DNA of 64,000 nucleotides, from contig ML992503.1 in NCBI GenBank assembly GCA_010093995.1, positions 1,925,328 to 1,989,327 of the forward strand, in the 5' to 3' direction. This document shows positions 1 to 64,000 of the stretch, piece by piece. The stretch's first letter is position 1, and each line of letters opens with the position of its first letter. Made by a program: the position numbers and the translations under genes. The stretch comes from Elsinoe ampelina. Lineage: Eukaryota. The notes beneath the pieces are model-generated. The model did no database searches, was not told the DNA's origin, and saw only the letters and a program-made list of their open reading frames with translations.

Positions 1-145
1 TGCGTACCATCGCTTTGCGATCCCTGGTGGAAACGGGACGAGCAGGGAGACGTGCTTGGATCGATTGACCTTTAACGCGGAGACAGGACTCATTGACGCC
101 GTCAAGCCGACGCTGACAGGTGTTGAGGCCAGGCCTCTTGCGTAG
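1..145 (+). CDS. 3' end of a probable glycoside hydrolase family 43 protein (partial, runs off window)
   Basis: Frame from nt 2 reads AYHRFAIPGGNGTSRETCLDRLTFNAETGLIDAVKPTLTGVEARPLA-TAG(143-145). YHRF...RE..DRL.F...G.I..V.PT resembles the last blade of GH43 beta-propellers. Confidence 0.6.
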   Translation, partial: AYHRFAIPGGNGTSRETCLDRLTFNAETGLIDAVKPTLTGVEARPLA

Positions 146-603
146 ATAGAAGACAGATTGGATATTATGAAAAGCTGAGTGGCAAGCCTCGTATCATCAA
201 AGATGCATCGTGTGAAGTGCATTGCTTCGACCACTCGTTGGGCCGATAGTCTGGTACATCTGTTCTCGATCCGCGGTGCAGCCGCATATGCTCGAGCGTG
301 ACACCCTGCTGCCCAACATGATCGTCTGGACCTTAAACAGATATGTTTGTTGTTGGAAGAAAGGATTAGACCACATGAAGGGTGCCGCCGAACAAAGAGG
401 CTAGAGTATCACAGCCAATCACAGCACGTTCTGTCTCGCCCGGACCGATCATCCGCCGAGCAACGACATCATCGGAAAACAGTCCAAGCCGCCAGGTTGT
501 TGAAGGTACTACTATTATTCACAAATTCCCACAGCTCTACTACAAGGATACCTCACTTTCCAACACCACTCTTCCACACTCGCAAACGAATACAGAACTC
601 ACA

Positions 604-1731
604 ATGCCACCACCACTCCAAATCTCCATCCCAACGACCCACACCTCCCCGTCACCCTCCCCTCACACAGTCTACAACATAACCCTCACCCTCCCCCTCC
701 GCTCCCACATCCTCCAAAAACGCTACTCCGACTTCCTCACCCTCCACAGCACCCTCACCTCCGAAACCAAACTCGCCCCACCCCTCACCCCACCCCCGAA
801 ATCCTGGCTGCGCTCCACCGTCTCCTCCCCCGACCTCGTCGAGACCCGGCGGCGCTCCCTCGAATCCTACCTCCGCGCCATCCTCGACGCAGACGACTCA
901 CGATGGCGCCAATCCGCAGCATGGCGCACCTTCCTCTCCCTGCCCGCGAACCTAGTCGCAAAACCCGCCTCCTCCTCCTCCTCCTCCACCGCCGCCGCGG
1001 CTGCTCCAGGCCCAGACGCCCTCGACGCCAACGCCTGGCTCGCGCTCCACCGCGAGATCAAGTCTCGCATCCACGAAGCCCGTCTCGCGCTGCGCCAGAG
1101 GGAACAGGCTTCCACGACGACAGAGCAGCATGCCGCCGCGGCGGAGGTCAAGGCCGCGCTGGTCAAGGCCGCGACGGGCATCGCGCGGTGCGAGGGCGCG
1201 CTCAAGACGCTGGCCGACGGGGATAGTTGGGGCGGCGGCCTGGGCGACGGTGAGGTCCGGCGGCGGCGGGATTTGCTGGTTGCGGCGCGGAAAGAGGTCG
1301 AGGGGCTGGAGACGCAGTTGCGGGGATTGGCGGTCAAGAGCCTGGGGCCGGGAGGGGAGATGGGGAGCGCGGTGGCGAGTGGGGCGGATAAGAAGGGGTT
1401 GTGGGAGGGGACTGCGGTGGCCTCGGGAGGGGCGGGGCAAGGGAAGGGGCCCATCAAGACTGGACGGGTGTTGGGAGCGCATAAGGAGACGGAACGCACG
1501 AGGGAGTTGGACAATAAGCAGGTGTTGCAGTTGCAGAAGGATGTGATGGTGGAGCAGGAGCAGGATGTGTTGGAGATTGGAAAGGCGGTGAGTCGGATGA
1601 AGGAGATGGGGATATTGATCAATGAGGAGCTGGTGGTGCAGAATCAGATGCTGGGCATGTTGGAGGGGGATGTGGATCGGGTGCAGGGCAAGTTGGACGT
1701 GGGGAAAAAAAGGATCGCGAAGATCCATTGA
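604..1731 (+). CDS. VAM7: Vacuolar SNARE Vam7 (PX domain plus C-terminal Qc SNARE motif, no TM)
   Basis: ATG at 604. PX motifs VYNI...KRYSDFLTLH...PPK...RRRSLESYL; C-terminal GRVLGAHKETERTRELDN...QEQD...INEELVVQNQML SNARE heptads. Intronless. Confidence 0.9.
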   Translation: MPPPLQISIPTTHTSPSPSPHTVYNITLTLPLRSHILQKRYSDFLTLHSTLTSETKLAPPLTPPPKSWLRSTVSSPDLVETRRRSLESYLRAILDADDSRWRQSAAWRTFLSLPANLVAKPASSSSSSTAAAAAPGPDALDANAWLALHREIKSRIHEARLALRQREQASTTTEQHAAAAEVKAALVKAATGIARCEGALKTLADGDSWGGGLGDGEVRRRRDLLVAARKEVEGLETQLRGLAVKSLGPGGEMGSAVASGADKKGLWEGTAVASGGAGQGKGPIKTGRVLGAHKETERTRELDNKQVLQLQKDVMVEQEQDVLEIGKAVSRMKEMGILINEELVVQNQMLGMLEGDVDRVQGKLDVGKKRIAKIH

Positions 1732-2010
1732 GATGCATATTGATGGCGTGGGATTTCATGTTTCGATTCAGCGAGCGAGCAAATCTTTGCACAGAGCATA
1801 ACCAGTCTGGACCTGATGTCAATTTATTGCTTTTACCGGACTTTGTAGATGATGATCTGAGATGTTCACCCTTTTGACAAGATGAAGAGACTATCTGCTC
1901 CTCCCAATGCTCCCACCTTTTTGCACGCCTGCAAGTCTGCATATCGACTGCGAGCTTCATGAGCGGTCTGACTCGAGAGGTTCCGCTGGCGCGACATTGT
2001 GCCGAGTCGC

Positions 2011-3466
2011 TTATTTGCCGAGGCTAGGGAAGGCGGACGAGTCGGAGATGTTGACGGGGCCGCTACCGCCACGTCCACCCCTGAAAGATCCACGCCCCTC
2101 ACCACGGTCACCACCACGGTCGCCACGATCGCCACCACGGCCGCCACGAGGACCACCTCGGCCACGACCTTCACCGCGACCACGGCCACCCTCGCCACGT
2201 CCACGACCGCCACGGCCTTCACCACGCCCTCCACGCCCTCCACGTCCGCTGTCGGTCTCGACCCAGGTTTGGTCAATGTCGAGGACCTGCTTCTTCTCGC
2301 CGCGTTCACGAGCGCGACCCTTCTTGCCACCACCACCGATGATGAAGTTCTCTTCTTCATCACGAGTGAAGGCCTTGCCCTCAGGGAACTTCTTGCTGCT
2401 TCCCTCGTTGGCTTGGCGAGGGGCCAGAGGGCGGTCGTTCAGAGCGGCCTGCTTCTCGAGCTTCTCGGCGAGGTACTGCTCGTACGACTTGGTCTTGTCT
2501 TCTGGCTCGAGGTCGTTGCCTGAGACACCGTTCTCGTCAACAGGAGTGTCGTCGACGACAATGCCCTCCTTCTCCTCCTCGCGAGCGTCAGCGAGACCAC
2601 CCTGCTCATCCTTGAACTCGCCTTCGGCGGTGTTCTCTCCCCAACCATGGCCGGCCTGCTTGTCGTGGTCGCTTGGAGAAGTCAGTCAAATTACGGGTAG
2701 AGTTATCGAAGCACGCACGCAATGCCAGTCCTGCTGTGACGATCGTCACGGCCAGTGCGGGTGCCGCGCGTGCCTCTCGCAGCGTATCCAGCAGAGCCGC
2801 CACGGGAGCTGCGACCACGACCACCAATGTCGCGGTGCTCATTAGGCTCTATGAATGATTAGAATTGTACAGTGCAGGTTGTGTTTGAGAGACAACGCAC
2901 CCCGTAGGCGGTCACGATGACGATCCTGGCGAACACCATCGTCGGTGGGCTTCTGGCGGTTTTGAACGGCACCAGCGGTCTTATCGCGGATTGCTGTACG
3001 TGAAGATCAGTCGAGTCCTTGTTCACTGGCTCGAGTCCTTTTGTCGGAGCTCGGGTCCTCCCTGGTATAACTGACCTCGCTCGTTGCCAGTGAAGTTGTC
3101 GCGACCACCTCTCGCAGCGCTCTCGCCCCTTGCGGCAGCCCTGGGCACTACATCACCCCCAGTGGCCCTCTTCCCTGTGCGGGGAAGGTTCCTGTCGGCG
3201 ACCTTTGTTGGCGGATCGGGTGCTCGGTCTGGGTCGAGCTCTGGGTCGTTGCCTTGATAATGTCAGAAGGAAAGCTTTTACACAGCTGAAAAGAGCTCGA
3301 AGTACCCAGCAACTCGTAGATGTTCTGCAGGATAATATGTCAGCCGATGTTTCGCGTTCCATTGAGCTTGATGTAACGGAATTATTGTATGCAGCTCGCC
3401 GCGTGACGGTCGAGTGCATGGGCGAAGAAAGAGGTTGCGCACCTTGCTAGCCACGGGATCCGACAT
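2011..3466 (-). CDS. STM1: Stm1/HABP4-family ribosome- and nucleic-acid-binding protein, 6 exons
   Basis: Spliced N-terminus MSDPVASK|NIYELL|GNDPELDP (Stm1_N), DRHSRTG and KQAGHGWG motifs, RGG-rich region, C-terminus AFPSLGK-TAA (2011-2013). Confidence 0.85.
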
Positions 3467-3935
3467 GTTGTGGCTGTCTCAATGATACCAATTGACTAGA
3501 TCGAAGCCATGTCCCGAGTAAAGTCGAATAGTGAACTGTGACGATGCTGTGGATGCGACCTGCAACGTCTCCAATGAGGTCAAGCCTGGAAAGAGAAATG
3601 GCTTGTGGCTGCTTTGCTTTCAGTGATCTCACTCTGCCGAAGATGAGCCGGCTTGCCGGCAGACATGGTTCATGCAAAGGTGTGAACGCGATCTCACGTG
3701 TTTTCCTCCTCACATGGTATTGTCACTCATTGGACTATCACTTTAGGTGCGGATGACCGTATCAAAAGTACGAGACTGATTCGGTTGTCCGTCTAATCAT
3801 GCTTTTGCCGTCCTGTGCTCCAGCTCACTAGCATTAGTGAAAGGGTATATGTGCATAATCAACAATGTTTTCCCCCCACCACGCATTCCGGCCGCTTGCT
3901 GTCATAATGTCGTGTCTCTGGGCGTATCTCATCAT

Positions 3936-5516
3936 CTACTTCTCCGGTGGTTGGTCAAAGGAGTAGTTGGTCGGAAAGTGCATGCTGGCGGTGAGTCCGA
4001 ATGGATCAGCATCCAGCATTGGATCAAATGAGTCAAATGCAGCCTGGCTGCCAGGATAGACGTTTGACTGGTTCGTCGATGGTCGTACTCGAGAATGGGG
4101 CTGCGTGGGCGGTTGAGGTGGTGGTTGCTGCACATGAGGTGGCTGGAAGTCTTGGAACTGTTCACCAAGACCAAATTCCCCACCGTCAAATTCGTCCGGT
4201 AGCTGATGTCGATCGTGGGGTTCGTGTTCGAATTGAATATCTTGATGATGAGGGGCATCATATTCTTGTTCTGCAATGAATCAATCTAGGACGAACAGAG
4301 TTCTACGAGGACAATTCGGGGTAACTTGCCGAGTTGATCAATATGATTTTGAAACTGCTTTGGATACGCGTAGCCTGGCGGCATGTGCGAGTGGCCCGCT
4401 CGTGCAGTATTCATCGACCGCGAACTGCCTGTCGAGGCACTAGACATCGCGCTCGAGCTAGTATACTGCGACGACATTGGACGGTGATTCGGTCGGGTCG
4501 CGTGCTGTTGTTGGATAACAGGAGAAAGCTGGACCTGACCTTGAGCCATTACGGTGGATACCGGAGAAGATATCCCACCTTGTTGGACCGAAGCTGTTGA
4601 GCGATTCGACATGGCCGTAGGTGATGATGCATGAGATGATGGTGTCGGCTGACCAGTAGGGCTTTGCATAGACATTGAAGAAGTGCGAGGCATATACTGA
4701 GCAGCGGGTTGCACACGGGCGTTGACACTTTGATACGATCGTCGAGCTTGCTGACGATTGACAGCAGTTCTCTGCAGAGGAGTCGGAATGATGGGTGCGG
4801 GCATCGGGGTCGGCAGGTGAGATGGGTCAAAAACAGGACTTCCCGTCTTGACTTGCAGTTCAGCTTGCACGTCGATGCCTGAGGAGCGTCAGCGACATCA
4901 ACAGAAGGCAATACTCTTGGGTGAACAGACCCTTCTCCAACAAGATCCTCTCAAGCAGAGAGTTCTTGTACCTCAGCATCAAGCACTCATCTGCAGCACT
5001 GCGATGACTCTGTTGCAAGCTGCGCAAAGCCTCTTCATGCTGCTTTATCGTAGCTTCAAGCTGCTTGATGTACTCGCTTCGACGTTCACGAAAGGCAGCC
5101 TGGGCCTGCCTATTACGTTGCTTGCGTTCTTCCGAGGTCGCGTAGATCTTACGCTCAGTCAGTATGGCCATCACGGTGGTCGACAGAACCCATGCAGTCG
5201 GGTCAAAGAGGATAAGAAAAGCACGTGGGCAGGCGAAGATATGAGTGATAGCGGCCGCGGGGTTCATCAATGAAAGGCTTGGATCACTCACAGGCTTACG
5301 GCCGCCCTTCCGTTTCTGTGGTTGCTGCTGATCCGGGGGAATCGCAGCGGAATCTGTTGCGGGCGCAATGTCTGGCTCTGGCGAGGAGCCGAGTGAGCTT
5401 GGTGTATCGCCGCCGATAGCCTCTATCTTTGGGGCTTCGGCCATGGGTTGGTCATGCTGTTGTGCGTCTGCATCGGCCCTGGACGCAGCAGACGAACTGC
5501 TGCCGGCCATGTGCAT
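3936..5516 (-). CDS. bZIP transcription factor (conserved Pezizomycotina family), 4 exons
   Basis: KRKGGRKP|IYATSEERKQRNRQAQAAFRERRSEYIKQLE basic region plus zipper; C-terminal FDPMLDADPFGLTASMHFPT. Introns 5291-5148, ~4920-4880 and GC-AG 4329-4271. Start is 5516 or 5510. Confidence 0.85.
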
Positions 5517-6735
5517 GGAACGTGCCGGGTCGAAGGAGCCAATGCAAGGGCGCGCTGAATGAGGTGCTCGGCGCTAGTGCGGCAGGAGGGTGTGCCAATA
5601 GGACGACGTTGGCAATCGACTTATCAATGGGAGAAAGATAAGAGAAGGGAGGGCGAGAGATGAGGTAAAGAGTTGGGTAATGAAAACAGGCCCGACTTCA
5701 GTAGTGAAAAGCGGCACCAATTCCCCTCGTTCTGAATCTGCTCCCGACAACGGAAGCGACGGAAAGACTTTTCTTCTCTGGCGTGTGTGGCTCCCCTCGG
5801 CTCTTCTGAGAAAAAATGGAAGGACGCTGCAACGCTGTGTGAAAAGTGCTTGCCTTTGCCTCCACCTCCACCTTCTTCGCCAATGACAACCCCATCAAGC
5901 AGCGATGTGACAACGACGCCGCTGACATGCAGTCAAACACACGCCTCCTTGACGGCCGTCGACCCCTCGAATGGTTCCATCGAGTGTCGAATGACTTCCA
6001 CCGTCACGTCTCAGCAGCGTATAATTTCCTGTTGTGGGCAAGTGCCCGTCGGCGGACCGCTGTGAACGCCCTCCTTCCTTCTTGGCTCAAGAGCATTTCC
6101 GGCGCTTCTCCGCTGAAACTTGGGCGACCTCGAGGACTACATCTGATGCGATTGATATGAGACATCAGGGCCATGAGCTGGAAATCTCGTGTCTTTGCCG
6201 AGATGCTGCAAGCTCTGACTGCAGCAACGCAGCGCGCCCGGCTCTCCCAAAGCTTCCACGCGGCATACTAAAAGATTGAATACGTGTTCGTTGGTCGTTG
6301 CTATGATTTCTACATGCTCACGGTCATTGTCGAAGTGCTACTTCAGTATAGGTTAGTGGTGTGATAATGTTGGGAGTAAGATACCAATTGCGAAGGCGCA
6401 AAGTGTCGTTGACTTGCCGCCCGATCTGCTCTTTCCCTCTCAGTCCAGCGACCTCACTCCCACAGCCGGACACTTCAGTCCCGGTGTGTCGGTATCACAC
6501 ATTACCAAGCATCATGTTCTGGGAGTCTTTGATATTTGAAGCAGCTCACACCCCTGGTCGTTCGATACCTCATCAGCTCGCACCTGCAGCTCTGGTGGTT
6601 CTTTGGATGCATATTACAACACCAGGTTATCCATGCGCGGAAACGATCTAGGCCGCCTGACGCCTTTCACCACACTCGCCACAGCAGACCACCATTGATG
6701 GAATTTGACGGCTCTCGTTGCACAGCGCCTGGCTC

Positions 6736-9354
6736 ATGGCTAATCGCTACCACCTACGTCCGAACGTGCAGCGTCCGCCGACGGACTCGCAGCACGGCTG
6801 GTCGCAACCTACAACACCCATCAAAGACTCTTCAAGCATTCTACGACCATTATCGGACATACGAGAAATTACAGAACCGAGCATCGCCGACGTTGCAACA
6901 TTGCGAGCGACCCAGGAAAAGTCAGCAGCGGTGTCAGGTGCCCCTCGACAGACATCCTTCAAACAGAGCGGCACCAGCAAACGTACAAATTCTGTCAGGA
7001 TTGTGGAGCCACAGCCATTGTCTTCCAAGTCCAAGGGAAAGCAGAAGGTGGAATTGGCGCCGCACTTTTCTTCGACTTCAGAGGAAGGCCTAGAAGGCTC
7101 GGACACCTACAGCCTGCCAATCGCCAGCATACCCTCGCGTCATTCGTCGCAGAACGTCAAAAGTCTTCCTCTCGGCAACAGCATCACAGTGGACGGCCAC
7201 GCTTTTCCAGCAGTGCCTCGACGAATACCAGATCGAGGTCGTAGCACTTCTCCTGTCAGACAGATCCGCGATCGCCTTGATCCTGTCAAATCCGACACGT
7301 CTCGCCGGATACCTTCTGGAACTTTCATTCGAGATCCATGCCCTTTTGACATTATTGACCAACCCGTTGCGAGGCACAACCGAATCGCTGCTCAGCTCCA
7401 GGTCGTGGCTCCTCTTTTCGTTGGTGGAGGCAGCATTGAAGGCTTCGCTCGCATTGCAGTCAATGGTGTCGACTGGTCTAGACAAAGACGTCCCTTACTC
7501 GTTTCTCGAATCTCTATCGATCTTTTGGGAATCGAAGAGTTGGGTGGTCAACATCGTCGGTCAGTCTTCCTTTCGCTTGCAACCGAGCTGCTTAACGCCG
7601 AACATCCGCCCCCGAATGATATGGTTGAGTCAACAACACCTTTGTCATTTCGAGACTGCCTGTGGATCCTTAAGCCATCGGTCTCCCATCTACCATTCCG
7701 CATCAGCCTACCACTTGACGTCGGGCCTGCGCCTTTCAAATCCAAGACTGCCCAAATCCGCTATTTGCTTTCCATGTCGATATACGCTAGTGAGAATGGC
7801 AGTCCTGTCATCATCAGACAGTCACAAGAAATCAGCGTCCTCTCGACGTACGATCGTGAGTTCTCAATTTCTGCCGCGATGCACTAAGCTGACGCTGACA
7901 AGCTGAAAGAGCCCTCCGATCTCTGCCGAGTCCACTGACAGCGTTTGACGAAATTCACCTGGCTCGACATGGTCAAGTTGAGACGGTTCGACTTACGGCT
8001 GGTCTTCATCGTCAAGTTTGGGTTAGTGGAAGCAGTATCTTTGTGGACATCCATGTTGCAAACAACAGTCACAAGACATTGAAGAAACTTGAGCTTAGCG
8101 TCGAGAGGGATATTCTATACTACAGGCATGCTGCAGCTTCGACGCTCGAAAAGTCAGCAAGCCAGGCACGAATATTCCAGGATAAGGAACAGACCGTGCT
8201 GCGGAAGACCAGCTTGAAAGTCGGCAAATACGGCTGGAACGGAGTTAGTCCTCACAGCAGTGTGGTCAGGACTTGTGATATCGAGTTGCCCCGAGGCCAT
8301 ACTACTGTCAGATGTGGTCAGTCACGTCTCTGCATGGTTTCCGACTCAGCATTAACATGCTCCCAGGCAAATTCTTCGAGGTCCGGTATTTCTTGAACAT
8401 CACGATCGGCAGCACACACATGTGAGCAAACCAGTACTTTTACTTCGATGACGCTGACTCTTTTCAGGCGGTTCCTGTCTGTACAGTTGCCCATCATCTT
8501 GATACACATGGTACGTCACTTCAACCGAACAGGTAGATAGTCACTGATACAGTTAGAATTCGCTCGACGTGGTCCCAAACGCCGTGAGTCAGGTAGCAGC
8601 TGCCATCGAAGAGAAGCGCGCAGCACATCAGCAGACACAATCTCGCAAGACGTCTGGACAAAGCTCAAATGCTGGAAAGCTTGGTCAACATTCTCGAGAC
8701 CACTCCTCTGCCTCATCAGCGCCGTCCAGAGCACGAATCACCGACCCATCGAGGATGCAAGGCAAGGCTTTTGCGGCCCCTAGACAGCAATCACTCGAAC
8801 AACGAAGAGCTCATGCATCGGAATTACAAGGGATTGGCCAGGCACTGGACAGATCGCCTCGCAAGTACAAGCGACACAACAAGTCATCCAATGCCTCACC
8901 AGCGAAGACTGGTCAAGGTGCTCAGTCTGGACGTTCACAGGGGAACGCTTCCAACCATGACCATCGCTACGCGCAGCAGCACAAATTTGCCTTGCACAAT
9001 GCCCCTTCAAACAATTCCCTCGGTGGTCTCAGTGTTGGATCATACACTGTCCTGAACGGCAGTAACATGAATGTCCACATGGATGGGCAAAGTTTGAGAG
9101 TTCCAATCGGACAAAGCGCTGGAGACTCCATGAGGCAAAAGCTGAGAGGTATGAAGAGCTTGGATTCATTCCGACGGACACGGACAGAAATCTACCATAC
9201 TGGACCACGATACCACGACCTTACTCATGGCGCGCTAGACAACATCTCTCGACCTTCCATAGGCCGCAGACATCACGTCGTGGATCAACTCGGCTTGCAG
9301 CTGCCACCATCGGCACTAGGCTTGTCGAATCCTCGACCTACGCGCAGCATGTAG
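6736..9354 (+). CDS. Arrestin-domain protein, 5 exons; possible C-terminal extension to 9684
   Basis: PLFVGGGSIEG, LPFRISLPLDVGPAPF, RLTAGLHRQVWVSG, DIHVANNSHKTLKKLEL, KFFEVRYFLNI, VQLPIILIHM|NSLD arrestin N/C-fold motifs across GT-AG introns (first 7856-7902). The 5' end is uncertain. Confidence 0.8.
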
Positions 9355-10075
9355 GAACGAAGCCCGGATCGAGGACGACATCAGCGCTCTGACCCATCAG
9401 AGGCCAGGCACAATCGACAACCAAGTTTAGCCAGAAGAGCAAGCGTGCGGCTCCGAGATAGCTTTGACAAAGGTCGTTTTGAGTTTGCAGCAGTCAAGCA
9501 AAAGAGCACCAACGGGATGATGGATTGGTTCAAGAAGAGCATGCATAAATCGAAAGATGATGCTGGGGCGACAAAGGAGACGGGGATGGACTGGTAGAAT
9601 CAGGGTTACGGCATGTCTGGAGCCAAGGGGAGTGCTATGGAGAAGACCCAGAACAAGGGCAAGGAACGGGAGGGTTGGATCTGAGCATGTTGGATTGTGG
9701 ATGGCCGGGGATGCAAGACCAGAGATGCGTAGAGACGGAACATCAGCATCGTTATCAAAGATCTCTTTCTGTGTGTCCTCACCAATCGCGCCGGGGGCAA
9801 AACAAGACGAAAGTGGCTTGAATCGTGATCGTCCTTTGGCCTCGAACAAAGGCTAGTTGTATGCTGTCTGAAACTTTTTCGCCTCATCTCGGGCGTGAGT
9901 ATGATACAATGCAATCCCGTGTACGCCGGCCCGTTCCCCTTCGTGTATAATATACAATGCCACCCCTCCATCCTCACGCTTTTCACGACCCCATCCTCCC
10001 CTCTTGTCCCCTGTCTCCTTCACCCCTCCACCCTGCCCTCGTTCCGTTCCGTGACCAGATCTCTCCCCAAGACAA

Positions 10076-12872
10076 TCAAACCCCGACCCTCCTCTTCGGC
10101 TGGCTCAAAGCGTCCAACCTCGCCCTACTCAGCACACCCTTCTTCTCCTCCTTCCCCTCGCCAGGCTTCTCTTCACTTCCCTCCCTCCCACGCGACGCCT
10201 CCCTTGTCTCTTTGGCTGCACTCCCGTGCCCCTCCTTTGATCCCATCACACCAGCAAACTTCTTCACAGCCCCACCTCCCACCATCTTAGGTCGGTTCCC
10301 GAGGGTCCCCACCCTCTTCCTCTCGACTTCCTTCTTCGCGATACTAGCGCGTGCTTTCTGCGCCGCGGTCCCTTTGGCCCAGATCGGGACGTGGGTTGCG
10401 CTTCTCTCTGCGCCCTTTGGTGCGGTTGTCTGGGTGGGGAGGGAAGGGTAGAGGGACTCTCCTGGAGCGGTCTTGACGCGTTTGGTCGGACGGGGGTCTG
10501 CTTCGAAATCGGCGTCGAGCTTCGCTTTGCCTTTGCCCGTAGCGGCGGGGATGTTGGCGAGGATGTTCGCGTAGGACGAGTCGTTTTCCTTGTCGCTTGA
10601 CACGTTGGCTTGGCTTTTGTCGGCCATGTCGACGTCGGCGTCTTCGTCGTCTTCGGCGTAGGCGCCTGGTGCAGAACGGGTGGGGGCGAAGACGTCGTCT
10701 TCTTCGACGAACTTCCTCTTGCGTTCGATGCCGCCAAGGGCTGTGCCGGGCGAGGGAAGAGCGGGCTCAGCGGAGACATGGCGGATGCTGGGCTTGGGGC
10801 TGTGTTTCTGCGCTGATGGGGAGGGCCCAAAGATGATGCCTTGTCCGACGTCGGCGCGGAAGGTGAAGTCCTTCATGGCCAAGGGGCCGAGGGTCTGGCG
10901 GCGCTTGGTCTCCTTGCTGGGCTTGTCCCGTGGTGGGAGCGAAGGGTAGATGATGTTTCTGCTTGAAGGGACTGGACTCTCGTCGTCAGACTTAGTGGAG
11001 GCGGAGAAGTCGACGTGCTTTGGAACGGGTGCCGTTGCTGGTGGATTGTGAAAGGAGACGCCGCCCCTGTTCGCCGCGGAGCTCATGGTGGGCAGGTCTG
11101 CGAAAGCGTGCGCCTTGACTGTGGGTGGCGTGGCCAAGTGCGTACCGGCCGCAATCTTGTTAGGATCGGTAGAATAGAGGCGCTGAGGAGTACGAAGGAT
11201 TGACTTGATCGGTGACTTGCGAAGAAGCTTGAAGCGATCCATGAGGTTCGAATTCGGTGCGGTACTGGTCGGAAGAGCAGAGAACGGATTACTGTCCATG
11301 GCCGGCTTGGCTGGTGTGCGTGCGAGGAGTGGAATTTTATTCGCAAGACCTTCGTCGTTCGAATCAGAAGCCAGCTCCTTAGGCACGCGCATTGGTGACC
11401 TCGACAACAAAGGCGCCTTGTCCATGGTCGCCTCGGAGTCGCTGTTGTTATGCGCAACAAGACGATCCGCGAACAGAGCTTTGGAAGGCGAACGTGAGAG
11501 AAGTGGACTACCAGGATCAGCACGAGGTGCCTCTTTCTTGGCCGACATGTGGGCGAACTTGGTAGGGGAACGCGCCAGAAGTGAGTTGCCTGCATGCACC
11601 TGGGATGGCGGTGCTTTGGACGCTGACTTGGATGGTGTGCGTGTCAGAGCTGGTATCATGCTCGTCTTGTTGGCTTTCACAGTTGCAGCCCTCGCGAGCG
11701 AAGACTTGGTAGGCGTGGAAAGTCCGGGAAACTTGAGGCTGTTCGATCTGGAAGGAGTGCCGTGGCTTTTCTGCATGACCGATGGTGTTGCCACTTTGAT
11801 GACGGACTGGGCCTGCACCGGTAGCGTTGTCTTTGGCGAGGCCAGCCTGACTCTCTTTGCTGGCGAGCCTCCCTCTTCCGGCGATGGACGCTGGCTAGTC
11901 TTGTCCGGTGTTGGCTGTGTCCTTTGTCGCTCGTGAGATGGGGTGTCTTCAGTGTCTCTCCCGCCTTGCTTGAGTCCAGCTCTTGAGCCAGAACGTTTCA
12001 GCGAAGGATACTGAACCTTACTCTTTCCGCCGCTGTTGGAGTCAGAACCATTGCGACTGTTCGGCCTGACATCCTGCATTCTGTCTCTGCTGCTGGGTCT
12101 GAAGTCTTGGTTCACATCGCGACTGTTCGGTCTCGACACAGAAGCGTGATTGGCGATCGAATCCATCTTCTTGAATTGTGCCATATGAACGTCGCTGAAC
12201 CTGCCGACCTTGCCTTTGGGCTTTGCCTTTCTCCTGTTCTCCAGCGCCTCTTCTTCCTGCTTTTCCTCTTCAATGCGTACCATCTGTTGTTTGATCTTTG
12301 CAGCTTCCTCCCTCTTCTCCGCCATCATCTTGCGCGCTTCATTGCTGAGCTCGAGTGATTGCGCGCGAAAGGTGAATTCAAATGAAGGCTCGGCGTGTTT
12401 GACGTGCTTGGTCGGGGTGTGGGCGGCAGGTGTCCACTTCTCGCTTGCTTTCGGCTTCTCAGTATGTGGACCCATGGCGGAGATGCCGAGCCATCTAGCC
12501 TCGTCGAGTGGTTTCGATGTGCTCTGGTGGAAGTGTTCGGGATGCATCTCCTCAAGTGATGGACGAGGGGCTTTATTCTTTGGAGTGCGCGCCTTGCCAG
12601 CGACGGCATCTGCTATGTGTCTCGCCAGTTTTGTGGGTGTCTCTGAAGGCGAATCGTCCTTTGGAAACGCGCCAGGCATTTCTTCCGACTCGGCGACAGA
12701 AGCCAGCTGCGGCGCGGTCTTTGGTGTGCGCAATTGACCATCCTGGTAGAGGTCGGTGTTCTTTTGGGGCTGAAGATAATTAGTACACGCGACAGAAGCT
12801 GTAAGGGTCGACACTGACCTGCGGCGTAGATGACTTTCGCGCTCGGATGCGAGCCGAAGAACGGCGGGCCAT
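10076..12872 (-). CDS. Conserved fungal basic, S/T-P-rich protein; NuSAP-like motif, probably microtubule-associated
   Basis: ATG 12872 (MARRSSARIRARKSSTPQ), one short intron, then ~900-aa ORF. Motifs RFSDVHMAQFKKMDSI, KEN box, terminal RARLDALSQPKRR. Confidence 0.75.
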
Positions 12873-13335
12873 GATTTAAGAAGAGAAGGTCAAGATGGTC
12901 CGATCGGGGACAATTGAAGAAGTGAAGAATGACTATGACATCTGGCAGAAGCGCAGCATGTCACACGAGAGCACAGGACGAAGCAGAGCAGAGCCTGTCG
13001 AGTCGATACCCTTTGGTTGAGGTTGTGGAAGTGGGACCGATCACGATGGAAGGTCGAGTGAGGTGGAGCTCCGCAAAAACAATCGGCGTCACTCTGTCAA
13101 CAAAAGGCTGCACACTTCGGGCAGAGCCGCACTACGGTGGGCTTTTTCTGCGGGCAGGCAGACTCATCCCACACACACACACGCCGAAATTCACCAGTGC
13201 CAAGTCTTTGATTTCTCGACCTCTAGTCCCAAAAATTAGGATACCTTCAAACCACAAACCACACCTCCATTCATTCACCAACCAGGAAGTCTTCGAGGAT
13301 CATTCGACCAGAATAGCAACAGAACCGCATTCAAG

Positions 13336-14050
13336 ATGGTACGTCGGCAATTCCAGTCCAACACCCGCCCCTCGGATAGTATCTCATGAAGAGCACTCGA
13401 AGCATCCGATCGAGCACACAGAAAGAGTCGGAAAATCAGCATTGCCAACCACACACCCCTCCCTCCACCCCAAATCCATCCTCCACCCCTCTAGAACCAC
13501 AAGTACTAACCCTCCCCCCCCCACAGTCGGATGTAGAAGACTCCACCGCCCCCGCCGAGGTCGACGCCGGCGAAGTCGAAGTCCCCACCACCAGCGGCAG
13601 CGGCAGCATGTCCGTCCTCGACGCGCTCAAGGGCGTGCTCAAGATCGCGCTCATCCACGACGGTCTCGCGCGCGGACTGCGCGAGGCCTCCAAGGCCCTC
13701 GACCGCCGCCAGGCGCACATGTGTGTCCTCAACGAGGCCTGCGAGGAGGAGGCGTACAAGAAGCTCGTCGTGGCGCTGTGCGGGGAGCACAAGATCCCGC
13801 TCATCAAGGTGCCTGATGGGAAGCAGTTGGGGGAGTGGGCTGGGTTGTGTAAGTTCCTTTTTTTCCACCCGCGAGCGTGGTGGCCCTGGGTAGGGGTGAG
13901 GGGTATAGTGCTGATGATCAACCAGGCCAGATCGATCGTGAGGGTAACGCCCGCAAGGTCGTCAACTGCTCTTGCGTCGTGGTTAAGGACTGGGGTGAGG
14001 AGAGCCAGGAGCGTAGCGTGCTGCTTAACTACTTCCAGACCGAGCAGTAG
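13336..14050 (+). CDS. RPS12: 40S ribosomal protein S12 (eS12), 3 exons
   Basis: ATG-only exon 1; introns 13339-13526 and 13849-13925; [28 protein letters not shown]...[36 protein letters not shown]. Confidence 0.97.
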
Positions 14051-14599
14051 AGGAAGGGAAGCGAGTGCGTGTTGGCTTCTTGTTGATACCATGTGCGCGC
14101 GTGGTTGAGAGGGCATGACGGATGAAAGACAAAAAAGGGCATAGATCGATGGAGCAGTCTTGGACGCTCCTGATGGAAATCCTGTGCGACAGAGAGAATG
14201 CATGCATCTTCTCATCTTGCTCTTGCACAGTGCATGTCTGTGCTGATTACGTCTGTGGTTACTCCTTAATACGCCTTGTTACTGACATCCGATCTCGGTC
14301 TCGCGAGTTACAATGCAAGCATCCCTCATGCATCGTCACTGTGGGCAGAGTGGGAAAAGGTCTCATTATCTTCGTACACGCTCGTAGAAAATGCCTGCGC
14401 CATGCCGCTAATATGCCCTCAGGCTCCGCACTCAATGCAATGCCCACGGATCCATCTCGCCTCTGGGACCTCACCTGCTTGTCCACCACCTCATCCAGAC
14501 ACCCTCTTCCTTCGACACTCCCCTCGTCTCCCGCCTCCCCTCTCCTTCCCTTTTCTTCCCCTTCTTCCCCTCATCATCAGTAGAACTCCGCCCCCTCAA

Positions 14600-17355
14600 C
14601 TAAGCAAACTCCCATCCCCCCCTCACCCCCCTCCCCTCCGCCGTCAACCTCAAACACTGATACGGACTCGTCCCCGGATCCCAATACAACCCCATCAACT
14701 CCCCCGTCTCCCTACACAAACTGACGTAATAAAACCCACTGATCGTCAACCCATGCCCTGTGTCCGTGTCATCACCTTCGCCCAGCACGATTGTCGTCAC
14801 GGGTCGCGAGCGGGCTTGTTCCCTTGCTCGTTGTGCGGCGCGTTCGGTGTCGGCAGCCCGGGCGCGGGAGAGTTCTTGAGGGATGTTGATCGTGCCCGGG
14901 GCGGCCGTGGAGGGCACGGGGGGTCCGTGGGATTGTGTGCCGGGCTGGGTGGATGTGTGCGCTTCGTATTGGGCGGCTGCGTTGGCGAGGATTTGGCGGC
15001 GGCGGGTGTGAACGTCGGCTCGTGGTGGCATTGCCTGGTGAGGAGTGGCGACGTGGGCGATTATGGTAGGGCCTGGGCCGGGTGCGGTAGATGGTGGCGC
15101 CGGGAGGTCAGGTGTGGTTGTGGCAGGTGCGGGTGCCGGTGGTAGTGATGGTGGTGGGAATGGTGGATCTTGTTGCGATGGACGAGGGAATCGGGGAATA
15201 GGTTGAGAGAAGCTGGATTCGGTCACGTAGCGAGAGGAGGAGAGATTGGGATTAGGTGACAAGGAATTCTGTGAGGACGCTTCCTGCCGACGAGAGCGGC
15301 TTGGGTCCGGCGATCCTGTCGTTGCTGGCTGTGAAGTCAGTTGAGCAGCGACACTCGTTCGTCGTACTTGAGGACTGATAGGACAGCGGTCGTCTTTTCG
15401 ATGTACAAAGCAGCGCTCTTTCCATCGCATGAAGATGTACTTTTCATTAACATCCGCCATTCGGTCGTGCGATAGCAATATTCGGGCAACCTCGTCATCG
15501 TCCTTCTCATCCGAGAAAGGGGGTAGACGACGCCAATTTGCGGCATCGACTTGAGCAGTCGTCTGCGGGAAGTTGATCTTCATCGATGGCGATGCGACTG
15601 ATGTGTTATGACCCCATGGTCTCCGCTCCTTCTCTGGAGACGCTGGTGTCAAGAAAGAGTGCGTACGAAGATCAATGATCTGACCTTCGAGAAACGTGGT
15701 GATCGGTGTGTCCTTTTTCTCACCACTGTTTTCGCCTTGACTTGGCACATCGTAAGCCTCCATGGTCCCAGCCAGGGTCATCTTCTCTTCATCAACCAGA
15801 TGCAGTACAACTTTTACAGGCCAATGTTCCACAGGCTGACTAGACGAACGCATTCGAGCGTTGGAGCCATTCGTAGCAACATTGCCGGCTTGACCATGAA
15901 GTGGTCTGGTTACATCCAAGGGATGCACAGTAGCTGGCATATATGGTTGATATACATCACGCCCTGTGGCAGACTGAAAGGTAGTGTGCTGACTCCCGGA
16001 ATATCGTACACCTGATTGTAACCAAGAAGAGTGAAATGGCGGCCTACATTTACCTACATCCATGAGAAAGTCGTCATGCTTGTCTGCAAAGAACTCCTTG
16101 TTTGCAAAGCCGTTGTCAATGGCTGCGGACAGAGCATCATCATAAGTTGTGCACTGCCGTATTCGATCCAGATACTTTACAGCATTCTCCAGAAATGGCG
16201 AGACTTGGGTCTGGTTTGATTTTGACGTGTTATGTCGCGGCGTTGACTGAGTGATGTAGTTTCTTCTGTAGCGGTCCAGGCTTGGTTCAGGTCCCCACAG
16301 GTCTGGTGGCTGAAGAGTATCAATCTCACGAAGCGGTGGCGCGTCAGTCATTGCGGTATCTCCATCCGCTTCATTGTAGTCCATGCCTCTTGCCAATCGG
16401 GTCCACCGAGACAGTAGACTCGAGTCGTGCGTAGTTTGGCTCTCGTGTTCGTTGCCTCCAAGTTGTTCTCGCTGCTGAATATATCTCAGCATTCGCTCAG
16501 TGGTGGTTGCACTCGTCCTAGCGTGCTGCATGATGGCCGTCGAACGCAGATCGTCAGAGTGCCGTTCCGAATTCTCCAGTCGTCGCTGTGTCAGCTGCAA
16601 GCGTCGTTCCAAGTTCTGCACTTCTTGCTCAGCCCTCTGCAGACCGCTCAGAATCTGGGAACTTGTTTGAGTGTCCCTAATCCTGTTCCTAGCCACAGCC
16701 TCAATGTCGCGCTCGCGATCCAATCGTGATCTCGCCATGATGTTGGCCACCTCGGGCGCCAAGGAGGGATTCTGTCGGCGCAGGTCCTCGATAATTTCGC
16801 GAAGGTCGGCGACTTCGTCCACTACACTGCGTGCAGTATCCGCAGTACTTGTCCGTCTCGTCTCCTCCTGCCGCGGCTGTGTTGTACCTCCCCTTGGCCG
16901 GCCAGACTCGTCGAAGCGGGTTAGCCTTGAGAGAACTCTCATCATTCTGTCTCTTTGCGGTCGATCATGCCTCCCTTGAGTCTCGGTCTGGTCGCCATTG
17001 CTCGTCCGAGTGGAGGGTGTCAATTGGTCCAGCTGACGTGCCAGGCGTCTGTGTCTCGAATTGTCACCGTACTCGGTCTGTGTTGTGGCGCTCGTAGTCG
17101 GTGGTTCAAGAGGTTCGACCGGCGTCCGTAGAAAGCGTAGGTTCTCGTCATGAGCATTGGCTTCTGCTTGTGTCACCAGTGTCGAAGCGAGATCTGGCAC
17201 GGGCGAAGACAAATAGGACAAAGGAGTGAGAGGTCGTGTTTGCGCATGTTGCACACCTTCGGGGTGCGGCTGTGACTTGTCAGCGACTTGATCAGGTCAA
17301 ATCAACGGCTTGACGGTGTACGTACATTATTTGAAGGACTGTTGTTGGGTGGCAT
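14600..17355 (-). CDS. Gid4/Vid24-family (vacuolar import and degradation domain) protein with long N-terminal extension
   Basis: WPVKVVLHLVD, GTMEAYDVP, ITTFLEGQIID, WRRLPPF, YIFMRWKERCFV, GLTISGFYYVSL, GLYWDPGTSPYQ are Vac_ImportDeg barrel motifs. Short first exon MPPNNSPSNN then a GTACGT intron. Confidence 0.85.
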
Positions 17356-18733
17356 GGCGCTGCCTGGGGAGCGGAGAGTCCTACAGATTACCCTCTAGCG
17401 TCTGCATCGGGGTGAACAGGACGATTGTAGGCGGATCGTGAGCCTCAGGATCAGGGACTGTGAAAAGCAGTTTTTGACAGGTGAAGTTTGATCGTAGGGT
17501 GAGAAGATGGGGACGATGACATGTGGGAGCCCTGGAGAGACTGACGTCTGGGCGCCAAAGCGGGACGGGATTCATCGAGTGTCCCACTTTGTTGCGCTGG
17601 TCCGGAAGAAAGCCCCCTGTTTATTCCTTCAGCCACGTTGACCATACTGTAGCTGCATCTAAGGCGTCATTCTTCATCTTTTCAGGTCGGACAATCAACA
17701 AGTCACGTCTAAGTAGGCAAATGAGTTGACAAATGGAGCGACACAAAGAGTCTGATTATTGTTTAGACTAAGAGAGAGTGCCGACCAGCATCCTAACATG
17801 GCTCTACACCGGGCAGAGCATGCTTGTTCAGTCCAGCTGATCTGGGCAGATGATTACCCGAGACAAATCGCTCCAGAAAGCAGCATTTGACAATTAACTA
17901 CCAGAAAATCTTCTACCATCTCTTGAGCATTTCCTGCTTGCATCCCAATATCTCTGTCTGGCAGAGCACATTGTTCAGCGACCATGATCCAGAATCGATC
18001 CAATCCATGGCTTGCTGTCGTGCTGAAGAGACACTTCGGATGATTCAGTGGTGAATGTCAAATACCGCCAATCCGAGCTGTTGATTACACATTGGGACCA
18101 GCCCCATGGGACGCCAGACAGCATCTATTGCGGACAGCCAGTGCCTCGCATAGCTGAATGCCAGAACCTTTCCAGCAACCATACTGTGGCGCGTACTGAG
18201 TTCAGGCGAAGCGGACCCGGAAGAGTGAGAGCACCAGGCTCCCGTTGAAGTCTATTGCTGAGAGGTCACCAGACAAGTGAATGCCTGGGAGGGTCATCTG
18301 GCAGAGGCCGCGAGGCCAAAGGCATCCAAGCTCTTGTTATGTGATGATGTTATTGTATTTTCATGATTCATGCATCGTAGACTTCCAGAGCGTAAATGCA
18401 TCATTCATGATAATGAGAGTATTGCCGTCCATCCTGGGTTGCGGCCGTGAACAGATGTATTGGTGGGAAAAGACCGTAATCGCAATGTGACAAAGGGAAG
18501 AATGCTGAGATGGAGAAAATAGCCGAGAATCGCTTGCTGAAATATGCAAAACGCCGTCCAAAGTGCCTGAATGCCTTTATGATGTACAGAGGGTATCGAT
18601 CGGATGCAAGTTGTTGATGTAGAGTACACTGCCCATCGTGGGACATCTCAAACATGTGCACTTGTTGAGAGCCCGAACCGGGTAAACGCCCTGATGGTCT
18701 GATGGGGTCAAGAATCGTGGTTTCCTGTTCCGG

Positions 18734-19810
18734 CTACATGGTTGCAGCGTACTGGGGAGCCCAAGTATTCAAGTCCCATCCCATGACGCTGAAGTCGTTG
18801 AATCCCATGTTGGAGCCGCAACTTTGTGGAAGCTGACTCGGGAATGGATATTCAGACACAAGCGGCATGGGCTCCGGTGAACTGTACACGGAGCTGTCGC
18901 AGGACGAGTAATCGTTCTGGGTGAGCGATGGGGTTGGTGACTGTTGATGCAGAGATTCCATGACTGGCTCGACGGAGACCGATGGCCACCACTGCGAATG
19001 AGGGTCGCTGCAGTTGGTCATGCTCGGACTGGGTGACGAGGTCAGCATTGGTTGCCAGGAATCATTTGGCATCGACATCGACTGGGCGGGAAGGTATGTC
19101 GCCTGCTGCCACCAGGTATTGGGTGCTTGCTGGGCGACATAAGAAGGAGCAGGGATGACGACGTCGACGATTGTGGGTGGCGGTGGGAGCAGCGGCGCAA
19201 AGAGGTTCATGATGGCCCTCTTTACGTCCTCTGCTCTGCCGTCCAGAAGCTCGCCGGCACCTTCCTCCTCGAGTCCCTCCAAGGCATGAACATTCGTCCT
19301 AAAGACGAAGCGGTTGGTAGCCTGGACGAACTCTTCCTGCATCTTCTTGACTTGAGCGTCCTTCTCTGGCCAGCTAAAGAGGCTGTCGGCGGCGTCGACC
19401 GAGTAGACGTCGCGGTGGTACTCGACAAGCGCATCGATGGACTCCTTGGTCAACTTGTAGGCGACCTCGTTCTGCGAGACCATGTCGACATGTACAATGT
19501 AAGCCTGAACATGAAGCATGTTGTAATTAGAAATGGCTTCGACGAGTGGGTTGTCGTCCTTGCGCAATTCGGTCTCAGGCGCCTTGGGGAGCAGTAATGA
19601 TGTGAGAGTCCAGATGGCATTCTCGCCCCCCAAGAGCTCGTTCAGACAACGTTCATGTTGCTTTGGGTTGTGGAGCACCCTTTTGGCTTTGAGACAGCGC
19701 TTGATGGATTGTGTGAGCCATGGTTCGATCTTTCCTGTGCCCAGCACGATATTTGGAGCGGCGCGAGGTGCAAAGGCAGCCGCCGAGGCTGGTAGTAATT
19801 GGAGAGGCAT
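18734..19810 (-). CDS. Conserved hypothetical filamentous-fungal protein
   Basis: 358-aa ORF with strong codon bias; ordered N-half (IEPWLTQSIKR...AYIVHVDMV...LEEEGAGELL) and S/P/Q-rich tail. Confidence 0.8.
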   Translation of the reverse strand: MPLQLLPASAAAFAPRAAPNIVLGTGKIEPWLTQSIKRCLKAKRVLHNPKQHERCLNELLGGENAIWTLTSLLLPKAPETELRKDDNPLVEAISNYNMLHVQAYIVHVDMVSQNEVAYKLTKESIDALVEYHRDVYSVDAADSLFSWPEKDAQVKKMQEEFVQATNRFVFRTNVHALEGLEEEGAGELLDGRAEDVKRAIMNLFAPLLPPPPTIVDVVIPAPSYVAQQAPNTWWQQATYLPAQSMSMPNDSWQPMLTSSPSPSMTNCSDPHSQWWPSVSVEPVMESLHQQSPTPSLTQNDYSSCDSSVYSSPEPMPLVSEYPFPSQLPQSCGSNMGFNDFSVMGWDLNTWAPQYAATM

Positions 19811-20583
19811 GTCAGATTGGAAATTATAGGCGGATGATTATTCGGCTATTTGCGGAAGAAGTGAATGAAAGTGGCAATGGAGAACAGATTGGCGGGGTGG
19901 AAAAGCGGTGGATTATTGTCGCGTGGAGAAGGTAAGAGTGTCGGACAGGTTAGCGGTTCGTAGAAGGGAAGACGGTCGTGGTGGATGGCGAGGAGAGGGC
20001 GAGGTAGTGAGATGGGTGGTGGAGGATGGAGGTGGGAAAGAACTCATATAGAGGAAGAGCGGGATGAGCTTTTGGGGGCGAGCACGGCGAGTTGGAAGGG
20101 TGCAGAATGCAGACGCTTGTGCTTGGCTGCCATAACTAGCCATAGTTGGCCATAGCCACAGACTCACGCTACTCATGCAGCTAAACATGCACAACGAACA
20201 TCGTCGCGTCCACATTCACGCCCGGCGCGCCTTTGTCCGGCTCACAGGGTTCGTGTAGTACGTGCGGTCGTGTGCGCCGTGTACGGTACCGTGTCGCTGC
20301 ATGTCATACTTCTGTAGCGCCTGCGGTAGTCATCCAGGACGAAACACTGTCGAGGGTAGGATTTCTTTGTTTCCAGTGACTACATCAATAGGACCAGGTT
20401 GGACCCGATAGGCGCCCGTCGCAGGCAATTGTCTCAACCCCAGGAAGAGTCTGAGCACCGACTCGAGTATTCCTGGAAGTGGTCACGGGCGCCTGCCTGC
20501 TGGATCATGAGGTCTCTTGGTCTCTGCGGACAACGGCAGGACAAAGAGCGCAACCCTTCACCGCCGGGGCCCGTTGTGCCTCG

Positions 20584-20603
20584 CGCATCGCATCGCATCG
20601 CAT
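20584..20603 (+). repeat. (CGCAT)4 microsatellite in intergenic region
   Basis: Four exact CGCAT units, followed by degenerate copies. Confidence 0.8.
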
Positions 20604-21873
20604 TGCAGCGCATTCAGCGCTTGCCCATCATGATCATCTCACGGCTTGCGATCAGATTGCGGACGATGTGACCCTCACACGGACGTGTACTAGTTCGGAG
20701 GCCCCGTCAGACCTTGAGATCGACGTTGGGTGGCCCCACGGATGCACATGTACGGCGTGGTCGAGAGTGCCGTGGATGTCTGCCACGATGCGGCTCCCGA
20801 GCAGGATGACCGTGGTTCGGGAACGGCAGGGCTTGAGAGAACAGAGTCCGAGCTGTCTCTGAATGGCGTGTGACCGGCGCAAAAGAGGATTCTGCGGACA
20901 GAGAGCAAAGACAAGCGATGGTTGGATGTGGCGTATCGACCTTGCTTTACTAGCTTATCTGGCTACAACCAATCGGCGTCGCCATGCAGCTACGCACAGC
21001 ATTTCAATCAAGTCGCTTGGATGGTCATGCCGTCTTTGCTTGCAAGGATGTGAGTCTATTCACCTCAAGCTCCATCGAGTGGATCTGACAGCGCCTGTTG
21101 AAGTCGATGGGCCTGTTCGCACATGTTTCAAGTTTTGGGCATGTGTTTTCATTCACGCTGCTTTGTTTCAAGACGCCAGAGCAAGACGTGCAACGACGTG
21201 TGTCAAGGCGCGCACAGGACACGTTCCCAGGCGGCTCTGTTCATGACACGGCATGACATGATTTTGGAGAAATTCGAGGCTGTGCTTTCGGGGAAATTCG
21301 ATCACCCCTTGCCCAGATCTACGCTTAGTGAGGGCAAACCCCTTGCGCCGCACGGAGACTCCGGTAGGCAAAATTGACAGCATACGGAGTAATGCCATGG
21401 CACAGCTCTGTGATTGCTATTCTCAGCTCTTCCTCCTTTTGATGATGATCTGCCAGCGAGCAGGAAGTGGCGGATCGCGGTCTCTCTCTAGTTCAATGAG
21501 ATCGGATCTCTGCAGGCATGTGAAAGCTGCCTGTCGTGCTGGACCTGCTAGTCAACCTGGACTGCTCATTCAGAATTGCCAACTGCTGCCCTCTCGACCA
21601 AACCTCTGGACGAGCTCACAACGCAGGACGGCGTCTTCCCCGCAACAAGCCATTTGTCAGACACACAAGCTAGACATGGACGGTAGAAGTAAGAGCCGCT
21701 TCTTCCCGTCCAGCTAAGGTAGGTCGCCGACCAGACTGCCATCGCCGCCGGCTTGGCGGCACCTCTTCAAGTACAGTACCACAGTAAGTCAATTGGAGCT
21801 CATCTTTAATAATTGTTCGTGACGTTACCCGTGATACATTGCTCAAGTGGTCCATCCAGCAGTACCCGCATCG

Positions 21874-24420
21874 ATGCAAGGCCGCTTCCAACGTCTTGTT
21901 ACACCCTGGAAGCAAGCCTTCGTTGATGCCGGAGACGCAGATGCCGGTATCGATCTAGTGGCAAGGGCGAAGAAAGCCATCCCTGGTCAAGGAGTCTATA
22001 CGGAAGAAGATCCACATGCATTTGCTTGGATTTACTCCATCAAGCCGTCGCGACGTTCCATCAGCCGCTATGTTGCTGAGCTGTTCCCTTCCACCAAGTG
22101 GATACGGAGGTACAATAGACACTGGCTAGCCAACGATTTGATTTCGGGTATGTGATCACCAAGTCTTTTGGTCGGAATCCTGACAAGTCATAGGCCTCAC
22201 CATTGGTCTTGTCGTCGTCCCCCAGGGCATCGCTTATGCGCTGCTTGCGAGGCTCACCCCCGAATACGGCCTCTACACCTCCTTCGTCGGGGCGGCCTTG
22301 TACTGGATCTTCGGAACCTCAAAAGACATCGTCATCGGGGTGAGTCCCGTGAATCTCAGTGGAAATGCTAGACCTGGCTAATGCCCTTCCTTGACCACCA
22401 TCGTAGGATCACTCTTGATTGGCAGTGCTGTGACCAGCATCGAAGAATCACATCCTGGGCAATACACACCGGAGGAGGTAGCGAAGGCACTCTCGCTGAT
22501 GTCCGGGGCTGTCTTGCTTTTCCTCGGTTTTGCCCGCCTCGGATGGCTTCTCGACTTCATACCATACATCCCGATCTCCGCATTCGTCACCGCTGCCAGC
22601 ATCACCATAATGAGTACACAGCTCCCAATGCTTCTGGGAATACCCGATATCAACACTCGAAATGCACCTTACCGCGTCTTCATAGATACTTTCAAAGGCC
22701 TACAACGCACGAGATTGGACGCCGCCATAGGTTTGACGGCTCTGACGTTTCTCTTCGTCCTCAAGTCTGTCTGCACAAAGATCGAGCAACGCCAGGCACA
22801 GCGAAAGCGTCTCTGGACAATGCTCTCTTCAATCAGGATGGCTGTGACTGTCCTGCTTTTCACCTTCGTAAGCTGGATTGTCAATCGACACGCTGATCCT
22901 GGTGCCACAAAATTCCGCATAGTCGGCAAGATGGAGCAAGGTCGGTCGAAATAACTTAGTCCTATTTTCGTACTGACTGTTTGCCAGGATTCAGACGTGC
23001 TGCTGTACCTCATCCCTCCACCGAACTAGTCGGCCTAATCGTCGCGGATCTACCAGCTATCGTCATCATCCTCATCATCGAGCACATCGCCATTGCCAAG
23101 TCATTCGGCAGAGTCTTCAATTACCAGATACAGCCTTCCCAGGAGATTGTCGCACTGGGAGCTGCAAACATCTTCAGTCCCTTCGTTGGGGGTTACGTCT
23201 GCACTGGCTCTTTCGGCGCTTCAGCAGTACTCGCAAACTCCGGGGTACGAACACCTTTGGCGGGCTTGTTCAGCTCAGGTGTCGTCGTCCTGGCACTCTA
23301 TGCCCTCACGTCAGTCTTTCGATACATACCCATGGCATCCTTATCTGCATTGGTGCTCCACGCTACCTTCAATCTCATCGCTCGACCTACTACACTTTAC
23401 AAGTACTGGCGACTCTCTCCGCTCGAACTTGTCATTTGGATCATCGGAGTCGTTGTAGCTATCTTCACATCCCTGGAAACCTCGATCTATACCACCACAG
23501 CTGTCTCTGCTGTACTTCTTTTGCTCCGCATGTCCCGCTCGAAAGGCTATCTCCTCGGTCAGGTTGAGATCTTTTCCACTGCACAAGAAGTGCACAGAAT
23601 GGCTGCTGGTAGCCCTTCTGGTAGTTCTCCAGCCCACAATTCTCACTTGACATCACAGTGGGATGCTATGTCGCGGCAGACATTCATCAGTCTCGAACGA
23701 CAAGACTACACAAATCCCAAGCTGAAAGTCGACAGCCCCTACGCCGGTGTATTCATCTATAGATTCCCAGAAGGTCTCAACTACACCAATCAGAATCTGC
23801 ACATGGCAGAGATACTCAGGCTCATCAAGGAAAGGACACGACCGACCTGTGACGACGACGGTACGCTACCACATGACCGACTCTGGAACGACCCGGGACC
23901 AGATGCAGACGGCCCAAAGACACAAGATCGCCCTCTACTTCGAGCTATCATCCTAGATTGCTCATCAATCAATAACGTCGACATCACCAGCGTACAAGGT
24001 CTGGTAGACATCCGGAACAGCCTCGCCAAATACGCAGCTCCGGAACGGGTCGAATGGCATTTTGCGAGCCTCAACAATTCCTGGGCAAGACGAGCTCTCA
24101 CCGTCGCTGGATTTGGTGTACCCGCTGGGCTGACCAAGGAAAACCTACAGGAGAAAGAGCTGCTCTATCTCGTGGCGGCTCTGGAGCCGAAGGACAATGA
24201 TAGTGTGCAGGACAAGGGTGATTTGGAACACGCGAGCACTTCTACGGACAGCGCAATTGTGAGGGCGCTTCGAAAAAGGACGGACTTACCGGGAAAGGGC
24301 ACTATTGGAGGGGTGAATCGGCCACATTTTCATGTTGATCTCTTGGGTGCGGTCAAGGTTGCGGTACGTGACGCGAAGAGGAGAGAGGGAATGGTGCTTG
24401 ACAGCGGCACGAATCAATGA
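21874..24420 (+). CDS. SulP/SLC26 sulfate permease with STAS domain; intron 2 acceptor anomalous
   Basis: WLANDLISG|LTIGLVVVPQGIAYALLA, YGLYTSF, EHIAIAKSFGR, PSQEIVALG, TGSFGASAV, IYRFPEGLNY, IILDCSSINNVDITSVQGL. Introns ~22148-22193, 22340-22393 (TG end) and 22941-22987. Confidence 0.9.
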
Positions 24421-24670
24421 TCTCGTCTCTGTGAGACTGGAGTCGCACAATATTTTGCAAATCTTTGTTGGATTCTCAAGATTCACAATAATCCCTGCTT
24501 TAGAACCACGCACCCGGGGCCCGGCAGCCGAGGACCGCATGCCATGACTCTTCGCCTGCCGCGGACGTCTCTTAGTGATCAGTCAATCCCATGGCAGATA
24601 TAGACCTTGAACATGGTAAGTCCCACATTCAAGTAACTTCCTCGTCCCTTCTCCCCGCATACCCTTCTTC

Positions 24671-24700
24671 CCACCACCACCACCACCACCACCACCACCA
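24671..24700 (+). repeat. (CCA)10 trinucleotide repeat immediately 5' of the OMT start codon
   Basis: Ten perfect CCA units ending 2 nt before ATG 24703. Confidence 0.9.
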
Positions 24701-24702
24701 CA

Positions 24703-26145
24703 ATGCCCACTCCCAACCAACCCCCCACCTTCTCATCCCTCCTCACAACCCTCCCCTCCACCCTCCACCACCTCTCCTCCCTCCTCACCGCCCACTCCAT
24801 CCCCCCACCCTCCCTCTCCCCCTCCTCCACCCAAAAATTCCACACCCACCCCTCCCTCCTCCCCCTCCGCTCCTCGCTCGAAGGCCAACTCGAGCACCTC
24901 CTCCTCCTGATCAGGGGACCGCATGAGCACCTCCACTCCCTCGCGGGGAGGAACTGGGATCACGGCGCGCTGTACGCTGTCCTCAGACTGGGGATGTTGG
25001 ATGTGCTGGCTGCTGCTGCTGCAGGGACGGAAGGGGTGGGGACGGGGGATGTGGCGAGGGGTACGAGGGTGCCGGTGGAGAAGGTGGGGAGGTTGTTGGG
25101 GTTGGTGAGGTGTTTGGGGGTTGTGGAGGTGGTGGGCCAGGGCCAGGAGGGGAGTCAGGGCAGGGAAGAGGGGGGGGTGGAAGACGAGAGATGGGTCCTC
25201 ACGGCTGTGGGACGGGAGTTGGTGGATGATGCTGAGTTTAGGGCTTGGGTTGAGTTTCAGCTGTTCGAGACCAGGGTGGGGAGTGCGCATCTCGCTGATG
25301 CATTGATGAGGGAGGGGAATGGGTATGGTGAGGATGGGGTTAGTGGGTTCAAGCAGGGGTGGGGCATGGAGATGTATGACTTCCATGAGAAGCATGGGGA
25401 GATGGGGGAGAGGTTTAGGATGGCTATGAGGGGGGTTGGGAAGGGTGAGTGACTCCGAACCGGGTGAAGATGTTGCTGACTGGTAAAGCGGTGGATCCTG
25501 CTGATGTTTTGATTGGGAAGTGGTTCGATGGGAGACCACTGGGTCAAGGGAAGAAGGTTGTGGAGCTGGGAGGCAGGTATGGCTTTGGGACGGTCCCGCT
25601 GGTGAAGAGCCGAGCATATTTGACCTTCGAGGTCCGCAGTGATTCTGAAGAGTTTCTCCAGCGTGGTCTGTCGACTGTCAGTGGCAAAGACCTGCAACGG
25701 GTGGCTGCTTGCGTGGTCGACGATCTTTCTGCAGCTTGGAAAGAGGGCGATGTGCAAGACGTCTCGGTGTATCTGATCCGAAATCTGCTCTGGAATTGGT
25801 CTGATGGAGATGCGATCAAGCTGTTACTGTCACTTCTGCCAACTTTGCAGCAGAACATGAACGCTCGAATCATCGTCACTGATGGCGTATCTCCGAGAGT
25901 CGACGAATTTCCTGCTCACGTCGAGATTGCCTACCGACGAAGAGACATCACAACCATGATCATGCACAACGTGAAGCAAAGAAGTCAGGCGGAGTGGCTA
26001 GAACTGTTCGCTCAAGTAGACCCAGGCATCAAGGTGAGCATTCTGATCTCATTCGGTGCGAGTGACTGACACATCCCAGGTCGTCTCTACCTTCGAGTCT
26101 AGCTCCCACGTCTACAAAGGCCTATGGGAAATCAGCATAGCCTAA
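24703..26145 (+). CDS. O-methyltransferase (Methyltransf_2-like, divergent SAM motif), 3 exons
   Basis: ERFRMAMRGV, VVELGGRYG (degenerate DxGGGxG), VYLIRNLLWNWSDGDAIKLL, KQRSQAEWLELF. Introns 25445-25488 and ~26034-26079; stop TAA 26143-26145. Confidence 0.8.
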
Positions 26146-26186
26146 CCTCTCCCCAACTCGCCACTCACCCTCATCCCCCTCCAAAA

Positions 26187-26738
26187 TCATTGCAACCACC
26201 CCTTCAAGTCCTCCCTCGTATTAAACTCCTCCAACATATCCCCAAAATCCCTAATGCCCTCACCCTCGCTCATGAGCTTGATATGCCCAATATGCTCCTT
26301 CAACCACGCCGCCTCCCCACCCGCCTCGGGAATCAGCATACCGTTCTCTCGGATCGTGATCATCGGCGTAAACGTCACCATGATCAAGCGCTTGCCGTCC
26401 TCGTCCTGCTCCAGTGCCGTTTCTTCCTCGTCGCCACTTGAGCCTTTCACGGCGTCGTACCAGGCTTTCTCGATCTTCTCGCCCAGCGCGTCAAAGTCGG
26501 ATTTGGAGCGTTTTTCTGAGACGCGCACGATGCCGACGACGCGGTTGGCGTTGTTTTGGTGTGGTTTGCCCGCCATGAAGTAGTTGACCCCGGCGGAGTC
26601 TTCGGGGATGAAGCGCACGTGGACGAAGAAGGAGGGGGTGGTGAAGGTGGTGGCGTGGAGGGTGGTGATGCTGGTGGCGAGGACTTGTTTTTGCTCTTGA
26701 CTAAGAGGGTAGGAGTGGTAGATTTGGTAGAGTGGCAT
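26187..26738 (-). CDS. Tautomerase superfamily protein (cis-CaaD-like)
   Basis: Starts M-P (catalytic Pro-1): PLYQIYH...LSQEQKQVLATSITTLH...TPSFFVHVRF, and ENGMLIPEAGGEAAW. Confidence 0.8.
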   Translation of the reverse strand: MPLYQIYHSYPLSQEQKQVLATSITTLHATTFTTPSFFVHVRFIPEDSAGVNYFMAGKPHQNNANRVVGIVRVSEKRSKSDFDALGEKIEKAWYDAVKGSSGDEEETALEQDEDGKRLIMVTFTPMITIRENGMLIPEAGGEAAWLKEHIGHIKLMSEGEGIRDFGDMLEEFNTREDLKGWLQ

Positions 26739-27226
26739 GATGCAGATGGAAGGGTGGCGAGACTTGTGTAGTGTTTCGATATGTAGATGTGGCGATTTGT
26801 GCAGTCACAATTACAACGTCAATCTTGAATGCTAATCAGGTCAATTTCAAGGATTTCGATGTTGTTCCGATGATGATGAGTAGCAGAAACATTTGATGAA
26901 AGGAGACATGTCCTGTTCTGTTCTGTGTACGTTGGGAGCCCCGCAGCGGTTCCGAAACCGCCGCAGTCCAGGAATGGCGGCATGCATTCTATAGGGGTTC
27001 TGCGTTGGAAATGTTTCGCAACGTAGAACAAAGATTCCGTGTATCCATGGCATTAGTTACACGGCTCATATGCTATATTCAGCCTGTCGCAAGGGGCGAC
27101 TGATTGTGGTTCTTTCTTATTCGTACAGACCAAATCCAACATGCAACGCCTTAGATACTCAACAAATGTCCGGCCACCATGTCCAGGACCTCATCAAAAG
27201 AATCCCAGCAGGCCTCTCTCTAATCA

Positions 27227-29043
27227 TCACTCGATAGGTACTGGCAGGATATAGCACTGCTTGGGCTTGTGCGTCAGGGTGTCCTCTGCCGCGTAACCGG
27301 ACAGTGCTTTGGGTGCCGTCTTCAGCTCAAATCGCCAAAGCATCAGGGTGAAGAGGACCTTGAGCTCGAGATATGCTAGCTTTCTACCAAAGCATCCTGA
27401 GAATGTCAGCCACTATCACGATGCGTCGAATCATGGAAACTTACCTCTAGGCCCTGCGCCGAACGGCAGACTCGGTCCTGCCCTCGGATCACACACCGTC
27501 ACACCCTTTCCGTCAGTCTTTAACCATCTCTCCGGCACGAATTCGCGAACATCATCACCCCAAGTTCCGACTTTGCCTTTGGCCTCCCGAGATGTAGGCG
27601 AACGCAGATTCTCATCGATCTTGTCGGCATACGGATCGGGCAGAATATAGCCTGGCCCGTTGGCCAGTTGACTGACATCTGTACCGGCCGGGATCCTGTG
27701 TCCAAGAATGACCACATCTTTGAGCGCTTTTCGACTTTGTGTGGGGACTGTGATGGATAGACGAAGCATCTCCTCGAGCACAGCATCAAAGTAGGGCACA
27801 TGCGCCTTGGAGATGGCATCGGCGGTCGGCATTTGACCTTTGGCGATGTCTGGATGTGCCTCTCGCAAAGCTGCCCTGAGCTTAGTCTGCGCCTGTTGAT
27901 TATCTGCAAGAAATTTGACGCCCCACATGACGGTCGTTGAGGTGGTATCGTGTCCAGCGATAAGAAACCCGAGAAGCTCGTCTTTGGCGGCGGGACTGTC
28001 AAAGCCAGGCTCTCGTCCCTCCTTGGCCGCTGCTTGTTGTTCTCTCCGAACCATATTGTCTGTGGCGCAGTTGATCATCGAGTCGTCTGCTTCCTTGGTC
28101 AGGAGACGACGTTTAGCGTCTTCCAGTGCAGAAGTGACAAGTTGAGTCGTCCGGGCGCGAGCAGTCTTGTAGTATTTGTGTTGACGGACCCACCAGTGGG
28201 CTAGTTTTGGGAATGGAGACCGCGCTGCCACAGTGACCGAGTCGGTAACAGTGATAATGGCGTGGTAGTCTGCGGGTAGATCTGGAGCTGGGAAGATGAC
28301 TTTGTCATCCTTGTCGCTCGGCAATTCGATTTTCCTGTCTTGTAGAAAGTCTTTTTGGGTCTTGATTGTGTCAATATCAGTGCCGAATGCTACAGCCCAG
28401 ATGCTGTCGAGTGCCATGTGGTTGATATCATCCGCAGCGTGAAAGGCATGGCCAGTCCGCGATTTGACTTGCCATAGATCCATGAGAAGCGAGATCTGCT
28501 TTTCGAGATGCACAGCTGCGACCTGCAGGTGGTTAGCATCGATTGAAGCAGTATTGCTATTCGAGAACGTACGTTGTGCAAGAAAGTCGCACTCATCGTG
28601 TCTGCCAACAACTTTCTCTGTGCCTTCCATCGTGCGTTGGTTGGCATATGGATGTGATGATCCGGTGCTAGTCCGCTGAAGAAGTCCTCGAAGATCTTCG
28701 AACGATCAAATTCAGGAGCCCGCTTCGTAAGGATGTCATAATTCTCGCGGTAGTCTGTCATCATCACCGCGGGCTTGACGAAGGGACCAAAGAAGGTCTG
28801 GAAGATAGGGGTATCCAGCTCCTGACCTTGGGCTGTCAAGAAGTCGACTAAGGTGTTGGTCTTGGACACATGGCGTATGAGGTCTGGGACGACGCCGAAG
28901 AGCCTATTGGCATGCTTCTTGTTGTATGGTATGCCTGGAATTGGTTTGGGCAAGGTGGCATAGTAGAGAAGACCAAGGAGGACCGCAACTACAGCTGCTC
29001 CAAGGTATGTGGAGGGCGCAATTTGCTCGAGATAGTATGCCAT
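27227..29043 (-). CDS. Cytochrome P450 monooxygenase, 3 exons
   Basis: TM anchor plus LPKPIPGIPY, I-helix AGHDTTST, EMLR, PERW, heme motif FGAGPR|GCFG across an intron; stop TGA 27227-27229. Confidence 0.95.
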
Positions 29044-29600
29044 CTGATTTGAACGTGTGTATGATTATGTGTTGTGGCCTGCTCTCCTGCGTCGTAAGTG
29101 ACTACTTATAAGACACGTAGCTCTCTGTCAGAGTACACGAGTTTTCGGATATGTCTATGATGTCGAAGGAGAGAGATACCACCTCTGTGATGCGACAAAG
29201 GGAGATGACGGAGACAACAAACCATCCGACTGCGAGATATCCGTAGCCATGCGGGACTGATGACCCTATAGTAAGCCGTTGGAGTCGTAAAGCTGTTTCG
29301 CGGTTTGCCTGAGCAGTTGTGCTGACGCCAAGCAGCTAAATTTCCGAAACCATGATGAAAATTCCGGGCGGGAGCTAAGACCATTTTGGAAACTGTCGGC
29401 CTATCCCATCCTTTGGCACATCTCCCACCTTGTCCCTGACAGGCTTTGGTCTCGTATACCTGTCACGAGGATTCTGACATCTCAATGCTGGACCACCATG
29501 GCAGACACGGTGCCATCCGACACTTCACGTGGAGAGAGAGTAATTGGCGCAAGGTCACTGTGGACAGCTCATCGTTGTTTCTTCCTATCCGTGTATTTAC

Positions 29601-30864
29601 CTAAGCAGCCAGCTCGGCCTCGATAATCCCTTCCAAGGCCTTCGGAGCCGCCCAAATCTTGACCAGGCTCAAACCAGCGTCCTCAACAACCTTTCTCCAC
29701 TGGTCTGCCGTCCTCTCTACTGAGCCGACGATACACATGACAGCTAGGTCCTCCCCTGTGGCCTTCCAATCTGGTTCGCGGGCAGGGATGACCACATCAT
29801 TGATTAAGACTCGAGAGAATCCTGGCGTCAGTCCTGGCTTGAGGTTACGCAGTATCTCAGTAGCGTGCTGGTCTGACCAGTCATGGAGGATGGTCTTGAG
29901 GTAGTACGCTCTTGCTCCTGGTAAGTGTCAGTGATGGATGTGAAGCGGTCTTCTTCTAATTGTAGAAATGTACCCTTGATTGGCTGAGGAGTAAAGAAAT
30001 CATGAGCAACACGAGTGATAGCATCGTCACACTTGGCCCTTGCCACGACCTCTGGTAGATCTTCGATGACAAGCCTGCTCGCATAACCTGGATGCTTCTT
30101 GTTGAAGAGCTCGAGATCATGCCCGACATTTCCGCCAACATCGACCAAGACCGGATCGTTACCCTCTACGAGTAATGTCTCGGACGGATAGAAGTCTAGC
30201 CAACCTGGTCGGAAGCCGCCCCAGCCTATCATGCATGTATTGAACATGTCCCCCACGGCAGGATTCTCACGACAGTGATCGAAGATTGTGCGGCCGGGAC
30301 AACCATAAGCGTGCTGCCAGATCCCGTTCTTCGAATCGCGAGGCTCTTGATAGTCATTCTTCTTCAGGAACGATGGAGCTGCAGTCATGGTAGGCAGGGT
30401 GAACTCGTACATGTAGTCGATCCAACAAAACAAGGTCGGCTCGATGACCGACTTGGCGAAAGCGGAAGGGACAAAGCTGTTGTCTTCGACCTGGTCTACA
30501 ACATTGGTCGCTACGAGGTGCATGAACAATCGACCTGATACGTCAGCATCTATCTCGAAGACCAGTCTCTTCACTCACGGAGAAGCGTAGCCTTGACTCC
30601 GACCAGGTCACACAGCTCATCGATGGACTTCGCGTCGCTGCCAGCTTCCACCCACTTCTCAAACAGCTTGACATCCTTGGCTACCTTCAACGCCATGGCC
30701 AGCATGGGCTGCGAGTGCGATATGTCCATGATCTTCCCGAATGGCGTCTCAACCTTCGAGATCAAAGCTCTCGCCGCGGAGAGCAATTCCACACGCTGGT
30801 CCTCATTGTCCCATGAAGAGTGGTCAAAATCACGAAGAGACTGGATGAGAGTGGCCGCCATCAT
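29601..30864 (-). CDS. O-methyltransferase family 2, 3 exons
   Basis: LVDVGGNVGHDL, IEDLPEVV, HDFFTPQPIK|GARAYYLKTILHDWSD, ERTADQW. Confidence 0.92.
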
Positions 30865-32051
30865 GGAGGATGTTTACTGTGCTTTTCCTGCTGTTCAGAT
30901 GGATCAAAATGATCAAGGCCGCTCCTTCACTGTAATATACAGAGTCTTCCAGTCCACTCACCACATGGGGTCCCGACGGTAGCACAACACCGCTTGAAGA
31001 GCTTATCCTTGCGCTCACAGGATGAACATCTCGGGTCCTCGGACTAAGCACTAAAGACCATCCCAAAAACACTCGGCAGAAGCCCCCTTGCCGACGCCAC
31101 CACAACGACAGACGCCGGCCTCCATCGCGCCGCATGCAAGATGGCTTGATAGCCTCGCATCCATCCATCCAGTCAACAGCAAGACTGCACGACGGCTTAA
31201 TCCCCCCACTTGGCAAACAAGCACGTCTCGGGAACCGAATCATGGAAGCATCACAGGGACGGGACGGTCCTCCAGGCCGTCAGATCATTATTCGTTCTTG
31301 TGGTGGACAGAGACGGCAGAGAGGACCACTGGAGGAGGTACAACGGCTGGCGTGGACAGAGGTCGCATGGGACGAGAAAAGATCGACGGGAGCTGACTTG
31401 GACGCCTGAGATTGCCGTGCGTGCCATTTGTGGAGGGGCCGATCTCACTCCTGATGAATGGTCATTATGTATGCATGGTAATTACTGGTAGTGAACAATG
31501 TCCAGGTGGCAGGAACAGTATGGTAGGTGTATGCAACGAGTCATTGAGTATCTTACATCTGTCGGTCGGAACTTTCGAAAGAATAGCAATACCGATTGAG
31601 TTCGATGCTGCATGCGCCACGTCTGGGTATCGCCCCGGATCTTGGCTGGCTATCAGCCTCCATAGGCACTTATGACCGGAGCCGCTTCTACAGGCGCAAT
31701 GCACGCCCCCCATTGTCCAGAGAAGTGTGACATTCGCTCTTCTCTACTCCTGCCTGCTTCAAGCTGCTTCGCACGGCGTATGGCATGCCCGCATTACAAG
31801 TGTATGTGGTGCTCAACGTTTGAGGATCCCCAGGTGTATCGAGCAATTGCTCTTTTGTCTTGGAGCACCTAGCATCCCGTCTGGTAGGTCTGGTCGTCGA
31901 CCAAATCGTGTCCCAACTTTTTGAAGCTCATTCAGCATGGTTGACTGAACAGCTCCCTCGAACACCGTGCCAAATTGTCCTCCGTCAAGACTCCCCACAG
32001 TCCGATCATCTTCATCCAAGTACATGTGATCCATCTCGTCCCCCTCCCACC

Positions 32052-33101
32052 TCAAGTAACCCCCTCCTCCCTCCCCGCACCATACAACACCTCACAAACC
32101 CCTCCCACCGGTATGTCCATCACCGCATCCGTCCCCTCAGCCCAAACCTCCCTCCACCGCTTCACCTCCCCATCATCCTCCTCCCTCCCCCGTGCCCCCC
32201 TCACCGTCCCCCTCCTCCCCCTCCCCCTCACCAACCTCCCCCGCCCATCCACAACCGCCACCATCGCCGCCTCATCCACCACAGTCTTCACATCCCCCAA
32301 CCGCATCGTCTCAAACTCGCAATTCCACCCCGCCAGCGCAACGTATATCCACGTGACCAGCATCACCAACCAGGCGGGTATAGCCAGACTCCACCACCTG
32401 TTCGGGTAGTAGTAGATGCCCAGCTGGTGCAGGAATGGACTCGGGAGGAAGCTCCACAGGAGGTAGATGAGGAAGATGAGCGACGACCCCAGGTACAGCG
32501 TGAAGCCGTAGTACTCGTACGTCGGCACCTTGGGGCTGGCTCGCGGGATGGGGCGCGCGGTGCGGAAGGAGGACGTGAGGGTTGCGGCCGTGGAGCGGGT
32601 TTGGGAGCCGGCGCGGGTCGAGGCGCGGGCTTCGTCTTCGGAGCTGTGGGAGGGGGTGGTGGGGCGGGACGGGTGGGCGGAGAAGTTGGGGCGGAGGAGG
32701 GAGGTGAGACTGGGGGACGGGGGGAGGGGGGTTGGGGGTCGGTTGTAGAAGGGGGGTGCGAAGGCCGGGAGGTGGGTTTGGGAGCGTGATGAGTGTGGGA
32801 GGGAGGGGCGGAGGGGGAGTTGGGTGGGTGCGTCGTCGGAGTCGGAGGAGCTGGAGGATGGGGAGGAGGAGAATTGGTTGAAGGTTGGGTCCGCGGGGAA
32901 GTCGGAGACGGAGGCGGTTTCGGAGGGCGTGTCGGTCCAGACTGGTGAGGATGGGTCGGGGTCGGCTGATATGGGTGTTGGTCGCTCGGTGGTGACGGTG
33001 CTGGAGCTGTCGGTGTCGAGCGAGCGCAACGTGGGGAGGTTGGGAGTTGATCTCGAGTAGACTCCGCTCGGGAGCGGATTACCTCTGCTTTGAGGTGGCA
33101 T
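32052..33101 (-). CDS. GPI19: GPI-GlcNAc transferase subunit PIG-P/Gpi19
   Basis: PKVPTYEYYGFTLYLGS, YLLWSFLPSPFLHQLGIYYYPNRWWSLAIP, DAVMDIPVGGVCEVLY; long low-complexity N-terminus. Confidence 0.9.
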   Translation of the reverse strand: MPPQSRGNPLPSGVYSRSTPNLPTLRSLDTDSSSTVTTERPTPISADPDPSSPVWTDTPSETASVSDFPADPTFNQFSSSPSSSSSDSDDAPTQLPLRPSLPHSSRSQTHLPAFAPPFYNRPPTPLPPSPSLTSLLRPNFSAHPSRPTTPSHSSEDEARASTRAGSQTRSTAATLTSSFRTARPIPRASPKVPTYEYYGFTLYLGSSLIFLIYLLWSFLPSPFLHQLGIYYYPNRWWSLAIPAWLVMLVTWIYVALAGWNCEFETMRLGDVKTVVDEAAMVAVVDGRGRLVRGRGRRGTVRGARGREEDDGEVKRWREVWAEGTDAVMDIPVGGVCEVLYGAGREEGVT

Positions 33102-33403
33102 GATGAGAACGGTGACTCCGGCACGAATCAATGGAGGAGAGAAGATTGACAGGGACAGAAACGGAGCTCGAGGGTGAAATGCGGAGGATAATCCAGGCAT
33201 GAACTCCCGGTCTGTGCGTCACGTGTGGGTTTGTCATGGGCATCAACATTGTGATCGTTTGGACGCTGATGTGGATGAACAAATGCTATATATCTGGGTA
33301 TCATCACTCGATGCCTCGCTTTGCTCCTAGCCTATGTGCAAATCGACCTTTTCGACCATACTTCCATGCAAATTCCCTGCTGCCGAATCCATGCTCGACC
33401 ATT

Positions 33404-35875
33404 TCACATCACGATGCATTTTTCTTCCCGTCCTCCATTAGCGACACTACCTGGTTGTTGCTGTTGATAGCCCGGTTGACCTGGTCCGTTCCAGCTTCCA
33501 AATCTGCTCTGTCTCCTACGACCGTAATTTGGTGCCAAGGTTGGTCCTTGTTGTCCACTCTGGGCCGTGAAAGCTGTTTGCTGTCGCTGTGCATCAAGAG
33601 CGTTGAGAGCATTGAGGGGATTGCCCTGTCTTGGAGGTCGAGGAGTGCTTCCAGCTTCACGATAAGGCATGTCACTGGCCGCCTGCTCGTAAGTAGGTGG
33701 AGGTGCTGCACCGTCCTCTGTGCGTGCTGAAGCCTGAATCGGTCCAGTGTAGTTACCTTGTTGAGTGCTACGTTGTGATCGTCTAGGAGGTATTGGCGGT
33801 CTTTGCTCATTATCCGATGACTGCCGATCAATGTATTGTCTTGAGAGCGAATCGTTGTGCGCATTCTGGCGATTTGCTGCCTCTCGCCGATGTGCTTCTT
33901 CCTCCTCTTCCTGTAGTTGTAGAGCAAGGGCTAAATCGAGATCCTCTTGCTCTGATTGAGACACGGGCTTAGGTAGTTCAGTGTGCGCGCCGGCGAAAGG
34001 CAGACCTTTACCTCCGTTATGTGGATTAGTGTTCCCCGTGGCCTTCTCAGCTGTGCCAGAGTTCTGTCTCGACGCAGATGGGGCCGCGCCAACCGGTCGA
34101 AAGTCACCAGAGAAGAATTCCGCTCTGGCTCCATTCACGTCGACCAGGCTTTCCCAGACGACCTCGTCGTGGGTGGCATATCCAGCATCCGTGACCAGAG
34201 CCATGAGAGTGCCTTTACTCGGTTCCTTGTACAGGGTGCAAAAGTGGTCGTTTCTGAAAAGGATCGCAAATTGACCCGGCTTCATCCATGACGACATTGT
34301 CCTCAATCCATGGTCGGAGATCTGTGTAGAGAATGTAGTCAAAAAGTCCTTGATGGTGGTCAGATCCTCAAAGACTTGTTGCTCTTCGGCATTGAGTCCA
34401 CCAGCTTGGAGCTTGTTCTCAAATTCCTCCTCCAGAAATTGCATGTTGAGAGCCTCGTCGAATGTCTTTGCGGATCTTTCGAAAGCCGTGTAGACTGCAG
34501 AATCGGTCGGTGCTGTCCATCCATGAACAAGAGGGATGTCAAAGGATCCGTAGAGCTTCATTTCTCGAGTCTGCTCAAAACTACCTGGCGCGGAAGGTCC
34601 AGCCGTGGTAAAGGCAGGGTTGACATTCATACCAGTGTGGAGAGTGATGAGGAATGAGTAGAGGTCGCCGATATCTGGTAGGTCATGTCCGGTTCTCTCG
34701 TTCCTCCGCACCAGCTCTTCAAATACTGCATCTAGCAGGAGACCAAGTGTGATTTGTTCTCGACTTTTCAACGTGTGCACTAGCGCCGTATCGTCGCCCT
34801 CTGGTGTGGAGAGTGATAGAGCATTTACCAAAGCCAGTAGCGGGCAGGGCCCGTTAGCATTCTGAGTGAGTATTGGTGATCTTCTCATCGCGCCTTTTCC
34901 CCTGGCTGAAGCATCAAACCAATTGATGTGCTTGATATGGTAATGCTCATTCCTTTGCCGTGTCGCCTGTGTCCGTGGAGTCTCCACTTCAGGTCTCGTT
35001 GCTGCGCTGGAAGCTGTGCCTGACAGGTCTAGTGGTGGTAAAGCCGATGCTTGGGGAATAGTAGCAGGCTCTTTGCCTTTCGGTGGTGGGCTCGGCGCTG
35101 CAACCAGTAATGAAGGCTCTGGCTCTTGTTTGACATCAGTCCTTCCCTTCTCTTGATCGAGGGCATCCTGCCACGGATTGGAAGACTGGGAGACCTGACT
35201 CGCGATGCTCTTGCCGGTTGCATTACTTTCCACGATCGGAGAGGCGAGAGGTATTGGAGGTGGTGGCTGCTGAGGAGCTGCGGCTGGGGTCGGGCGGGGG
35301 TTCAGTGACATGCTTGCCATTTCATGCTCGGGAGTCTTGACGGTGGGCAACTCGACAGGCTCGGATGGCGCATCTGGCGGAAGCGGTGCTGAAGGACTCG
35401 ACTGCCTATTGAGATACGGATTGTGAGAATTTAGCGGTGTCGCTTGCTGTTCCTGATAATGCGGCCAGACTGGAGTGCCGTTTGGCGCATTGCCATTTGG
35501 TACGCTCCCGTTCGGCGTCTTGGGTACTGCAGGTTTCAAAGATGCAGGAATGTCCTCTCTTGACAATTGCTGATCCGTCGACTTCCTTGGACCTGGGCGC
35601 AGCGCTTCCGGTAGCTGCTCATCATCTTGCTCTTGCTCGTCTGACCCATCGCTATTCCACGTGCCGTGCGACGATATGCTACTAGCCCTTGATCTCGAAC
35701 CTTCTCCATTGGGCGCCGAGGGACCTTTCGGCTGTACGTGTTCGAATGACGGCCTGCTCTCCGCAGCATCTATCGTGGGCATGGCCGAGTCGTGGGTGGG
35801 ATATGGTGGGTTATTGGCTGCCTGACGAAGCGGTGCGGGGACGACGTTTAGAGGTGATGGTATCCGGGTAACCAT
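33404..35875 (-). CDS. MINDY (DUF544) deubiquitinase with ubiquitin-binding motif and CaaX tail
   Basis: QNANGPCPLLAL (catalytic Cys), LVHGW, FRNDHF (catalytic His), LVTDAGY, EDLDLALALQLQEEE, terminal CIVM. Confidence 0.92.
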   Translation of the reverse strand: MVTRIPSPLNVVPAPLRQAANNPPYPTHDSAMPTIDAAESRPSFEHVQPKGPSAPNGEGSRSRASSISSHGTWNSDGSDEQEQDDEQLPEALRPGPRKSTDQQLSREDIPASLKPAVPKTPNGSVPNGNAPNGTPVWPHYQEQQATPLNSHNPYLNRQSSPSAPLPPDAPSEPVELPTVKTPEHEMASMSLNPRPTPAAAPQQPPPPIPLASPIVESNATGKSIASQVSQSSNPWQDALDQEKGRTDVKQEPEPSLLVAAPSPPPKGKEPATIPQASALPPLDLSGTASSAATRPEVETPRTQATRQRNEHYHIKHINWFDASARGKGAMRRSPILTQNANGPCPLLALVNALSLSTPEGDDTALVHTLKSREQITLGLLLDAVFEELVRRNERTGHDLPDIGDLYSFLITLHTGMNVNPAFTTAGPSAPGSFEQTREMKLYGSFDIPLVHGWTAPTDSAVYTAFERSAKTFDEALNMQFLEEEFENKLQAGGLNAEEQQVFEDLTTIKDFLTTFSTQISDHGLRTMSSWMKPGQFAILFRNDHFCTLYKEPSKGTLMALVTDAGYATHDEVVWESLVDVNGARAEFFSGDFRPVGAAPSASRQNSGTAEKATGNTNPHNGGKGLPFAGAHTELPKPVSQSEQEDLDLALALQLQEEEEEAHRREAANRQNAHNDSLSRQYIDRQSSDNEQRPPIPPRRSQRSTQQGNYTGPIQASARTEDGAAPPPTYEQAASDMPYREAGSTPRPPRQGNPLNALNALDAQRQQTAFTAQSGQQGPTLAPNYGRRRQSRFGSWNGPGQPGYQQQQPGSVANGGREEKCIVM

Positions 35876-36400
35876 GTTTGCGACTGGCGAGCGAGCAATG
35901 TAGTTGCAGAAGGCGGCGCTCTCCCCTTGCGTCTATGGTAGTCTGAGAACTTGAGAGAGCGCCGTTGGGGATGGTAGCAGATATATCGCTCAGAGGGCCC
36001 ACTATCTGCCGAAACGAGAGGCTATGGAGGGGAAGCGAGGCGGGCTGGTCTGCTTGGCACATACAAAGATGCGAGCGTGGGTGAAGGTGCGGAGGGAGCG
36101 TATATGAGGCGATCCAGAGTTGTGGAGGGTGGTTTGTCAAAGGTCGATCAGAAAAAGCGACTGCCTACGCGGCGACAGTTGGGATGAGCCGGAACAAGTT
36201 CCAAGCGAGCTCACATTCAAGATGGAATCGAGAAGGATGACGACGCAAGCAACCACATCCTGATGCACCGCCACACAGGCGGCAGCCACAGCTGGGATCG
36301 GCCTCCTTTGCAACGTCGGCCCGATATCGCCGAATCGGAGGTGATGGTAAAGTGATTTTATCCCGGATTTTATTGCCAACGCAATTGACACCCCACCATT

Positions 36401-37737
36401 ATGGCTTCCACCAAATTGCGTATACTGCTGGTCGGCAATGGTGGTCGCGAGCACTGTCTGGCCTGGAAGCTGGTTCAATCGCCCTTCGTCGAGCACATCT
36501 ATGCGTGTCCAGGCAATGGAGGCACGGCGGGGTAAGTGGGCATACAACACGGTAGGTACCTGTCTGACTTCTCTTCAGTCTGAAGAACGTGACGAATGTG
36601 ACGGATATCTCTGCCGATGACTTTGTAGCCCTCGTGACATTCGCGAAAGAGAACCAGATCAATTTTCTCATACCTGGACCTGAAGCACCTCTTGTCGCTG
36701 GTATAGTCGACCACTTTAGACAAAATGCGCCAGACATCAAGTCGTTTGGCCCGAGTAAGGCGGCGGCGAACCTCGAAGGCTCCAAGACATATTCCAAGAA
36801 CTTTATGAAAAAGTACAACATACCAACTGCGGCATACGAGAACTTTGACAGCTACGAAGAGGCGAAGAAGTATGTGGATTTGGTGGACCATGATATCGTC
36901 ATCAAAGCAGATGGGCTGGCAGCAGGCAAGGGAGTCATCATACCCAAGACCAAGGACGAGGCACATGCTGCGCTCAAAGAGATCATGCTAGACAAAGAGT
37001 TTGGCTCTGCTGGAAACAAGGTCGTCATCGAAGAGTTCCTGGCTGGAGAGGAATGCAGTATTCTCAGCTTCAGCGACGGGCAGACTTTCAAGAGTCTACC
37101 AGCGGCACAAGACCACAAGCAGATTGGCGACGGCGATACGGGTCCCATGACCGGCGGAATGGGCACGTATGCTCCTGCATGGATCGTCAAGGCCAAGGAG
37201 ATGGAAGAGATCGAGCGGACAGTGTTGAAGCCGACGCTCGAGGGTATGAGGAAAGAAGGCTTCCCATTCATCGGATGCCTGTTCACTGGGTTCATGATGA
37301 CAAAGAGAGGACCAAAAGTGCTGGAGTACAATGTTCGATTTGGTGATCCAGAAGCCCAATCACTTCTGCCATTACTAGAATCGGACCTCGCTCAAATCCT
37401 CCTGGCATGCACGACAGAGTCATTAGACCAGATCGACCTCAAAATCAGCCAATCATCAGCAGCGACCGTCATCCTAGCATCTGGCGGATATCCAGGATCC
37501 TACGATAAGGGTGTCGAGATGCACGTCAAAGACGCACCACAAGACGTAATATTCTTCCACGCAGGCACAACACTGTCCGGCTCCATTCTGAAGACAAGCG
37601 GCGGTCGTGTCATCGCCAGCACCGGCGTCGCCTCCAACCTCGGCGACGCCATCGCAAAAGCATACGAAGGCGTGGAGTTTATCGACTTCAAGGGCAAGAC
37701 ATATCGGAAAGACATTGGACAGAAAGCATTTCGATGA
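36401..37737 (+). CDS. ADE5: Stand-alone phosphoribosylamine-glycine ligase (GAR synthetase, PurD/Ade5 half only), 429 aa
   Basis: [15 protein letters not shown]|, [39 protein letters not shown]; ends [14 protein letters not shown]. Intron 36532-36578. Confidence 0.95.
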
Positions 37738-37849
37738 AGGCCAGTCCAAATGGGACCAACAAAAGCTTTTTGCCATTTTCAATGAATCATCTGCCACGCA
37801 GACACGAATAGAAATATGTACAACTCCCTTTCCCTTTTACCCTCATCCC

Positions 37850-38709
37850 CTACAAACAACTCCCTGGCAGCGTCGCATTCTTGATAAACCCCTTCAACGG
37901 GCTACTCCCACAGCTCAAACCCTTAACAAACGCCTTGGCAACCACATCCGCCCCAGCGGGACTCGTATGCGTGTGCTCCTTCGGGAAGTAGCTGTTCACC
38001 GTAGCGACGGGCAACTTCCTGTACGCCTGCGCCGTGTAGTTGCCGTGGTCGACGTAGACGTTCTTCGTCCGGTCCGCGGCGAGTTTCATGTACCCCACGA
38101 AGCGGCTGGGGGTGTAGCTGAAGCTGCCCGTCTCGTCTGGGTTGTTGGGGGTTTGGCTGGAGAGGATGACGGTGACGCCCTTTGCCGTGAGATTCTTTGC
38201 AGCGGCTTCAATCACGGCATTGAACGTGTATACAGTCTGAGAACATTAAATGCCGTTATCGAAAAGGTGGACCGAGATTCTTACCTCAGCAACGCCGTTG
38301 TAGGTGGTCTTGCAGGTCTCTGCGCCTGTGCCTGGGCAGTTGGAGCGGCCGTTGTCGGTGGGGGTGAGGGAGCCGCCGTCATTGTGGCCGAGCTCGATGA
38401 TGGCGTAGTCGCCCTTCTTGACGAGTTTGAGGAGCTCAATGAAGCGGCCTTCGCGGTTGTAGGAGCGCGCGGAGCGGCCGGCGACTCCGCGGTTGACGAC
38501 GGGGATGGAGAGGGAGTAGCCTAGGTATTGGCCCCAGCCTAGGAGGGAGGTTAGACGGTGAAGGGGGACATGGAAAAGCGGTGTTATGTACCATCTGACC
38601 AGCCTGCACCGCCACCGTTCTTGGCCATGGTCGAGTCGCCGACTGTGTAGACTGTAGGAGCCGCGAGAGTTGTAGCCGCAAGGGCAAGGAACGAAGTGAT
38701 GGCCAGCAT
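37850..38709 (-). CDS. Secreted rhamnogalacturonan acetylesterase (CE12, SGNH hydrolase), 3 exons
   Basis: Signal peptide, VGDSTMA, GWGQYL, AGRSARSY, ELGHNDGG, FPKEHTHTSPAGA. Confidence 0.92.
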
Positions 38710-39255
38710 CTCGACAGTGATTTACGCAACAGACGAAGACGGAAGAGAAAGATATTGACAGCGAGAAGATGAAGAAACAGATCTGAAACGCAGTCGGACA
38801 GGCGTTGGGTAGCACTTATACAGACCAGACATCAAGTGGGCTACGATTCATTCACGCATATATCCATGTCGCTTATCCTGATTGATGGAAACAGATCAAG
38901 ACGACAGAAACACAACCCACTGGCCCCTTCGGACCTGGGCGTGTCCCTCAAATGTCGATCTTTGGTTGTAGGGTCGGAGGTGCAATTTGCGGACTGTGGT
39001 CGGGCGAAAGGGGGCTTGTTTGAGCTTGTTCGGGAAGCTTGCTTGACTTTGCGTCTATTCGTCTGACTCTCAGGGTTTCTCCCGGCGCAGCATTGTAATC
39101 CGAGGCAGATCCAGCGGCAACTCGCTGTTTGTTTGTCCGTGATGGTTTTGGTAGAAGCAAATGTGGTGCAAAGATCATGCGAACGTGTGGAGAGAATCGC
39201 GGAGAAGCATGACGAATTAGGCAGGCCATCGCGGTCTGTATGTGATGATCATTTA

Positions 39256-40165
39256 CTATACTTTATTCTGTTCATCTCGTGACTTGTTCCATGCAATACA
39301 GTCTTCGAATGTCACTCCGTTGCCTCCGAAAATGTCCAGGGCACTCCCGATGGTTAGATCCACCTTGCCCTTACTCAGTGTCTCGACCAAGTCAAGGTCT
39401 TGCAAATTGCGACCTCCACCGGCATACGTGACAGGTATGCTGCACCACGTTGCCAGCTTCTCAACTAATTCGCGGTCTATACCCTGCTGGAGTCCCTCAT
39501 TGTCTGCTGCGTGGATAAGAAACTCGGAGCAGGATGGCTCGAGCAGCTTGACACTGTCTTTGTCACCGTCAATTAATCGTCCATGGACATCGTCCACAAA
39601 GGCCTACCTTGATTGAGCTCCATGTCTGTGATCGTTTGCCATTTATTCATGGCTACCCACCAGCTGTCGCCTCTTCGTCGACAACTGAGGTCAATGACTA
39701 ACTTCTCCTTGTCACCATTTAATGCCCTCAACACTGCCTCCAGCCTTTCTAGTGAGAATTTGCCGTCGGGGAAGAGGTACGAAGTTATAATGACCTACCT
39801 CGATCAGCTTGACTGACCATAGCACAATCGCCGCCGTCAGCGCGACGGTGGTGCTCTAAACCTACCCTCTCTGCGCCGTTTTCAATCCACTTGGCAGCAT
39901 TGCTTTCATTGATGCCACCGCCGACTTGTAGACCATTCGGCCAGGCTTGACATGCTTCTGTGGCAGCCGCATCGTTGCCCGGCCCCAGCATGATTACATG
40001 TGATCCACGAAGGGAATGCTGCTTATACAGTGAAGCATAATGACCGGCTGGCAGTTTCGAGACATAATTTGTCTTCAGGTCTGAGTCCGTGGTCGTGAGT
40101 GTACCACCCACGATCTGCTTGACCGAACCAGCATGTAGATCGATGCAAGGTCGAAAGCGGGTCAT
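39256..40165 (-). CDS. HIS6: ProFAR isomerase (histidine biosynthesis), 3 exons
   Basis: [64 protein letters not shown]. Confidence 0.95.
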
Positions 40166-40345
40166 CTTATCCTTCTCCGGACCTGGGATAAATCGAAGCA
40201 GACGTGAGAGGGTAACATTTGCGAAGGCCAGAGTCGAGAGAAAATCATCAATGCTGCGCCACAGGAGAGCCACTTCACCGGGACTGCGCCACATTTCGAG
40301 GAAAAGTCCCCGCCAGCTTCTTCGCGCTCTTCTGATCACAGAAGA

Positions 40346-41266
40346 ATGTCAATCACGACTACTCTCGGCAAGAGGAAGCGCAGTGCTCCCAAAGTCTCGG
40401 TGAGCTCCAAGCGAGCATTGCCATCCCCCGAAAAGCCAGAACAGCAGGACAGGAGCTCCTCAGAGAAGGACCAGCAAGATGAAGAGCAAGAAGACATAAC
40501 AGCCATTTTCCGGCGTGCCTTTGAGGCCAAATTTGCACCCCTCGACCCAGCCCTCCAATTGCCTGCGCAGCAGGAAAAAGACGAATCCGACTCGCTCCCC
40601 TCCGAAGACGATGCCTCCTGGTCAGGCTTCTCCCGCGACTCCTCGCCCGAGGAGATCACAGCTCCAGACCTCCCCAGCACCACTCCCCTGACAGGACGAG
40701 AAAAGCGCGCATTCATGTCCTCGCGCCTACCCACGTCCTCCGACGCTGCGCCCTCTTCGACCTCGCAAAAGAACAAAAAGCCCACTCCCTCTGACCCCGA
40801 CGAAGAATCATCTGAAAAGCTCAATCTAGCCAACGACCTCGCTCTCCAACGCCTGCTCAAAGAATCCCACCTTCTGTCTTCGCCGTCCAGCTCCGCTTTG
40901 TCGGGCAAAACTCGGCTCAAAGCCCTCGAGCTCCGCATGGCAGATCTGGGAGCCAAGACGTCGGTATTGGCGCAGAAGGACATGCCGCTGTCCCATCGTA
41001 AAGGGATAGAGCGGAAAAAGAGGTTGCGGGAGGAGGAGAGGAGGAGGGAGGCGAAGGAGAACGGGATTGTGTTGGAGAGGGAGAAGAGGGCGGATAAGGG
41101 CAAGGAGAGGGGGAGGAGAGACAGAGGTGTTGATGCGCCTGGAGTGGGGAGGTTTGAGGGAGGGGTGTTGAGGTTGAGTCGTGGGGATGTGGAGGGTATA
41201 CAGGGGAGGGGTGGGAGAGGTGGTAGAAGTGCAAGAGGGAGGGGCAGGGGCAGGGGAAGGAGGTGA
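40346..41266 (+). CDS. FAF1: Faf1-like (DUF4602) pre-rRNA processing protein
   Basis: IFRRAFEAKFAPL, NLANDLALQRLLKESHLL, MPLSHRKGI, EAKENGIVL, VGRFEGGVLRLSRGDV. Confidence 0.8.
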   Translation: MSITTTLGKRKRSAPKVSVSSKRALPSPEKPEQQDRSSSEKDQQDEEQEDITAIFRRAFEAKFAPLDPALQLPAQQEKDESDSLPSEDDASWSGFSRDSSPEEITAPDLPSTTPLTGREKRAFMSSRLPTSSDAAPSSTSQKNKKPTPSDPDEESSEKLNLANDLALQRLLKESHLLSSPSSSALSGKTRLKALELRMADLGAKTSVLAQKDMPLSHRKGIERKKRLREEERRREAKENGIVLEREKRADKGKERGRRDRGVDAPGVGRFEGGVLRLSRGDVEGIQGRGGRGGRSARGRGRGRGRR

Positions 41267-43769
41267 TTGTTGGTACGGCGATCACGTTCTTGCTGGCTGC
41301 GCTGCATTTTGATATGAACCTGGACTTGCGTTCCTGGAAGGACTCGTGGCTGTCTTGCTCTCTCGCAGCAGAGAAAGTTGTCAACAAGGGCAAATCGCAT
41401 GCTTGAGCTCTACCTCAAGCAGAGGTTAACAGCCATGTGCGATACCAAGGTTAATCAAGGGTCCACCTGACCTCAAACAACCGAGCGACGTTTGACTTGG
41501 CAGATCCACGACTTTGCCATAGCATCACTAGGCACATCATGTCGAAGCTCTTCATTGACTCCGGGAGAGGACATGCCGTACCGCATAGCTGAAAGATGTC
41601 ATTGCGGCACAATGGAACAGGACAGGGCACAGTGCACTTTACGCCATGGTGAGCAAAGGGCTCTCGTGTTTCAGGATACGAAGAATAGGAGCAAGTAGGG
41701 TGCAGCTGTGGCTGGCGCTCTGGGTGGCTACAGCCATGCGGCTCGTGCGTGGATGCCAGATCGTGAAATACACATGCGATTGACTTTTCACGGGGGTCTT
41801 GGAGGACAGACCATGTGTACTCTTGTGCATGTACCGCGCGAAGGAAGGCGGGTACGTGACTTGCGGTGCAGAATCTACCCCTTTTTCTACTGTGCAGTCC
41901 AGTGAAGGCGTGGGATGACGGCGTGCTGGCATTTGAAAGACGGTTGAAGTGGGAGATTACCATGTCTCAATCGATTCGTTCTTGAGCCATGCGCGGAGGG
42001 CGAGACCGAGCAAGTCGGCACGGCGGGCGGAAAGAGCCTCTGATCACCTCTGATCACCACATGGGTGCCATGGACGTGGAATCGCGGACGAACAGAGATT
42101 TTCGTTGCTTGTCCAGTACGGACGATCTCCTTCAACGCAGAAGCAAGAGAGGACCAATGACGAACGGCGGATGGGTCGACGGTTCGGTGGGTCGAGACAA
42201 GCGACGATATGTTTCAGAAAACAGCCAAAAAGTGTACCTGCATTGGGGAAGTGTCTGTGCGTTTTGAGAGCTTCTGCCATCATCAAGAGCACGGGTCGGC
42301 GCACCTTTGAGGCGAAGAGGGAAAGAACAGGTTGAGCATTCGTGTCTTGCTGGTGGTCTTCAAGCTAGGGAAATCATATCGATGCAAAGACCATCAGAAG
42401 CTATAGCGGACTATGCTCCGTCGTGGTTAGTTGAGTGGGAGTTGAGTGGAGAACGGGACCACCTCGGTCAGCTTCCAGGACAAGCTCTTCCCATTTACCA
42501 GCCATTGAATTTGCGAACGCCCTCTCGCAAGCCCTGGACAGAAAGTCGAGGCGCGCATGTCTCGCCTTACTGGACGTTTTTTTGATGTAATGGATGGATG
42601 CTTTACTGGTTGTCGGCGTGGGGCATTCGATAGCGAATGCAAATACGTTCTGGACATTGTGACTGCTGTGCTGTGCACGAGCGTGTGTACCTGCATGATG
42701 CGTGTTTCCAAATATACTAGCTTATAGCGTGCGGGATGAGATGAAGAATCAAGCACCTTGCTTACGCACACGGGCGGCAGGGACTCGGCTCGGAGGGAAG
42801 CTGTTCCCATTGAACGATTAATGGACAGAGATGAACGAACAATATTCGACGTTGGACATTCGCCGTTGTAACTCATGCACGTGTACAGATATCTGTCTGC
42901 CGGCCACTATCCGTGCTCTGCCTGTCAAATCTCCAACGGCGTGATCATTAATGACAAGGTCAATGACATGGGCGCTTCGAGGACAAATAATCCCATCAAC
43001 AATCCACAGCATCACTGGCGGCGGCTAGCCCAAAGTCTGCTCTGAATGCTCCCCAATACTCTGGCTGGTGCTCCCAAAAACAAGGACGAGGGAACCCTTC
43101 CCGGCGGCTACTTTTCGCTGTAGAGGTCCAAATCCATCTGAAACCACACTAGGCGGGCGCACAGACGTGCCGCTAACTGTCTCTGGCGCTGAGACTCTTC
43201 CTTCTCAGGCTTTCTCCCCTCAAAACTCTCAAAACTCTTAAGCCCGCCCTCGACCTTGCGTTTCAGCCTGTAACTCTTTCCCTCACCATCCCCTCAGATT
43301 TGCTCACCTCTTTCTTTTCCCACTGCACAGAGCCATAGCCATTGCGGAAGGTCAACTCGACTTGCATTGACCCTGTGCTGCATCGCCTTCGTCCAGAATA
43401 CGGTCATTCACACATAGCAAATAGTCGGGCTCGCTCCTCGTCCCAATTGCTTTGCTTTTTTCTCTTCTCTCCTCCCTATCCCCAACCCCCCCGCGCGACC
43501 GAGGCTGGTCCTCTTCCTTCAACATCTTCAGGCGACTTTCTTCGACATCATCGCATCTACCCCTCGGCGCATTGGTCGTCGACAGTATCGCCAACCCACA
43601 CTCGCTTGAACATCTTCTCTTGTAACGCGATCGTGACCGCAGGCAGTCGCATCGCATCGGGTTCTGCTCTTTAATACTCCGGCCGCGTGTTTGAGTCGTG
43701 TTACATCGGCCTCGAAACATCTCCACGTCGCGCATCACTTCAGGATATTCTTCGCCAATCGTTGCAATC

Positions 43770-46021
<2,252 letters not shown>

Positions 46022-46609
46022 AAGCGGGAAACATTAGGCACAGGATATGAAAGGTCACGATCACGCGAGACGCATCTCCTTTTTGTTCATCGAGAGGTTG
46101 AGATTTAGAGCATATATTCCTTTGTGGGATGGATGAGACGTGTGAGGGACATGTTGAAAGATTTGAAACTGCCAGCCACATTCGAGGGATTCCTTCTTGT
46201 ACTACTACTATAACGCAGATGGGACCGTGGGGTCCGAGGAATATGAAAAGTGAGCACTGAAACCACTCCTCTTCAAGCATGTGATTCTTTCGTATCCATT
46301 CCGGAGGACATCACGCTTCTTGGTCAAGCACTGAAACAGATCATGACCGACCATTCATTCCCATAAGCTATACACATCGGACCTGATCCTGACTTGTTTT
46401 CCCATTGATTGAATTTTCTGTGTTTTCTTTCCTGATCCCGAAAATTTCACCCCGAAATAAGTACAAGCTCCCGAGGAACAGTCCCGAGGAACCCTGCACG
46501 ATGGAAAGGAACAAACATGCACTCTTCACTGCCTCTCGCTAGTCCAACTCTCCATTTCCTTCCCTCTTCCCTATTCCCCTCAACCCCTCATCACCTTCGA
46601 ATGTGAGAT

Positions 46610-48533
46610 CTAAACATAAACAGTCTGCCACACAACCTCGCAGGCAGCGACACTGCTCACACCCCCCGTCGGCCCCGCGGTCGGTCCAGCAGTAGGGTAG
46701 ACACCCGTCGGTCCAACCGGTCCTCCCGTCGGGACGTTCACTGGCGCCGAAGCAGTGGTTGATGTGCTGGGGTTGAAGGGCGGGGTGTCGTAGCCTGTGG
46801 GGGTGGGCTCGCTGCCGGCGGTGGGGACGGGTTCGTAGGTCGGTTCCGCGGTGGAGGACGAGGGGACAGGGTCGGCGGTTGAGGCGGGAGGGGCGGGGGC
46901 TTCGACCGAAGTTGGCGCTGGGGCGGGGGCCTCGACGGATGTGGGGGCGGGGGCGGGGGCGGGGGCGGGAGTGGTGGATGCTGCTGCCGACGAGGATGGG
47001 GCCGGGGCAGGGGCGGCGGAGGACGAGGGCGCTGGGGCGGGAGCGGAGCCGCCTTCGCCGTTGGTCATGCAGGCGAAGGACAGGGCCTTGACGGTCGTGT
47101 CGGCGTTGCCGCTGTAGCCGCCTACGGGGTTGTTGAGTTGCCACTTCATGTCGACGTAGGGCCAGCAGATGCGGCCGTCGGGGAAGGTGACTTGGTCGCC
47201 CGAGACGAAGACTTGGGAGGTGATGGGGGCGCCGGACTTGGCGCCTGCGGTGACGAGTTGGTAGCGGGTGCCCGTGTAGTCGCCGTGGCAGTCCATGGCG
47301 TCGTCAGTGCAGGAGGGGCTGTCGATTTGGTCCCATGAGATCAGGGCCGAGGTGCCGTCGAAGGTGGCGACTCGCGCGTTGGAGGCGTCGGCGGGGGAGT
47401 CGGAGACCCAGTTGATTTGGGCGTCGCCGTTGGTCGCTCCCACGGTAGAGATGGCCTGTGGTCCGATGAGGGTGGACTTATCGCTGAAGCGGGCGATGGC
47501 GACGCGGCGGTTCTCGGTGCGGTTGTTGGCTTTGGTGAAGCCGTTGCCGCGCCAGGTATCCTGGGTAAGAAGGGAGGCACCGCGGGAGACCCAGGCGAGG
47601 ATGTATTCGCCAGAACCTTGGTAGCGGGCAAGAGAGCTGTAAGAACCAGACATGCCTCCAAAAGGCTCGCCAGAGGCACCGTTGATGGTGTGCTCGTTGG
47701 AAACCTTGACACCGTTCATGCCCTTGCCGCCAGTGTTGAGCCAGATTGCACCCTGATCTTCGGCGCAAGCTGAAGCAAAGGGAGCAGCATCGGCGGCTTC
47801 GAGGGCAATACCGGTGTTGTGAGAGCAGCCCCAACCATTGGCGCCTGCAGCATTCTTCTGGACCTTGCCGTCATTGTTGATGTACTGGATGGAATCGCCA
47901 AAATGGCCGGCGGCCCAGCCAGCGTAATCTGTCACGACAATGTATGCACCGTAGAGACCGGCAGCTTCCGAGTAGACGAGATCACCGTTGATATCAGGAG
48001 ACATAGACTTGGCACCATCGTCCTGGTTGATGTCTGCGTTGTTACCACCGAGAGCAGCCTTCCAGGTGCGCTGCCCATTCGTGTAGCGGTAGACATTGGC
48101 CACAGGGGTGCCTGATGGTGCCTCTGGAGCGGCTTCGTTGGCCAAGAGGGCAAAGCCGTCGTTATGTGCGACGAGACCTCCAGCCTCCTTTGTACCAGTA
48201 ACGGTGACTGGGGTGCCTACTCCGGCAAAGGTAGTCGGGTCGACCTGCTGAACATGGACATCAGTGCCGCTGCTTGGGAGGTAGGCTACAAATGCTTTGG
48301 TTCCATCTGGGGAGAGCTTGACAGGGGTCAGTGTTTAGCCTGTTGTCGGCATTCGACGTTCTTACAGCGAACGGGGTACGCCTGTGCTTGGGACGATTCG
48401 TCCAGTATGCTCCCTTGACAGGGTTGAAATCCACATCCAAAGCCAAGGAGTTGGGATAGGTCTTGAGGGAACTGTCGCTCAGCGCAGCGAGCGAACCAGC
48501 TGCAAGAGACAGCAGAAATGGAAGAGACAGCAT
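46610..48533 (-). CDS. Secreted protein of unknown function with Pro/Ala/Thr-rich C-terminal stalk, 2 exons
   Basis: Signal peptide MLSLPFLLSLAAGSLA; ~480-aa G/W/C-containing domain (GWGCSHNTG, CAEDQG, ICWPYV); then APAPAP/TSVE repeats and terminal CEVVWQTVYV. Confidence 0.85.
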
Positions 48534-49030
48534 GCTGACCTCTACAAAGGCGATAAAAGAATGACTGAAATGAGTGACTGTACAATAGTCAAGGCACCTG
48601 CCTGACAGCGAATGGTATGTAAAGAACGACTAGGTCAGATAGACCAAAAGGACCGAATGCAGGTGGTGAGAGGGAAAGAGGAAGCGGGTAGAAAGCAGAC
48701 AAAAGAGAGGATCTGACGCCACGACTAGTGCAAGACCATACACAAACCGCTGGGGGCAAAACCGTCTTTGCCCTCTGTGCGCTACCATGCAGGAGTCAGT
48801 TGTGGTCCCGTCATGTTGGGAATAAGACAAGCTCAAAGGCTCTGACGATCCTGGACATGGAGACAGGAAATTGCACCGTGACCACTGACGGTGTCAGGCA
48901 GAGAGGGACCAGATCTGGGCGGCGGTAGACGGTGCAGACCGAACGGCGGTCGTGTAATGGAAATGGAAGAGAAGAAAGGTTCGGCACGACAGGCCAATGG
49001 AAAGAGAGCAAGACAGCCACCTGAGACGAA

Positions 49031-49070
49031 GGCTGCAGAGGGCTGCAGAGGGTTGCAGAGGGTTGCAGAG
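49031..49070 (+). repeat. 10-bp tandem repeat (GGYTGCAGAG)x4
   Basis: ggctgcagag ggctgcagag ggttgcagag ggttgcagag, upstream of the secreted-protein gene. Confidence 0.9.
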
Positions 49071-49639
49071 AGGGTAGTCTCAGGGAGATGGAAAAATGAG
49101 GAGAAGGACTTGCGGAGGCATCGAGGCGGCGTTTCAAATACAAAGCTTCGTCTTTCCGCACGGCCTCGTTCCCCCATTTACCGCCACCTCCCGTCCGTCA
49201 CATTTTCCTGCCATGGCCGTCACTGGTGGATCTGTCCTCGTCAAATGGTTCGTTGGCATTTCGAGCAAGATTGCAACATCAAAGCTACCATCTCTAGATT
49301 ATTCATGCTCCACTATGTACGAGATGAGGTGCTAGGGCTGTCCGTCAGTGGCGGTCAAGGCCGTCAAAAGACTCTGAATACTTGTGGCGCAGACCGTGAC
49401 GGACATATACATTGTCCTTAATCCCCTCTCATCTCAATGCCTGCGGGCATCCGACGATTGTCCGGACTAGTGTAAGATCATCACGTCGAAGCTCAGCCTG
49501 CCATTTATATCGGAAGCTTGGCTGCGCTCATACATCCTCACCACTGCGGGCGGTTCCTTATCCCTGACAGTACAGGGCCATGGAGTGGTATTTGCTGTGG
49601 CTCTCTCCCCCGGCGTCCTTCAGATTCATCTAGATTCAT

Positions 49640-50411
49640 CTACAGCGATTTGCCCATGAATTTCCGCTTTTGAAAGCTCAACCAAAACTGCAATAAACAT
49701 CAGTATCAGCATGACATGTGCAGAGTGGCTTTGTTACTGACCTTGCTCGGGACAGCTTCGGAGCCATAGACACGATTCAGTAATCGCACAGCCAGCTCTT
49801 GTCTCATCTGGTTGAGGTACTGACGCAGGACTTCGGCCTCGTTCCTGTCTCGTGGAGGCTCAAAGGCCTGGTTGAGGGGAAAGGTCGCATCACCCGGTAT
49901 CGCAAAGTTTGTGTCCAGAGCTGTATTCATGACCGCCTGGAAATCATCAGTCCAGTGTCCTCGGATATCGTCTCATGACCATATTACCCACCTTCTCTGC
50001 ATCCCGTCTGTTCATGCCTGGCTTGATCTTACTCAATGCCTCGCTCACGAATAGAATACCATAGATCAACACTCTATCCGCAGGACCCTTGACCTCGAAG
50101 TTGCGGAAGAATGTGTTTGCTCGGAATAATGATATGATCTCATCCAAGGGATCGTAGGACTCGTGTGATGCATCTATTGTGAGCTCGGTGACATCGGCGG
50201 GGAGAGGTGGTAATTGTTGCGCTGGACCGCGAGTTCGTGTTCGGAGAGGGAGAAGTGCAAAGTTGCCTGCGTCCATCAGATATGCCTTATGGTGTCTCTA
50301 TCCGCTTCATACCGATCAATTGCTGATTCGGTTCGTCCAGGAAGACCGAGTGATATGCCTGGAAGAGGTCAGCTTCGTTTCGAGCGCGCAGGGAGCTAGA
50401 CGGACCGGCAT
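49640..50411 (-). CDS. ARC18: Arp2/3 complex subunit 3 (p21/Arc18), 5 exons
   Basis: MP|AYHSVF, |GNFALLPLRTRTRGPA, FRANTFFRNFEVKGPADRVLIYG, FAIPGDATFPLN, FWLSFQKRKFMGKSL-TAG. Confidence 0.96.
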
Positions 50412-50819
50412 GACTGGTCAACGTGTGGGAGGTGAGGATGCTAGTACGACGCAATTGGTGGCTACGGTAGTGCGGGTCTGGAGATGCAATGGCAGCGACA
50501 AATAGATGTGGTAGAGCTGCCTGAACGACCTCAAAGTTGGCGTCACCTCTGAATGCGCTTTTCTTGGCATTCCCTCCCCGCCAAAACGAAGCATGGCGGG
50601 GCAAATCTGGATCAATCCATTGGGAATTTTTGTCAATTGCTTCATCACTGCCACAAAACCAGCCAATTGCTTGAGAACTGGTCATACTTGGTTGCGAGAG
50701 TTGCGAACAATATTCGAAGCCATTTCAGGATTGCCTAATCAAACAGTGAAGCGCTGTAGGACGCGCGACACTCGATCATAAATTCTTCCACAACTTTTTC
50801 TCCGCGCGCGACCCTGAAC

Positions 50820-53069
50820 ATGTTCACTATCAGTCAGTATGCCAATGCTGTTGTGGACATTTGTCTAAACAGATACAGAGGTCCCGTGCTCTTCGGCCAA
50901 CATAGGTAATGATATCACCCAATAAAACATACCTTCAGTCTGACTCCTACAGGCCCTGGCTTTGATGTCATTGGTCTCGCCTTATCAGTATGGCTGGAGA
51001 TCAACGTATCGGTAGACTCGTCCAAGACGACTTCAGATCAGCGATTCAATTGCAGAATCACATACGAAGGACTCGGAAAGGACGATGTCGAACTGGTAGC
51101 GGACCGGAACCTGATCACCCAGACCGCCCTTTACGTACTCCGATGCCACGATCAACACGCATTCCCGGTAGAGACCCAGGTCCACATTATCAACCCCATC
51201 CCCCTTGGGCGAGGTCTTGGATCCTCTGGCGCTGCCGTCGTAGCAGGTGTGATGCTGGCGAACGAGGTCGGCAAGCTGGGTCTAAGCAAAGATCGACTAC
51301 TGGACTTTTGCCTTATGATCGAACGGCATCCGGACAATGTGGCAGCCGCGCTCTTTGGTGGGTTTGTCGGATCATATCTCAAGGAGCTCAACCCGGAAGA
51401 CCTCAAAAGACGAGAGATTCCCTTATCAGAAGTCCTCCCAGCACCTGCTGGCGGTGAAGATACCGGCTTAAAGCCTCCCGTTCCTCCAGTCAACATCGGC
51501 AAGCATATCAAGTTCAAATGGGCGCCCGAGATCAAATGTATAGCCATCATCCCCGACTTTGAAGTCTCCACCGCAAAGGCTCGCTCAGTCCTGCCCACCG
51601 AGTACCCCAAGGCAGACGTCATCTCTAACCTTCAGCGAATCGCTCTCCTTACAACAGCTTTGGGTCAATCCCCACCCAACCCCGAACTCATCTACGACGG
51701 CATGCAAGACAAAGTCCACCAGCCATACCGCAAGACTCTCATCCCCGGTTTGACCGAGATCCTCCAATCCGTCACCCCTGAATCCCACCCTGGCCTTCTC
51801 GGCATCTGTCTCTCCGGCGCCGGTCCCACTATCCTCGCCCTCGCCACCGACAACTTCTCCTCCATCGCCGAACACCTGATAACACAATTCTCCAAGGCCT
51901 CCATCACCTGCGAATGGAAGCTCCTCACCCCAGCCTACGACGGTGCCACCGTCACTTACGCCTCCGTCCCGTCCACCGCACAACCCGGCCTCACATACGC
52001 CCAATCCGGCGTCTCCATCGACTCGGGCAACCTCTTCGTCCAAAAGATCAAACCGCTCGTGAAATCCACCCGCCGCCCCGGCGCCGACGCCTCGATAGGC
52101 GGTTTCGGCGGGGCCCTCGACCTCCGCGCCGCCGGCTACGAGCAATCCCCCATCCTAGTCCAAGCCATCGACGGCATCGGCACGAAACTCAAACTCGCCT
52201 TCGCGCTCCGCTCCTACCACAACGTCGGCATCGACCTCGTCGCCATGAACGTCAACGACCTCATCGTGCAAGGCGCCGAACCCCTCAGCTTCCTAGACTA
52301 CTACGCCACCGGCCGCCTCGACGTGGAGCAGGCAGCCGAACTCGTCGCCGGTGTCGCGGACGGGTGCAGGCAAAGTAACTGCGCTCTCGTGGGCGGCGAG
52401 ACGGCGGAGATGCCCTCTCTGTACAGCGAGGGGGAGTTCGACGCGGCAGGGTGCGCGACGGGCGCCATCCCCCGGGGGAAAACCGTCTTGCCCGACACGG
52501 CCGCGATGAAAGCCGGAGACGTCCTCGTCGGCCTCGCGTCGACGGGCGTGCACAGCAACGGCTTCTCCCTCGTGCGCAAAATCGTCGAGCGTTCGGGCGT
52601 CGAGTGGTTCTCTCCTCCCCCCTTCCCTGTCGGACCAGGTGACGGGGCAAAGTCGTTGGGCCAGATCCTCCTCACGCCCACGAAGATCTACGTGCGCAGT
52701 CTGCTCAAGGTGACGCAGAGGGATCTGGTAAAGGGCATGGCGCATATCACCGGTGGAGGCTTGTGGGATAATATCCCGCGTATGTTGCCAGGTCATCTTG
52801 GGGCTGATCTGGATGCTGCGAACTGGGAGGTGCCGCGGGTGATGAGGTGGTTGAAGAAGGAGGGGGGCGTGGAGGGGAAGGAGTTTGCGAGGACGTGGAA
52901 TACGGGGTTGGGCATGGTGTTGGTCGTTGCTGCGGAGTTGGTGGAGGAGGTCAAGGGTGTGCTGGAGGGGGAGGGGGAGAAGGTGTATGTTGTCGGTAAG
53001 GTGGTGGAGAAGGAGGACATTGGTGGGGAGGAAGTGGCGGTCAAAGGCATGGAGAGATGGGATGAGTAG
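50820..53069 (+). CDS. Fusion protein: homoserine kinase (Thr1) plus AIR synthetase (PurM/Ade7), about 718 aa
   Basis: Exons 50820-50832, 50879-50905, 50953-53069. KVPCSSANIGPGFD, PLGRGLGSSG, HPDN, LSGAGPT (GHMP kinase); then LTYAQSGVSIDSGN, DGIGTKL, DLVAMNVNDL, VGGETAEMP, HSNGFSLVR, HITGGG (AIRS) in one open exon. Confidence 0.93.
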
Positions 53070-53479
53070 GGTTCCTTTGCTTCGGAGATTTATGACACCA
53101 GTTCGCGGAACATCAAAGGTAGATATAGAAGGTGATCGCATTCGGCGCTACAGCTTAAAAAGTATTATCATTGCGTCGTCTCGTCATTCGCCCGAACACC
53201 ATTGAGCGGAACCTCAACATGGAAGTCCACATTGGACAAAAGACAAATGACAGCCTGCCCTGCCTGACGAGAAAGTAAAACCCGTATCAACAAGGAAATC
53301 GTGGGTATCAATCATTCATCCAATCATATCCCGTGTCCAGCCCTCCTTCCATCTGTCCATCCCCGGCGCTGTGAAGCGTGTCACTCTGTGTTTGTTCGTG
53401 TCTCGTGTCTTATGCTCTGTCGTCAAATCTTCAGTCTCCTTGTCCACACCTTCATAAGCAGTCCCACTCCACGATCACT

Positions 53480-55807
53480 CTAGAATCTGGAAGTCACGCT
53501 GCGACCAAGCGGCGGTCTACCACCTCTGGCCTTGACGGGGCTGCCATTGCTGCCGGCGAAGCGTTGCTGGTTACCAATCTTGCCAAAGTCTTGCATAATG
53601 TCAAATCCCTCCTCGCTGGCATCCGATGGTACGGTCAAGTTGAACTCGACAGCTCCGGTAGTGATCTCCTTGCTCACGCTGTTGTTACGAGAAGGAGACA
53701 TGCCGCCGAAGAGGCTATCAATGTTGAGATCCAACCACTCAGGGCAGCTATCACTGGGCAAGCCAGCATTTGAGATGCGTTTCACCGGTGACATGCCTGG
53801 CATTGGCGACTTCTGAATGATGGAGTTCGGTGTCATTTCGAATGCCGGATATGCCAAAGCGAATGGCGAGTCGATACCAGCGGCAGCAGAAGTGGCAGAC
53901 GCTGTGGCGCGGCTCAATGTGTTGCCGGTAATGTCGGCCAAGATACCAGTGCTGGTGACAGCACGGGTAATGGTCGGTCGGCGCTTGTCTGGTGACCCAC
54001 GAGAAGCGAGGTCGTCGTTGTCGAAGTCAAAAGGCTGGAAGGAGGATCCAAAGATAGAATCACGCCAAGGAGTCATGTTGTTTGACCTTTCCGGTGACAT
54101 GAAGAAGTCATTGTCGAGCACGTTGCTGAAATGGGGTGACCAATTGGACCAGCTGTCCCGGAGTGGTGACATGGCAACCTTGCTTGGAGAGTCACCGAGC
54201 AGCTTCTGCATCCTCTCTCTGTGATGTTTCAGATTGGTGTTTGGAGAGATCGATGGAGGCGGAAGAGCAGGTCGCTTGAAGATGACAGCAGCTGGTGTGG
54301 CGGGAGCTGCACGGGTGACTTGCTGCCTCTTCGGCGAAGACAGGTCGAATTGGACAGAGATCTTTCTGCGGTGACCGTGCTCTTTCGATGGACTATCATA
54401 TGAAGAGCTTCGAATGCGGGCGATCTCGTCTTCAGCGCGGCCACCACCATGACGGGGACGATCGGCTTCTGAGGTTGGCATGACATTCGCGTAGCCAGGA
54501 CCACGTGGAACTGACGACTCGATGGATGAGTAGTAGCCACTGTCGTTCACGCGACTGCCAAAATCGGTCTTCCGTCCATGAGCCCTGTTCTGCTTTGGTG
54601 GAGTATCCTCACGGTCTTCATGGAGAGGTGGTGGAGAAGACTTGATATCTTCCGCTGGTGGGGAAGAACGAATGTTGCGAGATGCAGGAGGAGGCATGTT
54701 GGAAGATGCGTCTTGATCTTCATCGCCGAGAGCAGGATCGGAGGCAGGTAGAGTACCGTCCGAAGAAAGGTTATCATCAGGGAACTTGCTGGAATCGACG
54801 GCCTTGGAATCGAAACGCTTTGCCGATGACGGCGCGAGAGTGAAGGATCCAACAGCCGGCGTAGAAGAGTTCTTGTAAAAGTCGTGTTGTGTGGCTTGGA
54901 CAAAGGTCGAATCACCAGCCTTGATGGGACGGAGTGGACGATCTTTGACCATGAATGTCTTCTCTTCCCCAGGCTTGATGATCCAGTAGTTGCCCTTTCC
55001 TGGGTCATCCTTGGGTCTCTCTTGCTTGATGAAGTTCTTGTTGAGAGACAAGTTGTGTCGGATACTGTTCTGCCAGCCAGTGTCGGCGACGCGGTAGAAC
55101 TTGTAATGATCTGAGATCCACTTGTAGATCTGGGCGAGGGTGAGGCGTCGGTTGGGAGCGCGAAGGATGGCCATGCCGATGAGGTTTGCGTAGCTGATAG
55201 GCGGCTTCGTGCCATCGTCATCAACCTCGGGCATCTCTGAGGGGTCAGGAAGGACGAATGATGGAGCCTCCTCAATCTTGACCTTTTTGTTGCTTGAGGG
55301 AACCTTGTGTGAGGGCGGTAGCATCGCTTCCGGCTGGTATCCACGCTTCAATGGCGCCTTGTGTCCATACATGTTTCCCGGATATTGCTGCCCATAATCG
55401 AACGACGGCACTTGAAACATGTTCTCCTTGTCCATCTGTGCTGGGTATGCTCCGAATAAAGCGTCTGATGACGGGACACTGGGCATCATAGGTTGTTGGG
55501 TATGATAGAAGAAAGAATTCTTTGTCGGCGAATCTACTTTGTAGGTTGACGGGACGGGAGGGGGTATGCAGACGCTGTTCAAGCTACGTCCACCAAGCGG
55601 CCCGCCTGGGGAGCTGGTCTGTCGTTCTGCTTTTCGGGGAGACGTCAAGGAATGATGTTGTGAGGATGGTTGGAGAATGATATTCTGTCGCGCCTGATTC
55701 TCCTGAGACAATGCGTGGTATAGCTCTGCCTCTACGTCGCCGTGGTATTGATAGGTGACGGGGTCTTGGTAGATGTCGAGCGGGGTCGCACGACGCGTCG
55801 AAGCCAT
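53480..55807 (-). CDS. Forkhead transcription factor (Sep1/Hcm1-like)
   Basis: KPPISYANLIGMAILRAPNRRLTLAQIYKWI...WQNSIRHNLSLNKNF...PGKGNYW; no FHA domain; KEN box; many S/T-P sites. Confidence 0.92.
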   Translation of the reverse strand: MASTRRATPLDIYQDPVTYQYHGDVEAELYHALSQENQARQNIILQPSSQHHSLTSPRKAERQTSSPGGPLGGRSLNSVCIPPPVPSTYKVDSPTKNSFFYHTQQPMMPSVPSSDALFGAYPAQMDKENMFQVPSFDYGQQYPGNMYGHKAPLKRGYQPEAMLPPSHKVPSSNKKVKIEEAPSFVLPDPSEMPEVDDDGTKPPISYANLIGMAILRAPNRRLTLAQIYKWISDHYKFYRVADTGWQNSIRHNLSLNKNFIKQERPKDDPGKGNYWIIKPGEEKTFMVKDRPLRPIKAGDSTFVQATQHDFYKNSSTPAVGSFTLAPSSAKRFDSKAVDSSKFPDDNLSSDGTLPASDPALGDEDQDASSNMPPPASRNIRSSPPAEDIKSSPPPLHEDREDTPPKQNRAHGRKTDFGSRVNDSGYYSSIESSVPRGPGYANVMPTSEADRPRHGGGRAEDEIARIRSSSYDSPSKEHGHRRKISVQFDLSSPKRQQVTRAAPATPAAVIFKRPALPPPSISPNTNLKHHRERMQKLLGDSPSKVAMSPLRDSWSNWSPHFSNVLDNDFFMSPERSNNMTPWRDSIFGSSFQPFDFDNDDLASRGSPDKRRPTITRAVTSTGILADITGNTLSRATASATSAAAGIDSPFALAYPAFEMTPNSIIQKSPMPGMSPVKRISNAGLPSDSCPEWLDLNIDSLFGGMSPSRNNSVSKEITTGAVEFNLTVPSDASEEGFDIMQDFGKIGNQQRFAGSNGSPVKARGGRPPLGRSVTSRF

Positions 55808-56411
55808 CGCCAACGGGCGAGACTGGAGATAGAGGGTTGTCGATAGGATAGATCAGGCCCAACGACGCGAGACTGATCGATAGCGATTAGTATAGATGGT
55901 GGTTGTGGTTGTGGGTGGAGGTTTGAGAGCGGAGGTGGGACCTGGTTGTCAGATGGACGTAATGTAGGCGGAGACAAGACCAGGAAATGCAGGTCGGGAT
56001 GCCAGATAAGTCTAAAAGGAGCCACTGGATCAATGGCGGTGGCAAAGGAGGACGTCTTGTGAGGTAAAATTGCAGACGTTTTGTCGGTTGGTGGGATGGT
56101 TCAGCGTCTTTTCTGCAGGCGTAGCTTGAAGCAGAGGCAGAGTGAGGATCCGATGCTAGCGGACGAGGCCAGTGCGCAAGGCAGGGATGACGGGACACAG
56201 AGGATCTGGCTGGCGCTTAAAAGACGAGAGAATTTGTCAATCGGGAAGAAGAGTATGTATGCGGGCAGAGTGATGTTTATGCGGAGAGTCTCTGTGTTTT
56301 GCCGACAATGCAGGTACGAGAAGAGCTGGCAAGGTACAGGGACGAACAGAAAGACAAAGGGCGAGCGTGACAGTATGACCAAGAGGACGAGCAGAGGTCG
56401 AGATGAGGGGA

Positions 56412-56692
56412 ACGCGTCGCGAAAGGCGGCACATGTGGAAGCAAGGAAACTCCTCCCACCAGGAAAAGGCCAGGATGCCTGTCTCGACCGAAAAGTGGGT
56501 CTGGCCCAAGCTAGGGACGCGCTAAATCCACGAAAGTAACGTGACCGGCATCTGATTGGACGTCGGGACATCCAGCTCTCATTTTTTGAATCTGCCGCTT
56601 TTGACAAGAGGCTCAGAATGGCTCCTCGTCGTGGCTCGCCTCTGGTTCGACATATCTGTCTGCTGCGCACTTGGACAGGCTGAACCACGCGT
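56412..56692. promoter_or_regulatory. Putative MCB/SCB (G1/S) elements upstream of the forkhead gene
   Basis: ACGCGT 56412-56417 abutting CGCGAAA 56418-56424; CACGAAA 56529-56535; ACGCGT 56687-56692. Confidence 0.4.
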
Positions 56693-58698
56693 TCTCGTCG
56701 CAGATGGCGCTCATCGTCGATGGGTATGGTGATCTGCCGGGACACCAAGGAAAATCAGGTTCCCGTGCCTGGCCTGGATCCGGAACTACGGTCCACTCTC
56801 GTCATGCCTCATTTGACTCGCCAGGGCACGACCATATGTTCATCTCTGACACGCGACGGGCGTGCTCTGATGTGCTCAAATTCTGTAAAATCTCTGGTAA
56901 GGACGAATTTAATCGTGTCTCGCAACAGGCCGACGACCACGAAGCCCGCGATACGTGATATCCCATTATTAGCCGCCCGATCTTCTCCATGCCAAATGAG
57001 GTAGGGCATAAGGTAGTCTCCTCTCGCATTCCTGATTTGGGACCTCTCGATCTCAAAAGGATCCCGGAACAGTCTGCATCGGGACTTTGACTGCTCACGG
57101 CTCCGTCGACTTGCAGGAGACACAGGGGACGCCGTTTCTTTATCAACGGCCACCGCTCCGTCCCCTCAAGAATGACATTCCCTTCGGAACAGATCCTTCG
57201 TCCAGACCACATGCGAATGATGCGAGACAGCGCCGGCTGCAGTCGTCGGGAGGAACCTTGCACCAACCTTGACCTTGTTGACTATCGACGGGTATAATCC
57301 TCTGACAGCTGACGACGGACCCCGTCACGAGACGACTTCGATGAAACGTATGCTCTGAGGTGGTGTGCTGACGGGCGGGGAAGATATTAACCCCAACCCG
57401 TACAGGGCAAAGGTAAGTCTTATCGTTAACAGCCACTGCCAACTGTTCGTGAGCCACATGAAACGGTGGGATTCTCACATGTCAGGTTGGATATGCTCGA
57501 ATGGAACACCAACACATGAATATGTGGCAGTATCACACTCAGCGATGCAGGATGTAAACTTCGGACGGGTGGTCGAGGTCGGCTATTCGAACATGGCATC
57601 ACCATGTGCGGACCAGGAGAGATATGCGATCACTCTGCAGACACATGCATGTTTCGCTAAGCCAAGCATCTCAACGGGCACGCAGTACAGTATTGCATGA
57701 TCGAGGCACTCTTCAGCCAGTCGTACGCACAAAAGCATATCACACCTTCGAGAAATTTCCGCGCAACGAGTGTGCTTGGATTTCTCGCAGCGAAAATTTC
57801 TTGGGAGTCCATGGCATGCTCCAAGTCTGGATCTGTGGCGGCACACCTGCCATCGTGGGTCTGGTTGTGTCAAGCCACACCAAGGCGAGCAGCTGCAGGG
57901 ACCATGGCGACCTCTTCTCAGAAACACAGGAACGTCCACGTGCCGCAGCGGAACCGTGAAAGAGATTAATTGTTGGACAATTGCTTGCCCTGGTCGAGGT
58001 GATAATGGATGCGGAGGAGACTTTCGATCTTCTGAGATAAAGAAATGAGGGCGGAGACAAGTTCAAAATAGCGAATCATATTCGCCACGTCGTCCGGAAT
58101 TATCAAGTAGTCCGTGATTGCGTCTTATTCAGCATAAAAAATATCATACTTCGCAAGCACAATATCCGACGAACCGACGGACCAGGATGGTGGGCCGGAA
58201 TGTTTCAGCCACCAGATAGGATATCTACCAGGGTCAGGTCCACGATCCGCTCACCTGACCGCTCAACACTGGCAATGTAACCACTACCAAGACCACAATC
58301 CCGGATGTGGAAGGCATCCAGAGCGAACGAGTATCGCTACCACTGATGTCCGGTCAAGGCAATCGCTCGACCAGCAATTCCGGACCGCCGCAGACATTGG
58401 ATGTGTACGTGTACTCTATCCAAGTATTCCAGGAAGTTGAGCATGCCGGGATACGGATCAACTCGTGGGGCTCGAAGAGTAGATCGACATTTTCGCAGTG
58501 AACCACGTCGGCGATCCACCAAAGTACCACACAATCCCGCACGCCGGGCACGAGAGCTGGCATTGCATGTGTCGCAGCTTGTTTTGAGAGCTGTAACCCG
58601 AGGCCTGACCTGGAGGATGTAGACGGCACTTCCACAGTGACAGTTAGGCAACTCGACAAAACTGCTGACCAGCAGTAAGGCTTTGTGTTGGCAACGAT

Positions 58699-60044
58699 TC
58701 AGTCATCCTCGTCCTTCATCTCGGCGTCCACATCGAGAGGAGAATTATCTCCAAACAAATCGCCATCCATCATGTGGTCATCCAGCTCGTCGTCATCAGC
58801 AATCGTGTCCAGTGTGTTTTCCTTTTGTAGCTTGGGCATGCCGGAATGTTCTGCCGACTCTGCATCTTTGCTTTTGCCCATGTCCATGTCAGCTACTGGG
58901 AAGCTGAGATGTTTCCAGTCCTCAATCTAAATTTCAGGTTAGCATTTGTCGACCGGAGCAGAATTTGGATGTACCTCTTCTATGATACTTTTCAGCCTGT
59001 CCCTGATGCTTTCGACCGCATAGCTTCCGAGCAATAGCCGCAGAGGTGGAAACCTGCAGTGTCCAAGCTGCCAGACCAATTCTGCACTTTTGACCGCGCT
59101 TGTCGGCTGATTATCGTTCATCCATTGAACCATACGTTTGGCATGACCAGCGGGTGCATTTTGATGAGCATATGGTGCGCTCGGAGTTTTGACCAGAAAG
59201 TGTCCGTATGATGGTAGAGGCATCTTGTCTCCTGCTACGTTCTCATCTTCGCTCTTTCCCTTGCCGCCCTTTGCTCTTTTGGCGCCCGGCTCGTCAATGC
59301 GCAGGTGTCCTGGTGCCACCAAGGTCGCTTTTATACCAAACGCATCAATCTCGTAAAGCATACTCTCGATAAGTCCTTCTACAGCATACTTTGTGGCGCA
59401 GTACGGTCCGAGACCAGGGACGCCGAGAGCTCCCGATGTAGAAGAGAAGATGAGATAACGACCAGCATTTCGGGTCCGGAAGTAAGGAAGCGACAACTGA
59501 ATGATGTTGAGGGTGCCGAAGAAGTTTGTCTCGAATTGAGCCCTCATGTCCGAAAGGTCCTGGTCCTCGCAAGCGCCAATGACTCCATAGCCGGTGCAGC
59601 TATCACAAGCTGGTCAGCCCTGTTCTATTTCCCTTCAATTGTGTTCGTACTTTGCAATAATATCAATCCCTCCCCAGTGTGATATTGTCTTCTTAAGCAC
59701 AGCATCCACGGTCTCCCTCAGTCTTACATCACACAGTGCGCCGAGGCAATTGTCGTGCCAGCCCTCCATTTGCTTAATCGTATGCTCCCACGTCCTCCCC
59801 ACTGCCGTCACTTTGTCACCGTGAGCCAGCACACATTTGACCAGAGAGCGACCCATGTGGCCCGTCGCACCAAAGACCTGGATCCTCAGTCAGTCTGGAC
59901 CTTGATCGCCATGTAACTTCGATTGCTCACCACCCATGTCTTCTGCTGCGCAGGATTGGTGTCGCCAGGAGGGTCGCATGATGCTGGTAGGTGAAGCTTG
60001 GAGTCGCCGGCTGGGGTTGAAGGCGACCGCACAAAGTCGTTCAT
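58699..60044 (-). CDS. Short-chain dehydrogenase/reductase with acidic tail, 4 exons
   Basis: TWV|VFGATGHMGRSL Rossmann motif, FETNFFG, SSTSG, YCATK catalytic motif, PPLRLLLGS. Confidence 0.9.
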
Positions 60045-60593
60045 GGATGAGACCACCTTGCCGTCACCCGAGCACCACGGGCGCGGACATGTACACGTTG
60101 TCACCGCGCAATTGACGAACGATGCTGAATGTATTTATCAGCAGCCACGAAGACGAGGTTGAAGTGGGGGTCGAGAGAGCCCTGGAAGCTGCGGAAGCAG
60201 AAACCCACACGGGAACATCTCTCACAGATCCAAACACCGACGTTCCGACTCAATTCCGACCTCTCCGCTGCATGTGCATGACTCGAGGATCCCTCTTCTC
60301 TGCCGTTCCTCGGAAGATCCACCGGTTCTGATCGACACGATTGCAACGTCAATCACATCTTGTCCACACATCTGCCGAATCCTCATCACTTGTTGCACCC
60401 ACCGGCAGATCTAAGGCCCTTGAGTACGCGGCTGCCATCTCTTCCACAACCCCACTAGGGCAAGCACACATCGCGGTTTGCTCACAATCCAAGTCGCCCG
60501 GAGCAGTGTGCACAGCAAATCGTGCATGCCCGCGGTTGCCATCAAAGCCCGATGAGTGTTGTATCTTAGAACATGGCAGGCAATTGAAAGGTC

Positions 60594-62133
60594 ATGTCAA
60601 AGGCTAAACAAGCCTCGTCGAGTGAGTGGAGTCGCCCTTCCCTAAATAATTGTTTCACATGAGCGAACAAGCTGACCTCGGGCCTGGCAAGTAGGCGCGA
60701 GCTCTACGGGGTCATCTTCAAGTGGCTCATTCGCACAAGGATTCCTCTTAGGGCAATTGACGCTGGCACTAATACTATTCTTCTTCATCAAGTTTTTCTT
60801 GTTCGGCGACAGCCCCTCGGCAGACACACGAGCATCAGCCAGGGCTGCTGCACGCAGGCAACGAACCCTTTCTCACAGCAACTCCGTTCGAAAGAAGAGG
60901 TCGTCTGCCACCCTTGGTGCTCGTCATGTTCCTGCCGTTGGTGCCAGCACCACCAATGTTTTGACCACCGACAAGATTCTGGACAAGACCTACTACACTG
61001 TGGATGGTCACCAGCCGGAATCGCTGGACTGGTTCAATGTGCTCATAGCACAGACCGTGGCACAGCTCAGAGCTGACGCATTGGCTGACGATGCCGTGCT
61101 GTCATCGCTCACAACGGTCCTGAATGGAGGCTCGAAACCAGACTTCCTGGACGAGATCAAAGTTACAGAAATCTCGCTAGGAGAAGAATTCCCGATCTTC
61201 AGTAATTGTCGAGTCATCCCTGTGGATGAGGATGGTGTCGTAGTCAAACCCACTGCTGGTCGTCGTGGCTTTGCCAACGCTCTGAGAGACTCTCGTCTCC
61301 AAGCACGGATGGATGTAGATCTCAGCGACGTAGTCACTTTGGGGATTGAGACTAAATTGGTATTGAACTACCCTAAACCTTTCGTGGCGGTCCTACCAGT
61401 AGCGCTATCGGTATCTGTGGTTCGGTTCTCCGGCACCCTGTCATTATCATTCACGCCGTCACAAGCTCCAACACCAACCCAAACCCAGACCAATAGCCCA
61501 TCTCAGGAGTCAGCTACACCGCCAACTCATTCACCCACCACACTCACCTTTACCTTCCTGGATGACTACCGGCTTGATCTGAGCGTACACTCCCTTATAG
61601 GCTCCCGATCTCGGCTACAAGATGTGCCCAAGATCGCTCAACTGGTTGAACAGCGTGTACACCAATGGTTCGACGAGCGCTGTGTCGAGCCTCGTTTCCA
61701 GCAAATCATCCTGCCTTCTCTATGGCCAAGAAAGAAGAACGTGCGGGGCGGCAGCGACGAACCTGAGCAAAAAGGCACCTCCATCTCAAGCGGCTTAGGG
61801 GAAGCCGTGGACGAAGCAGACTTGCTGAACAGACATGGTAGTGGTCGAAGGAATGTCAGTGACGAGTCATCGGACCGGGATGCAGGCACGCCAACTTCAG
61901 ACCGACCGGCACAGGCTCTACAGCCGATCGATGAGGACGACGCAACGACCACATCAACACAGGCGAAAGACACCGCGCGACCACGGAAAAGACCAGCAGG
62001 CCCGAGGAGCAGGCCGAATAGCTACATTGCTGCGGACCCGGATGATCTCGCCGCTGCAGGTGCCGAGCTGAGAGCAGCCGAGCAGCGGAGTCGGGCGCGG
62101 GACACGAGAAGGACGGAAGGTTTGAATATGTAG
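60594..62133 (+). CDS. MMM1: ERMES subunit Mmm1 (TM plus SMP domain), 2 exons
   Basis: [11 protein letters not shown]...[66 protein letters not shown]. Exon 1 is 60594-60621 (inferred), intron to 60694. Confidence 0.93.
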
Positions 62134-62325
62134 AAATGATAGACAGTGATGTCGGAGATACGAATGACACAAATCCAAAGAGAAACTCTGCCTCATCTTC
62201 CAATACAGATATAGGCTATACGCTTTCAGATAAGAATCGTGAAAAAGCCGTGGTCGTAAATTCATGCTTTAGTACACAAGGCATTGCAACAAAGGGGAAC
62301 ATCACACATGACCAGCCATCCAGCT

Positions 62326-64000
62326 TTACGAACCCCCACAACCCCCTCCTCCCCCACCACATCCCCCCGACCCACTCCCCCCACCACCACAGGCCCCCCC
62401 TCCACTACTCCCACTCGCACAACTCCCCGCCCCCGCCGCTCCCACCGCCAACCCATACCCCACACTACACGTCCCCGCGACACAAGCCCCCGCCTCGCCC
62501 ACCCCCGCCACATGCCCGGGATCCCTCGCATACGCACCCCCATCCCACCCTCTACACCTCAACTCCGCATCCTCGAACGGCGTCCAACTCGGCACCTGGA
62601 CCACCACCCCGTACGCATCACTCCCGTACTCCTCCCCCTTGACGCCGACGAGACGGGAGCGGTCCCCTCTCGCTTCGAGACTCTCGTGCGCAGAACGGAG
62701 GCGCCTCTTCGCTTTCGCGACCTTGTCGTCGTAGCGATCGTTCAGGGACGGAGGCGCCACGACGCCGTGGAAGCTCAGGTGGGGACCCCGGCCTGGTGCG
62801 TGCGGGGCCAGGGAGGCGGTGGCTCTTGCGACGGCGTGGCGGGAGAGGAAAGTCCCGGCTAGTAAGTCGCGGGTGCAGGCGCAGTGCCAGCAGAGGCATT
62901 CGGCGTAGGGCTCTTTGTAGCGGGATTGGTAGGCGGCGGAGGTGAGGATGAAGGCGTTGGAGAGGGAGAGTTCGGGGATTTTGTCGTCGTGGTCGACGAA
63001 GCGGCCGGTGGCGAGGAGGGAGTGGGAGAGGTAGCGGCGGGGGCGCAGTTGGTGGGTGTGCCATGCTAGGTCGATGTCGAGGGTGGGGACGCAGAGGGAG
63101 GTGGTGGTGCCGGAGAGGAGGGTGAAGAAGCGGGTGTACCGGAGGAGGGCGCGGGAGGTGATTTGGAGGAGGTGGGGTGCGGTGAGCCAGGAGAGGTCGT
63201 GCATCTTGGTGATGAAGGTGGACTGGCGGACGACGGCGCTTACGAGGTCGATGGAGAAGGGGGAGGAATTAGACCAGTACGAGCTCATCGTGCGGCGGAT
63301 GAAGAGTTTCTGGGCGGATGTGAGGGTGCGAGAGCGGGTTCGTGCATTGACTAGTCTCATGGTTTCTGCATTCTGTAGCTCAGCTTCGATACGGTCCCGT
63401 ACGTCTGCCATGGTGCGGAGGTTCTGAGCCGTTCGTGGGTCCCTCAGGTAGTCAGCCATGTGTTTAAGAAGAACGTTGGGAAATGCCATGTCCTTGGGAT
63501 TTACCAGGTCCGGAAAGGTCTTTGAGCCGAGTGTGATGGCAATGGGTATGCCTTGATTGCCCAGGAAGGTACCTGGCAAAGCGATATCTGATTCACGCAA
63601 TAAACGGAGATGTCGTAGGAACTTCCCGACGACCAGATTTTCGTGGTTCATAACAAAGCCGCAATAGATGCAGCACCTCGAGAAACCTTTATCAGCGTAG
63701 CCAGTGCCTGCGTCCGCCCAGTGCTCGAAGTTTGCTTTGAAGTATCTGGTTGGAGAGAATTTGGCATGTTGTCCATCTTCGTGCCAGGGTACGCCATTAC
63801 TCATTACGCACTTGGGACAGCTGACGATCTTCTCTGATTGCTCGGACTCGTTGTCCCAGCTTGTGCCACCGAGATGAGCATAGAAAGCCTGGGCGGCGCG
63901 CGTTGGACGATAATCAAATGTCTGGTCGTTGATTGCAGTGTTGATAGCCTCCCAAGGCATTTCGGTATGGTAGAGCCGCATCCGATTTTCCCGGATGCAA
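62326..64000 (-). CDS. Glycine-rich-domain protein (GRDP/DUF1399-like), 5' end outside window
   Basis: DLVSAVVRQSTFITKM, RYTRF, VPTLDIDLAWHTHQL, DHDD, and a C-terminal GGCGGGG tail. Confidence 0.85.
   Translation of the reverse strand, partial: CIRENRMRLYHTEMPWEAINTAINDQTFDYRPTRAAQAFYAHLGGTSWDNESEQSEKIVSCPKCVMSNGVPWHEDGQHAKFSPTRYFKANFEHWADAGTGYADKGFSRCCIYCGFVMNHENLVVGKFLRHLRLLRESDIALPGTFLGNQGIPIAITLGSKTFPDLVNPKDMAFPNVLLKHMADYLRDPRTAQNLRTMADVRDRIEAELQNAETMRLVNARTRSRTLTSAQKLFIRRTMSSYWSNSSPFSIDLVSAVVRQSTFITKMHDLSWLTAPHLLQITSRALLRYTRFFTLLSGTTTSLCVPTLDIDLAWHTHQLRPRRYLSHSLLATGRFVDHDDKIPELSLSNAFILTSAAYQSRYKEPYAECLCWHCACTRDLLAGTFLSRHAVARATASLAPHAPGRGPHLSFHGVVAPPSLNDRYDDKVAKAKRRLRSAHESLEARGDRSRLVGVKGEEYGSDAYGVVVQVPSWTPFEDAELRCRGWDGGAYARDPGHVAGVGEAGACVAGTCSVGYGLAVGAAGAGSCASGSSGGGACGGGGSGSGGCGGGGGGCGGS

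Follow-up and report, generated by a model that had tools for sequence, protein, structure and literature searches.

The closest described systems are the premature-stop-corrected (PSC) genes of Fusarium graminearum and Neurospora, PUK1 and AMD1 among them, in which sexual-stage A-to-I mRNA editing by Tad2-Tad3-Ame1 changes UAG to UGG (PMC10776026, PMC11156358). As described in PMC10776026, stop codons corrected by editing arose mostly through TGG to TAG changes, with repeated independent origins and with losses followed by regains, and the truncated Fusarium products appear to be non-functional. In F. graminearum and N. crassa, stop-loss editing of canonical UAGs has been described for genes by the hundred, with DBF2 as one case (PMC13123824). 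The F. graminearum editing motif given in PMC9600606 consists of U at -1, C/U at -2, A/G at +1, +3 and +4, and G at +2. In the accounts of PMC11156358 and PMC11087585, A-to-I mRNA editing is reported in Sordariomycetes and Pyronema alone, Aspergillus nidulans and Botrytis cinerea having shown none, and the Ame1-Tad3 interaction is placed as arising in Sordariomycetes (PMC11087585). About 62% of the edited adenosines in Fusarium sit in hairpin loops. Programmed readthrough in fungi adds functional C-terminal extensions to proteins, for example cryptic peroxisomal targeting signals.

Our full-text literature search turned up no nuclear mRNA editing reported for Dothideomycetes or for Elsinoe, and the supplementary per-taxon stop states of PMC10776026 may list Dothideomycete cases. 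The locus analysed here, from Elsinoe ampelina, points to stop-codon recoding, possibly by RNA editing, in a fungal class for which such a report was not found. The initial annotation had called the locus notable if its host was not a Sordariomycete, and E. ampelina belongs to the Dothideomycetes (Myriangiales). In the window, the whole stretch of 64,000 nucleotides that was analysed, the gene was deposited on the forward strand (6739..9354) with five exons and four short introns of about 44–52 nt each, the last exon being 8556/8557–9354. Its deposited protein (P0239, 809 aa) begins with MANRYHL at an ATG inside the open reading frame 6709–7887, is matched at 100% by window positions 8557–9351 over residues 545–809, and ends at the first of two in-frame TAG codons. 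The gene is a member of the arrestin fold by its Pfam Arrestin_C score of 41.4 bits on residues 401–544 of P0239, above the gathering cut-off of 27.7, and the S. murrayae orthologue (P0003) scored 45.3 bits; Arrestin_N reached 18.0 bits on P0239 against a cut-off of 24.9, with the end of the profile alone matching. In ART-type ubiquitin-ligase adaptors, PY motifs ([LPV]PxY) bind Rsp5/HulA. A regex scan for this motif returned none in the 919-aa read-through protein, S. murrayae P0003 and Myriangium P0006, and a single LPTY in Cercospora P0016.

The initial annotation described this frame as running on through two stops, and its coordinates agree with our reading of the sequence. On the forward strand, an ATG at 9349–9351 is followed by site 1, the TAG at 9352–9354 that forms the annotated stop (context AUG UAG GAA), after which 80 codons stay open at 9355–9594 (extension part 1, ERSPDRGRHQ...GMDW) and contain the conserved module RRAS...RLRDS.D.GRFEFAAVKQKST...MDWFKK. 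The last of these codons, TGG at 9592–9594, precedes site 2, a TAG at 9595–9597 (context UGG UAG AAU) in the place of an ancestral Trp codon. Extension part 2 (9598..9684) then comprises 28 codons at 9598–9681 (NQGYGMSG...KGKEREGWI) and the ancestral stop, TGA at 9682–9684. The sole RRxS motif of the read-through protein falls in extension part 1.

Open frame of this length is by itself within chance expectation. In the six frames of the G+C-rich window, 27 TAGs are flanked by at least 60 open codons on either side, as are 67 TGA and 10 TAA codons under the same rule. When 12 of the 26 other frame-bridging TAGs were read as X and compared with Pfam, a comparison of low power, no domain was found across the TAG. 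One of these 12 frames had a bZIP match confined to one side of its TAG. Whether the extension is real or a product of chance is therefore decided by homology to orthologues and not by openness; the openness that had first drawn attention to the frame proved unremarkable, and the extension behind it proved to be homologous coding sequence.

Searched alone with TAG read as W, the extension aligned over its full length with the S. murrayae C-terminus (62/109 identical, 57%, E 6e-34) and matched E. australis (E 2e-23) and Myriangium duriaei (E 5e-15), so that the conservation in orthologues on which the earlier proposal hinged was indeed present. The final nine residues, KGKEREGWI, and the position of the stop are identical in E. 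ampelina and S. murrayae, and among 237 Dothideomycete orthologues a C-terminal W[IVLF] occurs in 196 and GWI in 114. Extension part 1 (45/79 identical to S. murrayae) shares 38%/38% identity with two outgroups, in comparison to 31%/38% for S. murrayae and 35%/38% for E. australis, the two species in which this stretch is ordinary coding sequence and which served as the baseline. Consensus residues were retained at 28 of 34 positions in part 1 (strict consensus 15/16) versus 26/34 and 26/32 in the plain-CDS orthologues, and at 6 of 6 positions in part 2. On these comparisons the E. ampelina extension is as well preserved as where it is ordinary coding sequence.

Comparison of nucleotides with a second lineage of E. 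australis upheld the suggestion of protein-level constraint beyond the first stop, as differences in 9415–9681 affect 8 of 58 second codon positions and 29 of 73 third positions (Fisher p 0.0016). The part of this stretch behind site 2 contributes 3/20 and 9/25. This gapped comparison used an alignment optimised by a custom script; an ungapped one behind site 2, less clear and weak taken singly, gave 9/26 and 17/30. The last nine codons have no second-position and four third-position differences between E. ampelina and E. australis, the latter of which retains 28 codons and a stop at the corresponding place after site 2. Alignment gaps ahead of the TGA pair to multiples of three, and gaps after it are dense (7 in 76 nt). 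The best explanation of these patterns is that the 110 codons represent the ancestral C-terminal module of the arrestin-fold protein, kept under protein-level purifying selection, and such selection would imply that the module is still made under at least some condition.

The first stop has a history within the genus. The deposited protein of E. batatas (P0002, KVT40_000765, ending ...RSTRSA) and that of E. fawcettii (P0005, D9617_11g010230, ending ...RAERSR) both terminate at the site-1 column, with the preceding 30 columns gapless, and these species form one clade with E. ampelina (clade A, support 95/98). Because all three end at the same column even though the upstream tail of E. fawcettii is 65% identical to the window protein, the stop at site 1 is, as judged for E. 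batatas and E. fawcettii from protein ends, old within Elsinoe. The homologue search found no further Elsinoe homologues of near length, and the 90% clusters to which P0002 and P0005 belong contain no Logan ORFs. At the site-1 column E. australis has Q and S. murrayae K/R; by this alignment the ancestral residue is other than Trp, and we assume that the TAG arose in one step from a Q or K/R codon. The site-2 column reads MDWWNQ in S. murrayae and sp. 11243, MDWWNR in Myriangium and NWW in the metagenome sequence L001, with W in all four members of the Myriangiales clade that lack a stop there. The proposed recoding to Trp thus fits the ancestral residue at site 2 but not the Q and K/R aligned at site 1.

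The suggested check of orthologue codons at site 2 gave TGG in S. murrayae and a stop in E. australis, whose protein P0004 terminates exactly at this site; the stop is inferred to be TAG, since the alternative-frame protein P0240 permits xAG or xCG alone at that place. E. australis and E. ampelina belong to different clades, so their site-2 stops reflect parallel origin or loss. All three stops with known or inferred letters are TAG, and CpA-to-TpA mutation bias alone could favour this codon. In E. australis lineage 2 (P0240; Logan ORF P0241, 4 contigs) a frameshift puts the entire tail out of frame, which indicates that tail loss is tolerated in at least one Elsinoe lineage. L037, a further orthologue from a metagenome, is interrupted in frame by TAA and has a conserved end behind it, and a single A-to-I change cannot open TAA. 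Two further candidates were set aside: the Aureobasidium proteins ending in ...LGRSSR/H were considered as a second case, but L003 and L005 have TGA there with nothing conserved in frame behind, and L001/L002, considered as independent recoding, were downgraded to ambiguous as a plausible in-frame intron of 72 nt begins at their TAG.

These histories also allow that the gene truly ends at site 1 and that the tail is a dispensable remnant in Elsinoe that has not yet decayed. Three separate breaks have accumulated in the genus (the site-1 stop of clade A, the site-2 stop of E. australis and E. ampelina, and the lineage 2 frameshift), every deposited gene model ends at one of these stops or breaks, and long open frames arise commonly by chance in the window. 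Yet the three species sharing the site-1 stop have diverged to 65% identity in their upstream tails, and the E. ampelina extension has no frameshift and only one further stop, retains conserved residues as intact orthologues do, differs about three times as often at third as at second positions, and matches KGKEREGWI and the stop position of S. murrayae exactly. A rough hand estimate, made before indels are counted, puts the chance of retaining 15/16 and 6/6 conserved residues at about 0.002, given 0.15–0.25 neutral changes per site since the clade A ancestor. We consider a relic unlikely for these reasons, and the decay of the tail that the initial annotation named as an alternative is disfavoured by the retention of consensus residues together with the codon-position pattern.

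Contigs from public runs were compared with the locus for four of eight listed runs (X2, X3, X6 and X7, from two studies), none of which is recorded as RNA; cDNA content was demonstrated in X6 alone, by a spliced contig in which the intron 8510–8555 is removed (joint 8509 to 8556, GT..AG), and the life stage is not recorded. Contig cover is absent for 7854–8469 and other parts of the gene. A contig of X6 (record 5, 455 nt, forward strand 9253..9707, 0 mismatches, 0 gaps) runs unspliced across both TAGs and the TGA, and an X7 contig (9230–9389) is likewise colinear with the window. Polyadenylation ahead of the TGA, one of the outcomes named as fatal to the original proposal, is contradicted by the continuation of the X6 contig to 9707, which places the region neither spliced out nor cut by poly(A) addition before the TGA. 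Contigs of all four runs covered site 1 and those of one covered site 2, with no differing letters; A-to-G change was seen at neither 9353 nor 9596, where the contigs carry A, in sequences that drop minor variants and from which editing level, strand and transcript ends are unreadable.

Given a homologous tail, an old first stop, sequence conserved behind the two stops and an mRNA that stays unspliced, we infer that the tail is probably still translated by bypass of the stops. The default product would be the 809-aa protein stopping at site 1, and bypass of both in-frame UAGs, at least under some condition, would yield the full product of 919 aa and return the RRAS / RFEFAAVKQK / WW / ...EREGWI-COOH tail that is carried by almost all Dothideomycete orthologues. 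The likeliest route, with a little less than an even chance, appears to be A-to-I mRNA editing from UAG to UGG (Trp), as occurs at premature stops in Fusarium and Neurospora during sexual development, and at site 2 such editing would restore exactly the ancestral Trp. The alternation of stop and TGG at site 2 matches what PMC10776026 describes for editing-corrected stops and so lends support to bypass.

The surroundings of the two adenosines give a mixed comparison with the known editing signature. At each site U stands at -1, and +1 and +3 are A/G; U at -1 and G at +1 are dictated by TAG itself. Measured against the F. graminearum motif in PMC9600606, site 1 has five and site 2 three of six preferred neighbours, and the -2 base is at both sites G, which is depleted there in that motif. 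Folding predictions place the adenosine of site 1 within a stem, base-paired and not in a loop. That of site 2 takes the first position of a 3-nt loop, on a hairpin of -2.8 kcal/mol that is no better than those of shuffled sequence (equalled by 117 of 200 shuffles).

Translational readthrough could produce the same protein if near-cognate tRNAs sometimes decode the UAGs, as a small extended share made at all stages would suffice for selection. The conservation evidence speaks for it as much as for editing, the mRNA includes the extension in the X6 contig, and no editing machinery is required in a class from which PMC11156358 and PMC11087585 report none. The base after both stops is however a purine (UAG-G and UAG-A, in the contexts UAG GAA CGA and UAG AAU CAG). 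Purines after a stop confer strong termination, and the leaky types are a C at +4, stop-CARYYA or UGA-CUA; neither stop-CARYYA nor UGA-CUA is present at the two sites. Two serial stops would moreover multiply two small efficiencies, and yet the last 28 codons are retained. No Rfam match was obtained in 9000–10000, a tRNA scan found no tRNA genes in the window, and of 35 long open frames in the window 14 end in TAG, which argues against TAG being generally sense. Near-cognate decoding would also leave the Trp at site 2 unrestored, and overall we hold readthrough to be less plausible still than a relic.

Regulated alternative splicing is improbable. It would use GTAGGA as a weak 5' site and remove site 1 with a candidate in-frame intron of 57 nt (19 codons; 9351..9407, forward strand), the protein then ending at site 2. 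Its signals are readable in the sequence (GTAGGA, branch point CTGAC at 9389–9393, AG at 9406–9407), the independent in-frame TAG of L001 sits in the same hexamer with its plausible 72-nt intron ending CCTAATGTTGTCAG, and the real introns of the L001 gene are 55–70 nt long, some with odd 5' sites. The X6 and X7 contigs cross the region without a joint at 9351, in material where the real intron 8510–8555 was seen spliced and where minor isoforms are possible, and the splice from 9351 to the CAG at 9400 that the initial annotation listed as a refutation was accordingly not seen. Downstream of the branch point two other AGs, at 9400 and 9402, are met before the in-frame one, and use of 9400 would shift the frame to a stop at 9458–9460. 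The supposed intron also encodes an SP.RGR motif common to E. australis and sp. 11243, and at site 2 the best intron is an unworkable 39 nt, which leaves the conservation of the last 28 codons unexplained. It is hardly credible that the stops stem from faulty assembly or sequencing or from a mutation private to one strain, as four of four runs from two studies agree at site 1 and one also at site 2 with no other letters, the deposited protein ends at site 1, and sister species end at the same column.

As to bypass by editing, the defined adenosines at 9353 and 9596 make the locus a cheap test, the second of them lying at an ancestral Trp. A broader and more doubtful proposal is that Myriangiales possess stage-specific A-to-I mRNA editing of premature UAGs, with this arrestin as the first marker gene. 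Vegetative cells would then make the tail-less arrestin and the sexual stage would restore the tail with both UAGs changed to UGG, bringing back the sole RRxS site and the class-wide ...EREGWI end. If true, fungal mRNA editing would have arisen independently a third time or would have a much older origin in Pezizomycotina, the latter being beyond what the Sordariomycete-specific Ame1 model allows. Editing at this locus, if found, would bear on how the editing system of fungi arose. It would also imply that, in plant pathogens of the Dothideomycetes, gene models stopping at an in-frame TAG may as a rule be cut short. Readthrough would make the gene a rare double-stop case, and if neither applies the locus would record a well-dated stepwise loss of a conserved arrestin tail.

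In comparison with known systems, the Elsinoe protein resembles alpha-arrestin and ART-type trafficking adaptors in its Arrestin_C match, weak Arrestin_N match and long disordered tails, and differs in that the read-through protein and its S. murrayae and Myriangium orthologues have no [LPV]PxY motif. Like fungal programmed readthrough it has a conserved in-frame extension behind a stop, but with UAG-G and UAG-A in place of UGA-CUA, two serial stops and an end in GWI without a peroxisomal signal. The PSC genes, as described in PMC10776026 and PMC11156358, share with it in-frame UAGs within orthologue-homologous sequence with selection kept downstream, one site derived from an ancestral TGG, the same site being a stop in two lineages and sense in a third, another site derived by one change from a non-Trp codon (assumed here for site 1), and an unedited transcript outside the sexual stage (the stage of the Elsinoe contigs is not recorded). 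Unlike the PSC genes, the locus belongs to a Dothideomycete, its contigs have A at both sites, the -2 base is the disfavoured G and the site-1 adenosine lies in a predicted stem; its stops also fall in a C-terminal regulatory tail and leave the arrestin fold intact, so that the truncated Elsinoe arrestin may be functional. With the stop-loss editing described in PMC13123824 it shares an annotated UAG stop whose editing would add a C-terminal extension, but in Elsinoe this extension is the ancestral, class-wide C-terminus, and its return would be a restoration and not a novelty derived from the 3'UTR.

The arrestin-fold gene has five exons on the + strand, and its deposited product P0239 (809 aa; residues 545–809 correspond to positions 8557–9351 at 100%) terminates at the first of two in-frame TAG codons. 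Re-reading of the sequence reproduced the initial annotation exactly in coordinates and frame, with ATG-TAG (9349–9354), 80 open codons (9355–9594), TGG-TAG (9592–9597), 28 further open codons (9598–9681) and a closing TGA (9682–9684), all on the + strand. The gene product matched the Pfam family Arrestin_C (41.4 bits, cut-off 27.7), Arrestin_N scored under its cut-off, and the 919-aa read-through protein has its sole RRxS motif in the extension. Stop codons flanked on both sides by 60 or more open codons were common when all six frames of the G+C-rich window were counted (27 TAG, 67 TGA, 10 TAA), and the open frame by itself is not beyond chance.

As judged by sequence comparison, homology and not openness settles that the extension is more than chance. 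With TAG set to W in the query for search purposes only, the extension aligned end-to-end with the C-terminus of Sphaceloma (Elsinoe) murrayae (62/109 identical, E 6e-34), including the shared last residues KGKEREGWI, a match that decides for real homologous coding sequence over the chance openness also considered initially. Myriangium duriaei (E 5e-15) and E. australis (E 2e-23, first 80 residues) were matched as well. In two pooled homologue searches, 196 of 237 related proteins had W[IVLF] at the C-terminus and 114 had GWI, following the class-wide pattern ...RRAS..LRDS.D..RFEF.AV...W[WL]......EREGWI-COOH. The extension is therefore an ancestral, class-wide C-terminal module. Aureobasidium orthologues all end ...WLGERLGRSS[RH] without the GWI end, with TGA at that position in two metagenome loci (L003:4473–4475 and L005:4473–4475). 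A partial A. melanogenum protein (P0129) runs on with W (RSSRWKGIAKQ...) where P0010 and the other Aureobasidium proteins end, pointing to either polymorphism (TGA/TGG) or an artefact of the gene model.

The orthologue tree resolved clade A, (E. fawcettii, (E. ampelina, E. batatas)), with support 95/98, and clade B, (S. murrayae, (E. australis lineage 1, lineage 2)), with support 95/95. All three clade A proteins end at the column of the first TAG (site 1, 9352–9354) behind 30 gapless columns, and sense residues fill this column in clade B (Q for E. australis, K/R for S. murrayae), so that this stop dates to the clade A stem. It is also old, since E. fawcettii is just 65% identical to E. ampelina in the upstream tail. 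At the second TAG (site 2, 9595–9597), the proposed Trp is indeed the aligned residue in S. murrayae, Myriangium, Dothideomycetidae sp. 11243 and metagenome locus L001. E. australis protein P0004 terminates exactly at this column. In E. australis lineage 2 (P0240, seen also as Logan ORF P0241 in 4 contigs), a frameshift places 110 codons of tail DNA in the +1 frame, and true-frame second and third codon positions were deduced from the P0240 protein. Its site 2 codon is xAG or xCG, so any stop there can only be TAG, and behind it lie 28 codons and a TGA-compatible codon, positioned as in E. ampelina. A site 2 stop in two clades with TGG in S. murrayae would reflect either parallel origin or ancient origin with reversion. 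The two E. australis lineages diverge by frameshift directly after ...RERTERDLE, the conserved tail being wholly out of frame in one.

No internal stop was present in 28 of the 31 metagenome loci whose tails are complete. L001 and L002, with identical tails from two samples, fall within the Myriangiales clade (support 98/96) and carry an in-frame TAG (CTG TAG GAC; L001:4260–4262 within tail L001:3501–4610, L002 alike) about 14 codons downstream of E. ampelina site 1, with 115 codons behind it that close with ...GREGWV. The hexamer GTAGGA here is that of site 1 and starts a plausible 72-nt in-frame intron, for which reason the case was counted as ambiguous.

Constraint on the extension was assessed from E. 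ampelina DNA, with E. batatas and E. fawcettii contributing only protein sequence up to their stops. The first 80 codons are ordinary coding sequence in S. murrayae and E. australis, whose identities to the two outgroups (31% and 38% in the former, 35% and 38% in the latter) compare with 38% to each outgroup in E. ampelina. Leave-one-out consensus residues were kept at 28/34 (strict 15/16) in E. ampelina, 26/34 (15/18) in S. murrayae and 26/32 (15/18) in E. australis, and E. ampelina kept 6/6 behind site 2. A rough hand estimate, an inference rather than a computed test and with indels uncounted, would place such retention under neutrality at a probability of ~0.002. Between E. ampelina and E. 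australis lineage 2 (9415–9681, determinable sites), 8/58 second and 29/73 third positions differed (Fisher p 0.0016). For the part behind site 2, the gapped alignment gave 3/20 and 9/25, with a weaker contrast ungapped (9/26 vs 17/30). The last nine codons (GKEREGWI plus stop) showed no second-position and four third-position differences, each synonymous provided the unseen first base is unchanged. Gaps numbered 7 events in ~270 nt before the TGA, pairing to multiples of three, and 7 in 76 nt after it, a pattern that is only suggestive as the alignment was optimised by a purpose-written script.

Decay of the tail, raised initially as an alternative, would make the extension a relic. The lineage 2 frameshift demonstrates that the tail can be lost, and three different breakages within Elsinoe also fit relaxed constraint. 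A remnant drifting since the clade A ancestor should look far worse than the E. ampelina extension, and residue retention and codon-position pattern, both better than expected of such a remnant, make this reading unlikely. Taken from these patterns, the extension is probably still expressed through some form of stop bypass. Translational readthrough, the main mechanistic rival to editing as the route, appears distinctly unlikely, as two stops in series would hardly give a useful yield and the contexts here, UAG-G and UAG-A, are not known as leaky stop types.

None of the public sequencing runs was recorded as RNA. One X6 contig omits 8510–8555 (GT..AG), the last real intron of the gene, so X6 contains cDNA. 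A second X6 contig (455 nt) spans 9253–9707 without gaps or mismatches, and contigs from X7 (9230–9389), X2 (9159–9498) and X3 (9159–9400) are likewise colinear. Transcripts of the dominant form therefore retain both UAGs without splicing and run beyond the TGA, and the splice from 9351 to 9400 that would have removed the region was not seen in contigs of these four runs. An alternative in-frame intron at 9351–9407, although possible from sequence (GTAGGA...CTGAC...CAG), is very unlikely, being unseen in RNA contigs, having two AGs before its in-frame AG, taking out conserved SP.RGR residues and leaving site 2 unexplained. Both sites read A in the contigs; since contigs drop minor variants and life stage is unrecorded, this neither shows nor excludes editing.

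Elsewhere in the gene, the 3' part of intron 1 (7888–7903) contains GCTGACGCTGACAAGC, a doubled branch-point-like motif that E. ampelina shares unchanged with the distant fungus of L001 (L001:2752–2767, L002:2752–2767) and that is visible in E. australis P0243 as a read-into-intron ORF end, ...AKLTLTS; with 0.01 chance matches expected in the window, this is unusually strong for an intron. An S/P/K/A-rich open frame of 937 codons (10076–12889, – strand) is convergent with the arrestin gene, its stop lying ~390 nt from the arrestin TGA, and the two 3' ends may overlap. In a further – strand frame (4863–5894), bZIP_1 was matched at E 6.4e-6 and 26.6 bits, slightly below the cut-off of 27.6, and an in-frame TAG upstream of the match is probably within an intron or 5' region.

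A-to-I editing of the UAGs is the leading, though still tentative, candidate for the bypass route. Fungal A-to-I mRNA editing is described as sexual stage-specific, performed by Tad2-Tad3 with Ame1, with preferred neighbours U at -1, A/G at +1, +3 and +4, G at +2 and C/U at -2 (PMC9600606), and ~62% of sites are reported in hairpin loops. By the F. graminearum motif, site 1 has 5/6 and site 2 has 3/6 preferred neighbours, both with the disfavoured G at -2. The site 1 adenosine is predicted in a stem and that of site 2 in a weak 3-nt loop no better than in shuffled sequence. The Pleosporales-like metagenome locus L037 (1.5-kb contig) cuts against editing, with an in-frame TAA (L037:1320–1322) before 39 codons and a conserved end (...REWDGWI); an apparent deletion of ~20 residues lies upstream, and pseudogenisation, an error or an intron that went unrecognised could explain the locus.

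Editing is known, in the accounts consulted, from Sordariomycetes and Pyronema, with none detected in A. nidulans and B. cinerea (PMC11156358, PMC11087585); its presence in further fungal classes "remains to be determined". E. ampelina belongs to the Myriangiales (Dothideomycetes) and so lies outside the Sordariomycetes, and literature searches, judged largely on titles and abstracts, returned no report of editing in Dothideomycetes. The initial observation is confirmed and its interpretation partly supported, and the locus is a new candidate premature-stop-corrected gene in a class where these sources report no such recoding. In F. graminearum, editing is reported to correct premature UAGs in 71 genes. 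Such stops are described as mainly former TGG codons, often independent at one site across lineages and sometimes lost then regained (PMC10776026), some deriving from non-Trp codons via one change. The evolutionary hallmarks of fungal premature-stop-corrected genes fit the Elsinoe locus, whereas in neighbours and fold its UAGs match fungal editing sites only moderately.
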